Source: a virus. Taken from it: a stretch of 64,000 nucleotides of DNA. The notes beneath the pieces are model-generated. The model made no database searches. It had not been told where the DNA came from and was given only the letters and a program-made list of their open reading frames with translations. Positions within the stretch are counted from its first letter, which is position 1; the number at the start of each line of letters is the position of its first letter. Made by a program: the position numbers and the translations under genes. Shown here piece after piece: positions 1 to 64,000 of this stretch. The stretch is from IMG/VR virus record IMGVR_UViG_3300025888_000011, positions 77,153 through 141,152 of that record; one strand, 5' to 3'.

Positions 1-64
1 TAGAAAAATAAAAACAATTTTAAACTTAAATGGTTTGAAATATTAAGGAGGGAGTCTATAGAAA

Positions 65-604
65 ATGGATTTCTCAATAAAACAAGGAAAAGAATATATG
101 TCAGATACAAAAAAAGAAGGATATATGAGATTAGCACAAATAATACAATGGGGAAGAAAGTATCCCACAAAATTCGTTGAAAGATTTTTTGGTGTATTTC
201 TATTAGATTATCAAAAATATGTTTTTATGAATAGTTGGTCAACTCCATTTTGTGTATGGTGTCAATGTCGTTCTAGTGGTAAATCAACATTAGGAAGTCC
301 ATTTATAATGGCTAAATCAATATTGATTCCTAATTTTCAAGGGTATTTACTTGCAGGAGATGGCTCTCAGAGTAAGGAATTATTTCAGAAAATTGAGAAA
401 ATTGCTAATAGAGAAATTACCTCATTTACAGGGTTAACAGATGTATTTGGCAACGAATTAGTTAAGAGTGCCTCAAACACCAGTGGATTTACACATAATC
501 CAAATTCCTTTGAATATAAGCTTTATAATGGTTCTAAGGTCAATACCTTAAATTCCGTTCCCGATAACCTTCGTTCGAAAAGAAGCAACTGTAACTTCTA
601 CGAT
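65..604 (+). CDS. terL: Terminase large subunit, exon 1 (ATPase N-terminus)
   Basis: AGGAGGGAG RBS; Walker A-like CRSSGKS; LRSKRSNCNFYD ends at the first Asp of Walker B; the ORF-track extension to 640 is intron read-through. Confidence 0.9.
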
Positions 605-879
605 AAACTTTTGTCGCCTTATATAGTAATATATAAGTGAAAATTATTCAATATCGGTGAATCCTAAGTCAGAAATGATATGGCGATACCGAGATAAGTT
701 AAAGGTTTAAAAACTTTTGACCATCGTAACGCATAGAGATTGAAACTTTATATTAATATTATAAAGATATAAAATATCTCCAAGAGTGAATAACAACCTT
801 GTAGGTTGAAAATGTATGCTGAACTTATAAGAAATTATAAGAAGTAGAGGATAAAAAGCCTTTACGATAACAAAAATTG
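605..879 (+). ncRNA. Group I intron 1 (ORF-less) in terL
   Basis: Exon ends U604 and pairs CGAU/GUCG (P1 with U-G); P4 TCGGT/ACCGA; P7 AACGCATA (728-735)/TATGCT (815-820); terminal G879; splicing restores FYD|EAGF in frame. Confidence 0.92.
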
Positions 880-2193
880 GAAGCAGGTTTCATACCAGAC
901 GATTTATTTGTAACAACAGAGCCATTTACAACACAAAATAGTAACTTTGCTTTAGGTGGTGAATCACAAGATGTAACTTTAATACCTAAACAATTTCCTA
1001 ATCAGTTAATTTACGCTTCATCAGCATCAAGTATTGACCAATATTTCTTTAAAAAATATAAGGAATTTTCTAAAAGAATGTTTTTAGGGGATAAAAAGTA
1101 TTTTGTTGCAGATATAAAAGATGAGGTTGTAATGAGTGCAACATTTAATGGAAAAGTGTATCCTGTATCTCTGTTAGTTCAAGAAACAATAGATAATGCT
1201 ATGAGAGAAAACCCTGAAAAAGCAAATAGAGAATATAAAAATATATTTTCTAAAGAGGGTGGAGACAATCAAATTATTAAACGTGCAAGCATTATAAGAA
1301 ATTCTAAAAATTACAAACCTATACTAACGAATGAAACTAATGAAATGAAGTTTATTTTAGCTCAAGACCCAGCAAGAAAATCTGATAATTCTATTACAAC
1401 TATAGGATTGTTATATCACGATGAACATGTTGGTTATAAATTGAGATTATGTAATTGTGTTAATTTTCTTGATAAAGGAAACAAAGTTAAACAACAAATG
1501 AGAATACCAGACCAAATCAAAGAAGTTAAAATTTTATTAAATAGTTACAATGGAAAAGGCAAGGCACAGTGCGAAAACATACATAAGTTGTTGGTTGATG
1601 CAGGAGCTGGAGGTCAAGGACTGTCAATAGCAGATGAATTTATGGAAGATTATAAAATTGACGGAAAAGACTATAGAGGATTGATAGATAAAGAAAACTG
1701 TTCAGAATATATTACTACATTTCCTAATGCTTTAGATAAACTTAAATTAATATCCCCACAAAAATATAAGAGAGATATGTTTGATGCTCTAGTAGAAATG
1801 ATGAATATGGACTTAATTGAATTCCCTTCAAATTATGACGGTAGAGGATATTTACGGTTTGAGGAGAGTATGACAGAATGTTATACGGATGAAGATAACA
1901 AATCGAAAAAGAAAACTGAAGCAAAGGAAAATATATATAAATTAAGTGATGATGAAATTTTATCTTTAGTAAATTTAGATTTAGCAAAAGAAGAATTGGT
2001 CAATATTCATAGGATAGATTCATCAAATGAGAATTATAGATACGACTTACCTGCCGACAAAAAAAGAAAGATGCATGACGATAAAGCGTATACGATTGCG
2101 ATGCTCGCGTGGGAGTTAAAAAATATAAGAAGAGATGAATTTTATGAAGGTAAAGGAAAGCAAAAAGTAAACATCTTGGATTATTGCATGTAA
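880..2193 (+). CDS. terL: Terminase large subunit, exon 2 (rest of ATPase plus RNase H-like nuclease)
   Basis: EAGF completes Walker B; YASSAS coupling motif; LAQDPARKSD and MHDDKAY nuclease motifs. Confidence 0.9.
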   Translation, partial: EAGFIPDDLFVTTEPFTTQNSNFALGGESQDVTLIPKQFPNQLIYASSASSIDQYFFKKYKEFSKRMFLGDKKYFVADIKDEVVMSATFNGKVYPVSLLVQETIDNAMRENPEKANREYKNIFSKEGGDNQIIKRASIIRNSKNYKPILTNETNEMKFILAQDPARKSDNSITTIGLLYHDEHVGYKLRLCNCVNFLDKGNKVKQQMRIPDQIKEVKILLNSYNGKGKAQCENIHKLLVDAGAGGQGLSIADEFMEDYKIDGKDYRGLIDKENCSEYITTFPNALDKLKLISPQKYKRDMFDALVEMMNMDLIEFPSNYDGRGYLRFEESMTECYTDEDNKSKKKTEAKENIYKLSDDEILSLVNLDLAKEELVNIHRIDSSNENYRYDLPADKKRKMHDDKAYTIAMLAWELKNIRRDEFYEGKGKQKVNILDYCM

Positions 2194-2254
2194 ATAATAA
2201 TATAAAACTATAAACACACAATTTCCAAATCCTCAAAGAAAGGAGGTATACAAA

Positions 2255-3829
2255 TTGACAACTAAAAAAATAACTAAAGAATCAATAGAATTATCTCAAT
2301 CATTAAAAGAAACTCAAGAACTTGAAGAAGAATCTCATCGTGATTATGTATCATTTGCAAAAGATAGTTCTGTTTCAAATAAATCTTCTGCATATTCTTC
2401 TATTCAAAATAATAAAGCAAGGAAAACATCTAAAAGTAATATAAAGAAATTTTTAGATAATCCTACTGACAATTATTTACAATTACAACAGTCTTCACAA
2501 TATCTTAAAAATACAAATGGTATTTATAATAGATTAATATTCTATTTTTCATCATTATTAACATATGAACATTATTTATACCCTGTAGTGAGTTCAGATA
2601 AATTGGATAACGATAAAAAAGTAACAAAAGTTTATGAAGACGTTGCAATAAATTTAGAAAAATATAATTTAAAGTTTAATTTACCTAAATTTACAGAATA
2701 CATATTTACAGATGGAGAAGTATTTTTATATAAATTAGAAGATACAAAAGGAATTGTATTTAAGAAAATTCCAAATGAATATTGTAGAGTTAGTCAAATG
2801 GAAGATGGAGTTTTTAGATATGAAATAAATGTTACTAAATTTACAGATATTACAATACAAGAATTTCCACAAGAATTTCAAAATTTATATAACGTATTTC
2901 ATGATAAAGAAAAATCAGATAAAAATAAGAAACAGAATAAGAATCAAAACAATATTCTCAATAATATTAATAACAACTATATAAATTATGGATGGTTTCA
3001 AATTAGTAATAAAGGAGTTTGTTTTCCTACTCAATGGAATAATTTTCATTCATTTCCTATGATGTCCTATTTATTACCAGATATTATGGATATAGATTCT
3101 ATTAAGGATTTAAAGAAAGATTCTGATAGATTAGATAATACAAAATTTATACATAGTAAAGTTGAAACTAATAAAGATACTGGATTACCTGTAATGGATT
3201 TAGATATTGTAAAAGCATATAACAAATCTATTCAAGATAAATTGCCTGATGGAATGGTAGCTATTACTAATCCATTTGTAACAAACTCTATTCAACTAGC
3301 AGGAAGTCAAAGTAATATAAATAATATTGTTGAACAAGCTACAGATTATATTTATTCAAGTGCAGGAGTAAGTGATTTACTCTTTTCTAATAAGAAATCA
3401 TCTAGTGAAGCACTTAAACAATCTATTGCAGTTGATGTTCAAATACTATTATCATTTATATTACCATTATATATTAATTATATAAACTTTGAATTAAGAC
3501 AATATAATTCTGTTTATAGATTTGCTGTAAGAATATTAGAAACAACATTATTATCTAGAAAAGATGATTTAACACTTAGTATGGCAAGTATGAATGTAGG
3601 CGGTTCTAGATTAAAGTTTATGGCTTTATGTGGACATACTCCTATTGAAGCGAGAACTCTTAGAAAACTAGAGAATGCTTTAGGTATGGATGAATTATTA
3701 ACTCCTAAATTAAATGGTAATGTAATTAGTGGAAATGCAGATGGAACTTCAAATGTTGGAGGAGCACCTACAGCTGAATCAACAGGAACGGTAGGAGATA
3801 ACACAGAAAAGGCTAACGAAAACAAGTAA
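2255..3829 (+). CDS. Portal protein
   Basis: 524 aa directly after terL, AGGAGG RBS, SPbeta-like synteny. Confidence 0.75.
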   Translation: MTTKKITKESIELSQSLKETQELEEESHRDYVSFAKDSSVSNKSSAYSSIQNNKARKTSKSNIKKFLDNPTDNYLQLQQSSQYLKNTNGIYNRLIFYFSSLLTYEHYLYPVVSSDKLDNDKKVTKVYEDVAINLEKYNLKFNLPKFTEYIFTDGEVFLYKLEDTKGIVFKKIPNEYCRVSQMEDGVFRYEINVTKFTDITIQEFPQEFQNLYNVFHDKEKSDKNKKQNKNQNNILNNINNNYINYGWFQISNKGVCFPTQWNNFHSFPMMSYLLPDIMDIDSIKDLKKDSDRLDNTKFIHSKVETNKDTGLPVMDLDIVKAYNKSIQDKLPDGMVAITNPFVTNSIQLAGSQSNINNIVEQATDYIYSSAGVSDLLFSNKKSSSEALKQSIAVDVQILLSFILPLYINYINFELRQYNSVYRFAVRILETTLLSRKDDLTLSMASMNVGGSRLKFMALCGHTPIEARTLRKLENALGMDELLTPKLNGNVISGNADGTSNVGGAPTAESTGTVGDNTEKANENK

Positions 3830-3859
3830 ATAATATAAAACATATGGACGATAAAGGAT

Positions 3860-4054
3860 GTGATAAAAATGTTTATATATTGTTTTGAAAAGAAAGATAA
3901 GGAAGATTTGATTTCTAAGGGATATAGGTATTTAAAAGAAGAAACTGTTGGTCTTGGCGATAAAAAAGCCTATGTGTTTATAGATGATAATAAACTGAAT
4001 TTTGAAGAATTAGATAATAAGAAGTTTATTAAAAGTAATAAGATGAATTTCTAA
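3860..4054 (+). CDS. Small hypothetical protein (DUF5659-like)
   Basis: FIYCF..L..KGY.Y..AYVF pattern resembles small ORFs at 9244, 18334 and 48862; likely start ATG 3869. Confidence 0.55.
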   Translation: MIKMFIYCFEKKDKEDLISKGYRYLKEETVGLGDKKAYVFIDDNKLNFEELDNKKFIKSNKMNF

Positions 4055-4074
4055 GTGAAGGGAGGTGAAAATTA

Positions 4075-5457
4075 GTGGAATACAAATATATACCAACTAA
4101 ATTTGAATCAATAGGTAATACAGACAAAGTAAATGATGAGTTTGTTCGTTGCTCGATTTCGGTTCTCGGATTGGAACAGGTAGCAAATAATACTCATTTT
4201 AATAAAGAAAGCGTAGATAAAGCAACCCCAACTTTAGGATATATACCAGTAATAGGATATATGAGAGAAGGAGAGTTTCAAGGACATGGACAAGAAATAG
4301 TTCTTAAAGATGATGGTGGAGTAGAATTTATTGTAAAAACAATCCCTTACGGTGTAGTTATAAAAGATTCAGCAAGATATGAGGATATGACTCATTTAAA
4401 TGGGACAAAAGAATCTTATTTAGTGACAGATTGTTATATTTGGAGAAGATATTTAGATGATGTAGATATGATTAATTCGTTGAAACAAAGCATGGAAATT
4501 ATGGTTAATAATTGTGATTGGGATGAAAATGGAGTATTACAAATTACAGATTTTTCCTTCTCTGCTCTTTGCATGATTTCCGTAGAACCTGCTTTTGAAC
4601 TTTCTAAGATAAGAACATTAGACAAATTCTCTAAATCAGACTTTAAGGCAGAATATACAGCAATGTGTGGGGCTTTAGATATATATTTAAGCGATAATAA
4701 AATAAAAGAAAGTAGGGTGATAAAAAAGATGGAAAATAAAATTGAAGAAGAAGTAGTAGAAGTAAAATTAGCAGAAGAGACTCCTGTTGAGGAAATAGTT
4801 GAAATGACTAAAGAACCGATTGTTAAAGATGAAGAAAAAATAGAATTAAAAGAGGCTAAGAAAAAGGAAGACCCAAAAACAGTAGAACCAAAAGTTCCAA
4901 CTGAAAAAGGCACACCTGTAGAACCAGTAGTTCCAGTTAACAAAACTATACCTGAAGATAAAAAGAAGAAAAAGGTTGTTGCAGAAAAGGTAGTAGAAGA
5001 AGTTGTAAGCGTGAATTTTGAAGCAGAATACGATTCTATAAAATCTAGTTTTGATAAACTTGAAATTAGTAATAATGAATTGAAGGCAAAATTCAATGAC
5101 ATTACATCACAATTTGAAACTTTAAATACAGAAGTAATCTCTCTGAGAGAGTTTAAACTTAATGAAGAAAATCAGAAAGCATTTGAATTGAGAAAAATTG
5201 AAGTTGATAAAATTATAGCAGAATTCTCTTTTGAAGAAGAAGAGATTAAAGACATACGTCAAAAAGCGTACTCTAATGAAATTGCAACAGAGGAATTGGA
5301 AAATTCTTTATTTACATTAGAAGGAAGAAAACTTCATGCTAAAAAACAATTTTCAGCTAAGAAAGTAGAAGCAATAGTTGAAAAACCTGTAGTTAAAATT
5401 ACAGAAGAACAAACAGTTAAAAGTGTTTACGGTTCAGCCGATAAATATTTTAAATAG
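4075..5457 (+). CDS. Prohead protease/scaffold fusion
   Basis: Between portal and capsid; N-terminal QSMEI..FSALC..VEPAF protease-like region; acidic coiled-coil C-terminus; in-frame internal ATG 4729 with RBS. Confidence 0.7.
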   Translation: MEYKYIPTKFESIGNTDKVNDEFVRCSISVLGLEQVANNTHFNKESVDKATPTLGYIPVIGYMREGEFQGHGQEIVLKDDGGVEFIVKTIPYGVVIKDSARYEDMTHLNGTKESYLVTDCYIWRRYLDDVDMINSLKQSMEIMVNNCDWDENGVLQITDFSFSALCMISVEPAFELSKIRTLDKFSKSDFKAEYTAMCGALDIYLSDNKIKESRVIKKMENKIEEEVVEVKLAEETPVEEIVEMTKEPIVKDEEKIELKEAKKKEDPKTVEPKVPTEKGTPVEPVVPVNKTIPEDKKKKKVVAEKVVEEVVSVNFEAEYDSIKSSFDKLEISNNELKAKFNDITSQFETLNTEVISLREFKLNEENQKAFELRKIEVDKIIAEFSFEEEEIKDIRQKAYSNEIATEELENSLFTLEGRKLHAKKQFSAKKVEAIVEKPVVKITEEQTVKSVYGSADKYFK

Positions 5458-5520
5458 TAACAATACAAGATATTAATATAAAAACAACAAAACAAATTAA
5501 AATTCGAGGAGGAATATATA

Positions 5521-5976
5521 ATGATAAGATTAGACAAAATTAAAGGTTCAGCTCACATAGCTTCATTTACATTCGCAACAACTTTAACAAACGGTGCAGT
5601 AGTTGCATTAGGTGCTTTAAACACAGACGGTGAAAGTTACATAGGTGGTGCTGTAGCTAACGTTGCTACAGATAAAATAGTTTTTCATGCTTCAGTAGAA
5701 TTACAATATGCAGTTGATGCAATGGAAGAGGATTACACTCTTAAAATAGGTGGTAAAGGTAGAGGTTATATTCTTGAAAAAGGAGATATCGTAACAATTA
5801 CAGATGACCAACTTACTGGAACTACAGTTGTAGGTGGATTTGTATTACCAGTAGTAGGAACTAAACTTGCTTTTAGTGCATCAGCTAGAACAACTGAAAA
5901 TTTAGCTTTCCAAGTAATAGAAAAAACAACTCTTGGTGGAGCAGTAGCAACAGCTTTAGAAGTAATATACGCTTAA
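5521..5976 (+). CDS. Head decoration/capsid stabilising protein
   Basis: 151 aa beta-rich protein directly before the major capsid; strong RBS and highly expressed codon usage. Confidence 0.6.
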   Translation: MIRLDKIKGSAHIASFTFATTLTNGAVVALGALNTDGESYIGGAVANVATDKIVFHASVELQYAVDAMEEDYTLKIGGKGRGYILEKGDIVTITDDQLTGTTVVGGFVLPVVGTKLAFSASARTTENLAFQVIEKTTLGGAVATALEVIYA

Positions 5977-6032
5977 TTTATAAAAATAAAATAATATAAA
6001 AATTAATAATACAATTCGAGGAGGAATATATA

Positions 6033-7010
6033 ATGATAGCAAAAATGACTGATTTACAGAAAGTATCTTTAGATACATATAGGGGTGTTGTAACAAACTA
6101 CTCTACATCAGAAGGAAATGACGCAATAAGAAATGCAATATTAGAAGCAGTAGGTGGCGAATGGTCTTATAATAAATTTATGAAAAATCAATATGATGTA
6201 TATGAGATTCTTATTGAAACACTTTCTATTGGAATGGGAACTCTTTTATTAGACCAATTAAACAACTTTGTTGAAATGAAAGATACTAATTTAGGAGATA
6301 CTACTACATTTATTGTAGAGGATAATTCTTTATTTAAAGTAGCATCTATATGTGATGGTAACACAGATATCAGAAGACAGAAATTACATTCAAGAAAATT
6401 CCCAATAACTACTGAAAGACTTGGTTTAAAGGTGTATGCTGATTTAGAGATGTTTATGGCAAATAGAATAGATTGGACTAAAATGATAAACAGAGTTTCA
6501 GTTTCATTCAATGCAGAAATAGGTAGTAGAATATATAACGCATTATATGCTTCATACGCAGGACTAAACGCTCCTTATGCTGTAACAGGTGTTTTTACAT
6601 CTGAAGCACTAGCAGATATGGTTGCACATGTAGAAGCACAAACAGGTCAAACTGTTGTTATCTATGGTACTAAGAAAGCATTAGGTAAAATTACTAACGC
6701 TAATCTTTCTGATAAAATGAAAGACGAATTACACTTAGTAGGACATTTTGGTAGTTTCCAAGGAACAGAATTACTTGAATTACCACAAGCTCACAAAGCT
6801 AATACAGATACATTTGTAGTAACAGATGACTTCTTACTTGTAGTTCCAAATGGTGAAAAAATAGTAAAGGTTGTTTTAGAAGGAGAACCTACTATGTATG
6901 AAACATCAGCAGGTGCAAGAAACGATGAGCAAATGGAATTCTTCTTTGCTAGAAAAGTTGGTATTGCTGTATTAAAAGCTTCACAATATGGTTTTTACAA
7001 AATATCATAA
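6033..7010 (+). CDS. Major capsid protein
   Basis: 325 aa, position, strong RBS, highly expressed codon bias, followed by a terminator. Confidence 0.8.
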   Translation: MIAKMTDLQKVSLDTYRGVVTNYSTSEGNDAIRNAILEAVGGEWSYNKFMKNQYDVYEILIETLSIGMGTLLLDQLNNFVEMKDTNLGDTTTFIVEDNSLFKVASICDGNTDIRRQKLHSRKFPITTERLGLKVYADLEMFMANRIDWTKMINRVSVSFNAEIGSRIYNALYASYAGLNAPYAVTGVFTSEALADMVAHVEAQTGQTVVIYGTKKALGKITNANLSDKMKDELHLVGHFGSFQGTELLELPQAHKANTDTFVVTDDFLLVVPNGEKIVKVVLEGEPTMYETSAGARNDEQMEFFFARKVGIAVLKASQYGFYKIS

Positions 7011-7026
7011 TAAGAATATAAAATAT

Positions 7027-7059
7027 AAAAGTAGATATATTAATTTATGTCTACTTTTT
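7027..7059 (+). terminator. Intrinsic terminator after capsid gene
   Basis: AAAAGTAGATATA/TATGTCTACTTTT stem plus T tract. Confidence 0.7.
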
Positions 7060-7095
7060 AATAATTAAATTAGATAGAAAAGGAGATTAATAAAA

Positions 7096-7713
7096 ATGGC
7101 AAATGTAAAGAAAGAAACTATAGATGTAGTAGAAAAAGCAGAAGATAAGAAAATAGAGACTAAAGTAGAACCTAAAATAGAGGTTGAAGCAAAAAAGGAA
7201 ACAGTAGTACAACCTAAAAAAAGAATAAAAGTAGATAGAACAACAGAAGTTAAAATAATGAATAATACAAATGGAATATTTATTTATGAAAATGATAAGA
7301 CGAATACGAGTTGTATTCTAACTAAATTTGGTGACGAAGATTATTTAACTATTGATGAATTATTAAAAATGAAAAATTCACATAGAGATATAATTGAGAA
7401 ATTTTGGATAAGAATTGTAAATGTTGAAAATGAAGAAATTGAAATGGAAGATGTATTAAATTTTCTATTGATAGATGATTTATATAAAAATGCATTAAAT
7501 GCTGAACAAGTTGATGAAATGCTTTTAACAGAATCTGATGAAAGATTTGAAACAGTATTTTTAAAACTACATAAAGAATTTAAAAATAGAATAATAGAAA
7601 GAGCTACAATTTTATTTGAAGAAAAAAGATTTAATGATTTCTATAAAATGCAACTTATAACAGAATATTTAAATAACGATGAGTTTTTCAAAGAAATTGC
7701 TGAGAGAAAGTAA
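7096..7713 (+). CDS. Hypothetical head-region protein
   Basis: AGGAG RBS, 205 aa, position after capsid gene. Confidence 0.6.
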   Translation: MANVKKETIDVVEKAEDKKIETKVEPKIEVEAKKETVVQPKKRIKVDRTTEVKIMNNTNGIFIYENDKTNTSCILTKFGDEDYLTIDELLKMKNSHRDIIEKFWIRIVNVENEEIEMEDVLNFLLIDDLYKNALNAEQVDEMLLTESDERFETVFLKLHKEFKNRIIERATILFEEKRFNDFYKMQLITEYLNNDEFFKEIAERK

Positions 7714-7738
7714 TATAAAAAGGTGGTGAAACAAATAA

Positions 7739-8155
7739 ATGGCTACCACATTTCAAGATATATATAATAAATTCTTATTTCAAGTAAGAGATTTAGAGTT
7801 TGATTTATTAGAAGATGCTGAATTAGAACAACTACTATATAATTATTTAGAAAATGCTACAGTAGAATTCAAACAATGTAGAAAAGATTTAAATGATTTT
7901 GATAAAACTTTAGAGCAGTTTAATGTAAATTTATCTATTGAGGAAATATATATCGTTTCTTTAGGAATGGTATTACATTGGTTAAGACCTAAAATCAATA
8001 GAGAAGAACTATTAAAGCAATCTATAGGTGATAGAGATTATAAATTAGCATCTAATTGGCAAACTTTAGGTAAATTAATGGATAGAGAAATAATGATACA
8101 AAATAATCTTAAAAACTACATATCAAAATATCAATATATTGCTAGTGAAATCTAG
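7739..8155 (+). CDS. Putative head-tail adaptor
   Basis: 138 aa helical protein; synteny only. Confidence 0.5.
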   Translation: MATTFQDIYNKFLFQVRDLEFDLLEDAELEQLLYNYLENATVEFKQCRKDLNDFDKTLEQFNVNLSIEEIYIVSLGMVLHWLRPKINREELLKQSIGDRDYKLASNWQTLGKLMDREIMIQNNLKNYISKYQYIASEI

Positions 8156-8173
8156 AAAGGAGGATTTTTTATT

Positions 8174-9214
8174 ATGGGAAAGTTTGATTTATTTAGAAAA
8201 CTAAATACAATAAATGGTAGTACGTCACAAGAAGTAATCGTAAATAATATAGAAAAAGAATTTGACCAATATATAAAAAATACTCCTAATTCTTATATTT
8301 CTACTAGATATAATGATGTAAGTAATGTAGAAATTAAATGTACATTACAAGATGCAGGTTTTAATGATAAGAAAAATGGTGATGAGAAAATACTTTGTAC
8401 TTATTTATCTTGTGATTTAAAACAAGGTGATATTATAAAAATAGAAAGTAAAATATATCTTATTACATTTCAAGAAGATAATACTATTAAAACACATAAT
8501 ACATATATTGTAAGACCTTGTAATAGTCAATTAAAGTTTAAATATAATGGAGTTATTTATTCCATTCCCGCAATTATTACGAATCAAAGTCCATATTTAG
8601 TTGGAGTTGCTGATGGGAAATATTTTGATGTAGGAAACGTGAAATTAAGTTGTTCTCTTGGAATAAATTTATTAAACAAGGATGTAGTTAAAGTTATATT
8701 TAGAGGAATGAGATTTATTCTTTATTCAAATGGAGTAAGAATTGCTTATAAAATAACCTCAACAGATACTATTTCAAAAGAAGGATTATTAGCACTTGTA
8801 TTAGAAGAAAGTAACGACTTAAAAATTGAGGATGTGGGAGATGTGGCTTTTAACAATTATGAAACTAATACCGAACTAGAAACACCTGTGATTCCAACAC
8901 CAACATATAAGATAGTTAGTTCTACAGGGGATGTTAATTATTTATTTAATGGAAGTGTTAGAACATTTAAGGTTGTCAGTGCAGATGGTACAACTATAAC
9001 AGATAACTCATTTACTTTTACTCTAGGTCAAAGTTCAACTAATCCTGCTATGACACCAATAATGCTTATAACTCTCATAGATAATAAAACAACCTTAGCT
9101 GTGCGTTTAACTCCACATGTTACAAATAAAGGATATTTCCTTTTAATTGCCACAGATTCTTTAGGTAATATAACTAGTCGAGAATTACGAGTGAAGGGAA
9201 ATTATGATATATAA
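8174..9214 (+). CDS. Putative head-closure/neck protein with beta-rich C-terminus
   Basis: AGGAGG RBS; synteny; beta-strand rich. Confidence 0.45.
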   Translation: MGKFDLFRKLNTINGSTSQEVIVNNIEKEFDQYIKNTPNSYISTRYNDVSNVEIKCTLQDAGFNDKKNGDEKILCTYLSCDLKQGDIIKIESKIYLITFQEDNTIKTHNTYIVRPCNSQLKFKYNGVIYSIPAIITNQSPYLVGVADGKYFDVGNVKLSCSLGINLLNKDVVKVIFRGMRFILYSNGVRIAYKITSTDTISKEGLLALVLEESNDLKIEDVGDVAFNNYETNTELETPVIPTPTYKIVSSTGDVNYLFNGSVRTFKVVSADGTTITDNSFTFTLGQSSTNPAMTPIMLITLIDNKTTLAVRLTPHVTNKGYFLLIATDSLGNITSRELRVKGNYDI

Positions 9215-9243
9215 ATAATATAAAAGATTAAAGGAGTATTTAT

Positions 9244-9402
9244 ATGAAAATATTTAATATTAAACAAGCAGATATATTCATTAAGAACTCTGCTACTCCA
9301 ATAGGAGTAAATACAGGGAATAAATTTAAAGTGTTCATAGAATTTGAAGAAAACCAAATATTTAAAGATTTAATGGTGCGATGGCTAAATAAAGAATTTT
9401 AG
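9244..9402 (+). CDS. 52 aa small protein absent from ORF track (DUF5659-like)
   Basis: AAGGAG RBS; MKIFNIKQADIFIKNSATPIGVNTGNKFKVFIEFEENQIFKDLMVRWLNKEF; resembles 18334 and 48862. Confidence 0.65.
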   Translation: MKIFNIKQADIFIKNSATPIGVNTGNKFKVFIEFEENQIFKDLMVRWLNKEF

Positions 9403-9450
9403 CTATTTTTTATTGCCCAAAATAATACGATTTAAGGGAGGATTTATAAT

Positions 9451-10578
9451 ATGGGATTGAGTATTAACAAAATATCATTTAAAAAATGGTGTATGGATAA
9501 CTTATCAAAAAAAGAAGCAAACAATATTTTAGACAGATGGGATTATGAATTAAATAATAAAAAACCTGATGAAATTGGATATAGTTCAAAAGGAGAAAAC
9601 AATAAAGGATATTGGTTTAAGTGCTTAGAGCATCTTGAACATGGAAGTGAATTAAAAAATATTAAGAATTTCGTATATGGACATAAGAAAAGTATAGATT
9701 GTTACCAATGTAATTCTTTTGCTCAGTGGGGAATCGACAATATATGTAGTGATTTCTTAGAAAAATATTGGGATTATAATAAAAATGATAAACTAGAACT
9801 AAATCCTTGGGAAATATCTAAATGTGTATATAAGGAAGTTTGGATATTTTGTAAAAACAAAGATAAGCCTCATCATGGAAGCTACATTATAGGATGTGGT
9901 TATTTTGTAAAAGGTAGACGTTGTCCTTATTGTAGTCATAGAGGTGGAAAAACCCATCCATTAGATAGTTTTGGTCAATACATAATAGATAATCATGGAG
10001 TTAAATTTTTAATTGACATATGGTCTGATAAAAATAAGGTATCTCCTTTTGAATATGCACCAGGAAGTAATTATAAAGTTTGGTGGAAATGTTTAGATAA
10101 TAAACACGATGATTATTTAAGAGAGATAAGCAGTTCAAATAGATTTGAATATCGTTGCCCTGACTGTGTTCAAGAAAGAAATGAAAGTTTACTTGAAGAA
10201 AAGACTAGACTATATTTAAATGAGTTGGGATATGATATTTTACATGAGCGTCATTGCACTATTATCCCTAAAAATCCTAAAACAAAAATGCCTTTACCTT
10301 TTGATAATGAAATAAATATAAATGGAATAAAACTTATTTTGGAGGTTCATGGAATTCAGCATTACAAATTATGTGGATTTCATATTTTAGCATCTAAACA
10401 TAATAATACAACACCAGAGTATGAATTTCATATGCAAAAAGTAAGAGATAAATATAAAAGTTATGTAGCATATAGAAATGGTTATAAGTATATTGCTATT
10501 CCATATACTTCTGACAATAAAAAGGAAAAATATAAAACTTTAATTGATAATAAGATTAAAAAAATACAAAATAAGTAG
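9451..10578 (+). CDS. Free-standing putative homing endonuclease (zinc-ribbon repeats plus PD-(D/E)XK/Vsr-like domain)
   Basis: Repeated WDY..N / W.KC..H / CxxC units; C-terminal PFDNE..ILEVHGIQHY..IPY. Confidence 0.7.
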   Translation: MGLSINKISFKKWCMDNLSKKEANNILDRWDYELNNKKPDEIGYSSKGENNKGYWFKCLEHLEHGSELKNIKNFVYGHKKSIDCYQCNSFAQWGIDNICSDFLEKYWDYNKNDKLELNPWEISKCVYKEVWIFCKNKDKPHHGSYIIGCGYFVKGRRCPYCSHRGGKTHPLDSFGQYIIDNHGVKFLIDIWSDKNKVSPFEYAPGSNYKVWWKCLDNKHDDYLREISSSNRFEYRCPDCVQERNESLLEEKTRLYLNELGYDILHERHCTIIPKNPKTKMPLPFDNEININGIKLILEVHGIQHYKLCGFHILASKHNNTTPEYEFHMQKVRDKYKSYVAYRNGYKYIAIPYTSDNKKEKYKTLIDNKIKKIQNK

Positions 10579-10588
10579 GTGAAATAAT

Positions 10589-11131
10589 TTGAGCAACGTT
10601 TCCATGAAATTTCGTAATATAACAAAAATAAAAAATGGTATTATTAATTTAATTTCACACGACAATAAAATCAAGAGGTACGTCTTATATCTTACGAGAG
10701 AGCCTTTAAATTTGTCAGCTTATGATACATCTAGTATTTTACAAGACCAACCAGATGTTGAAATTGATTTGGTTTTTGGAGACCCACATATTTATGGTTC
10801 AAGTTTTAATGATGTTGTATTAAGTGCATCACAAGTTACAATATTTGTACATAGATATATGGGAGACCTTACTGGGAAAGCACTTGGCATAAATACTCTA
10901 ATAGTGGATATAGTAACTCCTTTGGAATTCAATATTTTAAATGAAACTGAAGACCGTAATTCTGCCATAGCATGTTCTATATGCGATTTGGTCGACGATA
11001 CATCAATTGGAGTAGGAAAAGCAAGTGTTGTTAAATATACTGAGTCAAGATACAGTCTTACTGATAATAATTATGAGATTCTTAGTTTATTCATAGAAGT
11101 TTCCACATCAAATTTAAGAGTTAATAAATAG
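10589..11131 (+). CDS. Putative tail completion/terminator protein
   Basis: 180 aa, AGGTG RBS, synteny before tail tube. Confidence 0.4.
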   Translation: MSNVSMKFRNITKIKNGIINLISHDNKIKRYVLYLTREPLNLSAYDTSSILQDQPDVEIDLVFGDPHIYGSSFNDVVLSASQVTIFVHRYMGDLTGKALGINTLIVDIVTPLEFNILNETEDRNSAIACSICDLVDDTSIGVGKASVVKYTESRYSLTDNNYEILSLFIEVSTSNLRVNK

Positions 11132-11168
11132 AATAAATAAAGTAAATAGAACAAGTAGGTGATTATTT

Positions 11169-11939
11169 ATGTTAGAGAATATTTTAAATGAACCATATGA
11201 ATTAATTGAAATAGACAAAGAAACAAATGAAATAAAAAATGAAATATATATTTATCCTATTATTATTAAAGATTATTTTAAATTTCAAATATTAACAAGA
11301 TTATTATATGTGAGTAAAGGTAATTTTTCAGAAACAGAAATTCCTTTATTAGATTTAATTGTATTTCATTTAATTGATGTTGAATTAACTGACGAACAAA
11401 ATATTATTAATAGAAATGATAGAATAAAAGAATTAGAACAAGTGTTTTCAATAATTATTAGAAAAGAAATACATTTTTATGAAGATAAAACACATTATCA
11501 ATTTATTTCAGATGATAAGAAAAGTATAATACATAATTTAAATTACAATGAAATTAGAACAATAATAATGAATCAAAATTTAATGTTTGAGCCTAAGATT
11601 TATAAAAATAAATTAGTGCAAGAATGGGCAGATTCAACTTTAAATGCAAAAATGAAAAATCAGCCCAAGATTGGAATGGAAGAGATGTTATCAACTATTT
11701 CTGTGAAAACAGGTAAACATTATTGGGATTTAAAAGAATATAGTATTTATCAAATCTATAGTGATTTTTATAGATTAAGAAAAGACAAAAATTATGATAC
11801 AAGTTACGCAATGAAATTACAAGGAGTTGATATAAGTATAGAAGATTTTGCAGAATGTCTAGATTTATATAAAAATCCTTATGATAGTGTATTTGTTGAT
11901 GATGGGAAATTAGACCAAATAAAAAATGTTTGTAAATAG
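11169..11939 (+). CDS. Tail-region hypothetical protein (possible assembly chaperone)
   Basis: 256 aa; C-terminal YWDLKEYSIYQIY pattern typical of tail chaperone-like proteins. Confidence 0.4.
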   Translation: MLENILNEPYELIEIDKETNEIKNEIYIYPIIIKDYFKFQILTRLLYVSKGNFSETEIPLLDLIVFHLIDVELTDEQNIINRNDRIKELEQVFSIIIRKEIHFYEDKTHYQFISDDKKSIIHNLNYNEIRTIIMNQNLMFEPKIYKNKLVQEWADSTLNAKMKNQPKIGMEEMLSTISVKTGKHYWDLKEYSIYQIYSDFYRLRKDKNYDTSYAMKLQGVDISIEDFAECLDLYKNPYDSVFVDDGKLDQIKNVCK

Positions 11940-12007
11940 AACTAATTATGGTTTTATTTAACATATATAAAATAAAATAATATAAAATACAAGGAGGAAT
12001 AATTAAT

Positions 12008-12629
12008 ATGATAGCAGATATTTTTAAAGTACTATTAATTGATAATGCAACTGGTGAAACATTTGCAAGAACAACATTGGAATCAGCTTCAATAGAAATA
12101 AAAGAAGAGTCAAACGAGGTGGAAGGTGGAGGTTCAGTTTATGCTATAATTCATAATGGAAAAAAAGAAACTATCGCATTGTCAGATGTAGAAGTCGACT
12201 TTGGCATTATAGCTAAACAACTTGGAGTAGACGCAGTTACAGGAGCAACAATAGCTTATGCTATGCCTAAATTTTATACAGTAGAAACAGGTTTAATAAT
12301 AACATTAGATAATGAACCATTAGTAGGTTCAATGTCTATATTTACAGAAGCAGGAGTTCCTATATTGGCAGTGGGTATTACATCAACTGTTGGAAAAGTA
12401 GTTACTCTTGCAACAGGTGTAGTAGGAGACCAAATAGAAGTAAGAACATATAAATATCTTACTGGAGTGACAACTCAGTCTATAGAAATAAACAATACAA
12501 AGTTTGCAAAAGGTGTTACTGCTGTACTTGAAACAATAGAGATAACTCCTGAAGAAGTTCCTATAAATATCATTCAATTTATCTTTGATAGTTGTGCTTT
12601 TGATGGTGGATTTAAAATTGATACAAAGA
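12008..12629 (+). CDS. Putative major tail (tube) protein, exon 1
   Basis: AAGGAGG RBS, highly expressed codon usage, beta-rich; frame enters intron after GGFKIDTK; exact junction uncertain (12622-12630). Confidence 0.6.
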
Positions 12630-13061
12630 TAATAAGATGGTTGCACAAACTATCTTAGCCTCGTACATTCAGAAATGAGTGTAGGACACAGATTTAATTG
12701 CAGGTAACTCCCAAGAGCCTTACACCACAATATAACTGAAAAGATTATATGAAGGTACGAAAGTAGAAAAAACGTAAGGATGGATATAAGGTTAAATCCT
12801 AAGTATCTGATAATATTCTACATATTATAAAACGGATGTTCATGCAGGTAAGCACCTAATGAGTAGAAATACTACGGTGAAACTTCAACGACTATCCTTG
12901 AAATAGGAGTAAAGCCACAAGCGATTGGTGGAAGAAAAAGTCTGCCCTTAACAAATAATGTTGAAGGTGAAGAAATAGTCTACTCACGTTGAGAAATCAA
13001 GTGGTCACTTAATTAACTAGAGTGACATTTATGGAGTAGCGTTCATGAGTAAATATAAAGG
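12630..13061 (+). ncRNA. Group I intron 2 (ORF-less, IA-like) in tail tube gene
   Basis: P7 TCAACGACTA (12885-94)/AAATAGTCT (12973-81); P4 TGCAGG..CATGCA; long blocks shared with intron 5; boundaries uncertain by a few nt. Confidence 0.85.
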
Positions 13062-13165
13062 CAAAACGTGACGCAGTAAAGCATGACATTGGACTTAAAG
13101 TGTTGAAAAAGAGAAGTAAGGACTCAGTTGGCAAGATTCTTAGAATTCCAATAGCAACAGTATAA
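13062..13165 (+). CDS. Putative major tail protein, exon 2 (not in ORF track)
   Basis: (A/T)KRDAVKHDIGLKVLKKRSKDSVGKILRIPIATV-stop follows the intron terminal G. Confidence 0.75.
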
Positions 13166-13183
13166 AATAAAATAATATAAATA

Positions 13184-13212
13184 TTGACATTATAGTAAAA
13201 GTGACATATAAT
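13184..13212 (+). promoter_or_regulatory. Sigma-A type promoter for endonuclease gene
   Basis: Perfect TTGACA-N17-TATAAT. Confidence 0.8.
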
Positions 13213-13322
13213 AGAATTAGAGGATAGATAAGGAGTAGCTCTTCATATCGAAAACACATTTCTCCAAATGTGTTCCTCTGTTTTACAAATGGAGGAATAA
13301 TTATTTGGAGGTAATTAATAAA

Positions 13323-14762
13323 ATGTCTAAAAAGAAAACAATAAAACAATATAAAAATGAAGTATATAAATTGGTAAATACAGAGTATGATATATTAGGT
13401 GATTACAATGGAAATAAAATTAATATACAAATGAGACATAACAATGAAAGTTGTAGTAATTTTGAATTTCCAATGAGTCCTAATAGTTTTTTAAGAGGTC
13501 AGAGGTGTCCTAAGTGTAGTGGAAGAATGAAGAAAACAACTGAGCAATTTAAGAAAGAAGTCTTTAAAATTGAAGGTGAAAAATATGATGTTTTAGGTGA
13601 TTATATAAATAATCACACTAAAATATTAATGCGACATAATTGTGAAAAATGTAATAATCATGAATATGATGTAACTCCAAAGGATTTTTTATTTGGGTAT
13701 AGATGTCCTAAATGTTTTGGTACTCCTTTAAAAACACAAGAGGAATTTGAAACAGAAGTATATAGTTTGGTACAAGATAAATATACTGTTTTAGGAAAGT
13801 ATAAAACTAATAAGACTAAAATATTAATGAAGCATAATTGTAAAGAGTGTGATAGTTTTGAATTTGAAATGTCTCCTAACTCTTTTTTAAGTAAAAATCA
13901 ACGATGTCCAAAATGTGGTGGCACTATGTTAAAGACCGATGAGCAGTTTAAAAGTGAGGTTTTTAATCTCGTAAAAGTTGAGTATGTAGTATTAGAAAAA
14001 TATATAGGTGCACATACTAAAATTTTATTTAAACACAATTCAGATAAATGTAATAATCATGAATTTCCAATGACTCCTGATAGTTTCTTATCTGGAGAGC
14101 AAAGATGTCCAAAGTGTGGTGGAACAAAAAAGAAAACAGATAAAGAATTCAAGCAACAAATATTTAGTTTAGTTGGTGATGAATACACAGTCTTAGAAGA
14201 ATATATAAATGATAGTACTAAAATAATGTTTAGACATAATAATAAAGGATGTGGTAATTATGAATATCCAGTGAAGCCTAACTCTTTCTTAAATGGACAC
14301 AGATGTCCTAAATGTAATGAATCTAAAGGTGAACAAGCAATAAGACATTACTGTAAAGATAATAATATAAATTTTACTCCACAATATATTTATGAAGACT
14401 TATTATCTGACTTAGGTAATCCATTAAAGTATGATTTTGCAATATTTAATGATATAAATAAAATAGATTTAAAATATCTAATAGAATATGATGGAGAATT
14501 CCATTATAAAGTTATAAAATATAAAAATGAAACTATAGAATGGGCTGAAGCAAAATTTGCAAAACAAAAATATCATGACAAATTAAAAAATGAATATTGT
14601 ATTGAAAATAATATAGAATTATTAAGAATACCATATTGGGAATTTGATAATTTAGAAAGAATATTAACAGATTATTTAATACACGGAAAAGAAATAAGTG
14701 AATTGGGAATAAGAGAATACATTGATGATATTGAGATTAATAATATTGCATGTAATAGCTAA
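13323..14762 (+). CDS. Free-standing putative homing endonuclease, five tandem Zn-binding repeats plus Vsr/DUF559-like nuclease
   Basis: Five ~67 aa repeats ending RCPKC; YDFAI..IEYDGEFHY..LLRIPYW; GGAGG RBS favours ATG 13323. Confidence 0.75.
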   Translation: MSKKKTIKQYKNEVYKLVNTEYDILGDYNGNKINIQMRHNNESCSNFEFPMSPNSFLRGQRCPKCSGRMKKTTEQFKKEVFKIEGEKYDVLGDYINNHTKILMRHNCEKCNNHEYDVTPKDFLFGYRCPKCFGTPLKTQEEFETEVYSLVQDKYTVLGKYKTNKTKILMKHNCKECDSFEFEMSPNSFLSKNQRCPKCGGTMLKTDEQFKSEVFNLVKVEYVVLEKYIGAHTKILFKHNSDKCNNHEFPMTPDSFLSGEQRCPKCGGTKKKTDKEFKQQIFSLVGDEYTVLEEYINDSTKIMFRHNNKGCGNYEYPVKPNSFLNGHRCPKCNESKGEQAIRHYCKDNNINFTPQYIYEDLLSDLGNPLKYDFAIFNDINKIDLKYLIEYDGEFHYKVIKYKNETIEWAEAKFAKQKYHDKLKNEYCIENNIELLRIPYWEFDNLERILTDYLIHGKEISELGIREYIDDIEINNIACNS

Positions 14763-14874
14763 GCATACAACTTATTATTATCAGAATAATATAACATAGA
14801 ATTCGTCTTTTATTCAGAAATATTATCATTAAACAAATAACAATATAATAATATAAATAAAAAGGAGACTAAAT

Positions 14875-15213
14875 ATGATTGAATACATAAATAACACAAA
14901 TACATTTAAATTAAAATATTCTTCAGTTGTATATCCACCCTTCAATATCAATGTCAATACAATATATGATTGCACAATTGAAAATAATATATATTCTATA
15001 ATAATAAATAAAATAAAAAAGGATTTTAATGTAGAATATATAAAAGCATTATTTTCACCAATAGAAGGAAAATGGAGTGATTATATAAAAACTTTTGAAA
15101 TTCCAATTATAGAAAAAGAAGTTAATCCAAATATAGAAATTAAATCTGAACCTATTAAAAATAAAATTCCAATAATATCTGAAGTAATTATTCCAAAACC
15201 AATAGTTAAATAA
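14875..15213 (+). CDS. Hypothetical protein
   Basis: AGGAG RBS, 112 aa, followed by terminator hairpin 15226-15253. Confidence 0.6.
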   Translation: MIEYINNTNTFKLKYSSVVYPPFNINVNTIYDCTIENNIYSIIINKIKKDFNVEYIKALFSPIEGKWSDYIKTFEIPIIEKEVNPNIEIKSEPIKNKIPIISEVIIPKPIVK

Positions 15214-15413
15214 TCAAGTTGTTTGAAGACAATATAAAATGTATTGTCTTTTTCTTATATAGCCTAATATTTAGCTTCTTACAAAAGGCTTAAAATGTTA
15301 GGCTATATTTTTTGTTCTAATATACATTCTCTAAAAATGTATCTAAATTCAAGCTAATTAACTAGTTGGTTTGCATTTATATATATAAAATATAAAATTA
15401 AAGGAGGGAATTT

Positions 15414-16592
15414 ATGACATCGCAAGAAGCTTTACAAAGTGCAATAGAATTATCTATAGCAAGCGTAACAGGAAATGGTACAACAAAAGTATCTCTAAAT
15501 TGTCAATATCCTATATTTGATATTGCATTAGATGTAAATTTAAAATTTGATATATTAATATATCCAACAGTTGAATTTCCTATAAATAAAATAATTGCAG
15601 TTAAAATAGGGAGTAATCCTCAAGCATTTTTTACAGTAAGTTCTAACTCAAAAGCTTTATGGTTATCCGAATTAATGGGAATTACAAGAGAATTATTTAA
15701 TATAAAAGTTACAGAAACTATTGAGTTTGAATTCCAAAATCCTGAATTAGTGCAATTTAAATTAATTACTGCATTAGATGGTAATTTTGGAAATGCTATA
15801 GATATTGTAAATAATGGATTAACAAGTGAACAGTTTCTTATTAAAGCAACAAGTATAAATCCATCCGATGAAAGTTCTGTTTCTGCTATAAGAAATGCAA
15901 TAGATAATACTACTTCTGTTGTTACAAATAATGGAACAAATGTAATAACTGTAAATAATATTTACCCTATATTTGGTAGTCAATTACCTATGACTTATAT
16001 AGTAGACAGTTTAATTACTTTTGAAAAAATATTACCTATGGGTAGTGAAATATTTATTAAACATAATGGAGTATTTTATAAAAAAGTAATAACAACTAAG
16101 AATTTTAAAAATATATGGTTTAGTGATTTAGTAGAAGACACAAGAGGAGCTTTATTTTCAAAAGTTACTGAAGAATACGAATTCACATTTGTATATGACC
16201 AAAGTATCAATATTAAATTAATCACAGGAGAATTAACTAATTTTACAAACTGTAACGTTGTTGTAAATCAATTAACATATGGATTATTTGAAGTAGCAAA
16301 TAGTAATTCACTTATCAGTAACCCTATTATTTTAAACGACTGTAATTTTGTAATTACTTATGAAGATTACGAAAGAATAATAAAAAGTGCGAGACTAGAA
16401 TTAGGCAATGACCAATATATTAACATAGATTATGTGATGGATAATTCAACCACTCCTCCTAAAAAGTATATGAGAATTTCCCATTTAGATGAAAACTATA
16501 ATGTAGAGATAAATCTTTTAATGGATATGAAAGGGATAGTTAATTATTTAGAACTATTAAAAGATATGGCAAGAGGATTATATGTTAAATAA
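15414..16592 (+). CDS. Hypothetical (virion-associated?) protein with internal duplication
   Basis: AGGAGG RBS; two similar halves (YPIF..LWLSEL..FKLITA / YPIF..IWFSDL..IKLITG). Confidence 0.6.
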   Translation: MTSQEALQSAIELSIASVTGNGTTKVSLNCQYPIFDIALDVNLKFDILIYPTVEFPINKIIAVKIGSNPQAFFTVSSNSKALWLSELMGITRELFNIKVTETIEFEFQNPELVQFKLITALDGNFGNAIDIVNNGLTSEQFLIKATSINPSDESSVSAIRNAIDNTTSVVTNNGTNVITVNNIYPIFGSQLPMTYIVDSLITFEKILPMGSEIFIKHNGVFYKKVITTKNFKNIWFSDLVEDTRGALFSKVTEEYEFTFVYDQSINIKLITGELTNFTNCNVVVNQLTYGLFEVANSNSLISNPIILNDCNFVITYEDYERIIKSARLELGNDQYINIDYVMDNSTTPPKKYMRISHLDENYNVEINLLMDMKGIVNYLELLKDMARGLYVK

Positions 16593-18303
16593 TATTGGAA
16601 TGTCTAGTGGTGGAGGTATAGCTAAGGGAAATATCTTACCTTTACATGAAAATAGTTATCATGGAATGATATTCGTATGGCTAGAAGACAATTTATCTGA
16701 ACCTAAATTAATGCAATATAATGCAATTTTAAGAAAATGGAATCCTGTAGGTTCAAGCAATAATGGAGGAATTTTCATTACAAACGTTCGACCACAAGAT
16801 TCTGCTGAAAATGTATCAAATAAAATTTATGGAGATGTTGAAAATGTAAAATTAGATAGTATTATAAGTACAACATCTAAGGTTATCGTTGATGTTTTAT
16901 TAATTACAGGATGGAAAAACTATGTGCCAAATGCAACTGTTAATAATGTTCCTTTAATAAATGTAGTTAAGATGCTAGATAGACCATTATTTACAGCGAA
17001 TATATTATTGGATTTAGAAAGTTCAAATATCCTTAAAGCAGTACATGAAGACGGAGCATATCATCAAGTAAATGTATCCTATAATAAATTACCTAAAATT
17101 ACATCTGCATTATTTATAGGGAATTATCCTATTGAAAATATGGTAGAACAATCAGAGTTAAAGGAAAATGATTTAGTACAAATAAAAATTCAAACAGATA
17201 AGCCTGTAATTAGAGCAGAAATTTCAAATTATGGGGCATGTAAATCTCAAATTTTCACATTCTCAGAGTCAGATGATATTTCTATTAGTAATATATTAAT
17301 TGCTAATAGAGGAAATACTGTGCAAGATTTACCTATAAAATTAAGAGTTCAATCTAATGATGGTGGATGGAGTGATTGGTATACTTCTGATATTACAGGG
17401 AATATAGAAAAGGTTAATTTAGTAAAAATAAATAATTTACATCCTATTATAAATGTTACTGGTATTAATTATCCAATTAATCAACAAGCTTTGAAAGGAA
17501 TAGAACAAGCTACTATCATTCATACTGTAAGTAATTATGATAGTATTACATATGAAAGTGTTAATGCTGAATTAATTATTGAAAATCACACTATATTTGA
17601 AAGTAATAAAACTGTGAGTAGAATAAATGGTGGTTATAATGTCAGCATAAATAATTTTAGAATTACTGCTAATAGAATAGCAAATAATGCTAGTACAATT
17701 ATTAATAAAGTTGTAAATATAGCAAACATAGACCCAATAATAACAATACAAGAACAATATATTAGATTGCGTTCATCCGAAACAGGAAGTAATTATTGGA
17801 TTAAGTTAATATCAAGTCAAAAACTATTAGAAACTCCAAGTTTAAGTAGTCCCGTGGGAACATTTGTTGGAAACTTCACTACCAGTGATGATATTACATG
17901 GAGTAAAACTATTAGTATTTCAGATACAGATAATAAAGGAAATTTTAATTATATATCAATGTCTGCAAAGAATTTAGCTGGGAAAGTTGAGACTGCAATA
18001 ACTGGTGATGATGTGATAATTATTGGTGGTATGACTAGTAGAAAACTTACATTTCCTGCATTCCAAAGTACGGTTTGCATAGGTGCAAAAGTTGAGAATA
18101 CGAGTAAAATATCTGTAATTGATTTATCAGGATATGTGTTTACTTATCAAAATAGTTTTTCTAATAATCCTCTTACTTTTACTATTGTAGATTTGAATGG
18201 AGTATTGGATAATAAGGGAGATTATTTAAAAATTACAGACCTAAATATAGTAAATCAGAACTCAACCTCAAATTATTATATCAATTTTGAAGAAATTATA
18301 TAA
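16582..18303 (+). CDS. Beta-rich hypothetical virion protein
   Basis: 573 aa, overlaps upstream gene, Ig-like composition. Confidence 0.55.
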   Translation: MLNNIGMSSGGGIAKGNILPLHENSYHGMIFVWLEDNLSEPKLMQYNAILRKWNPVGSSNNGGIFITNVRPQDSAENVSNKIYGDVENVKLDSIISTTSKVIVDVLLITGWKNYVPNATVNNVPLINVVKMLDRPLFTANILLDLESSNILKAVHEDGAYHQVNVSYNKLPKITSALFIGNYPIENMVEQSELKENDLVQIKIQTDKPVIRAEISNYGACKSQIFTFSESDDISISNILIANRGNTVQDLPIKLRVQSNDGGWSDWYTSDITGNIEKVNLVKINNLHPIINVTGINYPINQQALKGIEQATIIHTVSNYDSITYESVNAELIIENHTIFESNKTVSRINGGYNVSINNFRITANRIANNASTIINKVVNIANIDPIITIQEQYIRLRSSETGSNYWIKLISSQKLLETPSLSSPVGTFVGNFTTSDDITWSKTISISDTDNKGNFNYISMSAKNLAGKVETAITGDDVIIIGGMTSRKLTFPAFQSTVCIGAKVENTSKISVIDLSGYVFTYQNSFSNNPLTFTIVDLNGVLDNKGDYLKITDLNIVNQNSTSNYYINFEEII

Positions 18304-18333
18304 ATAACAATAATATAAAATGGAGTGATTATT

Positions 18334-18528
18334 ATGAATGAAAATAAAAAAGTTTTTCCTTGTTACAGTATGCCTTTGTACAAATTCCTAAAATATAATG
18401 GATTAAGATATGAAATAACAGGTAAAAACGTTGAAACAGATAAATTATTCTATCTTTATATGTATGATGAGAAACTTAAATGTCTATTAAAGAAATGGAC
18501 AGAAGAAGGTTTGGAATTAAAAAAATAA
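18334..18528 (+). CDS. Small DUF5659-like protein
   Basis: FPCYSMPLYKFL..NG.RY..T.K.FYLY..W pattern; GGAG RBS; followed by terminator. Confidence 0.65.
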   Translation: MNENKKVFPCYSMPLYKFLKYNGLRYEITGKNVETDKLFYLYMYDEKLKCLLKKWTEEGLELKK

Positions 18529-18556
18529 TAGTTAAAAACAAAATAATATAATATGC

Positions 18557-18590
18557 AAAAGAGTTAATCAATTTGGTTGGCTCTTTTATT
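18557..18590 (+). terminator. Intrinsic terminator between small ORF and endonuclease
   Basis: AAAAGAGTTAATCA/TGGTTGGCTCTTTT stem plus T tract. Confidence 0.65.
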
Positions 18591-18624
18591 ATGTAGTTTT
18601 ATAAAAAATAGATAAATTAAAGGA

Positions 18625-20019
18625 GTGGATTTTATGTTATTAACAAAAGAAGTGGAAATAGGTTTAGGTGGAGGAAATGCAAAGTATTACGAAAATTTAG
18701 GATATGAAATACCTAGGGAAGTTAGCAAATACGGAAAATTAGTAATTTCTAAAAGTCTTAAATTAAAAGTAAGAGTAAATGATTTAAAAAACAATTCAGT
18801 GGTTAAGGTTTATGTTAAATGTGATTGTGAAGATTGCACGACACCAATAACAAAACCTGTAGTATGGCAAGCTTATTTGAAATGTGTAAAAGATGATGGG
18901 AATTATTATTGTCAAAAATGTGGTTATAAATTATTTGCTAAAGAAAGTGAGTTGAAAACAAGAATAAAAAATGGTAAATCACTTGAGGAATGGTGTATAG
19001 AAAATGACAGAAAAGATATTTTGGATAGATGGGATTATGAAAAGAATAAAACAACTCCAAAAGATATTACATATAAAACAAGTAAAAAACATTGGTTTAA
19101 ATGCCCAAGAGGTATACATCTAAGTGAACTAAGAGGTACTAATCATTTTGTAGAAAGGAATAGTATTGAGTTAAGTTGTAAACAATGTAATTCTTTTGCT
19201 CAATGGGGAATCGATAATATTGATAAAGATTTCTTAAAAATATATTGGGACTATGAAAAAAATATGGATAATCCTTGGGAAGTTGATTATGGAAGTGGTA
19301 AAAAAGTATTTATTATATGCCAAGAAAAAGACTATCATGAAAGTTATCTTACATCACCATATGAATTTACGATTGGAAATAGATGTACTTTTTGTTCAAA
19401 TAGTAGTGGGCAGATTCATGAATATGATAGTCTAGGATATCTATATCCAATGTCATTAGAAATATGGAGTGATAAAAATATAAAAACTCCATTTGAATAC
19501 GCACTTAAATCACATGAAAAAGTTTGGTGGAAGTGTCTTGAGGGGAAACATGAAGATTATTTTAGAAGAATAAGTGATTCAACTATTCAAGAATTTCGAT
19601 GTGCTGACTGTGTTCAAGAAAGGGAAGAATCATTCCTACAAGAAAAAGTTAGGTTATATTTAAATGAGTTGGGATATGAAGTTTTACATGAATATGATAC
19701 ATTAAAGTGCATTAATCCCAAAACCAAACGCATATTACCTTATGATAATCAAGTCGAGGAATTAAAATTTATTTTAGAGGTAATGGGAATTCAGCATTAT
19801 AAAGTTACAGGTTTTCACAAAAAACATGCTAAAAGAAATAACACAACGCCTGAATATGAATTACACATGCAACAAGTCAGAGACAGATATAAGAGAATAT
19901 TTGCCAAAAAGCAAGGATTTTTTTATATACCAATACCTTATTGGACAGATAATAAACAAGAAGAATATAAGACTTTGATTGATGATAAGATTAAAGAGAT
20001 TTTAAGTAAAAGGAGGTGA
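18625..20019 (+). CDS. Free-standing putative homing endonuclease, paralog of 9451
   Basis: Same zinc-ribbon repeats and very similar C-terminus (DCVQER.ES.L.EK.RLYLNELGY; NNTTPEYE.HMQ.VRD.YK). Confidence 0.7.
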   Translation: MDFMLLTKEVEIGLGGGNAKYYENLGYEIPREVSKYGKLVISKSLKLKVRVNDLKNNSVVKVYVKCDCEDCTTPITKPVVWQAYLKCVKDDGNYYCQKCGYKLFAKESELKTRIKNGKSLEEWCIENDRKDILDRWDYEKNKTTPKDITYKTSKKHWFKCPRGIHLSELRGTNHFVERNSIELSCKQCNSFAQWGIDNIDKDFLKIYWDYEKNMDNPWEVDYGSGKKVFIICQEKDYHESYLTSPYEFTIGNRCTFCSNSSGQIHEYDSLGYLYPMSLEIWSDKNIKTPFEYALKSHEKVWWKCLEGKHEDYFRRISDSTIQEFRCADCVQEREESFLQEKVRLYLNELGYEVLHEYDTLKCINPKTKRILPYDNQVEELKFILEVMGIQHYKVTGFHKKHAKRNNTTPEYELHMQQVRDRYKRIFAKKQGFFYIPIPYWTDNKQEEYKTLIDDKIKEILSKRR

Positions 20020-20024
20020 TATAA

Positions 20025-23000
20025 TTGTTAACAATAGATGAGATTAAGAGCTTTTTGTATAGTGAACTTCCTACTAGACCAGTACAAATTGCTAATGATG
20101 ATGCTATTGGTAATCCTAATGTGAGTATTATTCCAAAAGTGCAATTTGCACCACTTGGAACGCAATATTTACAAAATGATATTATACCTCATCCTTTATT
20201 TATAAGAGTTAATGTAGGAACTTTAGACGATTGGATAGAAATTGGAAGTGGAAGTGGTTCGGTGGGGACATCGGGGGACATGTTGTACAAAGATTCTCGC
20301 CCGAGTGATATTGTGGTAGGTGGAGTGAATATAGGATATAAGCCAAAAGTTTCTGGAATTTCAATAACAAAACTTATGAGTCTTATATTACATGCTGGTT
20401 CAACAGAAATAGTTAAACCTCCTATCGTCAATCAATCAATTTTAGATGGCACAGTAGATGTTTCAATTAATTTAAGTTTTATTAAATATGTTTTAACAGA
20501 TACTATTAATGCACAAATAAAAGATGTTAGTAAAATAGTTTCAAGTCCATTGAATTTAATAAATAATGTTGTTTTGAAAAATAATGAATTATTTGTATAT
20601 TTAAATCCTATGAATACAGGTCTACTTTATTCTATTACAATAAAACAAGGAACTATTAGTAACAATGGAGATGATGAGACTACATTTGGAGAATCTACAA
20701 ATACAATTGATATAACTACAGTATTTGAAACTAGTTGGCTACCAAAACCTTCAGAACCTGTAATTCTACAATCAAATTTAAATGTAACAATTGACCAACC
20801 AATAAATTTAAGTGAGATTACGTTTGATGTAGACAATGCAATTGCTTTAAGTTTAAAAAATGGTGCAAAAGTCACTTCAAATATAAGTGGAATTATAAGT
20901 AATGCTACATTAGTTGGAAATACTATTCACGTTCCTTTACATAATTTATTAAATTTAACTACATATAATATAACTATTCAAGCAGATATTGTAGAAAACA
21001 ACGGTGATAATATTACGACAGCTAGAACTTCATCAAATACCAATACTGTTACTGCACAATTTAAAACTATTGCACCTAATGTATCAAAACCAATTATTGG
21101 ACAATCACCTTTAAATAATACAATAGAACAATCTATATACACAAATGAAATTGCTTTTCCTGTTTCTAACGCAATAGGATTGACATTGAAAGATGGTAGC
21201 AAAGTTACAGTTGCTTCAAGTGGTTCACTTATAACAATTGGGAATGCTACATTAGATGCTTCAAACGTATTACATATTCCAATTTTGACAAGTCCATTAG
21301 AATACTCAACAAATTATATTATAACAATATTAAATGGAATTGTGGAGAATAATGGAGATAATATAAGTAGTTTAGGCAGTGCAGAAAATACAAATACAAT
21401 AATTGCTAACTTTACTACAACCACAAAACCTAAACCTATAATTCCTTCAATAAATCAGAGTATTTTAAATAATACAACTGTAGTTTCAGTTAATTTAACA
21501 GAAATAACATTTATAGTTTCAAATGATTTTAATTTATCTTTGTTAGATGCTACAAAAGTTATATGCGATAAGAGTGGAATTGTAGGAAATGCTACTTTAG
21601 ACTTACCAACAAAAACAATTCATGTTCCTATAATAAAAGTATTGGATTATTATACAAGTTACTATATAACTATTCAAAGTGGATTAATTGCAAACAATGG
21701 AGACAATATAAATACTTTTGGTACAAGTACGAATAATAGCATTACTGCTAAGATTACTACTGAACCAACAACTGTTACTAAACCAATTGTGGGACAATCA
21801 AGTGCGAATAGTTTAACAAATCAATCTAGAACATTAACAGAAGTTACTTTCCCTATTACAAACATAATTGGTACAATGATGAAAGATACTACAAAAATAA
21901 CTTGTGACCATATTGGAATAATTGGAACACCTACTTATGGTAGTGGATTTATTCATGTTCCTATAATAGCAACATTGGATTATATTACAAATTATTCAAT
22001 AACTGTTGGTATTGATTCTATTGAAAATCATGGAAATGGAATTGCACATTTAGGTGTAAATGCTAATACTAATATCATTACAACAACATTTACAACTATT
22101 GATAGACCTAAACCTACACCACCTATAATTTTGCAATCGTCTTTAAACAATGCTATAAATCAATTAACAACTTTAAGTGAAATTACTTTTGATGTTAGTA
22201 ATAGTATTGATTTAACACTTGCAGATGGATTAAAAGTTTCTAGTAGTCCAAGTGGAATTGCTGGGACAACTAGTTTAGTAGGAAACATTATTCATATTCC
22301 TTTAATTAATTTAAATGTAGGAACTACATATTCAGTTACAATTCAAAGTGGCATTGTTCAAAATAACAGTGATGGAATAAATACAAGTGGAAGTACAATT
22401 AATAGTAATTCTATTACTGCAATTTTTAAAACTAAAGCAGGGAATGTATCTGAACCTATAGTGCAACAAAGTTCATTAAATGGTTCTACTAATAAAGAAA
22501 TTTCATTGAGTGAAATAACATTTAATGTGTCTAATGCGATAGGAACAGTATTAAAAAATGGTTCATTAGTATCAATTAGTCCAAGTGGAAGTATAGGTGT
22601 TGTTACTTTAGATGTTTCCAATATAATACATGTACCTTTAAGTAGTTTAACTTATAGTACAACATATTCAGTTACAGTTAATAATGGAATTGTAGAAAAT
22701 ACTGGAGATGGTACTAGTTCGAGTGGTACTGCTTTAAATACAAATACTGTAATCACAAGTTTTACTACAAGAAGTATATTATCTCCACCTACAATAAGTG
22801 CTTCAGTCACAACAAGTTATCCTCAAAATACAACTCAAATTATATATGCTATAAATCAAAGTGGATGCACTTTGTTAGACACAAGTAAAATTACTGTAAC
22901 AGGTGCAAATAAAGGAACAGTTAGTATTAGTGGAAATCAGTTGATTATTCCTATAGGGGGATTAATTGTTGGAAATACAGTTACGATTTCTATAATAAGT

Positions 23001-23411
23001 GGTGCAATAAAAAATAGTGATGGAGTCAATAATAGTGATGTAAGCGATTCTACATTTGCTATAAGTGAAGCAGAAGTTGCATTGCCCTCACATGATTTTG
23101 AGTTAGATATTGACTGGGCAACGGGAATTGGAAGTATGAATTTAACTACAGTAACTGGATATAGTCCTACCAATCCATTGTCAATAGCCAATTATACTGT
23201 ACAAAAAATACAAGTTTATTTTTTAGGTGTTAAGTTAGATTTAGACAGTGGTTCACCTCAAAAGAATGAACGTATTCCTATAAGGGATTATGAATCTAGT
23301 GCTACTCCAAATGCTTATGTAGGAAAATGGTATATCACCTCAGCAAATACACTTAAAATAACTTCTGCACCAACAACAAATATTAAGATAAAACTTATAA
23401 GATTAATTTAA
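20025..23411 (+). CDS. Large Ig-like repeat virion protein
   Basis: About seven ~115 aa repeats (P.I.QS.LN..EITF..IHVP..Y.ITI..G.V.N.GD), Ser/Thr-rich. Confidence 0.7.
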   Translation: MLTIDEIKSFLYSELPTRPVQIANDDAIGNPNVSIIPKVQFAPLGTQYLQNDIIPHPLFIRVNVGTLDDWIEIGSGSGSVGTSGDMLYKDSRPSDIVVGGVNIGYKPKVSGISITKLMSLILHAGSTEIVKPPIVNQSILDGTVDVSINLSFIKYVLTDTINAQIKDVSKIVSSPLNLINNVVLKNNELFVYLNPMNTGLLYSITIKQGTISNNGDDETTFGESTNTIDITTVFETSWLPKPSEPVILQSNLNVTIDQPINLSEITFDVDNAIALSLKNGAKVTSNISGIISNATLVGNTIHVPLHNLLNLTTYNITIQADIVENNGDNITTARTSSNTNTVTAQFKTIAPNVSKPIIGQSPLNNTIEQSIYTNEIAFPVSNAIGLTLKDGSKVTVASSGSLITIGNATLDASNVLHIPILTSPLEYSTNYIITILNGIVENNGDNISSLGSAENTNTIIANFTTTTKPKPIIPSINQSILNNTTVVSVNLTEITFIVSNDFNLSLLDATKVICDKSGIVGNATLDLPTKTIHVPIIKVLDYYTSYYITIQSGLIANNGDNINTFGTSTNNSITAKITTEPTTVTKPIVGQSSANSLTNQSRTLTEVTFPITNIIGTMMKDTTKITCDHIGIIGTPTYGSGFIHVPIIATLDYITNYSITVGIDSIENHGNGIAHLGVNANTNIITTTFTTIDRPKPTPPIILQSSLNNAINQLTTLSEITFDVSNSIDLTLADGLKVSSSPSGIAGTTSLVGNIIHIPLINLNVGTTYSVTIQSGIVQNNSDGINTSGSTINSNSITAIFKTKAGNVSEPIVQQSSLNGSTNKEISLSEITFNVSNAIGTVLKNGSLVSISPSGSIGVVTLDVSNIIHVPLSSLTYSTTYSVTVNNGIVENTGDGTSSSGTALNTNTVITSFTTRSILSPPTISASVTTSYPQNTTQIIYAINQSGCTLLDTSKITVTGANKGTVSISGNQLIIPIGGLIVGNTVTISIISGAIKNSDGVNNSDVSDSTFAISEAEVALPSHDFELDIDWATGIGSMNLTTVTGYSPTNPLSIANYTVQKIQVYFLGVKLDLDSGSPQKNERIPIRDYESSATPNAYVGKWYITSANTLKITSAPTTNIKIKLIRLI

Positions 23412-23423
23412 GGGGGTGGCTAA

Positions 23424-23915
23424 ATGGCTTATGATTCAAGTGTAGACTTGCAACAAATACAATCTGATGCCTTAACAGGAGATACTGAATCTAATTTATT
23501 AATGCCTTTTAACTCCCTTGGTTTTTTAAATAAGGCATTAAATACTGATTCTAAAAGTGTAGTTTCTGCAATCAATGATATTCAAGGATTAACCGATATA
23601 TTATTTGGTAATTTTACTAATTTTGGTAATAAATTGAATGGAGTATTGTTAGATGTAGAATCCTCAGCAGGTCAAGCTAAAAGAGATGAAATGAAATTAC
23701 TAACGGGGTATAATACAGTACTCGAAGCTATTGTTGAGATAGCAAAAAGAGGTAATGGAAGTGGCACAAGTGGATTAATTAAGGGCTTTACAATGGATAA
23801 TTTGACTAATATTTTAACATTAACATTGACAGATGACACAACCTATCCAATTGATTTTACCGCTATATTAGATACAAAAGCAAACAAAATAGATTTAGAA
23901 TGGGGAAGTTTTTAG
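23424..23915 (+). CDS. Putative tail fibre-associated protein
   Basis: L.T..K.VV.AIN fibre-type motif; ends LEWGSF; terminator-like hairpin 23902-23928. Confidence 0.5.
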   Translation: MAYDSSVDLQQIQSDALTGDTESNLLMPFNSLGFLNKALNTDSKSVVSAINDIQGLTDILFGNFTNFGNKLNGVLLDVESSAGQAKRDEMKLLTGYNTVLEAIVEIAKRGNGSGTSGLIKGFTMDNLTNILTLTLTDDTTYPIDFTAILDTKANKIDLEWGSF

Positions 23916-23982
23916 GACTTCCCTTTTTATAAACAACAAATGAATAAAAAGTAATACAAATTTTAAGGAGGTATTTATAAAA

Positions 23983-24804
23983 ATGGCTATAGGACAAATT
24001 AAGCTTTTACAGGGTCTTGAGGTAAATTTACCTGTTTCTGGTGCAATAAATGAACTCTATTTTACAGAATCTGGAAAAATATTTAAAGGTACAGGTAGTT
24101 CTTTAATTGAATATTCTAAAGATGTTATTACAACTACAGATTTAGCTTTAATAATTAGCCCCGAACAAGGGAAAATGTACATAGATACAACTAATTGGAC
24201 GGTTAATGCTTGGAATGGAACTATATGGAAGGTGTTAGGTGGTTCATTCACTTCTACTAGTACAGATGCTTTAGAAAATAAAACAATCGATGCTACTAAA
24301 AATACTATTACAAATTTAGGAACGAACAATTTTGGTACAGGTGTAGTATCTACTGTGATACCAAGCACAGGGGCAGTAGACACAAAATTAGTTACAGAAA
24401 AAGCTGTAGCAGATTTAGCATTGGCTTTAGGAACAAAAATTGATGGTGATATTAAGAATGTTTCATATGATAGTGTCTTACAGTCTTGGACTTTTACAAA
24501 ACAAGATAACACAACTATTGTAATAAGTAATATTCTTAACGCTCTTATTAAAGGGGTAGCGTACAATCCTTTAACAAAAAAATTAACATTTACATTTGAT
24601 GGAGACCCAAGTCCTGCACCAGTTGAGATAGATATATCTGATTTAATTGACGTTTATACGGTTTCTGACACAGATAGTGTTGATTTAACGATGTCTAGTA
24701 ATAACATTACGGCAGATATAAAATTATCATCTACAAATGGTAATTTATTAAGTGTTGAGGTTGGTAAGGGATTATTCGCTACTTTAGATTGGGAAATATT
24801 CTAA
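23983..24804 (+). CDS. Putative fibre protein, paralog of 42350
   Basis: N-terminal G.E.NLP..ELYFT motif resembling Mtd/hyaluronidase N-termini; NKTIDAT.NTI shared with 42350. Confidence 0.55.
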   Translation: MAIGQIKLLQGLEVNLPVSGAINELYFTESGKIFKGTGSSLIEYSKDVITTTDLALIISPEQGKMYIDTTNWTVNAWNGTIWKVLGGSFTSTSTDALENKTIDATKNTITNLGTNNFGTGVVSTVIPSTGAVDTKLVTEKAVADLALALGTKIDGDIKNVSYDSVLQSWTFTKQDNTTIVISNILNALIKGVAYNPLTKKLTFTFDGDPSPAPVEIDISDLIDVYTVSDTDSVDLTMSSNNITADIKLSSTNGNLLSVEVGKGLFATLDWEIF

Positions 24805-24835
24805 TAATATAAAAAGAAAAGAGGTGTAAACATTT

Positions 24836-25543
24836 ATGGCACAAGTCAAATTCCATGTTGGAAATAAAAGTAGTTTACCTGTAATAGCAACAAATGGTGG
24901 GGAGATTTTCTGTTGCTCAGATGTGGGAGAAATGTATATTTCTAAAGATAATTTATCTCTTCAATTATACACTAACATTATTTTATTAGAGGATGAGGAT
25001 GAAAAAGATGGTTTGTTTGCACCTCTTACAGATAAATTCTACTATATTAAATCTACGAAGAAATTTTATAATTTTGATGGAAATTTATTTAATCTCATTG
25101 GAACAGGTGTTGCTGATAACATAACGATTATTGGTGGTAATATGATTAAATATTCCTTTTCAGAATCTTTTGTAGTAGCTAATTGGTTAGGATTTTCTCC
25201 TAATTTTTATATAAATTTATCTCAATCAGTTCACAAACAAGGAGCAACTAATAAACTAGAAATAGATTTTTTTGAAAATGGAGAGAGCGTGTTTTGTGAT
25301 TATAAAGTAGATGATTTTGGAAATATTTCATTTTATTCTAGCGTTCCTTTTGATGGATATTTAATTGTAACAAATCCTAATGGATTAAAACTTGATGAAC
25401 AAAGTTTAACAATTAATGATACAGTCCAAAATCTTGAGTTGACAGGATTTAACTCTGCAATAGAAGGGCAAATACCTCAAAAGAATGCAGAAGGTAAAAT
25501 CTCATGGATTGATACTAAATTTTGTGAATGGAACGACTTGTAA
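24836..25543 (+). CDS. Putative fibre protein, paralog of 43446
   Basis: Same N-terminal module; GLFAPLTDKFYY shared with 43446. Confidence 0.55.
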   Translation: MAQVKFHVGNKSSLPVIATNGGEIFCCSDVGEMYISKDNLSLQLYTNIILLEDEDEKDGLFAPLTDKFYYIKSTKKFYNFDGNLFNLIGTGVADNITIIGGNMIKYSFSESFVVANWLGFSPNFYINLSQSVHKQGATNKLEIDFFENGESVFCDYKVDDFGNISFYSSVPFDGYLIVTNPNGLKLDEQSLTINDTVQNLELTGFNSAIEGQIPQKNAEGKISWIDTKFCEWNDL

Positions 25544-25570
25544 TATGGAGAATAGAGAAGGTGACAAATC

Positions 25571-26101
25571 TTGATATATAAAAATCCTATAAATTTCCCA
25601 GAAATAGTTGGAACTCCTAACACTCCTAATCAAAATTCTATAACACTTTTTGCTAGAAATGATGGTGATTTGTATAAAGTGAACTCTCATGGAGTTGTTT
25701 CTAAAATTGCCAGTAATTCAGGTGTTTCAGATACAAAAACAATATGCTTTCAGTATTTTGGATTATTACGTGATATGGAAAAGTTAGTTATATCTTTTCC
25801 ATATAATGGTGTAATTACAGATGTATTTGCTTCTTGTACTAAGGTTGGTTCTATGGACACAGAGATAAAAATAGAAAAAATAAGCAAAAGTGATTTTATT
25901 AATGATGTGGATATATGGACTAATATATTTATTTCTAATATGGTTATTGAATCAGATAAAAAAACTCATAATGGGCTATTTACAATTGATTTAATTAATG
26001 GAATGGAAAATGTTATTGCTGAAGATAGATTTAGATTAAGCTTAGTTGGAGAAACAGATATGGAATGTTTAAACGTAGAAATAAAGATAACGTTAAATTA
26101 G
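25571..26101 (+). CDS. Hypothetical tail-region protein
   Basis: TTG start with AAGGTG RBS; 176 aa beta-rich. Confidence 0.55.
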   Translation: MIYKNPINFPEIVGTPNTPNQNSITLFARNDGDLYKVNSHGVVSKIASNSGVSDTKTICFQYFGLLRDMEKLVISFPYNGVITDVFASCTKVGSMDTEIKIEKISKSDFINDVDIWTNIFISNMVIESDKKTHNGLFTIDLINGMENVIAEDRFRLSLVGETDMECLNVEIKITLN

Positions 26102-26172
26102 ATATAATTAAAATAATATAAAAAATAATTAAGATAATAAAGTAATTTAAAAATGAAAGGATATGATGAATT

Positions 26173-27080
26173 ATGCCAACCCCAATCGTCTCATGGAAAT
26201 TAGCTAACAATACTGCACCTACACTTTGCGATTTCGGAACAATCGATGCAGGCTCGGTTTCTGCAACACCATTAGAGTTTAATTTATGGAATAATCAGAA
26301 TGGTTCAAGTGCATTATCAAACTGTGAAGGATGTAAACTCACTACAAAAGATAATGCCACAGGAGATATGTTGTCAGAACCAGTAAAAGGAAAATGGGTA
26401 GAAGTAAAAGGTGTATCTGCATCAGAACACGATTTCTTTCCAATCGGAAGTACATATATACCACCAGTAGGGGCTTCTCCTGCTTCGTATACAGAAGTAG
26501 CACATAACGTGTTCTCTGACGACTCCGCTATCCCTCATCAAGTAACAACTCCATCTAGTCCTACTGATAAGATGCTATGGATAGATACAACTAATAACGC
26601 AACAACAGGAAACGTAATGAGGCAATACGATGCTACAGGTGCAGGAAGTTGGAATGTAGCTAATGTAATATCGGGAAAAATAAATGATGGTACATTAGCA
26701 AATAGTAAAGCAAATTACACATCAATATCTCTAAGAGCAAATATTCCATCTTCTGCTCCAGCTGGAACTTTTCTTTTTGTGACTAGGTAAATCTTTGCCG
26801 TCTATAGAAGAAATTTTATAGATTATTAGTGGGTAAAATCGGTGAAATCGTCCATTAAAAACGACAATACCGAGGTAAACTAAGAAATTAAAAAATCTTA
26901 GTCACCGTAGAGCATAGCAATTGAAACTACATAGTAGAATATAAAATTGCCACGAGTATCCGCCACCTAAACGTAAAGACGAAGGTGAAAATATATGCCG
27001 AACTATACCAATGGAAAAGGTATAGAAGCTAAGATAAAAAGCTTAGTGATAACACGATTGTGAGATATTCATTTACATAA
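26173..27080 (+). CDS. Tail-region structural protein, spliced (26173-26788 joined to 27061-27080)
   Basis: Splicing converts the TAA at the junction into T|TG giving FVTR-LRYSFT-stop (211 aa). Confidence 0.75.
26789..27060 (+). ncRNA. Group I intron 3 (ORF-less)
   Basis: Exon ends U26788 with GGU/GCC P1; P4 TCGGT/ACCGA; P7 GAGCATA (26910-16)/TATGCC (26994-99); terminal G27060; similar to introns 1 and 4. Confidence 0.9.
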
Positions 27081-27174
27081 ACAATAAATAAAAATATTAT
27101 AAAAATCAAAAGGAAATGGCTTTGTTTAAGTTGTAACCTTTTGATTTTTTATTTTGAAAAGGAGATATTTATAT

Positions 27175-28299
27175 ATGGAAATAGATAGAAGACCACATGG
27201 ATTTTTTAATACATGGGATAACTTCAAGGGTGAGCTAGATAAATTTATAGAAATAAAACAAAGACCACCTACAGTAATGGAGGTTATAAAGGATTTACAT
27301 ATTAATTCATCTTATATAAAGCAATATGGTGGGTTTGCAGAAATAAAAAGAAAAATGAATTGGAGTGGTGATTGTATAGACTTGTCAGGTTATTATAATG
27401 AGAGTTCCTACGAAATGCAAGTAGCGAATGTTTTAATAATGAATAATATCCCATATACAAGACAAGATAGACCATTTCCTAATGAAGAAGGCAGATATAA
27501 ATGTGATTTTGCATTTCACTTAGATAATAGTATTATATATTGTGAAGTATGGGGATATTCAAAAGAGAATAAATCCAATTATGGAGCAGGAAAAATATAT
27601 AATTCAGTAAGAATAAAAAAGGAAAAATTATATAAAAAATATGATATGCATTTAATATCTGTTGAGCCAAATATATTTTTACTTACATATGAAAAAATGC
27701 AGAATGAAATTATAAAATGCTTTTCAGTTTTAAGTGACTATAAGATAAACAAGATTGAACAAAGGTATTTAATTCCTTCAAATAAATTATCAGATGAAGA
27801 AATATTAAAAGAAATAATGGTTTTTAGTGATAACCCTAATATGCTTCCCTCAACAAATATTATAAGTAAAGAAAAGTTTGGTTTGTATAGCGAAATTATT
27901 AAAAGATATGGTAGTTATTTTAATTTTGCAAAAGCTATGAAAAAGAACGTAATGCTAAAAATGAATTATTGGACACTAGATATTATTATGGATAAATATT
28001 TTTACATATATGAAAAGCACAATAAAATATTTACAACAAGAGAAATATTACAAGAATGCAAGAAAGATGACATTTTAAGAGGGTTAATGCCTGCTTTAAG
28101 GGAGTTTGGAGGTGTCGTGGTAGTAAAACTTGAATTCTACAAAAGAATGTTATTGAGAAGAATGTTTTTAAATGAAAAAGATATAAAATTAATAACCGAA
28201 ATATCTCAAGGAAAAAAACACAGAGGAGACGTTGAAATAACTCAGGAAATTAAGAATACTGCAAAAGAACTTTTAGAACAAATAAATAAAATGATATAA
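27175..28299 (+). CDS. Free-standing putative PD-(D/E)XK homing endonuclease
   Basis: ES.YE..VAN.L..YKCDF..YCEVWG catalytic pattern with helical repeats; AGGAG RBS favours ATG 27175. Confidence 0.6.
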   Translation: MEIDRRPHGFFNTWDNFKGELDKFIEIKQRPPTVMEVIKDLHINSSYIKQYGGFAEIKRKMNWSGDCIDLSGYYNESSYEMQVANVLIMNNIPYTRQDRPFPNEEGRYKCDFAFHLDNSIIYCEVWGYSKENKSNYGAGKIYNSVRIKKEKLYKKYDMHLISVEPNIFLLTYEKMQNEIIKCFSVLSDYKINKIEQRYLIPSNKLSDEEILKEIMVFSDNPNMLPSTNIISKEKFGLYSEIIKRYGSYFNFAKAMKKNVMLKMNYWTLDIIMDKYFYIYEKHNKIFTTREILQECKKDDILRGLMPALREFGGVVVVKLEFYKRMLLRRMFLNEKDIKLITEISQGKKHRGDVEITQEIKNTAKELLEQINKMI

Positions 28300-28352
28300 A
28301 AAATTATTCCCATGAATCAATACAATGAGAGAAATGAGGAGGAACTATAAAA

Positions 28353-29042
28353 ATGCAAAACAACATATTAAACATTAAACAAATACAATTAAATACACAA
28401 TATCAGAGTCAAATATTATCACAAAAGACACTTTACAATAATTTAATATCACCCACAAGTGAGAGAGACTTTGTGTGGATAGGGCAATACCCAAATGCAA
28501 ATATATCTGAATATGATTTCAGAACAAGGCAAGAAAACCCCTTTAATGCCATTTTAAAAGAAAATTTAATAGAATTTGGGATATTAGGTTGTAATTATTA
28601 TTTTTATTTTACAACATTTGATGGCATGTTTAGGTTAGAAGAGAAAAATATTGAATTTTTATATAGATTACATGATAAAAACGGACAAGAAAAGATTTAT
28701 AAGTTAACAGGGAACAAGAATTCTTACAATGATATTATTACATTTAAAGACGTAGAATCAACTTTTTCAACAATGGAAAGTCATTCTCATTTAAAAGCCA
28801 ATATATATCAATATAACTTTGGATATAAAACTAAGTTGGTAACAGAGGATGCTACTTTTTGGTTTAAAGTAATATGCACAGTACCAATAACAGGTGAACC
28901 AATATTTATTACTATAAGACTCGTATCAGATAATAATCTACAAGGGGATTTTATAATAATGAAAAACGGAGAACCTACTGCCATAATAGAAGCACCATTG
29001 AGTAAAGATATAGCAAGTGAAATGAAATGGATAGTTGAATAA
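28353..29042 (+). CDS. Hypothetical tail-region protein
   Basis: GAGGAGG RBS, 229 aa. Confidence 0.6.
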   Translation: MQNNILNIKQIQLNTQYQSQILSQKTLYNNLISPTSERDFVWIGQYPNANISEYDFRTRQENPFNAILKENLIEFGILGCNYYFYFTTFDGMFRLEEKNIEFLYRLHDKNGQEKIYKLTGNKNSYNDIITFKDVESTFSTMESHSHLKANIYQYNFGYKTKLVTEDATFWFKVICTVPITGEPIFITIRLVSDNNLQGDFIIMKNGEPTAIIEAPLSKDIASEMKWIVE

Positions 29043-29062
29043 AATAAAATAATATAAAAAGG

Positions 29063-30394
29063 ATGGTGGTGTTTATGCCTAAGTTTTCACCTGAACAAAT
29101 AGGAAATATGAAAGTGTGGATATCAGCAGACTCATTAAATTTAACAAGTGGAGCATCTGTCTCTACTTGGCAAGATAAAAGTGGTAATAGCTTAAACTTT
29201 CTACAACCAACAGTATCAAGACAACCCATTTTCGTATCTAATGTTCTAAATGGAAAACCTGTAGTAAGATTTACTGCTTCCACAACACAGACAATGACGT
29301 TAGCATATACATTTTCAAATCCTTGCACTATATTTTATGTTGCAAAACAAAATGGTGTAACGAATGCAAGATTATTGGCAGGATTATCTAATAATTGGTT
29401 GTTAGGGTTTCATAGTGGAGGAAGACAAAGAGCATACTATGAAGGATGGACTTCTGTCTCAACAGGCAACCCTCTTTCTACAACTATTCCTTATATTTAT
29501 GGTTGTACAATACAAGGAGGAGCAATCGCTTCAAAGTCTTATGAAAATGGAACAATATTTGCAAATAGTACAGCAGGAGTGACTGCACCCAATGGATTTT
29601 CATTAAATGGGCATTTATCGTCCTCAGAGTTTTCTGATGGAGATATAGCAGAATTAATAGTTTATAATTCAGTTTTATCGGATGTTGAGAGACAAAAAGT
29701 TGAAACATATTTAGCATATAAATATAACATCTTAGTAGCCACATATGCTTATCCAAATACAATTGGTGATTTTACAGATGTAGATATTTACCCGTCTAAG
29801 ACATGGTATCAGTCAACAAATGATGTTAACATCAACGCTAAATTTAAACATGTATTGAATAAAAACGTTAAATATAAAGTGAAAGTTAATACCTATGAAA
29901 GCATTTATTCTGATTACGTTACTGCTATTAATACAGAATATCCATTTAGTGTTCAAATTCCCAACAGTAGTTTAAATATAGGTATTAACACTTTAACGCT
30001 ATACATAAAAGACACAGATGAAATCGAACAAGGATATGATTTTAATATTACAAAAGAAGATAGAGACACGTTGTCTTTTATTAGAATAGGTAATTATAAA
30101 TCAGAATGGAATTCAAATAATAATTTATTGAAAATAACTAGTGACGGATTAAGACTTGTGAAAGACGGAGTAGATATAATTACTACAAATGATTATTCTC
30201 ATATAAATACATTAGGAAAAAGACAAATGAATTCAATAACTGTTGATTGTACAGATGATTTTGTTGGAAGCATTGATATTATTAATGATTCAACAAAAAT
30301 TAACTCTTTATCAGATGGGAATATATGGCAGTATAGAATAGATATGAGTAGGTTTAATAAAATTAATGGATTTATAGTACAAAGAAAAGATTAA
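29063..30394 (+). CDS. Adhesin cassette 1 gene A: LamG/concanavalin-like domain protein
   Basis: W.DKSGN..P..LNGKPVVRF and GDIAELIVYNSVLSDVERQKVETYLAYKY; C-terminus paralogous to 33803. Confidence 0.7.
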   Translation: MVVFMPKFSPEQIGNMKVWISADSLNLTSGASVSTWQDKSGNSLNFLQPTVSRQPIFVSNVLNGKPVVRFTASTTQTMTLAYTFSNPCTIFYVAKQNGVTNARLLAGLSNNWLLGFHSGGRQRAYYEGWTSVSTGNPLSTTIPYIYGCTIQGGAIASKSYENGTIFANSTAGVTAPNGFSLNGHLSSSEFSDGDIAELIVYNSVLSDVERQKVETYLAYKYNILVATYAYPNTIGDFTDVDIYPSKTWYQSTNDVNINAKFKHVLNKNVKYKVKVNTYESIYSDYVTAINTEYPFSVQIPNSSLNIGINTLTLYIKDTDEIEQGYDFNITKEDRDTLSFIRIGNYKSEWNSNNNLLKITSDGLRLVKDGVDIITTNDYSHINTLGKRQMNSITVDCTDDFVGSIDIINDSTKINSLSDGNIWQYRIDMSRFNKINGFIVQRKD

Positions 30395-30410
30395 AGAAAG
30401 TTGGTGAAAA

Positions 30411-32168
30411 ATGGCTGGAATTTTTAAACCTTCCTCAGTAGGAAAAGAAGGAACATGGACTTTAAACGGGGCTGTGGGATACGATGGTTCAACAGGTTAT
30501 CTTTTATTTAATGGAGTACAAGAAAGTTGGAATACATCACCTAGAGCATTTTATTTTTATAATGCAGACCCCACTGTTAATTATATTGATATTACATTAA
30601 ACCAAAAAAGTAGAATATGGTTCTATCCATCAAATGACTACCCTCATTATGTAAATCAATTAAAAATAGATATTTGGGATGGAAGTGCATGGGTTGATAC
30701 AATGAAAAGGACAATTTCACATACCACATCAGACATTCAATGGGTTATTGGGATAGATAGTTTAGAAAAAGGAAGATATAGATTTTCAACGCAAGGACAA
30801 ACATATTATTATTCTATGCATGCAGAGTGGTATATAGAAACTTTAAATAAGGAATATTCTTTTATAAAAGATGATGACAAAATCTATAAAAATAATGGGA
30901 GTAGTTGGGTAGAAACTGATTTAGTTGAGCCATTAACTTATAGTAATTTTGAAACAAGTGGAACTAGTGATTTTACAGGTTTATTTTTATCGAAAAGTAA
31001 GGCGATTATATTAATGAAAAAAGAAAAGGTTTTAGATGATGGATATCAATTTAGATGTAACTTGAATATAGCTAAATATAAAGGAATCAATAAGTTGATT
31101 TTTAGCACAGGAGTTTTTAATTTTGGAACTTACAAAGCTTGGTCTGATGGTACATATGCATCTTCGCCTGAAGAATATATAAGAGTTACAGATGGTATTC
31201 ATCAATACAATGGAGATATTGGGGATGGAATTTATAGGTGTGAATTAAAAGATGATACTAATTACTTCGGTGCATGGACAATATATCAAACTGCCATAAA
31301 TTCAGAAGTGGTGGATGTAGCATCAAAATATATAAAGTTAAAATCGACTGCATGGTGTGGGTCTTTTCCTGCAATAGTATTTGAGGGGCAATATACATTA
31401 ACTTTTGAATATAAAGGGAATGGAACATTTAATATTGACAATGATGGGACAGATGATAATATGTACAATAAAGAAATAACTGCGAATGCTACTTGGCAAA
31501 CATATACAGCAACTCAAACACATAGTATTTCGGGAAGTATCATTTTGTATTTAAGAAACAACACATCAACGTTAACTGAAATTAAAAATATAACTCTAAA
31601 AAGAAAATCTATGATAGTAGATATATATTCTGATATGACAAGAGACCAAGGTGGATGGGCATTAGTTACTAACACAGGGGCTAAGAATACATTGACAACA
31701 ATGGCAACATCAAGTGGAACATTAATAAGTCCAACTCAGTCAACAATGGCTAAGATTTCAGATGGTGCTATTAATATGTTGAGAGGTAGTAATTTAGATA
31801 ATTCCATTGTAAAGCTCGAAAGACCAAATAATCCTACATTTAAAGACTACAATATGTATTTTAGACAAAACACTTTATATACATCTAATTCCCCTAGATA
31901 TGGCACAGCACAAGATGCAAGTAAAACTTTGTATACATATTATACAACATATAATAACTCAGTAAATAAGATAAATAAATACGGTGCAAATTCAACCAAT
32001 TATGGTTCGTCACTTTCCACATGGGAGGGTGGTAGTTTTCCTACAGATACTCCGAATGCTTATTATTACATTATGAATTTTTCTACAGAAGCTTCAATTT
32101 CTAATAATACCTATGAAGGTAGTAGGTCGGAAAGAGGTACACTAGTATGGGTAAAGAAGATTATATAG
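30411..32168 (+). CDS. Adhesin cassette 1 gene B: fibrinogen-like domain with inserted carbohydrate-binding-like module
   Basis: DGIY..IYSDMTRDQGGWALV; C-terminal half paralogous to 35082. Confidence 0.65.
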   Translation: MAGIFKPSSVGKEGTWTLNGAVGYDGSTGYLLFNGVQESWNTSPRAFYFYNADPTVNYIDITLNQKSRIWFYPSNDYPHYVNQLKIDIWDGSAWVDTMKRTISHTTSDIQWVIGIDSLEKGRYRFSTQGQTYYYSMHAEWYIETLNKEYSFIKDDDKIYKNNGSSWVETDLVEPLTYSNFETSGTSDFTGLFLSKSKAIILMKKEKVLDDGYQFRCNLNIAKYKGINKLIFSTGVFNFGTYKAWSDGTYASSPEEYIRVTDGIHQYNGDIGDGIYRCELKDDTNYFGAWTIYQTAINSEVVDVASKYIKLKSTAWCGSFPAIVFEGQYTLTFEYKGNGTFNIDNDGTDDNMYNKEITANATWQTYTATQTHSISGSIILYLRNNTSTLTEIKNITLKRKSMIVDIYSDMTRDQGGWALVTNTGAKNTLTTMATSSGTLISPTQSTMAKISDGAINMLRGSNLDNSIVKLERPNNPTFKDYNMYFRQNTLYTSNSPRYGTAQDASKTLYTYYTTYNNSVNKINKYGANSTNYGSSLSTWEGGSFPTDTPNAYYYIMNFSTEASISNNTYEGSRSERGTLVWVKKII

Positions 32169-32193
32169 CAATTTCAAAAGAGGTGACGGTTTT

Positions 32194-33783
32194 ATGGAAT
32201 ATACTTTATTAAAAAATAAATTAGATAACAAAATTTACACCTTTAATGGAAATAACTTTATTGAAACAAATTTAATAGAGCCATTGACCAAATTAGATTT
32301 TGTAAATAATGGAATAATCAATATAGATATTATAACCGAACTACAATGGAGTGCTTTACCTATAAATGATATCGAGGTTATTGTATGGTCTAATAAAACT
32401 ACAAATGTATACTTGAGTTTAACATCAAAATCAAGTTTTATAACTATAGAAACATTTTCCGACCCACAAATTTTAACTTGGGCAAATACTGGAAAAGATA
32501 TTCAAGTCAAAATTAATGCAGATATAGAAAGTCATATTAAATTAATTATATCTAAAGACAATAGATTTAATTGGTATGGATTTGATGGGAATACCTTTTC
32601 CCCTGTTAGTTTAAATAATATAGCAACGCAAGGGATGACCAAAACACAACTAAATAATATTTCATCAACCCAATGGGATGGATGGTTTGAAAGAGGATAT
32701 TTGGATTTTGCTATCTATATTTCAACACAAAACCCTTTAGATACACCTTTAGTAAGAAGTATTATAGTTGATTTTCCTAAAAACTCTGCTCCAGTGGTAA
32801 ATGATTTTATAATAACTCCCAATGTAATATTTAGAAATAGTATAAACATGAGTGCAAATATTAGAGATTTAGAAGGAGACCCTTTTAGGTATCAAGTATT
32901 GCTAAATGGTAAAAATAGTGGATGGTCAAATTGGTATGACGGGCTTATTGGATGTGCATTATATGAAACATATGAATATACGGAATTTAAATATGGAGAG
33001 AATGAAATAATAATAAAGGTTCAAGATGATAGAGGGGTTGAGTATAGTTCTCCTCCTAAGTTTGTAAAATTAATGAATAATGCACCTATTATTTCTTCTT
33101 TTTTATATGATAATTGGAGTTTAAAAGGAGTTATTGTAGATAGTGATGGAGACGATATAAAATATAGGGTTCTAATAAATGGACTACAAAAATATCCAAT
33201 TACAAACGACCAAACTAGCACAACGTATACAGAGTGGATTACAACTCCTTATGACTTACATTACGAATGGAGTCCATATGATTTAATATTTGGTCAAGCA
33301 AATAAGATAACAGTAGAAATTCAAGATAAAGTTGGAGAAATTTATAAAGTAGATATTACAGATGTTGTAGGAAAATATAGAAACATAATGTTCAAAAGTG
33401 AAGATGGAAAATATCTTACAAATGACATGGGTGAATTGATTAATTGGGGAAATAATATTTATAGTTATTTACAATTTGAAGATATTTGCACAGAAGAAAC
33501 AAGCAAATCAAAAAAAGTAATTATAGAAAATGATTTTGGATATGCAATTGATAATGTAAAAGTTTATGTAAACAATAATTTAAACAATGGATATGAGGTT
33601 CAATTAAGTAAAGACAATAACTTTATAGAAAACGGGAGTGATACCTTAGAGGAGTTATTATTTTCGGATGTATTAAACGATAATGATATAAAAGATTTTT
33701 ATGTTCGTGTAAAAGCAAAAAATGTTATAGAATCTTCAACAAATGAGATTTTTGAATTTGATGTAGTATCTAAAAAAGTATAA
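32194..33783 (+). CDS. Adhesin cassette 1 gene C (Ig-like scaffold)
   Basis: Full-length paralog of 36870 (QWDGWFERGYLDFA). Confidence 0.6.
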   Translation: MEYTLLKNKLDNKIYTFNGNNFIETNLIEPLTKLDFVNNGIINIDIITELQWSALPINDIEVIVWSNKTTNVYLSLTSKSSFITIETFSDPQILTWANTGKDIQVKINADIESHIKLIISKDNRFNWYGFDGNTFSPVSLNNIATQGMTKTQLNNISSTQWDGWFERGYLDFAIYISTQNPLDTPLVRSIIVDFPKNSAPVVNDFIITPNVIFRNSINMSANIRDLEGDPFRYQVLLNGKNSGWSNWYDGLIGCALYETYEYTEFKYGENEIIIKVQDDRGVEYSSPPKFVKLMNNAPIISSFLYDNWSLKGVIVDSDGDDIKYRVLINGLQKYPITNDQTSTTYTEWITTPYDLHYEWSPYDLIFGQANKITVEIQDKVGEIYKVDITDVVGKYRNIMFKSEDGKYLTNDMGELINWGNNIYSYLQFEDICTEETSKSKKVIIENDFGYAIDNVKVYVNNNLNNGYEVQLSKDNNFIENGSDTLEELLFSDVLNDNDIKDFYVRVKAKNVIESSTNEIFEFDVVSKKV

Positions 33784-33802
33784 AAAGGAAGCAGGTGATT
33801 AA

Positions 33803-35065
33803 ATGGCAATCAATAATCCTTATTTTATACGACCAACAATAAATAGTGGATTCATGCAGTTGCCCAATATATCATTGGGCAATGTTTGGACATTTGAATC
33901 ATTATTTCTATATCCATTATCTCCAACTCCTGATTGGAATACATTTATAAGGGGTAGTGTTTCAGACCATCAAATTATTGTACAAAAAACAAATTTGCAC
34001 CTAGGCATGTATGATAGTGTTGGAGGAAGTGGGTTTAATGATACAGGGTTTGTGATGTCCACACTTAGCAATGGATGGCATCATATGGCTTGTGTGGGAG
34101 AAAATAATACACAAAAGTATTATATAGATGGGGTTTTGGTAGGTCAGGTTAATAGACAGTCTAAAAGTGACATAAGAAGTGTTGGTGCTTATTGGGGCAA
34201 TTCACAAACATGGGGTGATTTTGACGAGGTTAGATTGTGGAATATTGCTAGAACTCAAACCCAAATAAAAACATATGTAAATAGATGGTTAATTGGTAAT
34301 GAAACAGGATTGGTCGGGTATTGGAAATGTAATGAGGGTATTGGAGTAACAATTAAGGATGAAACTTCGAATAAAAGAAATGGAATATTACAAGGTTCTA
34401 ATACGTGGGTTATTGGGACATTAAATTTAATAAATAGCGAACTCCATGATATAGATATTGTATCAAGTAACGCTTGGTATGAAAATACCTATAATATAAA
34501 GTTTAACTTAAATTTAGAAGCAAAGTATGGAGTTGCAATCCAATATAAAATACTCATAGACGATATTCAGTTTTATCCTGATTCGGGATTTTCATCTTTA
34601 CTAAATTTGCCCAATAATATAAGTTTTACAATTCCTATATCAAAATTAAAAATTGGAGATAATCTTGTTGTATTTGAAATAAAAAATGAAACTAGTGTAA
34701 CATATAGGTTTGGTGAATATAATATTATAAAAGAAAATAAAGACACTATAAAAATGCAAAGAAAGTTTTTATATTCCAATGAATGGAGTGTGGAAGATAA
34801 TATAAAAATAGATAGCAACGGATTAACATTAAAAAAGTACGGTAACAATGTTGTTGTAACTACAGATTATACTAGAATCAACACAATAGGCAAAAGAAGA
34901 TTATTAAATGTATTTATAGATGGAAGTAGTGATATAAAAAAAGAATCAACATACACAGATAAAATGATAAATAGACACGAAGTTGCTAATGGATACCAAA
35001 GTGAATATAAATTGCAACTTGAAAGATGGACAACTGTTAAAAGCATAGAAGTTCAATCAATATAG
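33803..35065 (+). CDS. Adhesin cassette 2 gene A: LamG domain protein
   Basis: GWHHMA..YYIDG..DEVRLWNIART..GNETGLVGYW. Confidence 0.75.
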   Translation: MAINNPYFIRPTINSGFMQLPNISLGNVWTFESLFLYPLSPTPDWNTFIRGSVSDHQIIVQKTNLHLGMYDSVGGSGFNDTGFVMSTLSNGWHHMACVGENNTQKYYIDGVLVGQVNRQSKSDIRSVGAYWGNSQTWGDFDEVRLWNIARTQTQIKTYVNRWLIGNETGLVGYWKCNEGIGVTIKDETSNKRNGILQGSNTWVIGTLNLINSELHDIDIVSSNAWYENTYNIKFNLNLEAKYGVAIQYKILIDDIQFYPDSGFSSLLNLPNNISFTIPISKLKIGDNLVVFEIKNETSVTYRFGEYNIIKENKDTIKMQRKFLYSNEWSVEDNIKIDSNGLTLKKYGNNVVVTTDYTRINTIGKRRLLNVFIDGSSDIKKESTYTDKMINRHEVANGYQSEYKLQLERWTTVKSIEVQSI

Positions 35066-35081
35066 AAATGTGGTGAGATAA

Positions 35082-36854
35082 ATGGCAAACGAATGGATAT
35101 TTACAAGTTGTGGAAACTCAGGAAGATATGGAGTAAGTCAAGCACAAATAGATTCATCCTATATTGGGACTAATCTTACAGGAAAAGTTACTAGTCAAAG
35201 TGGTATACAAATATGGACTCCTCCATACAATGGACTTTATACAATAGAAGTATGGGGTGCTAGGTCAGGAACACAACCAGAATATGGTGCAGGTGGATAT
35301 GGTTTAGGTAGGAAACTAAAAGGGAATTTTATTTTAAAAAACAGTAAGTCTTTAAAGATTTTAATAGGACAAGTTGGTGGTGATGGTGGAAGTGATTATA
35401 GTGCTGGTGGAGGTGGTGGAACTTTCGTAGCTATAATAGACAACACCCCTCTATGTATTGGTGGAGGAGGAGGAGGTGTAACTTCAGATAGTGCAGGTTC
35501 TAATGGTCAAACAACTACAACAACTCCTGCAAACCCAAATGTTGGTCAAGGTTATACAAACTCTCCCTCTGGTGGTGGAGGTGGTGGATTTTATTCTGAT
35601 GGTTCGGCATCTTTTACTGATGGCGGAGGAAAAGCATTCATCAATGGTGGTTATGGTGGAGTTAATGGAGCTTCTTGTGGCTACGGTGGTTTTGGTGGTG
35701 GAGGCGGTTCTGTTGATGAAGTTGGTTGTGGTGGTGGTGGATATACTGGAGGTCGTCCTACAGACTCGCCCCCATCTGAGGGAGGAGGTTCATTTATTGC
35801 GACTGATTCTCAAAATGCTGTATGGGATTTAGGTTTAAATTCTGATAACGGAAGAGTAATAATAACTCTCTTAAAAGTATTTGAATATAATCTTATACGT
35901 TCAGAAGGAAATATATATACTTTTAAAGATAGTGAATGGATAAATTTAAATATTTCAAGTCCTACTCAAAGTGATTTTGAAAATCAATCAATATCATCAT
36001 TATCGGAAGTATTTAGTCCAATCACAAAAGCTTTTATGCCAATGGATTTCGATAAAAACCTTGAAGATGGATTCTTATGGAGAAAAAAGATTGTTCAAAG
36101 TAAATATAATGGAATTAAAGTATTAAATTGTGGGGAAGTTGTTGTAGCTGATTTTGGAACTTACAAGGCTTGGTCTGATGGTACTTTTGCGACACACGCA
36201 GGAGAATATTTAAATCCAACAAAATCAAATTATAAATATATTGGAGCTATAGGAAGTGGTGTTTATAGAATTCAACCTAGCGAAATAGTTTCACCAATAG
36301 ATGTATATTGTGATATGAATACTTCAAATGATGAAGGTGGATGGATGCTAATATTAAATACAGGCGTAAAAGCAACTTTAACTACAATGACTACCTCATT
36401 TGGGACATCTCCTATATTGACAACACAAACAACTATGTCAAAATTATCTGATGCAAATATTAATTTATTGAGAGGAAGCATTTTAGATAAATCAATAATA
36501 AGATTGGATAGACCTAATAATCCTGCGTTAAAAAGTTATCCTATTTATTTCAGACAAGGTAATCCTTTTACAAGCTATGCAGGGCTTGAAGGAGCACAAG
36601 ATGGAGCAAAAACAATATATTATTATTATACTACATATAATGATTCTAAAAATGGAACAAACAGATATGGAGCAAATTCAACAAATTACGGGTCTGCTTT
36701 GAGTACGTGGGGAGGAACTTTCCCTGCTACTATGCCTAGTGCTTATTATATAATTATGGATTACAGGGCAGAAGGACTTATTTCAAATGATACATATGCA
36801 TATGAAGGAAGCAGGTCTGAACGATGTGCTTTATTATGGGTAAAAAGGATTTAG
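35082..36854 (+). CDS. Adhesin cassette 2 gene B: glycine-rich domain plus fibrinogen-like domain
   Basis: GIQIWT.P..G.YTIEVWGA.SG..GGGGGTFV glycine-rich domain; SGVYRI..VYCDM..GGWMLI. Confidence 0.75.
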   Translation: MANEWIFTSCGNSGRYGVSQAQIDSSYIGTNLTGKVTSQSGIQIWTPPYNGLYTIEVWGARSGTQPEYGAGGYGLGRKLKGNFILKNSKSLKILIGQVGGDGGSDYSAGGGGGTFVAIIDNTPLCIGGGGGGVTSDSAGSNGQTTTTTPANPNVGQGYTNSPSGGGGGGFYSDGSASFTDGGGKAFINGGYGGVNGASCGYGGFGGGGGSVDEVGCGGGGYTGGRPTDSPPSEGGGSFIATDSQNAVWDLGLNSDNGRVIITLLKVFEYNLIRSEGNIYTFKDSEWINLNISSPTQSDFENQSISSLSEVFSPITKAFMPMDFDKNLEDGFLWRKKIVQSKYNGIKVLNCGEVVVADFGTYKAWSDGTFATHAGEYLNPTKSNYKYIGAIGSGVYRIQPSEIVSPIDVYCDMNTSNDEGGWMLILNTGVKATLTTMTTSFGTSPILTTQTTMSKLSDANINLLRGSILDKSIIRLDRPNNPALKSYPIYFRQGNPFTSYAGLEGAQDGAKTIYYYYTTYNDSKNGTNRYGANSTNYGSALSTWGGTFPATMPSAYYIIMDYRAEGLISNDTYAYEGSRSERCALLWVKRI

Positions 36855-36869
36855 AAAGTTGGTGATTAA

Positions 36870-38474
36870 ATGGCGATAAATAAATCTTTAATAATTTCGG
36901 GGGATAGAGTATTAACTTACAATGGTAGTTCATGGATTAATACTGGATTATTAGAGCCACTAACAAAGCAAAATTATATTGATTATGGGATTACCACAAC
37001 AAATATAATTCCTCAAAACAAATGGCAAGAGTTAGACGATTCTTTTGAGATTGTACTTTGGACAGATATGAATATGTCTGCTAAAGTTTTTATAGAAACG
37101 TCTAATTCATATAAACCAATTTATTTACTAAGTGACCCCGATTTATTAAGTTGGTCAAAAGACGATAATGATTTACAAATTACAATTACAGCAGATGTAG
37201 ATAATTGTTCTAAAATATTAGTATCAAAAGACAACCGAAGAAGTTGGTACACATTTAAAGAAGATACATGGACACAAGCTATTTTAAATAATATTCCCTC
37301 CGATGGTATGACAATTGAAAATATTAATGGAATTACAACGAATCAATGGGATGGATGGTTTGAAAGAGGATATTTGGATTTTGCAGTATGGATGCAAAAG
37401 CAAGGGAACTTGGAAGAATATACTTTAAAAAGTATAACGGCTAATTTCCCAGAAAATACACCTCCTTTATTAAATAGCTTTGTAGTTACTCCTGATAACA
37501 TAGGAAGAAACGATATCCAAATTAATATGTCAATGCAAGAGTTAGAGGGAGATAAATTTAGATATAAAATTACTGTAAATAGTAACATTCTTGATAATAT
37601 ATCTAATAATGGGTGGTCTGAATGGTTAAGTGGAGAACAAATACAAAACATTTCAAAAACATATAGTTATTTAGATTTTTTTATAGGAAATAATGATATT
37701 ATAATTACACTTGAAGATGAGAGAGGTAAACAATATATCGCTCCTACAAAAACTATTATAATGGAGAATCAAAATCCGATATTAACAACAATAATTCATG
37801 ATAATTGGAGTATTAGTGGAATAATAGAAGATTTTGATAATGATAAAATTCAATATAGAATATTAATAAATGATATTCAGGTTTATCCTAGTAATTCAGG
37901 AATTATACCTATTTATACTAAATTTTATAGTGTTCCTTATGCTTTAAATTATGAATGGAATAGTGACTCCTTGATATTCAATAAAACAGATAATAAAATT
38001 ACTATAGAAATAAAAGATGAAGTAGGTGGAGTTTACACTATTGATTATTCCAATTTAGTTGGAAAATATAAGAATCTTATGTTTAAAGACATGGATAATA
38101 CTAAGTATTTTACTACAGATAAAGGGCAACTGATTAATTGGTCTTCTAGTCTATTAAGTTATTTAGATTTTGGCATACTAACAGCAGGGCAAGTTACTGA
38201 ACCAGTAAAAATTTTACTTTCAAATGAATTCTCTCGTCCAATAGAGAATGCTCAAGTTTCAGTAAATTTGGATACAGTAGTCGGATATGAAGTACATATT
38301 TCAAAAGATTCGTCATTTAATCCAACAGGAGTAGACACATTAGAAAAATTAACATTCGATGGAGTAATGACAGATGGAGAACAAAAGGAATTCTATTTAA
38401 GAATTAGTACAGATGTTCACACTACATCAGTGGGTGGTACATTTGAATTGGATACAAAATCAGATATTTTATAA
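36870..38474 (+). CDS. Adhesin cassette 2 gene C (Ig-like scaffold)
   Basis: Paralog of 32194. Confidence 0.6.
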   Translation: MAINKSLIISGDRVLTYNGSSWINTGLLEPLTKQNYIDYGITTTNIIPQNKWQELDDSFEIVLWTDMNMSAKVFIETSNSYKPIYLLSDPDLLSWSKDDNDLQITITADVDNCSKILVSKDNRRSWYTFKEDTWTQAILNNIPSDGMTIENINGITTNQWDGWFERGYLDFAVWMQKQGNLEEYTLKSITANFPENTPPLLNSFVVTPDNIGRNDIQINMSMQELEGDKFRYKITVNSNILDNISNNGWSEWLSGEQIQNISKTYSYLDFFIGNNDIIITLEDERGKQYIAPTKTIIMENQNPILTTIIHDNWSISGIIEDFDNDKIQYRILINDIQVYPSNSGIIPIYTKFYSVPYALNYEWNSDSLIFNKTDNKITIEIKDEVGGVYTIDYSNLVGKYKNLMFKDMDNTKYFTTDKGQLINWSSSLLSYLDFGILTAGQVTEPVKILLSNEFSRPIENAQVSVNLDTVVGYEVHISKDSSFNPTGVDTLEKLTFDGVMTDGEQKEFYLRISTDVHTTSVGGTFELDTKSDIL

Positions 38475-38542
38475 ATTTACTAAATAATAAACATAATAAC
38501 TAGAACACTCCAAAACTCAATGCAATGAGGATGTGATAAAAT

Positions 38543-41500
38543 GTGCAAAGTAATAAGGATTTAAATTCTGTTATTATAGTTAATTCAGAATTAAAAAAGA
38601 ATAAAGCATATGGAAGGATACATATAAATTCTGCTTTAAATATGCCGACTAAAATAACAGTATCAAATAATATGGATTTAAATTGTAGAGTTGTTATAAA
38701 ACCAAATAACAAAATGTTTGGTAAGGTTGATATAGTTGAAAAAAATGTTATTGATAATTATTTATTGCCAATAAAAGACGCTTTTGTTCGGAGTGAACTT
38801 CCTGTATTCAATTATGGAGAACAACAAGATTTATTAGTTGGTAAAAACAAACACAATAACGAAACATATCGTTCTCTTCTTGAATTTAACTTAAACTCGT
38901 TATCAAGAAATCTTATATTTATCTCAGCAAAATTAACACTAACATGTTTAGACTATGATGTATTATCATCTGATTTACAGTTATTTGAAGCAAATGAAAG
39001 TTGGTTTGAAACAGGTGTGACATATAATTCTGCACCTACTAGTAAAGATTTGATTGCTAGTTTATCTGATTGTGGAAATAAAGGAGCACTTGAATTTGAT
39101 TTATCAAATGTAATACAAGATTGGTATAAAGGTGATAAGATAAAAAATGGTTTCATTTTAAAAGTAGCAGATGAAACTTTAGATGGATTTAAACGATTTG
39201 GTTCAAAAGAAAGCCAATTTAAACCAAAATTAGTATTACAATATTATGACCCTATTCCAAAATCATATGGAACTTTAATAGTAAAATCAAAAATAGTTGT
39301 TAGAAAAAATGACTATATGGATTTACCCTCAAAAGTAATTGTTCCTGTGCATGATGGTGGTGGAGATTTTCCTTCACAAATTAAAGTTAGAAATGGGAAT
39401 TATATAAATTCTTTAATAACAGTAAGTAGAGATTTTATTACTTCAAAAATTACTGTAACTGGTAAATATGATATATTAACACAAGTGTCTATAAAAAATG
39501 ATGGATGGAATCAACTACCCTGTAAAATAGATGTATCTTCTCCTTTTATAGCAAGTAAGATAAAAATTACAAATTCAATTGATTTAAATACTGAGATTAT
39601 TGTTAAAAGATATGACAATTCAATTATAAATTCTAAACTTATAGTACATAGACCATTTTTAAATTCTAAAATAGTCGTTGGTGGATTAAGTCATCTCCCA
39701 ATATTGCTTAAAATAAAAAGGGCAGAAGGAACAGATGTACCATCACAGATTATTGTACAGAAATATCAGAATAATGATAAAAATTCTAAACTTGTTGTTA
39801 CATATTTTAAGGATATGCCTTCTAAGATTAGGATAACTGGTAGAAATGATTTTGATTCACAAATTACAATACGACAAAATGTTAATAGAGATATAAAGAC
39901 TAAGATAATTAGTACGCATTTCAATGATTTAGTTACTAAGTTAAGAGTAACAGGAATATCACAAGAAGACAAAGATTCACAAATAATTGTAAAAAGAGAA
40001 GATTATAATGAATTAAATTCTCAGCTAATAATAAGCTATTTTAATGATATAAATACACTTATTAAAGTTACTACTGCCTCAATTGAATCACAAGTAATTG
40101 TTAGAAATTATAATGATAATGATTTTGATTCAAGAATTATTATAACTCCTACAAATAATATACTTTCAAAAGTAAATATAGCTTGGACAAAAGACATAAT
40201 AACAAGAATGATAATAAAAATCCCTTATGCTTTTGATTTTCCTTCAAAGGTAGAGGTAAAAGACCCTGCTGTAATGTACTCGAAAGTTATTATAAGACAT
40301 AATGAAACGTTTGATAAAGACTCTATATTAAATGTAAGCAAGGCATTCGTTGAATCTAGTTTATTAGTAAATATACCATTTATTAATAGTAAAGTTATAA
40401 TTAGTCAACCTAGCATTGAAACTTCTATAACAGTACATAGACCATTTATTGAATCAAAAGTTATCATTTCCAAGTCTTTTATCGAGTCAAAAATAAACGT
40501 ATCTAAAAATAACTTACTATGTTCTATTACTATATTTAAGCCATTTATTGACTCAAAAATAATAATTAATAGAGCTTTCATTGATACAATATTAAAAGTA
40601 AGAGAACATACTGATTCAGACATTGAAAGCAAATTGGTTGTCATAGAACAAGGAATAAAAGATATACAAACTAAGATAAATATTTCTGTTCAAAACAAAA
40701 TGTTTGGCAGAGTTGAAATAGAACGACCTCCAAATATCAAAGTAGAAAAATTTGCTATACAGGATGCTTATGTTAAGAAAAGTGTACCAATGTTTAATTA
40801 TGGTGATATGCAAGATATGTATATCGGAAGTAATAATTATGGAAATGAAATTTATAGGTCATTATTATCTTTCACATTAAAAGATATACCAAAAACTGCT
40901 TATTTTACTAAGTGTAAATTAGTTTTAACTGCTTGTAGTTTAGAGTATTATCCACATGATATTGAATTACATGAAACTAGTAAAGCATGGTATGAATATG
41001 GGGTAACTTATGCAGGTCAACCAAATTCGTTGGGAATTTTAGCTAAAGTTGAATCTTCAAATACTCTTGTTAGAAAATTAGAGTTTGATTTATTATCTTA
41101 CGCTGATGGTTGGTATAATGGTATATCAATTAAAAATGGCTTTATATTGAAAAGTTCTGAAGAAAATACATCTGTCATTAAAAGATTTTTCACAAGAGAA
41201 AGTCTATATCCACCTATCTTAGAAATTGAATACTTTGATACGGCAGTTATTAATAGAGTAAATGCTAATATTAACTCTCTTGTTACTGTTAGACAAAGCT
41301 CATATAAAGATTTGAACAGTAAAATAACCATACCTGTTTATGATTTCTATGAGGACTTAAGTTCTAAACTCACAATTAGAAATCGTGGTAATATGGCTAG
41401 TGATATTGATAGTACTATTAGAATTTCTAAAGGAGATATGAAATCAAGTATTAAGGTTAGAAATTATGACGAAAATTGGATAAATTCAAAATTACTTGTT

Positions 41501-42307
41501 AGAAATTATGCTGACGATGATGGATTATTATCTTCCGTAAATATAAGTCAACCAAAGTTAGATTGTAAAATTATTGTTTATAGAAACGATAGTTTTGAAA
41601 TTGACACTAAATTAATAACGAGAAGAATAGACAATATTGATTTGGATTCTGTAATTAATGTTAAAAAATATTCTGTTAAGGACATTAATACAAAAATTGG
41701 GATTAATAAGGATTGGTTGGACTCTAAAATTGTAATAAGAGAACATTCAAGTATTGATTGTAGAATTGAAATTAATAAAAAATCTAATGTTGATTTACAA
41801 AGTAAAATTGTAGTTAATTATACTAATGATATTAATTCAAAATTATTAGTTACTCAAATTAGTGATATCAAAAATAAAATAATAATACAAAGAAATGAAT
41901 ATAAAGATATTGACTCGAAGATTAAAATTACCAATGTTCATGATATTTCTACGAGGATAGATGTATCATATTCTAAAGATATTAATTCCAAAATTAAAGT
42001 TAGATTAATAGGTGATATTGATTTACCTGTAAAAATTACAGTAATTAATATTTCAGATTTAGATACTAAAATTCAAGTAGTAAAAGGTGATATAAACTCA
42101 AGATTAGTAGTTAGAATTAATGAAACTATTGATTTAGATAGCAATATAATAGTATTACCTACGAGTAATATTCTTTCTAGGGTTGATATTGTCCAAGTCA
42201 AAGATATTAATTCAAGCATAACAGTAAGAAGTTCTTTTTATAGCGATATGTTATTTCAAATTACTATAAAAAATTATGGAGTAATAGGATATGCATACAT
42301 TATGTAG
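38543..42307 (+). CDS. Repeat protein with two DNRLRE/CBM96-like domains
   Basis: Two copies of DA.V..P.FNYG..YRSLL.F..W.E.GVTY..NGFILK..P.L..Y separated and followed by dozens of D..S.I.V repeats. Confidence 0.7.
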   Translation: MQSNKDLNSVIIVNSELKKNKAYGRIHINSALNMPTKITVSNNMDLNCRVVIKPNNKMFGKVDIVEKNVIDNYLLPIKDAFVRSELPVFNYGEQQDLLVGKNKHNNETYRSLLEFNLNSLSRNLIFISAKLTLTCLDYDVLSSDLQLFEANESWFETGVTYNSAPTSKDLIASLSDCGNKGALEFDLSNVIQDWYKGDKIKNGFILKVADETLDGFKRFGSKESQFKPKLVLQYYDPIPKSYGTLIVKSKIVVRKNDYMDLPSKVIVPVHDGGGDFPSQIKVRNGNYINSLITVSRDFITSKITVTGKYDILTQVSIKNDGWNQLPCKIDVSSPFIASKIKITNSIDLNTEIIVKRYDNSIINSKLIVHRPFLNSKIVVGGLSHLPILLKIKRAEGTDVPSQIIVQKYQNNDKNSKLVVTYFKDMPSKIRITGRNDFDSQITIRQNVNRDIKTKIISTHFNDLVTKLRVTGISQEDKDSQIIVKREDYNELNSQLIISYFNDINTLIKVTTASIESQVIVRNYNDNDFDSRIIITPTNNILSKVNIAWTKDIITRMIIKIPYAFDFPSKVEVKDPAVMYSKVIIRHNETFDKDSILNVSKAFVESSLLVNIPFINSKVIISQPSIETSITVHRPFIESKVIISKSFIESKINVSKNNLLCSITIFKPFIDSKIIINRAFIDTILKVREHTDSDIESKLVVIEQGIKDIQTKINISVQNKMFGRVEIERPPNIKVEKFAIQDAYVKKSVPMFNYGDMQDMYIGSNNYGNEIYRSLLSFTLKDIPKTAYFTKCKLVLTACSLEYYPHDIELHETSKAWYEYGVTYAGQPNSLGILAKVESSNTLVRKLEFDLLSYADGWYNGISIKNGFILKSSEENTSVIKRFFTRESLYPPILEIEYFDTAVINRVNANINSLVTVRQSSYKDLNSKITIPVYDFYEDLSSKLTIRNRGNMASDIDSTIRISKGDMKSSIKVRNYDENWINSKLLVRNYADDDGLLSSVNISQPKLDCKIIVYRNDSFEIDTKLITRRIDNIDLDSVINVKKYSVKDINTKIGINKDWLDSKIVIREHSSIDCRIEINKKSNVDLQSKIVVNYTNDINSKLLVTQISDIKNKIIIQRNEYKDIDSKIKITNVHDISTRIDVSYSKDINSKIKVRLIGDIDLPVKITVINISDLDTKIQVVKGDINSRLVVRINETIDLDSNIIVLPTSNILSRVDIVQVKDINSSITVRSSFYSDMLFQITIKNYGVIGYAYIM

Positions 42308-42349
42308 GGCTTAATAAAAATATAAAAAACAAAGGAGAATGATGAAATT

Positions 42350-43363
42350 ATGGCAAATGTAAAATTTTATAAAGGATTAAAAACGGCTCTACCTACAACA
42401 AATTGCACAGACAGTAGTAGTCTATATTTTTTAGAGGACTCTCAAGAAATATATAAGAGTGTTTTAGGACAATTACCAATCAAAATGAGTGATTATATAA
42501 TCTGTACAATCTTACCAGTCACAGGTCTACAAGGTAAATTATATTTAGAAACAACAACGTGGACTCTAAATGTATGGAATGGAACTATTTATAAATTAGT
42601 AGGAGGGAATCCATTAAATATTACTGCTAGTTCAGTTGATACATTTACAAATAAGACAATAGATGCAACAACAAATACAATTAGTAATATAGATTTAGTC
42701 AACTTTAAAACAGGAGTAATTAGTACAGATAATACATTAGTTGGGAACTCAGACAGCACGTTCAGTACAACTAAAGCAGTAAAAGGATATACAGATTCTA
42801 CAATAAGCACTAACTTAACATCATTAAAGGGAGGAGTTGCTACAGACGGTGATACCCTTGCCAAGTTAAGAGGATTAATTGGTGGAATAGAAACTTTATT
42901 AAATTCTAATGATGTAAGTTTAGATTCATTACAAGAAATCGTAACATACATAAAAGATAATAAAACAATTCTCGATGGAGTTACAACAACAAAAGTTAAT
43001 GTTTCTGACATTATTGATGATTTAATTCATACAGATATAAATAAACCTTTAAGTGCAAATCAAGGTAAAAATTTAAAAGGATTACTTGATACTTTATCTA
43101 CTCTTGTAGGAACAAAAGCTGATAAAGTAATAGGAGCAGTTGCACAAGATATTGCTATTTTAGATGTAAATGGAAATTTAGTCGATAGTGGTAAGAAATT
43201 ATCTGAGTATTCAACTTTAACTTATACAGATGCACAAGATGTAATTACCTTAAATAGTAGTAAAAGTTATTCAAATGCTCAAGATGTGATTAATTTGGCA
43301 TCAGCCAATAACTACACAGATTCAGCAATAATTTCAGCTATAAGTTGGATAGACTTAGTTTAA
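42350..43363 (+). CDS. Putative fibre protein, paralog of 23983
   Basis: Same N-terminal module; DTL.KL, LDSLQEIV and PLSANQGK.LK fibre motifs. Confidence 0.65.
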   Translation: MANVKFYKGLKTALPTTNCTDSSSLYFLEDSQEIYKSVLGQLPIKMSDYIICTILPVTGLQGKLYLETTTWTLNVWNGTIYKLVGGNPLNITASSVDTFTNKTIDATTNTISNIDLVNFKTGVISTDNTLVGNSDSTFSTTKAVKGYTDSTISTNLTSLKGGVATDGDTLAKLRGLIGGIETLLNSNDVSLDSLQEIVTYIKDNKTILDGVTTTKVNVSDIIDDLIHTDINKPLSANQGKNLKGLLDTLSTLVGTKADKVIGAVAQDIAILDVNGNLVDSGKKLSEYSTLTYTDAQDVITLNSSKSYSNAQDVINLASANNYTDSAIISAISWIDLV

Positions 43364-43445
43364 TAAAATAATATAAAATAAAGGTGGGTAACACAATCTC
43401 GCCTTTTTCTTTAATTTAAAAAGGGAAGGTGGGATTAAATGGATT

Positions 43446-43952
43446 ATGAGTGAAAAAATTAAGTTTATAAAGACAAGTCAGAGCAATTTACCTGCACAAG
43501 GGTTACTGGGTGGTATATATTTTTGTATTGATACGAGGAATCTGTATATGACTAATAGCGATTCAACTTTATCTAAGTATTCAGATATAATTGAATTAGA
43601 TACAGAAGATGAAAGATTAGGATTATTTGCACCTCTTACAGATAAATTCTATTATGTAAAATCATCAAAACGTATGTATTTTTATAAAGATTCCTTTGAG
43701 TTATTAGGTGGTTACTTGTTAGAGTCTAATTTTATAGCAACATTGGATAATACAACAAATATAATTCATGGATTAAATTATAATCCTCTATATGATATTT
43801 TACAAGCATTTGATATGTATGTAGGAGGATTGTTGACAATAACAGAAAACTATACTGAAAATATTAATAATAATAGTATTGACTTAGTTGAAATGAGTTT
43901 AAAAGTTGGTGAGAAAATTAAATTTAATTTATTTAAAAACATGAAAGTATAA
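43446..43952 (+). CDS. Putative fibre protein, paralog of 24836
   Basis: IYFCID..Y; GLFAPLTDKFYYVKS. Confidence 0.55.
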   Translation: MSEKIKFIKTSQSNLPAQGLLGGIYFCIDTRNLYMTNSDSTLSKYSDIIELDTEDERLGLFAPLTDKFYYVKSSKRMYFYKDSFELLGGYLLESNFIATLDNTTNIIHGLNYNPLYDILQAFDMYVGGLLTITENYTENINNNSIDLVEMSLKVGEKIKFNLFKNMKV

Positions 43953-44250
43953 ATAATTTTAAGTGGAATTAATAACTCCACTTACTTTTTAGAGGAAATA
44001 ACTTTAATTTGTTTCTTGTAAAAAGTAATATAATAATATCTAAAATACTTACTAAATTTAATTAAATACTTTATCTTATAGTCTATGAATGGCTTAACTT
44101 GGTAGCAAATATTCACTCTCAGCAATCTCACAACTTAAATCATACTAGTATACATAATTACAAATTTGAAGCGTTTTAAAAGCAATCTGACAAGAATGTA
44201 TATAAAACTAAATTAACTAAATTTAATTAACTATAATAATATAAAAACTA

Positions 44251-44279
44251 TTGACAGTAAACCTTAAAAAGATTATAAT
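44251..44279 (+). promoter_or_regulatory. Sigma-A type promoter
   Basis: Perfect TTGACA-N17-TATAAT. Confidence 0.8.
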
Positions 44280-44440
44280 CTAAATATAGGGAAATATTCT
44301 TATTAAATGCATGTGTTCATACTCTTATAATATTAATATCTTTAACAATGTGATAGAATAATAATAGATACATATTTTTAAAACAAATTTTATTGAATCT
44401 ATATAATAAAAATATGAATAGAAATTATAGGAGATATTAT

Positions 44441-45277
44441 ATGACTAATAAAGATAGAAACCCAATTAAGATTGTTGGAAAAGCTAATCCTATTAAAAAA
44501 GTTACTCAAAGAACATTGTTTGATATTGAGCCAAAGGAGATTAAAGTAGCTAAGGATAATGTTAATAATAATGAAGTGTCACATGTGATACCAAAACGTA
44601 AGAGAATTAAACTTATTAACTCAACACGTAGAACGCCAAATCGTAAAAAACTTAAAATTGATATGATAATAGATGATATTGAAGATAATAAAATGCAGAA
44701 GTCATTAGCTAAAAATGGATTGCGACAAGATAGTATTTTTGATGGAGTGACTACATTTTCAGAAAAAATAAAAGAAACAAATGAGCTTAGTAAATATAAA
44801 ATGCCTCAAGAAGACAAAGATAAATTTATTAAATTAAGTGATGAAACTAAATTAGGAGTAATGGAAGTATTGTTAGATACCGTTGAGAATAACAAAAAGA
44901 TAAAATCTCAAATGGATAAAATGATGAAAGATATGCAAAGTTTTAGAAGTCAAATAGCAACTTTAACAATTAGTAATAATCAGCAAATTAAAGAGAAGAT
45001 AGTTGTAGATAAAAACAAAAAATGGACAATTGATGATAGTGCTTTTATTGAGTTGTATACTATTTCATCAAAATTAAAAGATATATTAACAGAGGAAAGA
45101 ATGAGTCAAACTGAGATATGTGAACATACTGGAATTAATAAAAGTACAATGAGTAATATATTAAGTTATCCTGAAAAAATAACTTTATTGAACGCTTATA
45201 AGATTTCTAAAGTATTAGGTAAATCTATTGAAGAAATATTTGACTTTGATATGCAAATGGAAGATTATGTAGAATGA
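44441..45277 (+). CDS. Protein with C-terminal XRE/Cro helix-turn-helix
   Basis: MSQTEICEHTGINKSTMSNI..AYKISKVLGKSIEEIF; AGGAG RBS favours ATG 44441. Confidence 0.75.
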   Translation: MTNKDRNPIKIVGKANPIKKVTQRTLFDIEPKEIKVAKDNVNNNEVSHVIPKRKRIKLINSTRRTPNRKKLKIDMIIDDIEDNKMQKSLAKNGLRQDSIFDGVTTFSEKIKETNELSKYKMPQEDKDKFIKLSDETKLGVMEVLLDTVENNKKIKSQMDKMMKDMQSFRSQIATLTISNNQQIKEKIVVDKNKKWTIDDSAFIELYTISSKLKDILTEERMSQTEICEHTGINKSTMSNILSYPEKITLLNAYKISKVLGKSIEEIFDFDMQMEDYVE

Positions 45278-45346
45278 TAAAATAAGAAATAAAAACTAAA
45301 TAAATTTAGAATTATAGAAATAAATCTAATATATGAAATATTTATA

Positions 45347-45375
45347 TTGTATATTGGAAAACCCTATGGTATACT
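45347..45375 (+). promoter_or_regulatory. Sigma-A type promoter
   Basis: TTGTAT-N17-TATACT with TG extension. Confidence 0.55.
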
Positions 45376-45427
45376 TTTTTTATTGGGAAGTAATTCCTAA
45401 ATAAGAATACATAGGGGGATTTAATAT

Positions 45428-45634
45428 ATGATGTTTGCTAAAGAAAATAAAAATGGTGAAATAGAATTAAATGGGACAGAGAGTGAGATTGGGGAACTTT
45501 GTACGTTTAGAGATTTATTAGAATATGCTTCGGAAGGCAATAATTTAATCAATGGATTTATTATGTGTAGAGATGGAATTATAAACGTTAATAATGAAGA
45601 AATTGAATTAGTTGTTAAATCCATTCATGTATAG
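45428..45634 (+). CDS. Small acidic protein, paralog of 53619
   Basis: ELCTFRDLLEY vs ELCNFDELLDY; GGGGG RBS. Confidence 0.65.
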   Translation: MMFAKENKNGEIELNGTESEIGELCTFRDLLEYASEGNNLINGFIMCRDGIINVNNEEIELVVKSIHV

Positions 45635-45809
45635 TACCAAAATTAAATTGATTATAACAAATAGTAATATTTGATTATATATAAAAAAGATAGAATAATT
45701 ATAAGGGTTGCAAACTGAATAATTAATTGACAAGTAGTGGTTTATCATTCCCACTACTTCTTTTGTTGCGTCAAAAAATGGTATAAAAGAAAGAAAGGAA
45801 TGATATAAA

Positions 45810-47417
45810 ATGGGTCTATTAACGAAAATGGTAAAGACAAAATGGAATAAAACGAATAAAAAATATTATCAAGAATTAGGTTATACATATACTAAAATAA
45901 AAGATGAGTTTGATGTAAAAGTTAACCATCTATCAAAATGGAGTAAAATTAATGTTGAAGTTAAATGTGATGGTGAGAATTGTGGAAAAACAATATTAGT
46001 TCAATGGACAAATTATAATATACATGTTCAAGATGATGGTAAATACTATTGCGTACATTGTACACACCATAAGGATGAGGGGTTTATATCATTTGAGCAA
46101 TGGTGTTATGATAGTTTAACGAATAAAGAGGCAAATGAAGTTTTATCTCGGTGGGATTATGATTTAAATGAATTAAAACCTAGCGAAATAAGTTTTGGAA
46201 CACAAAAAAAATATTGGTTTAAATGTTTGTCTCATATAGAACATCATAGTGAATTAAAAGGTTTATCAGGTTTTAGAAGTGGACAAAAAGGAAGCCTAGA
46301 TTGCAAACAATGTAATTCTTTTGCTCAATGGTGTATCAATAATAGTAGAGAAGATTGGTTAAATTTATGGGATTATGATTTGAATGACTGTTTTCCAACT
46401 GAAATAGCATATAGTAAACACATAAGATGTTATTTTAAGTGCCCAAAGGGAATACATAAAAGTGAACAAAAGAATATAAATAGCCTTACAAGTGGACATG
46501 AAGGAGGTATGGATTGCAAACAATGTAATTCTTTTGCACAATATTTAATAGATACATACGGCGATAATGCTTTAGACTTATATTGGGATTATAAATTAAA
46601 TGAAATTAGTCCATGGGAAATTAGTAAAAGTGGTAGAAAACCTGTATATATAAAATGCCAAGATAAATTGTATCATGAAAGTTATAGGGAAAAATGTCAT
46701 GATTTCTTTATAGGAAATAGATGTCCTTATTGTCATGGACTTAAAACTCACCCAAGAGATTCTTTAGGACAATACATAATAGATAATTTTGGAGTTAAAT
46801 TTTTAGTGAAAATATGGAGTGATAAGAATGATATGTCTCCTTTTACATATAGACCAAAATCCAGTGATGAAGTATGGTGGAAATGTTTAGATGAAAAACA
46901 CGAAGATTTTTATAGAAGAATAAGTGGCTCAAATATCAGTAGTTTTAGATGTCCTGAGTGTCAATTTTCAAAAGGTGAGAAGATGATTGAAAAATGGCTA
47001 ATAAAAAATGGATTTAAAAATTTAAATTTGTTTGATATGGATATATATAATAATCACTATAATAAATATACACCTCAAAAACCATTTGATGGACTTTTAG
47101 GATTAAAAGGTGGAAGTTTAAGTTATGATTTTTACTTACCACAACATAATCTATTGATTGAATATCAAGGTGAACAACATGAACATCCCGTAGATTTTAG
47201 AAGTGAAGGCATTGAAGTAGCAGAAGAAAATTTTATTAAACAACAAGAACATGATAGAAGAAAAAAAGAATATGCACAAGATAATAATATAGATTTATTA
47301 CCAATTTGGTATTGGGACTATGATAAGATTGATGAAATATTAAATAAAATACATAAAAATATAGAATATTTAGATACATATAACAAATTAAAAATAGTAC
47401 AGAAACGTAATAGATAA
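45810..47417 (+). CDS. Free-standing putative homing endonuclease (zinc ribbons plus Vsr/DUF559-like nuclease)
   Basis: CKQCNSFAQ repeats as in 9451/18625; SKGEK..YDFYLP..IEYQGEQH..IWYWD. Confidence 0.72.
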   Translation: MGLLTKMVKTKWNKTNKKYYQELGYTYTKIKDEFDVKVNHLSKWSKINVEVKCDGENCGKTILVQWTNYNIHVQDDGKYYCVHCTHHKDEGFISFEQWCYDSLTNKEANEVLSRWDYDLNELKPSEISFGTQKKYWFKCLSHIEHHSELKGLSGFRSGQKGSLDCKQCNSFAQWCINNSREDWLNLWDYDLNDCFPTEIAYSKHIRCYFKCPKGIHKSEQKNINSLTSGHEGGMDCKQCNSFAQYLIDTYGDNALDLYWDYKLNEISPWEISKSGRKPVYIKCQDKLYHESYREKCHDFFIGNRCPYCHGLKTHPRDSLGQYIIDNFGVKFLVKIWSDKNDMSPFTYRPKSSDEVWWKCLDEKHEDFYRRISGSNISSFRCPECQFSKGEKMIEKWLIKNGFKNLNLFDMDIYNNHYNKYTPQKPFDGLLGLKGGSLSYDFYLPQHNLLIEYQGEQHEHPVDFRSEGIEVAEENFIKQQEHDRRKKEYAQDNNIDLLPIWYWDYDKIDEILNKIHKNIEYLDTYNKLKIVQKRNR

Positions 47418-47981
47418 AATAACTACATATATAATAATATAAAAAAGTATTGCAATACATAGAATGTTATGGTAAAGTATTATTATAGTTAATTTGATGA
47501 GAGAAAAGTTTGTTTGCATTTTATGGAATGAATTCTCTTATCAAATTTACAAATATAATAGAATAATATAAAATGTGCATTTCATTTGAATGTTATGCTT
47601 GATTTAAGACATTCTAAGGCATAATAAATTATTAGATATAACATTACAACTAAACTTATTAGATTCAATACAATGGATATATGAGAGATATTTAACTATT
47701 GTGGAAGATTTAATGGGTTATATTAATAATGTTAAAATAATATAAAATACATAAAGTAATATAAATTTGATTATAACTTTCTATTCTAATATGCAGAGGA
47801 AAGTTTATATAGATAAAAATTAAGTGAAATAAGGCTTAGATTAAATTCTAGGTCTTTTATTACGTCCAAAATTAATAAAGATAAGTTCAAAAGAGAAAAG
47901 AAAGGTCGTCTTGACAGACAGTCAAACTAAAAAGCTTATGAATTGCTAACTTTTAAAATTTAGTGTGAGAGGAGTATTAAT

Positions 47982-48842
47982 ATGAAAATAAATGAATTAA
48001 AATGTACTTTGAAAGATATTATAAACGACTATATTGTTTCACATGAAGAAGAATATAAAAATGGAGAGCTAAATGATTTATTAGATACAAAACTTAAAAA
48101 TATTGTTAATATATATCCTAGTAAAATAACAAAAATAGGAGAGAGTCAAACACTTGAACAACATTTAAGAGGTTTATTTGAAGTGTTAAAATGGAAACAA
48201 AATATAATTTTCAATAGTGATAATATTTGCTATATATCTAATGAAGAAAGTCAAGAATTAGAAATCCATCATTTAATACCATTTGCAAGAATTGTAAAAG
48301 ATACTTTAACGGAATTAAGGTTAAAACGTAAGAAATTTATAAATGAATTTTCAGAGCAAGAAATTAATAATATATCGTTCTTATTTTTAGAAAAACATAG
48401 GAATACAATAGGTATATTAATCAAAAAGAGTCTACATATCCAGTTTCATAAAATTTATGGAAGTTATACATATAATGAAACTGATTTCAATAACTTTGTA
48501 AAATATATAAACAAAGAAATACAATTAGATATACCTAAGATTCAAATAGAAAGAAGAAAGATGCTCTATGAATGTGATTATTACAGAGAGAACTCTGGAT
48601 TAGCACATAACAGAATAGTAGATTTTGTTGATAAGGTTATAAAAAATAAAGAAGTGAGAAACATTTTAATTAATAATGGTAATTATGATTTAGAAAAAGG
48701 ACTTAAAAAAAGTTATATAAAAGAATATTTAAATATTAAAACAAATACATTTAAAAAAGCGTTATCAAAACCATTGATGATTCAATATATATTAGACAAT
48801 AAAATTGATTTATTGTCTAATAATAGATATTTAAAATTTTAA
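47982..48842 (+). CDS. HNH-like endonuclease domain protein
   Basis: CYIS..LEIHHLIPF..H..FHKIYG. Confidence 0.55.
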   Translation: MKINELKCTLKDIINDYIVSHEEEYKNGELNDLLDTKLKNIVNIYPSKITKIGESQTLEQHLRGLFEVLKWKQNIIFNSDNICYISNEESQELEIHHLIPFARIVKDTLTELRLKRKKFINEFSEQEINNISFLFLEKHRNTIGILIKKSLHIQFHKIYGSYTYNETDFNNFVKYINKEIQLDIPKIQIERRKMLYECDYYRENSGLAHNRIVDFVDKVIKNKEVRNILINNGNYDLEKGLKKSYIKEYLNIKTNTFKKALSKPLMIQYILDNKIDLLSNNRYLKF

Positions 48843-48861
48843 AATTAGAAGGAGTAATAAT

Positions 48862-49053
48862 ATGAGTAAAGTTTATTCTAGGGGATTTGTGTTTCTATAT
48901 AATGAATTGCAAAAAGACTACTATTTAGATGAGGGTTGTCCAATGGTAGATTCTAACATACATCCAATAAGTAAAAAGCAATTTTGGGTGTTTAAATATG
49001 ATGATGTACAAGTAGCTTTTGATAAATGGTGTAATAGAAAACATAGCAAATAA
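48862..49053 (+). CDS. Small DUF5659-like protein
   Basis: F..YN..Y...G..HP.SKK.FWVF..W; followed by terminator-like hairpin 49081-49110. Confidence 0.65.
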   Translation: MSKVYSRGFVFLYNELQKDYYLDEGCPMVDSNIHPISKKQFWVFKYDDVQVAFDKWCNRKHSK

Positions 49054-49144
49054 TATAAAATTACATAATTTAGTATGAGTTAAGTCGTAAGAGAAATCTT
49101 ATGGCTTTTGTTATGTGAAAAATTAGTGTGAAGGAGGAACAGTA

Positions 49145-50392
49145 ATGAATATAAAAAGCTTAACAGTAGGAATGGTAATTAAGAATTATAAATTGATGTG
49201 TGAGGTATTGGAAATTAAAGTAACTTCTGGAGCGTCTAAGCAAGCACAAATAAAAGAAATGCAGAGGTATTTTAGATTCCATAAAGAAGGAAACAAATTT
49301 GTGATTGATGAGATATTTCCAACTAAAAAAGCTAGTGTGGATAAAAGACATGTTAATAAAGGTGGTTCTTATAATGTAACTGACTATACTAAAACTATAG
49401 AAAAATTAATACTTAATCTATTAGTACAAGATGGAAATAAAAGTGGTCTTGGATTTGGTAGAGTATTTCTAAGCAAAAATCAATTGTTAACAGAATTTAA
49501 AATGATAAATCAAAACTATGTATTTTGTAAAAGAAGAATGATGAAATTATCTAAATTTTTAAATATACAACAAGAAACTATTGATGAATGGTATAGTTGT
49601 TCAAATGATATGTTGGAGAGGAATTTAGAATATGCTTTAAAGAGTTTAGAAAATCAATGTCTTATAACATGGACTAAGGAAATAACTGTAGTAGAAATGA
49701 TTCCAATGGCAGAGATAATAGAAGATGGTACTAGAATTATTAAACATACGACAATAGATAATTATGGTGATGAAATAGTTGATTATACATATTATGCTGA
49801 TAAAACGGTAAAGTCTAATTATAGAGAAGGAACTGACAAAGAAAAAGTATTTATAGTCGCAACAGAATTAAAAATAATGTCTGAATTGAAATGTGATGGA
49901 AAACAAATGGTTATTAAAATGGGTATGTGGGATGTATTTAAAGAAAAAGTTGATGCTATTGTATTAAAAGAATTAAATATAGCTTTCTATTACAAATCAT
50001 ATAAAATTTTATTCGATGAAACAAATGTTGAAAATGTTGTTGATGATATGTATGAGGAATTTGAAATATCTAAAGATGACTTAATCAATAAAAAGAAATC
50101 TTTAAATGGTGATATAGTATGTAGATTAAATTATAATATTGAAAAAAGATATGGCAATGCTGTGGAAGAAATATCTACAATAATGGGGACTCCTAATGAC
50201 ACATTTAAACACAATAGATTGATAAGAAGGTCTAGTGAAAATTATATATCTGATAATAGTAAATTAACGAAGAGTCTTATTGAATTAGGATATAAAAATA
50301 TAAAAGATAACGTCAAGAAAACAAAAATAACTATTGATAATTCTGAAGCAGACAAAATGATGGATGAATTATTTGGAAAATTAGATAATTAA
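49145..50392 (+). CDS. Hypothetical DNA-binding (possibly replication initiator-like) protein
   Basis: AGGAGG RBS; 415 aa basic N-terminus; long inverted repeat begins at its stop codon; function is inference. Confidence 0.45.
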   Translation: MNIKSLTVGMVIKNYKLMCEVLEIKVTSGASKQAQIKEMQRYFRFHKEGNKFVIDEIFPTKKASVDKRHVNKGGSYNVTDYTKTIEKLILNLLVQDGNKSGLGFGRVFLSKNQLLTEFKMINQNYVFCKRRMMKLSKFLNIQQETIDEWYSCSNDMLERNLEYALKSLENQCLITWTKEITVVEMIPMAEIIEDGTRIIKHTTIDNYGDEIVDYTYYADKTVKSNYREGTDKEKVFIVATELKIMSELKCDGKQMVIKMGMWDVFKEKVDAIVLKELNIAFYYKSYKILFDETNVENVVDDMYEEFEISKDDLINKKKSLNGDIVCRLNYNIEKRYGNAVEEISTIMGTPNDTFKHNRLIRRSSENYISDNSKLTKSLIELGYKNIKDNVKKTKITIDNSEADKMMDELFGKLDN

Positions 50393-50460
50393 AAGTTGCC
50401 TAATATTGAAGTCCCCTTTATATAAATTAATAATAGACATGTCAATATTAGACAACTTTT
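50391..50460. repeat. 19 bp inverted repeat (1 mismatch)
   Basis: AAAAGTTGCCTAATATTGA (50391-409) / TCAATATTAGACAACTTTT (50442-460). Confidence 0.85.
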
Positions 50461-50703
50461 GACAATGACAAGTAAAACAAAAGTTCAAGAGATTCAGATT
50501 TAACATTTGACGATAGAGCTGTCAAAAGTAAAATCTCTTGTGCAAGGCTATTCGCCTTTTACAAGTTGATATTATGTTAAATTTTTTCTTTATGGTTAAT
50601 CGATACAATAATATTTAATAATTGTTAGAGTATACAAATTTCCATTAATTGTATACTCTATAGAGTTAAATTAATAAAAGAGTAAAATAAAATAACATAG
50701 AAG

Positions 50704-51138
50704 GTGGTTAAAAATATGTATGGTTTAACAAGAGAAAAACTAGAGAATTTAGTAAAAGATGTTCAATTTGAATGTAAAAAATCAGAAAAATTAACTGAGG
50801 TTGAGAATTTTATTTCGGAATTATTAATAAAAAATAATTGTAATAATGTATTTTTATCACTTGATTCTACAACAGATTTAGTTTGTCAGGGTAATTGGTT
50901 TCCAATAGATAAAATAACAGATTTAAGATATGATATTATTAGAAAAATATTAAGAATAGATACAGATTTGGAGTTTTGTATTGTAGATTTAAAAGCAGAC
51001 ATTATGAAAAACGTTGATAAAGAAACTGAATATAAAGACTTTGATAAATTTATTGAGGAACACAAAGAGGAAAGTAAATTAGCATCAGAAATGCATCACA
51101 AACGAGCAATAACATTAAGAAAAAATAGGATTGAATAA
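50704..51138 (+). CDS. Hypothetical protein
   Basis: AAGGTGG RBS, likely ATG 50716. Confidence 0.55.
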   Translation: MVKNMYGLTREKLENLVKDVQFECKKSEKLTEVENFISELLIKNNCNNVFLSLDSTTDLVCQGNWFPIDKITDLRYDIIRKILRIDTDLEFCIVDLKADIMKNVDKETEYKDFDKFIEEHKEESKLASEMHHKRAITLRKNRIE

Positions 51139-51208
51139 ATAAGAATATAAAGATATAAAATGGCATTGACAAATTAATCCTTTATGGTATAATTAAATTG
51201 TAGTAAAA
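51138..51208 (+). promoter_or_regulatory. Sigma-A promoter, copy 1 of ~70 bp direct repeat
   Basis: TTGACA-N16-TATAAT with TG; 24 nt identical to 52167-52190. Confidence 0.75.
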
Positions 51209-51238
51209 ATACTATAATATTATTAAAGGAGAATTAAT

Positions 51239-51505
51239 ATGAGACCTAAAATTATTAAACCAACTAGACCTGTCAGAATAAAAGGAACTAGAGCTAAATT
51301 AGATAAAGTTAATATTGAAAATATTAAAGGAATTAAAAGAAGGAGGGTGATAAAAATGGATAATATTTGTTCTAAATATGGTGAAGTAGGTAAGACTGCT
51401 GAATTATTAAATAGGGCTGTAAAAAGAAGTGGATTAACAATGAGTCAACTCTCAGATATTGAAGAGGAGGCTAGAAAAGAATATGCTAAAAGTCGTATTA
51501 GATAG
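51239..51505 (+). CDS. Putative antitoxin (two possible starts, 51239 and 51356)
   Basis: Small ORF overlapping the PIN gene; both ATGs have AGGAG RBS. Confidence 0.55.
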   Translation: MRPKIIKPTRPVRIKGTRAKLDKVNIENIKGIKRRRVIKMDNICSKYGEVGKTAELLNRAVKRSGLTMSQLSDIEEEARKEYAKSRIR

Positions 51506-51962
51506 TAATATAATTACAGGAGCATTTATAAGAAAAGAAAATGATTGTGTAAAACTAATGGATAAAGAATATACTGGACAATTTAATACTTTTGCTTCGA
51601 ACGATACAATGGAAGAGATGTTATCAATTGCTAAAGCGTATTCTTTATCTAATGAATTAAATTTAAATAAAGTTGAAGTTGTAGAATTTTTTAAGAAAAT
51701 AACTAGATTATATAGAAGAGCTAACCCAATAGAAACTACTAACAGGGTTTATATAATTAAAAGTGATGATACAGATAATATATTTTTAGAATGTGCAATG
51801 GAAAGCAATACAGATTATATAATAACTAAAAATTATAGACATTTTAAAGAAGCCATAGGCAAGATTAAGAATATTAATGACAGACAAATAACCATTTGCA
51901 GTCCTATAGAATTTATGAACATAATGGAAATTACAAGTAGAACAGCAGAAACTGGATTGTAA
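51483..51962 (+). CDS. PIN-domain (VapC-like) toxin
   Basis: KVVLDSNII..E..DDTDNIFLECA..DYIITKN.RHF; GAGGAGG RBS before ATG 51483. Confidence 0.85.
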   Translation: MLKVVLDSNIITGAFIRKENDCVKLMDKEYTGQFNTFASNDTMEEMLSIAKAYSLSNELNLNKVEVVEFFKKITRLYRRANPIETTNRVYIIKSDDTDNIFLECAMESNTDYIITKNYRHFKEAIGKIKNINDRQITICSPIEFMNIMEITSRTAETGL

Positions 51963-52120
51963 TGTTGATAGAATAAGATGTCAAAATCAATACGACCCAT
52001 AGCTGAAACTAACTACTGTTTATTATTATCTACTACACAAAGGTAATAGTAAACAAACAACGTTTCAGTTCTTGGTACTACAAATAGGCATTTCAAATAG
52101 GAGTGTCTATTATATTAATT

Positions 52121-52190
52121 AATAAGAATATAAAAATATAAAATAACTTGACATTGATTTTCTTTGTGGTATAATTAAATTGTAGTAAAA
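52121..52190 (+). promoter_or_regulatory. Sigma-A promoter, copy 2 of ~70 bp direct repeat
   Basis: TTGACA-N16-TATAAT with TG. Confidence 0.75.
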
Positions 52191-52237
52191 TATAAATTTA
52201 TTACAATTTATAAACATAAAAGGAGATTAATAATATT

Positions 52238-53074
52238 ATGGAAAAAGAATTAATAAACAATGAACACCAATCACAGGTAGGATTTTCAGATGAATTCAGT
52301 TATGGTAATTATCCTATAAAGTATGAAATAACCAAAGACAATAAACTCAATTTATATGTAGAAGATTGTGCGATTGCATTGGGAGTGACACAGACCAAAA
52401 AGTTAAAAGAGGGAACAACCTCTACTACAATTAGATGGGAAGAAGTAAGTACCGATTTAATTGCAATTGATAGAATCCCAACGTCGTGGGATTTGAAAAA
52501 AATAGAAAAAGAGGATAAAAAACGAATAAGAAATGAAATAAAAGCAATGACTATAACCGAAACTCAATTATATTTATGGAGTTTTAGGGTAGATAGTGAA
52601 CAAGGTAAAAAATTTAGAGATTGGTTAGCTATAACAGTTCTTCCCAATCTAAGAGAACATGGAATATATGTAACTGGAATGGAGAGTATGACTCCTGAAG
52701 AAATAAAAAGAGTTACTGATGAAAGAATAGAAATGTATGTATTGCGTAAATTTGGAATAGGAATTCGTAAGAGCTTAACTGATATAATAAAGAAAATTAT
52801 AAAACCAGCTACTTATGAAGGATATATTTATGCCAAATATACTAATATAGTTTATAACATTTTATTAGGGATGGATTGTAAAGAATATAAGCAGTCTATA
52901 GGATTAGAGAAGAAAGATAGTTTAAGAGATGAATTTAGAGATTCTAAAAATGAAAAGGCTTTAAACCATATAGCAAAAGCAGAAGATTTTATGGGGAATT
53001 TAATAATGTCTGGAATAACAGATGAAATTATATTAAAGGACTTAATAACCAATTGGTATTCAAGAATAGCTTAA
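52238..53074 (+). CDS. BRO-N family antirepressor-like protein
   Basis: ITETQLY..KFRDWLAITVLPNLREHGIY. Confidence 0.75.
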   Translation: MEKELINNEHQSQVGFSDEFSYGNYPIKYEITKDNKLNLYVEDCAIALGVTQTKKLKEGTTSTTIRWEEVSTDLIAIDRIPTSWDLKKIEKEDKKRIRNEIKAMTITETQLYLWSFRVDSEQGKKFRDWLAITVLPNLREHGIYVTGMESMTPEEIKRVTDERIEMYVLRKFGIGIRKSLTDIIKKIIKPATYEGYIYAKYTNIVYNILLGMDCKEYKQSIGLEKKDSLRDEFRDSKNEKALNHIAKAEDFMGNLIMSGITDEIILKDLITNWYSRIA

Positions 53075-53292
53075 TGTAATAATATAATTGTATTTATAAA
53101 CTTTAATAAAAATTATAATAATATAAAAAATTAGAGTTTATAAATATTAATTTATAAAAGTCTCTTTCTCTGACAATATTATTTATGTTTTATATTTTGA
53201 GTTTTATATGTAATATGATAAAATAAATAAATAGGAATACATATTTTAAGTTTTATAGAAATATGAATATTATTATTGAGGAGAAGATTATT

Positions 53293-53445
53293 ATGAGTGA
53301 TAAAAGACAACAAAAAGCTTTGCTATCAGTTAGAGTTACTAATAAATTTAAAGAGGACTTAGAGAAAATAGCAGAAGATAAAGGAATGACCTTACCTGAT
53401 TTTATTAGATATGTTTTAACAGATTATAAGGAAAACATAAAATAG
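53293..53445 (+). CDS. Ribbon-helix-helix DNA-binding protein
   Basis: LSVRVTNKFKEDLEKIAEDKGMTLPDFIR; GAGGAG RBS before ATG 53293. Confidence 0.75.
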   Translation: MSDKRQQKALLSVRVTNKFKEDLEKIAEDKGMTLPDFIRYVLTDYKENIK

Positions 53446-53535
53446 AAATACTAAGTAAATGGAAGATATATGTAGTAACATTAATTATACAATAGGTAAA
53501 TTGTTCTAAAGACATAATACAACGGTTAACAATAG

Positions 53536-53564
53536 TTGATTATAGTTAACATATCCTCTATAAT
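53536..53564 (+). promoter_or_regulatory. Sigma-A type promoter with flanking GTTAAC palindromes
   Basis: TTGATT-N17-TATAAT; GTTAAC at 53525 and 53545. Confidence 0.55.
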
Positions 53565-53618
53565 ATTAATTGTAAGGAAGATAATTCCTTAACAAGAAAA
53601 TATATGGGGGTTAGAATT

Positions 53619-53846
53619 ATGTTAAAAGGAATAATTATAAATGGGGAAGTTAGGATTGTTGAAATTGAAGAGAATGATAATGATAATAGAGTTGAATATA
53701 GGGATTGTGAGTTATGCAATTTTGATGAGTTATTGGATTATTGTTGTGAAGTTGGAGATGTTGTTGAAGAAAAATGGATATTAATTAAAGATGAGATTAT
53801 TAAGATTGAGAATGAGGACATTATTAGAGTTGGGATAGGGAAATGA
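53619..53846 (+). CDS. Small acidic protein, paralog of 45428
   Basis: Very Glu/Asp rich; GGGGG RBS before ATG 53619. Confidence 0.65.
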   Translation: MLKGIIINGEVRIVEIEENDNDNRVEYRDCELCNFDELLDYCCEVGDVVEEKWILIKDEIIKIENEDIIRVGIGK

Positions 53847-54000
53847 AATACATAAATTTGATTTAACTTTGACAAAAGTGTTCTAAGGGTCGCTCCTTTA
53901 GAATTAAGAGGATTAACCACCTCAACTTTTGTCGTTTACATAAAAATAAAATTAGTGGTTAGAGGTTAAAAAAATAATATAAAAAGGTGGTTGATTATTA

Positions 54001-55470
54001 ATGTGTGAAAAATGTAAGGAATTAGAAAATGATATATTTTTAGAGGATTTACCTAGAAAAAATGGAAAATGTAATAAAATTAATTGGTTTAAATCATTAG
54101 GCTATAAAGTTAAATTTATATATGATAATATCAAAGGAGAAGTTGAAATCTTAGATTATGACGGAAAGTTTCTATATATAAAATATTTAGATAATAAGCC
54201 ATTCAAAATATCAAGAGATGGATTTAGAAATTGTCAATTCGGGAAATTATTAGGATTAATTACTTGTGAATTTAAATTTGACATAGGCAGTATGTTTAAA
54301 GATGATAAAAGAGACTTAATTATTACAGATAAGCAATATGAAATAGATAAAAAAGGTCAAAATAATAAATGGTATAAATATAAATGTAATATATGTGGAT
54401 ATGAAGGATGGATTGTCGAGTTTGCATTAACTAGAGGTGATAGATGTTCTGTTTGTTCAAATCATAAGGCTATTTTAGGTATAAACACAATTTGGGATAC
54501 AGATAGATGGATGGTAGATTTAGGAGTAAGTGAAGAAGACGCTAAAAAATATACTAAAAGTTGTGGAATAAGTATTAATGTTATTTGCCCCGATTGTGGT
54601 CGTATAAAAGATAAAATTACTATAGCTAAGATACACGATAGACATTCAATATCATGTTCTTGTGGAGATTCGACTAGCTATCCAGAGAAAATCATGTTTT
54701 CAGTATTAGAGCAATTAAATTTAGATTTTAAACCACAATTGACAAAATCTACATTTGAGTGGTGTGAAGAATATAGATATGATTTTTACATAACCTCTAT
54801 AAATGGGATTTTAGAGGTAAATGGATTGCAACATTACGAAGAGTCTTTTGAAAGAATGGGTGGACGTGTAAAAATAGTAGCTGATGAGAAAGAAAATGAT
54901 AAAATAAAAAAAGAGTTAGCTTTAAAAAATGGAGTAAAAGAAGATAATTATATAGTGATAGATTGTAGAAAATCAGAACTTGAATTTATTAAAGAGAGTG
55001 TATTAGATAGTAATTTATCTATAGTATTTAATTTAAACAAAGTTGATTGGTTAAAAGCTGAAGAGTTTGCATTGAAAAATTTAGTCAAACTGGCTTGTGA
55101 GATGAAACGTGATACCCCTAATATGACTACTGTAGACATAGGAGTAATCATGAAGCTTAGTAAAAGTACAATAACGAGATATCTAAAAAAAGGTTCATTA
55201 CTTGGTTGGTGTAATTATGACGCGAAAGAAGAAATAAAAAAATGTGGCAATAGGATTGCAGGTAAGAATAAAAAGAATATAGAAATATTTAAAGATGGAA
55301 TTTCGTTAGGAAGATTTGAAAGTTGTGCAGAATTAGAAAGGCAAAGTGAAGATTTATTCAGTGCAAAATTGGTAAGAAGCGAGATGTCATATGTGTGTAA
55401 TGGTCTTAAATCTCAATACAAAGGATATACATTTAAATATGAAGAAGATAAAATAAATAATATTAGTTAA
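54001..55470 (+). CDS. Free-standing putative homing endonuclease (Zn motifs, PD-(D/E)XK-like, HTH and NUMOD1-like C-terminus)
   Basis: SYPEK..RYDFYI..LEVNGLQHY; FES..E..S.VCNG..YKGYTFKY. Confidence 0.7.
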   Translation: MCEKCKELENDIFLEDLPRKNGKCNKINWFKSLGYKVKFIYDNIKGEVEILDYDGKFLYIKYLDNKPFKISRDGFRNCQFGKLLGLITCEFKFDIGSMFKDDKRDLIITDKQYEIDKKGQNNKWYKYKCNICGYEGWIVEFALTRGDRCSVCSNHKAILGINTIWDTDRWMVDLGVSEEDAKKYTKSCGISINVICPDCGRIKDKITIAKIHDRHSISCSCGDSTSYPEKIMFSVLEQLNLDFKPQLTKSTFEWCEEYRYDFYITSINGILEVNGLQHYEESFERMGGRVKIVADEKENDKIKKELALKNGVKEDNYIVIDCRKSELEFIKESVLDSNLSIVFNLNKVDWLKAEEFALKNLVKLACEMKRDTPNMTTVDIGVIMKLSKSTITRYLKKGSLLGWCNYDAKEEIKKCGNRIAGKNKKNIEIFKDGISLGRFESCAELERQSEDLFSAKLVRSEMSYVCNGLKSQYKGYTFKYEEDKINNIS

Positions 55471-55600
55471 ATATTTAACTTGTATAATATCATAAATTGT
55501 TTTAAACTATATAATAAGGTATGAGATTAATTATTTTTATTATATAGTCATTATAATTAGCCATACATATCGTAATAAATGGGAAAGGTGGTTAATTATA

Positions 55601-56056
55601 TTGTATAATATTAATAGAAAAAAATTAATTATATTTTCTATTTCTGCAATATTGGTAATTTCAATTGGAGCAATGGTATATATAAAAGATAAGAAAGCTA
55701 AAGATGTTAAAAAATATGCTTTATTAGCTAGTGAAATTACTGAAAGAACAAAATTAATAAATGAATTGGAGTCTACAAAAGCTACTACAAACACTGATTT
55801 AGAATTGATAGATAAAACTACTGTATATGATAAAGAATCAGACACAATGTATATAGTTGGACATATAAAAAACAATACCAGTAAAGACTACACTACATTA
55901 TATGTAAGTTTTGATTTAATTGATAACAATGGAATTAAAGTTGGTGATGCAATGGATAGTATAAATGGATTATCTCCTTATGGTACGTGGGAGTTTAAAG
56001 CCTCAAGTAGCGTTGCTTTTACACATTACAAAATTTCACAAATAAATGGATATTAA
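55601..56056 (+). CDS. Membrane-anchored FxLYD-domain protein (moron)
   Basis: N-terminal TM helix; I.G.IKN..V.FDLID..G.KVG..L.P..TW.FKA; own terminator 56081-56108. Confidence 0.7.
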   Translation: MYNINRKKLIIFSISAILVISIGAMVYIKDKKAKDVKKYALLASEITERTKLINELESTKATTNTDLELIDKTTVYDKESDTMYIVGHIKNNTSKDYTTLYVSFDLIDNNGIKVGDAMDSINGLSPYGTWEFKASSSVAFTHYKISQINGY

Positions 56057-56171
56057 AACATAATTAAATAGAAAACATTTAAGCATTTAACTTTGTTAGG
56101 TGCTTTTTATTTTACAATAAATTATACATAGTAAATATATAATAATATAAAATATAGGAGGAATTATTAAT

Positions 56172-56813
56172 ATGACAAACAAAGTAATAAATTTCAGTGA
56201 CTTAGGTAGAACAGAGGTAAGATGTATCATTTATACAGACGAGTTTGGAGTTGTAAAAGCAGAATATTCTCAAGAAGGAATAAAAAGACTACAGAACTCA
56301 ATTGAAAATCCAATTATAGTTTACAATACAAATCCCGAAACTCAAATAAAATTACAAACAATTGTAGGCACAGCAGGGAATGGTGTTTATAAAGATAAAA
56401 AAAATATCGTAGTAACTGCAAAAGAATTAATACTTGATTATTTACCACTTTGTACAAATATTGTTTTGAATTTAGATGCTGAGATAGACAAAGAAAAAAT
56501 ACAAGAAATAATAAATGACCCAAATAAAGAATTTGAGATGGTTATTAATGAAGTTGGTAAAATTGTTTATGAATCAAGTAAAACTTATGCTGATAATATT
56601 ACTGCATTTGCAAAATTATCAAAAGAAGAAAGAGAAAAAATACTCGAAGAATCACAATCTGAAATTGTAGAAACTGAGGAAGAAAAGGAATTAAGAGAAC
56701 TAGAAGAAAAAACAAAACTACTAAAAGAGAAAATTAAAAATCAAATGAATGAAATTATAGAAGAAAATGTTGAAATAATAGAAGCCGAAGAAATAGTTAA
56801 AACAGAGGAATAA
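56172..56813 (+). CDS. Putative tail assembly chaperone
   Basis: AGGAGG RBS; acidic; upstream of tape measure. Confidence 0.4.
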   Translation: MTNKVINFSDLGRTEVRCIIYTDEFGVVKAEYSQEGIKRLQNSIENPIIVYNTNPETQIKLQTIVGTAGNGVYKDKKNIVVTAKELILDYLPLCTNIVLNLDAEIDKEKIQEIINDPNKEFEMVINEVGKIVYESSKTYADNITAFAKLSKEEREKILEESQSEIVETEEEKELRELEEKTKLLKEKIKNQMNEIIEENVEIIEAEEIVKTEE

Positions 56814-56815
56814 TT

Positions 56816-57223
56816 ATGGAAATAGATTTAGAATTCCAACGGATGATGGATTTATATTTAGAAAGTATAAAAGCTAGAGTAGAAGAAATTATGAAGGATG
56901 CTATACAGAGTGAAATATATGATAAATATTCACCTACGATTTATCAGAGGACGTTTACATTTTTGAATTCTGTGAAAGCACATATCAATCCTGAAGGCAA
57001 TATATATTTATATGTAGATATCAACGAAGGGAGTCAGTACTATTCGGCAGTGGATGGTTCACCTCAATTTATGAATATAGGAAACTATTTAGAGGGAGGT
57101 CATAGGGATTCTACTGGTTATGGTGGAGAATATCACGATTACAAGCCTCGTCTATATCTTGAGAAAGCATCGGAGCTAATATCTAAAGAATTTCCAGAAT
57201 TACAGATTATGATAGTAAAATAA
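56816..57223 (+). CDS. Putative tail completion protein (HK97 gp10-like)
   Basis: Y.RT..L.NS..LE.GH..PR.YLE.A pattern. Confidence 0.5.
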   Translation: MEIDLEFQRMMDLYLESIKARVEEIMKDAIQSEIYDKYSPTIYQRTFTFLNSVKAHINPEGNIYLYVDINEGSQYYSAVDGSPQFMNIGNYLEGGHRDSTGYGGEYHDYKPRLYLEKASELISKEFPELQIMIVK

Positions 57224-57298
57224 TATAAAATTTAAACAAAAGGAGTGATTCAATAATTCATTCCTTTATATTTATATTAGAAAGGAGTGCGAGGTAAT

Positions 57299-58777
57299 AT
57301 GGCAATACCCAGTCTGATAATTAGCAACAATTTTGTGCAAACAAAAGCACAGTTTAACGAATTAATAAATTATATGACAAATACATTAAGAGTACCTTTG
57401 ACTCTAAAATTAAATATCGGAGAAATACAAAATCAATTAAGGCAAATTACTGCACAAACGGAACAATTTAAAGCTACTATGAGTTCTAGTATGGGTCTCA
57501 ACACTGGTGGGTTTGATAAAGTAATGACGACTGTTAGAGAAATAGAAGGTGGAATGGGAAAGGTAGCGAGTACGGTCACCACTATTTCAAGTAATATGGG
57601 TCAAGTTATTACAACTACAACAAAACATGTATCGTTAATCGGAGAAGCATTAAGTATACAAAATCAAATAAGTCAAGCTGTTGTAAAAACTACAGATAAT
57701 TATAAAACACAATTAGCTATAAAAGAAAAATCTATCGCAATGGGTGAATCAGGCTTAATTCAACGTGAAAACGTACTATTAGCAGAAGCTACTGCATTAA
57801 TGACAAAGAAACTAAACTTAGAACAACAAATTAAAGTAGCAAAAGAAAGTGGAAATTTACCATTACAGAGAGCATTGATTTTAAGAGAACAGGAAGTTGC
57901 ACTTCAATTACAATCTGCGAGAGCTAGTTTATCTAATTCTAGTGAGGCAACTAAATCTACTTTATTACAAAGAGAAGTTGAAATAAGGGCAAGTATTGTT
58001 CTTCAAAATGCTAAAATATTAGGTCAAGGACAATTAGAAGCTACTGAGATTAAACGAAGAATAGCATTATATCAGCAAGAAAAAGAATTACAAATGGCAG
58101 GAATGAATCAGAAATATGGTTCATCTATAAATACTGCAAATTTAGCACAAGCACAATTAGCTATAAGACAATTAGGAACATCTGGCATAACAAGTCTTAG
58201 TCAATTAAATGCAAAAGAACAACAAGTAAATATGAGTTTGAAAGAAATAGGAGCAAATGCTAGAGTTGCATCAAATGCTTTAAAACAAACAGGAGGTTTG
58301 AGTGGTGCATTTAATGGGTTAGTATCGAATATGAAAAGTATGGCAATTTGGAGTCTTACAGCAGGTGCTATATTTGGAACGGTTAATGCTATAAAAGAAG
58401 GTATTGGTTCAGCGTTAGAAATGGACAAAACCCTCTCAATTTTATCTATTACAATGAACGGTACAAAAAGTGATTTTCAAGCAATGGCTAAAGAAATACA
58501 AAGTACCGCTATAGCGACAGGTAGTTCAGTGGAAGCTGTATCAGATGCTAGTAAAATTTACGCAAATATGGGAGAAACTGCAAGTTCAATACTTGAAAAG
58601 ACGCGTTCTGCAATTATGTTATCGAACGTCACAGGGCTTGATACATCACAAACAACAGATTCTGTGCATGCAATTTTAAACCAGTATAATGAAGTGGGAA
58701 AGACGGCTACGGTAACATCTGAGCATGTTGCAAATTCTCTAGTAGCAATAAGTAAAAATATGGCAATGGACTTCGGT
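57299..58777 (+). CDS. Tape measure protein, exon 1
   Basis: Ala/Gln-rich helical protein with TP901-type core; ends MAMDFG at U58777. Confidence 0.85.
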
Positions 58778-59961
58778 AGTCTAAAATGTGCCGACTAGGG
58801 TAGAAATATTCCTATGAAGAAACAAACCAATATCGGTAGAAGCTAAATTATAAAAATAAATCCAATACCTCAATAAAAACTTTAATATGTCACCAACATA
58901 AAAGTATAGAATATAGTAATATAAATATAATATAAAAAAGGAAGCGAAATTAATGAAAAATAAGTATGGTCAAATCTATATGATAACTAATAAAATAGAT
59001 GGGAAAGTCTACATAGGTAAAACCGTGGGTAGAGATGTTCTCAAAGATAGATATAATGGTAATTTACTATCAACGCATAATTTACATTTAAAAAATTCTA
59101 TTTTAAAATATGAAATACAGAATTTTGAGATTAGCACATTATGTTGGGCAAACTCAAATGAGGAATTAGGAAATAAAGAAAAAGAATATATTTTAAAATA
59201 TGATGCAATGAATGATAAAAAAGGATATAACATGCATGAGGGTGGACAAGGTGGAAGAATGAGTGCTGAAATTAATCTTATAATTGGAGAAAAATCAAAG
59301 GAGTTTTGGGATAGTCATTCTGAAAGAAAACTTGAACTTGCTAAAAGTATGGTTGGTGAAAATAATTTTCTTGTAAAGCTAGGTGGTCATAACGATGAAA
59401 CAAAATTAAAAATGAGTAATTCGAGAAAACAACTATTAAAAGACCATAAAGACATTTTAGATAAGTCATTGGAAGCTTGTAACACACCTCAAGCTATTAG
59501 AAATAGAGTAATATCACAAAGCAAATTTTGGAATATTCAATATGATTTAGGTATGAATGAATTAAATAGATTTCATACGATGAAGGATATGTATAATTTT
59601 ATGATTAAAAATAATATTGAGACAAATATAACTTATGGTGGATTTAAAAATAAGAGCAAACTGAATAAGGTGTTTGGTGAACACCAATATAAAGGATTTT
59701 ATTGGAGAAAAATTGGGAAATGATTTTTATAACAAGCTAGTACCGAGATAAAGCACATTATAATAGATGTGGCTCATCGTAACGCATAGAAGTTGAAACT
59801 GTGTTTTAATGCAGAACAAAATACTTCCACGAGTGGTTTGCACCTAAACAAGTAAAGTTGAAGGTGAAAATGTATGCTAGACTGGGTAGTATTGACCTAC
59901 CGATTAAAATGAGGGAAACCTCCAGAGCAGTAGATAAAAAGCTACTGGGTAATTACGTACG
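58778..59961 (+). mobile_element. Group I intron 4 carrying a GIY-YIG endonuclease
   Basis: P1 UCGGU/GCCGA; P7 AACGCATA (59781-88)/TATGCT (59873-78); terminal G59961; in-frame join DFG|AGIEEI. Confidence 0.92.
58953..59723 (+). CDS. Intron-encoded GIY-YIG homing endonuclease
   Basis: GQIYMITNKIDGKVYIGKT..R..E..GYN; NUMOD3-like HNDETKLKMS. Confidence 0.9.
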   Translation: MKNKYGQIYMITNKIDGKVYIGKTVGRDVLKDRYNGNLLSTHNLHLKNSILKYEIQNFEISTLCWANSNEELGNKEKEYILKYDAMNDKKGYNMHEGGQGGRMSAEINLIIGEKSKEFWDSHSERKLELAKSMVGENNFLVKLGGHNDETKLKMSNSRKQLLKDHKDILDKSLEACNTPQAIRNRVISQSKFWNIQYDLGMNELNRFHTMKDMYNFMIKNNIETNITYGGFKNKSKLNKVFGEHQYKGFYWRKIGK

Positions 59962-60061
59962 GCAGGTATAGAAGAAATAACTAAGGGAATTCAGGTAGTG
60001 GGAACAGTTTCGTCCCAAACAGCAAAACTTACCTCAGATGAAACAGAAGCAATGATTGGAG
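59962..60061 (+). CDS. Tape measure protein, ~100 nt exon 2 (not in ORF track)
   Basis: AGIEEITKGIQVVGTVSSQTAKLTSDETEAMIG between two introns. Confidence 0.85.
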
Positions 60062-60466
60062 TAACAAAAATAATTTAATAATTATAGCTCCCTTTGTCAA
60101 GTAATTGGCATAGCAAATAACACATATATGCAGGTAACTCCTAAAGCCTTACACTAAAACGGAATAGCGAATAGCTATATATGGAATGGTACGAAAGTAG
60201 AAAAAACGTAAGGATGATTAAATGGTTAAATCCTAATTAATCGTAAACAATGGATGTTCATGCAGGGAATTAGCGAATAGCTTTGCCCTCAACGACTATC
60301 TCGAAAGAGAGTAAAACCGTAAGCGATTGACGGAGGAAAAGTGTTACTCCTTATTTAATAAGGATGGTGAAATAGTCTCGACTCTATATGAGAGTATAGG
60401 AAGTTTATTATATTAAATTAATATAAAAGAACTGCTTGGATTTAGCAAATTTAGGTGAAGATTACG
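60062..60466 (+). ncRNA. Group I intron 5 (ORF-less, IA-like)
   Basis: P7 CAACGACTA (60290-98)/AAATAGTCT (60370-78); long blocks shared with intron 2; boundaries +/-1 nt. Confidence 0.87.
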
Positions 60467-63400
60467 CAATTGTAGAAAAAACTCGATTAGGTGGAGAAAC
60501 TGTCGGAAATGGTCTAAAAACCATAATGGCAAGAATCTACCAATCAAAAAGTATAGACCCAGATGTTTCTGATGAAGATATGTCTAAAATGTCAGCGATG
60601 CTTAGTAAATTAGGAATACAAGTTCGTGACACTACTGGTGCTTATAGACCTCTAAATGATATTTTGCAGGAAATAAGAACTAAACAAGAAGGACTTACTG
60701 ATTCCCAGAAAATGGCAATTAATACACAGGCATCTGGAATTCGCCAAGCTAATATTTTTGCGAATGCTCTTAGTACTGTAGAAAAAGCACAGACTCTAAG
60801 TAACGAGGCAACCAATTCAAACGGGGAACTACAAAATGCGAATAATAAGTACTTAGATACGGCTCAAGCAAAATGGAAAATATTGGGTTCTACTATGACG
60901 GCAATGTGGCAGAATTCAGTATCTTCAGATGGAATTAAAGGAATGATTGATGGATTAACAGGAATTGTAAAAGTTTTTGGTAATTTAAAAACTATAGCAA
61001 TGGCAGTTGTAACAACATTGTTACTTTTTAAAGGAGTGGGAATTCTTAGTTTTTTTACAGCACTTCCTGCAAAAATAATTGGAAGTATTACATCATTAAC
61101 ATTATATAGAAATATTTCTGCCACCGTACAAATGCAACAAGCAGGAATGATAACAACAAATCAAGCATTATCGTTCTCATTTAAAGCATTAGGTGTTTCA
61201 ATAAAAACAGCTTTTCTCTCTAATCCGCTAGGTTGGATAGCATTAGGAATTACTGCTATAGCTAGTGCCTTTTCCTTTGCTAGTTCTCAAGCTAAAAAAC
61301 TTCAAGAGAATAACGCAGAACTACTTACAACCTCTAAAGAAGCAACTAATGCCAATAATGAAAATTTAAAATACTTTCAAGAAGAGGGAAATTCATATGA
61401 CACATTAAAAGACAAAGTAACATTAACCACTGCAGAAAAACAAAAACTTCAAGAAATTCAGACCAAAATAGGAGAACAATTTCCTCAATTAATAAAGGGA
61501 TATGATGCTGAAGGAAAAGTTATTATTGATAAAACTAAAAACGTAAAAGATTTAGTTGAAGCTTTAAAAGAACAAAACACACAACAACAAAATATATTAT
61601 TAGCAAATGGGGGAGATGCTTTAAAAGGGTCTCAAAAAACAATCTCTAATAATAACGCTTCGAAAGTTGAAAATAATACAGAATTAAAAAAACTAGAAAC
61701 AGGAAATTATACTACTGGTCATAATGACGCACCTATATATGAATCAGAGAATATAACTGCCTATACTAAAAAAGTAGCAGACTTAACAAAACAACAAAAA
61801 GATGGGAAAAATGTAACAGATGAATTAGCAAAAGCAACGGCAACATTAAAAGACTTAGAATATAAACGTTCTGATATATTAAACGCTAATTCAGTATTAG
61901 AATCAAAAAATAAAGATGAAATGGCTAAAATAACTCCATATATTAGTGCTGTTATTAGTCAGTATGAAGGATTAAATGATGTTCAAAAGAAATTTGTTGA
62001 AAATAGTGTTGAATTAACTCCATCGGATTTAATGAAGTTTGGAGAAGGAGATTTTAGTGGATTAAGAACAGCAGTTAATGAACAAATTAAAAAACTTTCT
62101 AACTCTAAAGAAGTTGTAGACCTTGATAATTTAATTAAAATAGAAAACCCAAATCCTGCACAAATAAAGGAATATTTTGATTTAATATTTTCATTGGCGA
62201 AAAAAACTGGTAAAAATCCCATAGATTTATCAAAATTAATGCCACTACAAGGTGATTCAACAGAAATAGAAAAACAATTAAAAATTTATCTTGATGAAGT
62301 TAATTCTAAAATGAAAAAAGAAAAAGACAGTAATAAAATAAAAGCGTTAAAAACACAAGCAGATACAATAAATAATATGATTATTGCAGTACATGTTGAA
62401 GCAACAGAGGTTGATGATGCACAAGTTAAATTGGATAAACTAGCAACTGCTATAAAAGCTTTAACAACAACTTTTGACACATCTATGGATTCAATATCTT
62501 CTTATAATAAACTTATTTCACAATTCGATGAAGATGGTAGTTTTTCTGCTGAATCTATAAAGGAAATAATTGACAGTCATCAAGAATTAGCTGGGTATTT
62601 AGGCGATGAACCACTTCTCTATAATAAAATAAGTGAAGCAATGAATGCTTCGAAAAATACCGCAAATAAAGCTTATGCAGAAATGATGGCTTCTAATGAA
62701 GCTTACTATACCTCAAATATTAAAGGAACAGACATAATTAAAAAAGCATTAGGCTCTTATTATGATGAATTATCAGTAGACCAAAAAAATGATTTAGAAA
62801 ATTCTAAAACACTGGCAGAAAGTAAATTAATTGTTGAAAAATCACTCATTTCAAGATTAGCCTCAGCTTGGGATGCTTATAATAAAGCTGTTAGTGATGT
62901 CCTAAGTAAACATACTGAGTTAGCAACAAGGGCAGAGGGAAATGAAGCAGGAGATGAGCACACTGATGCTCTTTTAAGTCGGCTAGTTGGAAACAATAAA
63001 GCAGTGCAAGATGCCTACACTTCGGCACAAAGTATACAGTCTCAAATTGATAAAATCGATACTTCTTTTAGCAATATTACTGCCAACATAAAAGCTCCAA
63101 ACATTGATTCTTATGGTGCCTCTGTGGAAAAAGCAACTGATTCAACTAATAAGCTTACTGAGGCAGATAAAGCTTTAACTCAAGCCAATAAAGATTTAGC
63201 ACAAGCTACAAAACAATCAAAAAACGCAACAGATGATTATGATAATGCTATGAAATCTTTATCTGTACAAATGAAATTACTTGATTCGAGTCAATCTAAA
63301 CTTGAGGAACATTCTAAAGCTTACCGAGATGGAATTGAAAAGAAAATAACATTGTTAAAACAAGAATTAGATATAACTAAAAAATCTATGGTTGTGAATC

Positions 63401-64000
63401 AAGCTAATGCCAAAATATTACAATCACTTGAAGGTACTGCAAATATAGCTAGTGCTAATTCTGTATCTTCTAAAGCAGGACAAGACGTAGTAGCCGAAGC
63501 AAAGAAATATCTTGGAACTCCTTACGTATGGGGAGGTTCTAATACAAATGGTTTTGATTGTAGTGGGTTGGTACAATATGTATATAAACAACTTGGAGTA
63601 GATATAGGAAGAACAACATATGACCAAGTTAAACAAGGTACATCGGTAGCTAAAAAGGATTTACAAGCAGGTGATATTGTATTTTTTGGAGACGCATCAA
63701 GCCCTCATCATGAAGGAATGTATATTGGTGATGGTAAGTTTATTCAAGCACCAAAAACAGGTGATGTTGTTAAAATATCACAATTAAATAGCAGAAGTGA
63801 TTATGCAGGAGCTAGACGTATTTTAAGTGGTGGCTCTTCGGCAAGCAAATCTTCTACATCATCAAGTTCTTCAAGTAGTGGTTCATATGCAGGAGGATAT
63901 GCAAATGGTAAATATAAAGATTGGATAAATCAAGCAGGAGCAAAATATGGAATTGACCCAAATATAATTGCAGGAATTATTCAAACCGAATCAAGTTTTG
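60467..64000 (+). CDS. Tape measure protein, exon 3 (partial) with NlpC/P60 and start of lytic transglycosylase domain
   Basis: IVEKTRLGGETVGNGLKTIMAR TMP motif; LGTPYVWGG..GFDCSGLVQY..HHEGMYIG in the same frame (~63480-63830); KYGIDPNIIAGIIQTESSF at the window end; frame spot-checked only. Confidence 0.88.

Follow-up and report, generated by a model that had tools for sequence, protein, structure and literature searches.

Group I intron boundaries are drawn by people and by programs with one rule, a U before the intron and a G at its end, and T4 td and Twort orf142 are canonical phage group I introns in essential genes. Two related introns of an uncultured large phage raise the question of where such introns are spliced when this rule puts the interrupted gene out of frame. 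The phage is represented by a metagenomic assembly in IMG/VR (195.6 kb, 27% G+C), and the window, which here means the whole stretch of 64,000 nucleotides that was analysed, covers bases 6608-70607. Intron 2 lies in a gene of 241 codons that belongs to the PF27173 (YomU_Tube) family and to phrog_2729, tail tube protein. Intron 5 lies in the tape measure gene, which also holds intron 4 with its GIY-YIG endonuclease ORF. In what follows a slash marks a splice site and a colon joins two pairing strands; the genes and introns concerned are these:

12008-12629, plus strand: tail tube exon 1 (PF27173 YomU_Tube, phrog_2729), last base A12629
12630-13061, plus strand: intron 2, 432 nt, 5' end UAAU, 3' end AAAGG, terminal G13061
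13062-13165, plus strand: tail tube exon 2, KRDAVKH...IATV and then a stop; spliced product 241 aa
13305-14762, plus strand: free-standing endonuclease gene just 3' of the tail tube gene (phrog_559 HNH endonuclease, E 9e-105)
59967-60061, plus strand: tape-measure micro-exon of 95 nt between introns 4 and 5, last base G60061; spliced frame open
60062-60466, plus strand: intron 5, 405 nt, 5' end UAAC, 3' end GAUUACG, terminal G60466
60467-64000, plus strand: tape-measure exon 3, first bases CAAUUG; extends beyond the window, 1248 codons in the genome

Exon junctions in the tail tube and tape measure genes

A canonical cut after the U of P1, joined after the terminal G, frameshifts the tail tube and the tape measure gene alike. 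A preliminary description of this DNA had noted as much for U60062 and G60466 in the tape measure gene, and our computation gave the same result there and for the equivalent join of intron 2. We placed the junctions by aligning intron-less homologs across the join, which for intron 2 were 14 homologs of 241-258 aa with 38-57% identity. All 14 have a constant length at the junction and carry the motif [DNSAQ]T[KAQTS][TS][KEQAT][RK], the fourth column of which is always T or S. The join A12629/U12630...G13061/C13062 yields IDTKTKRDAVKH (DTKTKR), and the closest homolog, P0002, has LDTKTKREEIKH, identical at DTKTKR. At the level of DNA, GATACAAAAACAAAACGTGA of P0002 and the spliced window sequence GATACAAAG/ACAAAACGTGA agree in 20 of the 21 bases that span the join, and exon 2 aligns with the homologs right to its end. 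Two further joins that give a product of the same length (G12628/G13060, and U12630 with the join after C13062) were rejected, as they place Ala or Ile where the homologs have Thr or Ser.

In the tape measure gene, the frame of which is open once introns 4 and 5 are removed, the join G60061/U60062...G60466/C60467 yields EAMIGAIVEKTRLGGETVGNGLKTI (MIG/AIVEKTR). Although the tape-measure homologs are distant (about 27% identity), this join is gap-free against SPbeta YomI (GYTTAIASTTRESGNIVGNSLKTI; TTAIASTTR) and Lactococcus phage LW81 (TTAIGAVTQ), and its motif resembles those of Clostridium botulinum phage c-st (ATMGAIISEKTRESG; MGAIISEKTR) and Geobacillus virus E3 (GHATAIIEVTRESG; ATAIIEVTR). 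The two frame-keeping joins proposed in the preliminary description, GGAG/U...G/CAA giving MIGAIVEKTR and AAGA/U...G/CAA giving DTKTKRDA, are therefore the ones fixed by the alignment with intron-less homologs that it had suggested, free of gaps in the first case and of indels among the 14 homologs in the second. Under these joins the last intron base is G in both introns (G13061 and G60466), and the usual rule that the 5' exon ends in a U paired with a guide G is broken: with A12629 and G60061 as the last exon bases, the U falls inside the intron.

The canonical rule might be kept if splicing used other U/...G/ sites nearby and the proteins carried small indels. Joins of this kind exist, all in frame. 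For intron 5, U60062/G60455, which inserts four residues (VEDY), is the sole fully canonical in-frame alternative found; for intron 2, U12638/G13061 adds three residues (as does another in-frame join, A12637/G13060), U12630/G13047 adds five, and U12622/G13060 removes two. Moreover, the local hairpin of highest stability that involves the guide contains U12638, and U60062 takes part in a proper U-G pair. However, no homolog has an indel at either site, and the match of P0002 runs across the proposed join. The canonical-looking option U12622/G13060, which the preliminary description had raised as a caveat, is in frame as it stated but deletes two residues present in 14 of 14 homologs. In addition, G13047 closes the P9.2 hairpin common to the relatives of these introns, G60455 lies 11 nt inside a 3' tail that aligns with the relatives' terminal UUACGG, and the relatives have no canonical in-frame site near the junction. 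We therefore consider such nearby canonical sites unlikely. P10 pairing, inspected by eye for all junction models, did not discriminate among them. A further reading, canonical splicing followed by +1 ribosomal frameshifting, was also rejected; a slippery context is present only in the Enterococcus phage phiEF17H (see below), and the tail tube would need near-complete efficiency.

The same homolog method returned ordinary U/...G/ joins for three control introns, namely the tape-measure introns of E3 (GUGGAU/...AAUCG/AAC) and c-st (AGUGGU/...AUAUG/GAA) and intron 4 of the window (GACUU/...GGCAGG/U), indicating that the offset is a property of the clade and not of the method. Unlike introns 2 and 5, these controls are cut after U (GGAU/ and GGU/ in the E3 and c-st introns). 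The E3 intron has the P7 sequences AACGACUAUCC and GAUAGUCU in common with introns 2 and 5, and its P1 of 4 bp ends in U-G; a BLAST comparison of the window introns with the canonical control introns gave no match.

Ribozyme architecture and kinship with IStrons

The preliminary description had taken introns 2 and 5 for close relatives, and indeed the three strings it listed occur once in each intron, at 12699 and 60129, 12754 and 60188, and 12834 and 60252. In a BLAST search of the whole 195.6-kb genome, the one match to intron 2 besides its own sequence was intron 5 (81% over 107 nt, E 2e-21; 81% over 54 nt), and an nhmmer profile of the clade found only the places of these two introns. No ORF of at least 90 aa is among those listed inside intron 5, and intron 2 contains no plus-strand ORF of at least 40 aa. 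The Rfam group I model RF00028 matched intron 2 at 12799-13003 with 28.3 bits (E 8e-5), which is under the gathering score (cut-off 50), and gave no match to intron 5 even at E 10. The elements of the two introns are as follows:

12626-12656, plus strand: intron 2 P1, AAGAUA (12626-12631) with UAUCUU (12651-12656); sequence read directly, register deduced from the junction
12633-12657, plus strand: internal hairpin of intron 2, 10 bp, UAAGAUGGUU with AACUAUCUUA, from the minimum-energy fold
12658-12663, plus strand: GCCUCG directly 5' of P2 in intron 2, with the position and sequence of the guide of c-st CbISt4 (GCCUC, target AGAGG)
12664-12683, plus strand: P2 hairpin of intron 2, UACAUUC:GAGUGUA, from the fold; very similar to P2 of CbISt4
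12890-12980, plus strand: P7 of intron 2, GACUAU (12890-12895) with AUAGUC (12975-12980), the G-binding helix around the P3'/P8 region
13004-13050, plus strand: P9.1 (13004-13026) and P9.2 (13027-13050, GUAGCG loop) of intron 2, followed by an 11-nt tail, AAAUAUAAAGG
60058-60091, plus strand: intron 5 P1, GGAGU (60058-60062) with GCUCC (60087-60091), from the fold; cut between G60061 and U60062
60294-60377, plus strand: P7 of intron 5, GACUAU (60294-60299) with AUAGUC (60372-60377), from the clade alignment

P1 of intron 5 contains the U-G pair that had been described at GGAGU:GCUCC; U60062 and G60087, seen both in the sequence and in the fold, top the stem with an internal loop above them, so that the published feature of a U-G pair under a loop is present. 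In an alignment of eight clade members the P7 strands GACUAU:AUAGUC are invariant (8 of 8), and 36 of 59 predicted core pairs show compensatory changes. Below the cut, P1 covaries across eight members (GGAG:CUCC, AAGA:UCUU, CGCAG:CUGUG, GGGG:CCCU, GGG:CCC, AAGG:CCUU, AGAG:CUCU and GAGG:CCUC). The +1 base is U in all eight, and its partner is G in six and A in two.

It is conceivable that one or both introns no longer splice and that the genes are broken or expressed in pieces, and the weak Rfam scores, together with the missing wobble pair, displaced guide and competing hairpin of intron 2 (see below), would fit such a loss. Nevertheless, the exons downstream of both introns are conserved and stay intact and in frame, with the tape measure open for all of its 1248 further codons; the tail tube and the tape measure are indispensable virion parts; and the catalytic core is conserved with covariation. 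A loss of splicing is thus very improbable.

For the group B (IS607-type) IStrons, two of which are in phage c-st, splicing after a G has already been reported; their introns begin with the U, and the U-G pair has moved by one position (Tourasse, Stabell & Kolsto 2014, NAR 42:12333; PMC4227781). RT-PCR on BcISt1 of Bacillus cereus found this U in the full-length intron circle but not in the ligated exons (PMC4227781). Both window introns match c-st elements: intron 2 matches a CbISt4-like element at 74.6% over 122 nt and another element at 83.9% over 62 nt, and intron 5 matches at 73.5% over 113 nt. At two places in c-st we found an intron core followed by a TnpB-like ORF B, with an IS607-type ORF A serine recombinase at one of them, which is the ORF make-up given for CbISt3 and CbISt4 (PMC4227781). 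The second c-st element (L017) has no GGG-U complement to its GCCCUG guide nearby, and no 5' boundary could be assigned to it.

The window introns resemble the group B IStrons BcISt1 and CbISt1-4 in having an IA2-type ribozyme, a purine-ended 5' exon, U as the +1 base and a terminal G, in the pairing of this U with the first base of the guide, which in intron 5 closes P1 immediately below a loop, and in the GUAGCG loop of P9.2, which intron 2 has in common with the c-st elements and with introns of the cultured phages qdsa001 and phiEF17H. They also share a GAAxAU-like motif before the 3' tail, which in IStrons precedes the IS insertion point; in intron 5 this place is empty, since the motif GUGAAGAU directly adjoins the terminal UACG. 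Unlike group B IStrons, they have neither ORF A nor ORF B (TnpA/TnpB), and they lack the long AU-rich inverted-repeat stem, of which a 13-bp AU-rich hairpin is all that intron 5 keeps. Both introns are too short (432 and 405 nt) for a transposase gene. Their boundaries differ from the GG-ending sites and CGG 3' ends of IStrons as well: intron 5 has GGAG/...UACG and intron 2 AAGA/...AAGG, that is, targets GGAG and AAGA and 3' ends ACG and AGG. Intron 2 differs further in its A at -1 and in a U-A pair in place of U-G. Among the published IStrons, CsISt1 is an exception with an AG site and a CAG end (PMC4227781), and intron 5 resembles it in this respect. Given the match to the c-st ribozymes and the missing ORFs, the window introns are plain introns of the group B ribozyme lineage and not IStrons.

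An IS-less group IA2 intron of Turicibacter, kin of CbISt1 and CbISt4 with a GGAGG homing site, has been described (PMC4227781). Likened by that description alone, it is transposon-free, of the same ribozyme lineage and inserted at a purine-ended site, as are the window introns, but it is bacterial and chromosomal. Taken together, these results make it very probable that introns 2 and 5 are transposon-less group I introns (IA2-type) of the group B IStron ribozyme clade, with the 5' splice site one nucleotide upstream of the U of P1.

The same offset in introns of cultured phages

We found no close relatives of either host gene in IMG/VR viral contigs, and tblastn with the tail tube protein gave no match in cultured phages. 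Megablast of both regions against cultured phages returned a sole match of 61 nt in PMBT8, around the introns of which no host reading frame is evident, so that they could not be used for placing junctions. A sensitive BLAST with intron 2, in turn, found related cores in 115 cultured-phage records, mostly of Staphylococcus and Enterococcus Herelleviridae. The introns of phiEF17H and of the Staphylococcus Silviavirus qdsa001 (orf86, exonuclease and tail lysin) share with those of the window the core (68-84% identity in blocks) and the R/U...G/ junction. Like the window introns, the Herelleviridae introns interrupt structural or DNA-metabolism genes. Unlike intron 2, they all have G at -1, as does every other member examined; intron 2 alone has an exon-final A.

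In phiEF17H the interrupted gene encodes the tail tube, as in the window. Compared with intron-less phiEF24C, its junction is CAG/UGAGAUU...AACUG/UUC ACA, with P1 CGCAGU:GCUGUG, and the mRNA must read CAG-UUC because 6 of 6 exon-2 differences from phiEF24C are synonymous. A related endonuclease gene lies just downstream of the tail tube gene in both phages: the C-terminal domain of the endonuclease at 13305-14762 is 31% identical (E 1e-9) to the ORF likewise placed behind the phiEF17H intron. This arrangement hints that the 13305-14762 endonuclease, although outside the intron, could be a candidate helper in its mobility, by endonuclease-assisted homing.

In qdsa001, comparison of orf86 with phiIPLA-C1C places the junction at UGG GG/U UACGAU...AUAUGG/UAAUCUC. 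The exonuclease gene reads UAU GGG/UAAUUGCCCC...CUUACGG/CAG GGA (intron 5' end TAATTG), where intron-less Remus has TAT GGG CAA GGT. Downstream of the join the two genes differ only by synonymous changes, and the comparison with Remus shows that the exonuclease mRNA has no U at the join. The intron of the tail lysin gene has the same 3' end, CUUACGG, as that of the exonuclease gene, but its exon 2 begins with U. (Remus, too, has an intron in its tail lysin gene, 'intron 101', and so could not serve as the intron-less allele for that junction.) The qdsa001 core matches the two c-st elements with E values of 1e-17 and 2e-16. Furthermore, two qdsa001 elements contain a TnpB-type ORF (PF01385, PF07282) and have the 3' end CGG, and thus true group B IStrons are present in Staphylococcus phages also. 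When six introns of the clade were tabulated, the canonical rule produced a frameshift in all six, whereas R/U...G/ was in frame in all six and was the sole rule never contradicted.

These alleles also bear on the second of two alternatives left by the preliminary description, namely that the 5' cut is canonical, after U, and the 3' site lies one nucleotide past the terminal G, with an intron ending in GC or GU. Such splicing would keep the frame in both window genes and would give the same mRNA as a cut before the U in phiEF17H, qdsa001 orf86 and lysin104, in which exon 2 starts with U. In the qdsa001 exonuclease gene, however, it would create a stop (GGG UAG) ahead of an exon that differs from Remus only synonymously. 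It would also put Ile where 14 of 14 tail tube homologs have Thr or Ser and Val where SPbeta, LW81 and the c-st and E3 motifs have Ala, and it would make two near-identical qdsa001 IStron copies end in C and U; moreover, the U is missing from the ligated exons of BcISt1 (PMC4227781). This alternative is thus highly unlikely, while the other one, a cut one nucleotide 5' of the U, agrees with the homologs, with the phage alleles and with the BcISt1 RT-PCR.

Because the window comes from a metagenomic assembly of a genome with 27% G+C, a one-base assembly or sequencing error near each junction might be held responsible for the offset. Yet two independent introns of this phage show the offset alike, and so do the separately sequenced phiEF17H, qdsa001 and their relatives and the published IStrons, so that an error of this kind is extremely improbable.

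A published comparison comes from the IS607-family IStrons of C. senegalense, the predicted splice sites of which were confirmed by RNA-seq (PMC10690162); alternative 3' sites of IS607-family IStrons share the terminal G, mostly as CGG (PMC10690162, PMC13521648). Papers on Bastillevirinae introns, on bacterial group I introns and on Silviavirus genomes do not mention the offset.

Proposed mechanism and the case of intron 2

In the reading that we favour, the last base of the 5' exon would be a purine in a Watson-Crick pair with the guide, G60061-C60088 in intron 5 and A12629-U12653 in intron 2. U60062 or U12630 would be the first intron base, and the intron would end in its normal terminal G (G60466 or G13061). 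By analogy with published experiments on relatives, exogenous G would attack the phosphate between the -1 purine and the +1 U, and the 3' OH of the purine would then attack after the terminal G. The tail tube gene would thereby regain its conserved Thr codon (ACA), and the tape measure gene its conserved Ala codon (GCA). That the ribozyme cuts one base before the U is thus taken over from the published work on relatives, and by the same analogy introns 2 and 5 presumably self-splice. After the first step the first base of exon 2 (C or U) may take the place of the +1 U opposite the same guide base. The two bases can pair in five of six introns (C-G, U.G or U-A), the exception being intron 2, with C opposite A.

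Tourasse et al. linked the register shift, as a suggestion, to the U pair being terminal in P1, and explicitly left open how the cut site is chosen (PMC4227781). On our reading, too, the shift may be tied to a U pair that closes P1 immediately below a loop. A more distant parallel is the nuclear rDNA intron S529 of the myxomycete Diderma, in which G:C replaces U:G at the 5' site and which self-splices in vitro (PMC3679873). In the parts of that paper drawn on here, S529 is a natural group I intron that follows a G, as intron 5 does, and is cut at a Watson-Crick pair, as both window introns would be; unlike them, it is a nuclear intron of IC1/IE type, unrelated in sequence, and an adjacent U-G pair is not reported in those parts.

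The site and the activity of intron 2 are less certain than the site of intron 5, owing to its A at -1, its U-A pair, its displaced guide and a stronger competing hairpin. The cut falls between A12629, which pairs with U12653, and U12630, which pairs with A12652. Above the cut, P1 has U12630-A12652 and one further possible pair, and the A partner of the +1 U leaves the splice site without a wobble pair. In the minimum-energy fold the 10-bp internal hairpin, together with P2, reaches -21.8 kcal/mol (z -4.86), and on this model the hairpin would lock away the guide sequence and compete with P1. The exon-complementary UAUCUU lies just upstream of GCCUCG, which puts the guide 7 nt farther from P2 than in relatives. 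GCCUCG itself is likely to be a vestigial guide sequence, judging by its position and letters; its complement (GAGG) is absent from the exon of intron 2. These features suggest a retargeted guide with a competing decoy hairpin. The full reading, in which intron 2 is a working shifted-register ribozyme that needs neither G at -1 nor a wobble pair and that combines a replacement guide, a decoy hairpin and an IStron-like ancestor, is put forward tentatively, with a likelihood that we place slightly below even. In this scheme a GAGG-targeting IStron-like ancestor would have passed on the GCCUC that is now vestigial, and the replacement guide would have arisen 7 nt upstream of it. The guide would be held in the 10-bp decoy hairpin until P1 forms, and the cut would follow the A of an A-U pair with U-A above it.

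As group B IStrons are already known to behave in this way, no new splicing rule is involved; the one-base offset is published and experimentally shown for the same ribozyme lineage. What is new here is modest, namely members without a transposon in tail genes of an uncultured large phage, together with evidence that Herelleviridae often carry this clade and have it mis-annotated, and a copy that has A at -1 and lacks a wobble pair. Nevertheless, the clade regularly breaks the rule by which group I boundaries are drawn. The interrupted genes of qdsa001 (orf86/87, exonuclease, tail lysin) and the tail tube gene of phiEF17H are annotated as truncated or split, and the R/U...G/ rule lets such split genes of Herelleviridae, and those of the window, be joined correctly. 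The ribozyme with the shifted site is found also apart from IS607 transposons, as a plain intron in essential virion genes. Intron 2, having drifted farther from the consensus, is a natural test case for the choice of the cut site. If the reading proposed for it is true, the choice of the 5' site in this clade would be set by helix geometry and not by the U-G pair, and such introns could retarget by means of a new guide sequence.

Group B IStrons and related intron cores in other phages

Group B IStrons, which combine an intron with an IS607-type insertion sequence and share a ribozyme lineage with introns 2 and 5 of the window, were found in Staphylococcus Silviavirus qdsa001. True members of the group interrupt the genes for its exonuclease and tail lysin, each annotated as separate ORFs, at the following positions in our comparison pieces:

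IStron from about 1395 of L023 to 333 of L032 (KY779848.1 91910-93832)
IStron from 5853 of L026 onward to L033

These elements contain a TnpB-type ORF (PF01385, PF07282), annotated as 'transposase', and end 3' in CUUACGG. In the papers searched, none was found to mention IStrons from phages of Staphylococcus. The c-st element (L017; AP008983.1 126757-129878, reverse strand) encodes a serine recombinase and also has a TnpB ORF; its guide is GCCCUG, and a matching GGG-U was not found within 1.3 kb upstream, leaving the 5' boundary unplaced.

In Staphylococcus phage PMBT8 (MK893987.1 about 7800-11600; L006, L016-L024), the same intron core occurs four times over about 4 kb, interspersed with endonuclease ORFs, with no evident host reading frame around them.

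Intron 2 and the neighboring endonuclease genes

Directly 3' of the tail tube gene, which holds the ORF-less intron 2, is one further gene:

13305-14762, free-standing endonuclease gene (phrog_559)

Its product has CapR and treble-clef zinc-finger repeats and shares 31% identity (E 1e-9), in the C-terminal domain, with an ORF in phiEF17H (L005 1903-3009), which occupies the same relative place behind a tail tube intron. The endonuclease and intron 2 may engage in collaborative homing.

Within intron 2, a 10-bp hairpin (12633-12657) contains a second copy of AAGAU from the exon and ties up the guide sequence, and therefore competes with P1; it may be a folding trap, a regulator, or a relic of an earlier insertion site.

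We also observed a paralog of the ORF at 13305 (E 2e-5), an endonuclease-like ORF at 9451-10578 flanked by ORFs 8174-9214 and 10589-11131. It may represent another intron in the structural module, or a free-standing homing endonuclease there, and the region around it (9214-11169) is possibly the 'intron 1' of the preliminary description.

Introns of the tape measure gene

Upstream of intron 5, the tape measure gene contains another intron with its own ORF:

58774-59966, intron 4
58953-59723, GIY-YIG endonuclease ORF (PF01541) inside intron 4

In alignments with homologs, the junction of intron 4, GACUU|C...GGCAGG|U, is of the ordinary kind; introns 4 and 5 are thereby separated by a micro-exon of 95 nt (59967-60061). 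In both Clostridium phage c-st and Geobacillus virus E3, two genes annotated separately are in fact one tape measure gene split by a canonical group I intron (L007 1128-1498 and L009 1139-1450, respectively), at insertion sites that differ from those in the window. This part of the tape measure is an intron hot spot.

Follow-up and report, generated by a model that had tools for sequence, protein, structure and literature searches.

Structured leader RNAs with a variable loop complementary to the ribosome-binding site ahead of homing endonuclease genes in AT-rich phages

Our analysis showed that a structured RNA located in cis recurs ahead of homing endonuclease genes in an AT-rich uncultured phage and in other phages and metagenome contigs. 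This is a real family, as evidenced by its common fold, by the retrieval of its members with covariance models and by compensatory base pairs, and one of its loops co-varies with the ribosome-binding site (RBS) of each member's own gene. The feature has good comparative support. The first interpretation, made in an initial annotation of three leaders, was largely right but needs three corrections. The leaders are probably 5' UTRs of early-type mRNAs, int-alpA-like in design, whose most likely effect is to repress translation in cis.

A family of three-way junctions

The window, i.e., the whole stretch of 64,000 nucleotides that was analysed, corresponds to bases 6608-70607 of the 195,571-bp record of an uncultured virus with ~25% G+C, and positions called "genome" refer to that record. 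A tRNA scan of the window found none. All the strings quoted in the initial annotation were found in place when checked on the sequence. The three leaders had been said to follow the same logic with different sequences, and this was borne out by a covariance model (R1) built from leader 1 and a foreign copy, L013: searched with filters off on both strands of 90 kb, it ranked other copies high (Ec second, Ed third, leader 2 fifth). R1 was seeded from these two alignable copies because MAFFT misplaced the structure of three of the five copies, and it was then iterated to give R2 and R3. Members were also sought with two DNA-pattern scans and in whole records. The loose DNA pattern matched more than 111 stretches and yielded just one new true member. 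The family now has 16 members: the 195-kb phage carries six, and the remaining ten come from metagenome contigs and other uncultured phages. Their features are listed below.

Leader 1 (endonuclease at 13323)
13184-13212, + strand: sigma-70-type promoter, TTGACA-17-TATAAT, 12/12 consensus positions; 6 nt lie between its -10 and P1
13219-13279, + strand: three-way junction; R3 score 79 bits
13219-13224 with 13274-13279, + strand: P1, AGAGGA with TCCTCT
13227-13249, + strand: P2, loop UAGCU, then GAAAA
13254-13273, + strand: P3, loop CUCC (DNA CTCC)
13287-13297, + strand: box 1 (AAATGGAGGAA), a Shine-Dalgarno-like repeat; complements the P3 loop and also P1' plus the U run
13303-13325, + strand: RBS ATTTGGAGG (13303-13311) and ATG (13323-13325) of a 479-aa endonuclease with zinc-finger repeats

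Leader 2 (endonuclease at 54001)
53871-53933, + strand: three-way junction; P1 of 9 bp, 53871-53879 with 53925-53933
53880-53904, + strand: P2, loop UCGCU
53908-53923, + strand: P3, GAGG-ATTAACCA-CCTC, loop AUUAACCA
53955-53961, + strand: box 1, GTGGTTA; complements the P3 loop
53973-53982, + strand: copy of the AATAATATAA signal, between box 1 and RBS
53985-54003, + strand: RBS region AGGTGGTTGAT (53985-53995) and ATG (54001) of a 489-aa endonuclease

Leader 3 (endonuclease at 45810)
45685-45764, + strand: three-way junction; P1 AAAAGA (45685-45690) with TCTTTT (45759-45764); P2 45696-45725
45733-45758, + strand: P3, loop UUUAUCAUUC
45797-45812, + strand: RBS region GGAATGATA (45797-45805) and ATG (45810) of a 535-aa endonuclease

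Other members
Genome 3936: E0, own-genome copy
Genome 73606 and genome 77873: Ec and Ed, own-genome copies, both outside the window
Another phage record: L013, upstream of an endonuclease
Viral contigs: L034, L038, L123, L167
Metagenome contigs: L151 (with L153), L154, L156, L157
Contig of a Clostridia MAG: L160, the sole cellular match

The elements come in the order P1 (5-10 bp), UA(G), P2, GAAAA, P3, 0-2 nt, P1', an A/U-rich linker and box 1, with 15-30 nt from box 1 to the RBS and start codon. A typical P2 reads GAUAAnnn-(A)UUAGCUA(C)-nnnUAUC, and the sequence of P3 is variable. Folded singly, leaders 1, 2, Ec and Ed gave one and the same three-way junction, and E0 has the same layout. In folding, leader 1 has a z-score of -3.8, leader 2 one of -3.0 (-4.95 for its junction by itself) and leader 3, whose junction is the unconstrained minimum-energy fold, one of -2.5. 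Leader 3 had been described as a single hairpin complementary to the RBS. The hairpin (45733-45758) and the complementarity are present, the loop TTTATCATTC matching GGAATGATA at 45797-45805, but the hairpin is the P3 of a full junction.

Base-pair changes agree with this fold. Among the 13 copies detected by the models, 92.6% of the cells pair, against 44-51% when the partners are slid, and compensatory changes on both sides occur in 19/19 modelled pairs, in an alignment that was itself fitted to the model. RNAalifold, run on this gappy alignment, recovered P1 alone. E0 and leader 3, the latter divergent, were missed by the covariance models, and their membership is based on single-sequence folds and on the common junction letters. 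When two leaders were compared with GenBank phages by blastn, nothing but AT-rich matches attributable to chance came up, and no further copy was found in 150 genomes from the order of the Clostridia MAG.

About 15 cells contain G-U pairs, which fits an RNA on the sense strand. This bears on the idea that the leaders are DNA-level sites of homing or recombination, or a fragment of a nearby group I intron, which we consider extremely improbable. The AGCT of the P2 loop is indeed a palindrome, and there are group I intron core motifs at 12886-12980, 230-330 nt upstream of leader 1, but only the sense strand tolerates G-U pairs, and scores are lower for the reverse strand. The intron is genuine, yet it stops ~150 nt ahead of leader 1, and a short last exon and a stop codon intervene; hence we rejected leader 1 as a part of it. 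Moreover, none of the matches to the group I intron model (RF00028), including a weak one to a second intron at 60210-60400, covers any leader, and most members have no intron nearby. The endonuclease genes are free-standing, as the initial annotation had it.

Complementarity of the P3 loop to box 1 and the RBS

The P3 loop is the variable part of the leader and its variation follows that of the downstream sequence. In leader 1, CTCCAAAT complements ATTTGGAG at 13303-13310, and the P3 of leader 2 complements its RBS region with one G-U pair. Summed over 14 non-redundant members, the pairing energy between the loop and the member's own RBS is -122 kcal/mol, against -68 +/- 6 for permuted pairings (z -8.8, p <= 2e-5). 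The loop therefore co-varies with each gene's own RBS, as first suggested, but the claim that it targets the RBS overlooked a second, decoy-like target. This target, which we call box 1, lies 9-21 nt 3' of P1' and also co-varies with the loop (p <= 2e-5). When the loop is set against the whole downstream region, the z-score reaches -11.2 relative to permuted pairings. The pairing with box 1 is at least as specific as that with the RBS, the member's own partner being ranked first in 10/11 members, and its energies are equal or better. Box 1 is present in 13/14 non-redundant members and is weak in leader 3. The exception is L167, in which the sole complementary box is the Shine-Dalgarno sequence itself, placed where box 1 sits in the others.

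Some members amount to natural "compensatory mutation" pairs, in which loop, decoy and RBS change jointly while the rest of the leader is identical. In the clearest case, L156 and L151 have identical promoters, P1 and P2, but their loops are UUCCCGAUUG and AAAGCCUUG, respectively, and both boxes have changed in step with the loop (AAUCGGGAA and AAUCGGGGG in L156, CAAGGC and AAAGGCGG in L151). Not all the loops are this particular: those of leader 1 and Ec are generic anti-Shine-Dalgarno sequences that pair equally well with 27-34% of the genome's RBSs. Two further ideas on box 1 were set aside. It has no consistent start codon, and we dropped its reading as an upstream ORF; its pairing with P1', seen in leader 1, was not seen as a general trait in the other members.

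The form of the pairing seems to differ between members. In the minimum-energy fold of the full leader 1, P1 and P3 give way to a 23-bp hairpin in which box 1 and the RBS are buried; the Shine-Dalgarno bases of this leader are predicted to be just 7% unpaired. The loop of this leader has only 4 nt, which makes a pseudoknot impossible there. The label "pseudoknot-type" of the initial annotation is thus inapplicable to leader 1, which pairs as this alternative hairpin, and may suit the other members, for which we propose a long-range contact. Nested folds, which cannot include pseudoknots, leave the Shine-Dalgarno bases 0.5-0.8 unpaired in several members (0.7-0.8 in leader 2, Ec and Ed), where repression would have to depend on a pseudoknot.

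We propose the following mechanism. Where a promoter is visible, transcription would start at the first base of P1 and the RNA would fold into the three-way junction, with its conserved core (UAG, P2 with a UAGCU-type loop, and GAAAA) and the variable P3 hairpin. The P3 loop could address both box 1 and the Shine-Dalgarno region. Pairing with the latter in the cell, through the extended alternative hairpin in leader 1 and a long-range pseudoknot-like contact in the others, would hide the RBS and keep a potentially harmful gene at low translation. Box 1 would compete for the loop, and might thereby set the level of repression or permit switching. Since box 1 pairs with the loop as well as the RBS does, or better, the resting state could be "on".

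The near-equal energies of the two pairings would also suit a sensor, in which the P2/GAAAA core binds a putative ligand, a widely conserved host protein or the ribosome and the P3 loop shifts between box 1 (on) and RBS (off). The conservation of UAG, UAGCU and GAAAA from 25%-GC to 48%-GC elements, and in the int-alpA of Gammaproteobacteria, points in the same direction. Nevertheless, the downstream genes have no common metabolic theme and part of the int-alpA copies carry a GACG P2 loop instead, and we find this reading quite unlikely.

Promoters, cargo genes and alternative readings

A sigma-70-like promoter precedes 11/16 members, its -10 ending 5-8 nt before P1. It matches the consensus at 12/12 positions in leader 1, L013, L034 and L167; seven other members reach 9-11/12, most of them having an extended -10 TG (E0 by eye). 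This position predicts a transcript that starts at the first base of P1. No other promoter is visible before the gene in these 11 members; the only visible one transcribes the junction and the gene consequently needs read-through.

The junction could instead be a separate small RNA of ~65-70 nt ending at the U-rich run, which would act in trans on the mRNA of the neighbour as a type I antitoxin-like or antisense brake, or else it could be a transcription attenuator. We think this unlikely. A short U-rich run does follow P1', int-alpA is classed in Rfam as an sRNA, and in its GC-rich copies a P1 of 8 GC-rich base pairs is followed by a U run. However, the P1 of AT-rich members has only 5-6 weak pairs, and the run after P1' holds ~4 U in 8, by hand count, against ~3 expected from composition. 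The terminator-like hairpin flagged at 13271-13299 in leader 1, which might also be invoked, corresponds to the inner part of the 23-bp hairpin. A second transcript lacking the junction could start at the AATAATATAA found between box 1 and RBS in E0, leader 2, Ed and L160. Yet the spacing between P1' and box 1 is constant, and an RNA that acts in trans would have no need of this. This constant distance favours action in cis, as do the 11 members without any other promoter.

The genome-wide AATAATATAA signal occurs 96 times, against ~16 expected, on the strand of the genes and at a median of 7 nt before a Shine-Dalgarno sequence. Should it serve as a second start signal, the leaders that carry it between box 1 and RBS would gain a timing like that of I-TevI. 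Its enrichment, strand, proximity to the Shine-Dalgarno sequence and position in those four members, together with the precedent of phage T4 (PMC2988022), are the arguments for a temporal control of the I-TevI type, where long transcripts with the anti-RBS junction would be silent and a putative phage-specific promoter between junction and RBS would give short, translatable mRNAs later in infection. This is a somewhat unlikely account of the family as a whole: leader 1, leader 3, Ec and all members outside this phage group lack the signal there, and it could at best add a layer in a subset. A PF00940 search for a T7-type RNA polymerase domain was empty, as was its control.

The genes at 13323, 54001 and 45810 encode paralogous endonucleases with treble-clef zinc-finger repeats (DUF4379/CapR) that match PHROG 559/9084, "HNH/homing endonuclease". 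Their C-terminal core has the motif E-x2-G-x2-H...D-x2-K, which we take to resemble that of Vsr/EDxHD-type nucleases. The genome has at least eight such endonuclease genes. Across the family, 13/16 members precede homing-endonuclease-type genes with at least three architectures: zinc-finger repeats with a Vsr-like core, HNH, and a gene sharing only the N-terminal domain of PHROG 12131. Hence, the leaders head homing endonucleases of several unrelated types, and the earlier proposal that the family travels with nucleases holds for most members but not for all, because two head replication-initiator (O/DnaD-like) genes and one a 76-codon gene. Some homologous endonucleases lack a leader.

Similarity among the leaders does not follow similarity among the proteins. 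The protein of L013 resembles that of leader 2, whereas the leader of L013 resembles leader 1. The other leader-carrying phages have no detectable homologue of the structural genes neighbouring the leader in this phage, and tblastn of the neighbouring virion protein against GenBank phages found no match. Given the disagreement between leader and protein similarity and the lack of homology between neighbours, the leader behaves as a shuffled module.

These observations might be taken to mean that the leader is simply a portable promoter with a stabilising structure at the 5' end of the transcript, kept because mobile genes can be expressed with it at any location and because it provides PeSL-like homology for the shuffling of cassettes, and that the match between loop and RBS has no regulatory role. 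In Firmicutes, 5'-terminal stems protect mRNAs from 5'-end-dependent decay, and P1 begins at the predicted +1. The leader is also common to phages with non-homologous neighbouring structural genes, and the PeSL cassettes set a precedent (PMC4122927). This explanation accounts neither for the L156/L151 pair nor for the way in which the loop of each member strongly co-varies with two downstream sites of its own, and we deem it very unlikely.

Relation to int-alpA and other known systems

The leaders had been called possibly undescribed, and by score they are: no family of Rfam 15 matched them at the thresholds tried. The gathering score of int-alpA (RF02996), 35.8 bits, was not reached by any of the six own-genome copies; the searches covered the window, 12500-15500 at E <= 10, the six leaders at E <= 10 (even on 1 kb), and seven small loci and the whole genome at E <= 1. 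Their architecture and signature nucleotides, however, are those of the orphan motif int-alpA. This motif comes from a survey of 224 motifs, was not discussed in its main text (PMC5737381) and has the Rfam type sRNA. We found no functional study of int-alpA in the searchable literature, and no example of the motif in the late region of phage P22.

Both RNAs have ~70 nt and the order P1 - UAG - P2 - (C)GAAAA - P3 - P1' - U-rich run - purine box. In int-alpA the purine box occupies model positions 58-71 and complements the P3 loop, as in the leaders. Part of the genuine int-alpA copies have the UAGCU or UCGCU P2 loop of the leaders and part have GACG instead. Both are found in phages or mobile elements ahead of swappable genes. 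For example, the genuine copy L171 (51.6 bits) reads P1 - CUAG - P2 - CGAAAA - P3 - CU - P1' - U run - AAgGG, with a UAGCU P2 loop and a P3 loop complementary to UUAAGGC, a box that occurs twice downstream, the second time directly ahead of the ATG. R3 matches L171 at the exact site and at top rank (24.2 bits, E 3e-4), but reaches just 2/19 genuine int-alpA copies at E <= 1. The logic of one loop and two boxes was recovered in 14 distinct genuine copies (permutation z -3.0), as in a CCUUCA-type loop with UGAAGG and then UGAAGGGGG. The layout, junction letters, P2 loop and two-box logic, along with the match to L171, lead us to read the leaders as an AT-rich form that has diverged from the int-alpA design, although they are not members by Rfam score. 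They differ by a longer P2 (GAUAAnnn...nnnUAUC), AT-rich stems and a P1 of 5-6 bp against 8 GC-rich bp. The genuine copies analysed here all come from genomes of Gammaproteobacteria, whereas the one cellular match of the leaders is in a Clostridia MAG contig, and the cargo of the leaders, unlike that of int-alpA, consists mostly of homing endonucleases.

Seen in this way, the clade extends the int-alpA design beyond the proteobacterial genomes sampled and into very AT-rich uncultured phages, with one copy on a Clostridia MAG contig, and ties it to homing endonucleases of several families. The Rfam model of int-alpA misses a whole AT-rich branch. The orphan motif also acquires a concrete hypothesis, that of a re-programmable anti-Shine-Dalgarno leader acting as an expression throttle that mobile genes bring along. 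A bolder generalization, which we offer as speculation unlikely to hold, is that the int-alpA design, AT-rich clade included, is a programmable two-state translational governor of selfish or accessory phage genes in Gram-negative and Gram-positive hosts. The P3 loop would toggle between decoy and Shine-Dalgarno sequence, and the P2/GAAAA core would either sense a universally conserved host component (the ribosome, a ribosomal protein or a small molecule) or dimerise through the AGCU palindrome. If true, this would tie the expression of cargo genes to the state of the host.

Several known systems resemble parts of this design. Occlusion of the RBS controls I-TevI, I-TevII, I-TevIII and segB of phage T4 and mobE of phage Aeh1 (PMC2988022). 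In these hairpins, and as we propose for the leaders, upstream RNA occludes the Shine-Dalgarno sequence of a homing-endonuclease gene; leader 1 is predicted to form such a long local hairpin, and the putative internal start signal of four members sits where a T4 late promoter would be. Yet the hairpins of T4 are simple and unrelated, and read-through transcripts carry them (PMC2988022). The leaders, in contrast, have a conserved three-way junction at the 5' end of the transcript of their own promoter, use a hairpin loop as the anti-RBS, have a second target box and also head genes that are not nucleases.

In translational riboswitches and leaders such as SAM-II, preQ1-II and cobalamin L5-L13, a pseudoknot or kissing loop makes the Shine-Dalgarno sequence inaccessible. 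There, as proposed for our leaders, the RBS pairs at long range, in a tertiary contact, with a loop of a folded domain. The leaders differ in having no ligand or metabolic gene context, and in a pairing sequence that is hypervariable instead of conserved.

Finally, the PeSL cassettes of T4-like phages (PMC2839356, PMC4122927) are, like the leaders, small conserved modules of promoter plus structure with variable or mobile genes alongside. Both are common to otherwise dissimilar phages, which suggests modular shuffling. In a PeSL, an early promoter follows a terminator stem-loop and there is no anti-RBS logic, whereas the leaders have the promoter ahead of the structure, which is part of the 5' UTR.

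Leader 1 hairpin and the P2 loop

Leader 1 is the only member of the family with an alternative 13-bp hairpin (window 13271-13299), in which P1' and a U run pair with box 1 and which is followed by a T-rich tail. A scan classed this hairpin as terminator-like, and it may act as an attenuator in competition with P1. Nearly all P2 loops of the family carry the palindrome AGCU, often as UAGCUA (for example, at 13236-13240), through which two leaders could dimerise by loop-loop contact. The palindrome is shared by some copies of the related orphan motif int-alpA, whereas others have GACG.

Other signals near endonuclease leaders

The junction is absent ahead of the endonuclease paralogue Ee of the same genome (locus L018, genome 179,518-179,640, minus strand) and ahead of a homologue from another phage (locus L004, 1380-1490). 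The two loci share a conserved hairpin, in which GTATACTCAAA/TTTGAGTATAC and GTAGACTTGAA/TTCAAGCTAC differ by compensatory changes; its loop, ATATTATTGG, is also conserved and has no complementarity to the RBS.

The 10-mer AATAATATAA, with the extended consensus TAnAATAATATAAAA, occurs 96 times in the whole genome, against about 16 expected (for example, at window 13171-13180, 14847-14856, and 53973-53982). Its orientation follows the strand of the genes, it lies at a median of 7 nt upstream of the Shine-Dalgarno sequence, and a TTGACA-like hexamer follows 14 copies. The 10-mer may serve as a promoter specific to the phage, or as a signal for processing or for translation. At Ec, a family copy outside the window, an additional hairpin, TTGGAGTAATTAGCTG...TTACTCCA, separates this 10-mer from the junction (genome 73545-73600; L017 2938-2993); no clear sigma-70 promoter was found for this copy.

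Group I introns and the layout upstream of leader 1

Upstream of leader 1, a virion structural gene (12008-12658) appears to be split by an intron lacking an ORF, and the short last exon appears to reach its stop at 13166:

12659-13077, group I intron without an ORF; its core, 12886-12980, is CAACGACTA...GAAATAGTC
13078-13166, short last exon, AVKHDIGLKV...ATV*

This region has a single nucleotide match among GenBank phages: 12880-12940, in the intron core, is 86% identical over 61 nt to a part of Staphylococcus phage PMBT8 that carries no annotation.

A second group I intron, paralogous to the first (about 110 nt at 81% identity), lies within 59723-60436, ahead of a 1188-codon ORF; its match to the group I intron family RF00028 is sub-threshold (20 bits, E 0.014, 60210-60400). 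The 400 nt at its 5' side (59723-60130) also look structured, and may include a mini-exon or a further intron.

From the end of the last exon of the structural gene (13166), about 160 nt lead to the free-standing endonuclease gene. This succession of ORF-less intron, last exon, and free-standing endonuclease resembles the layout of collaborative intron/endonuclease homing.
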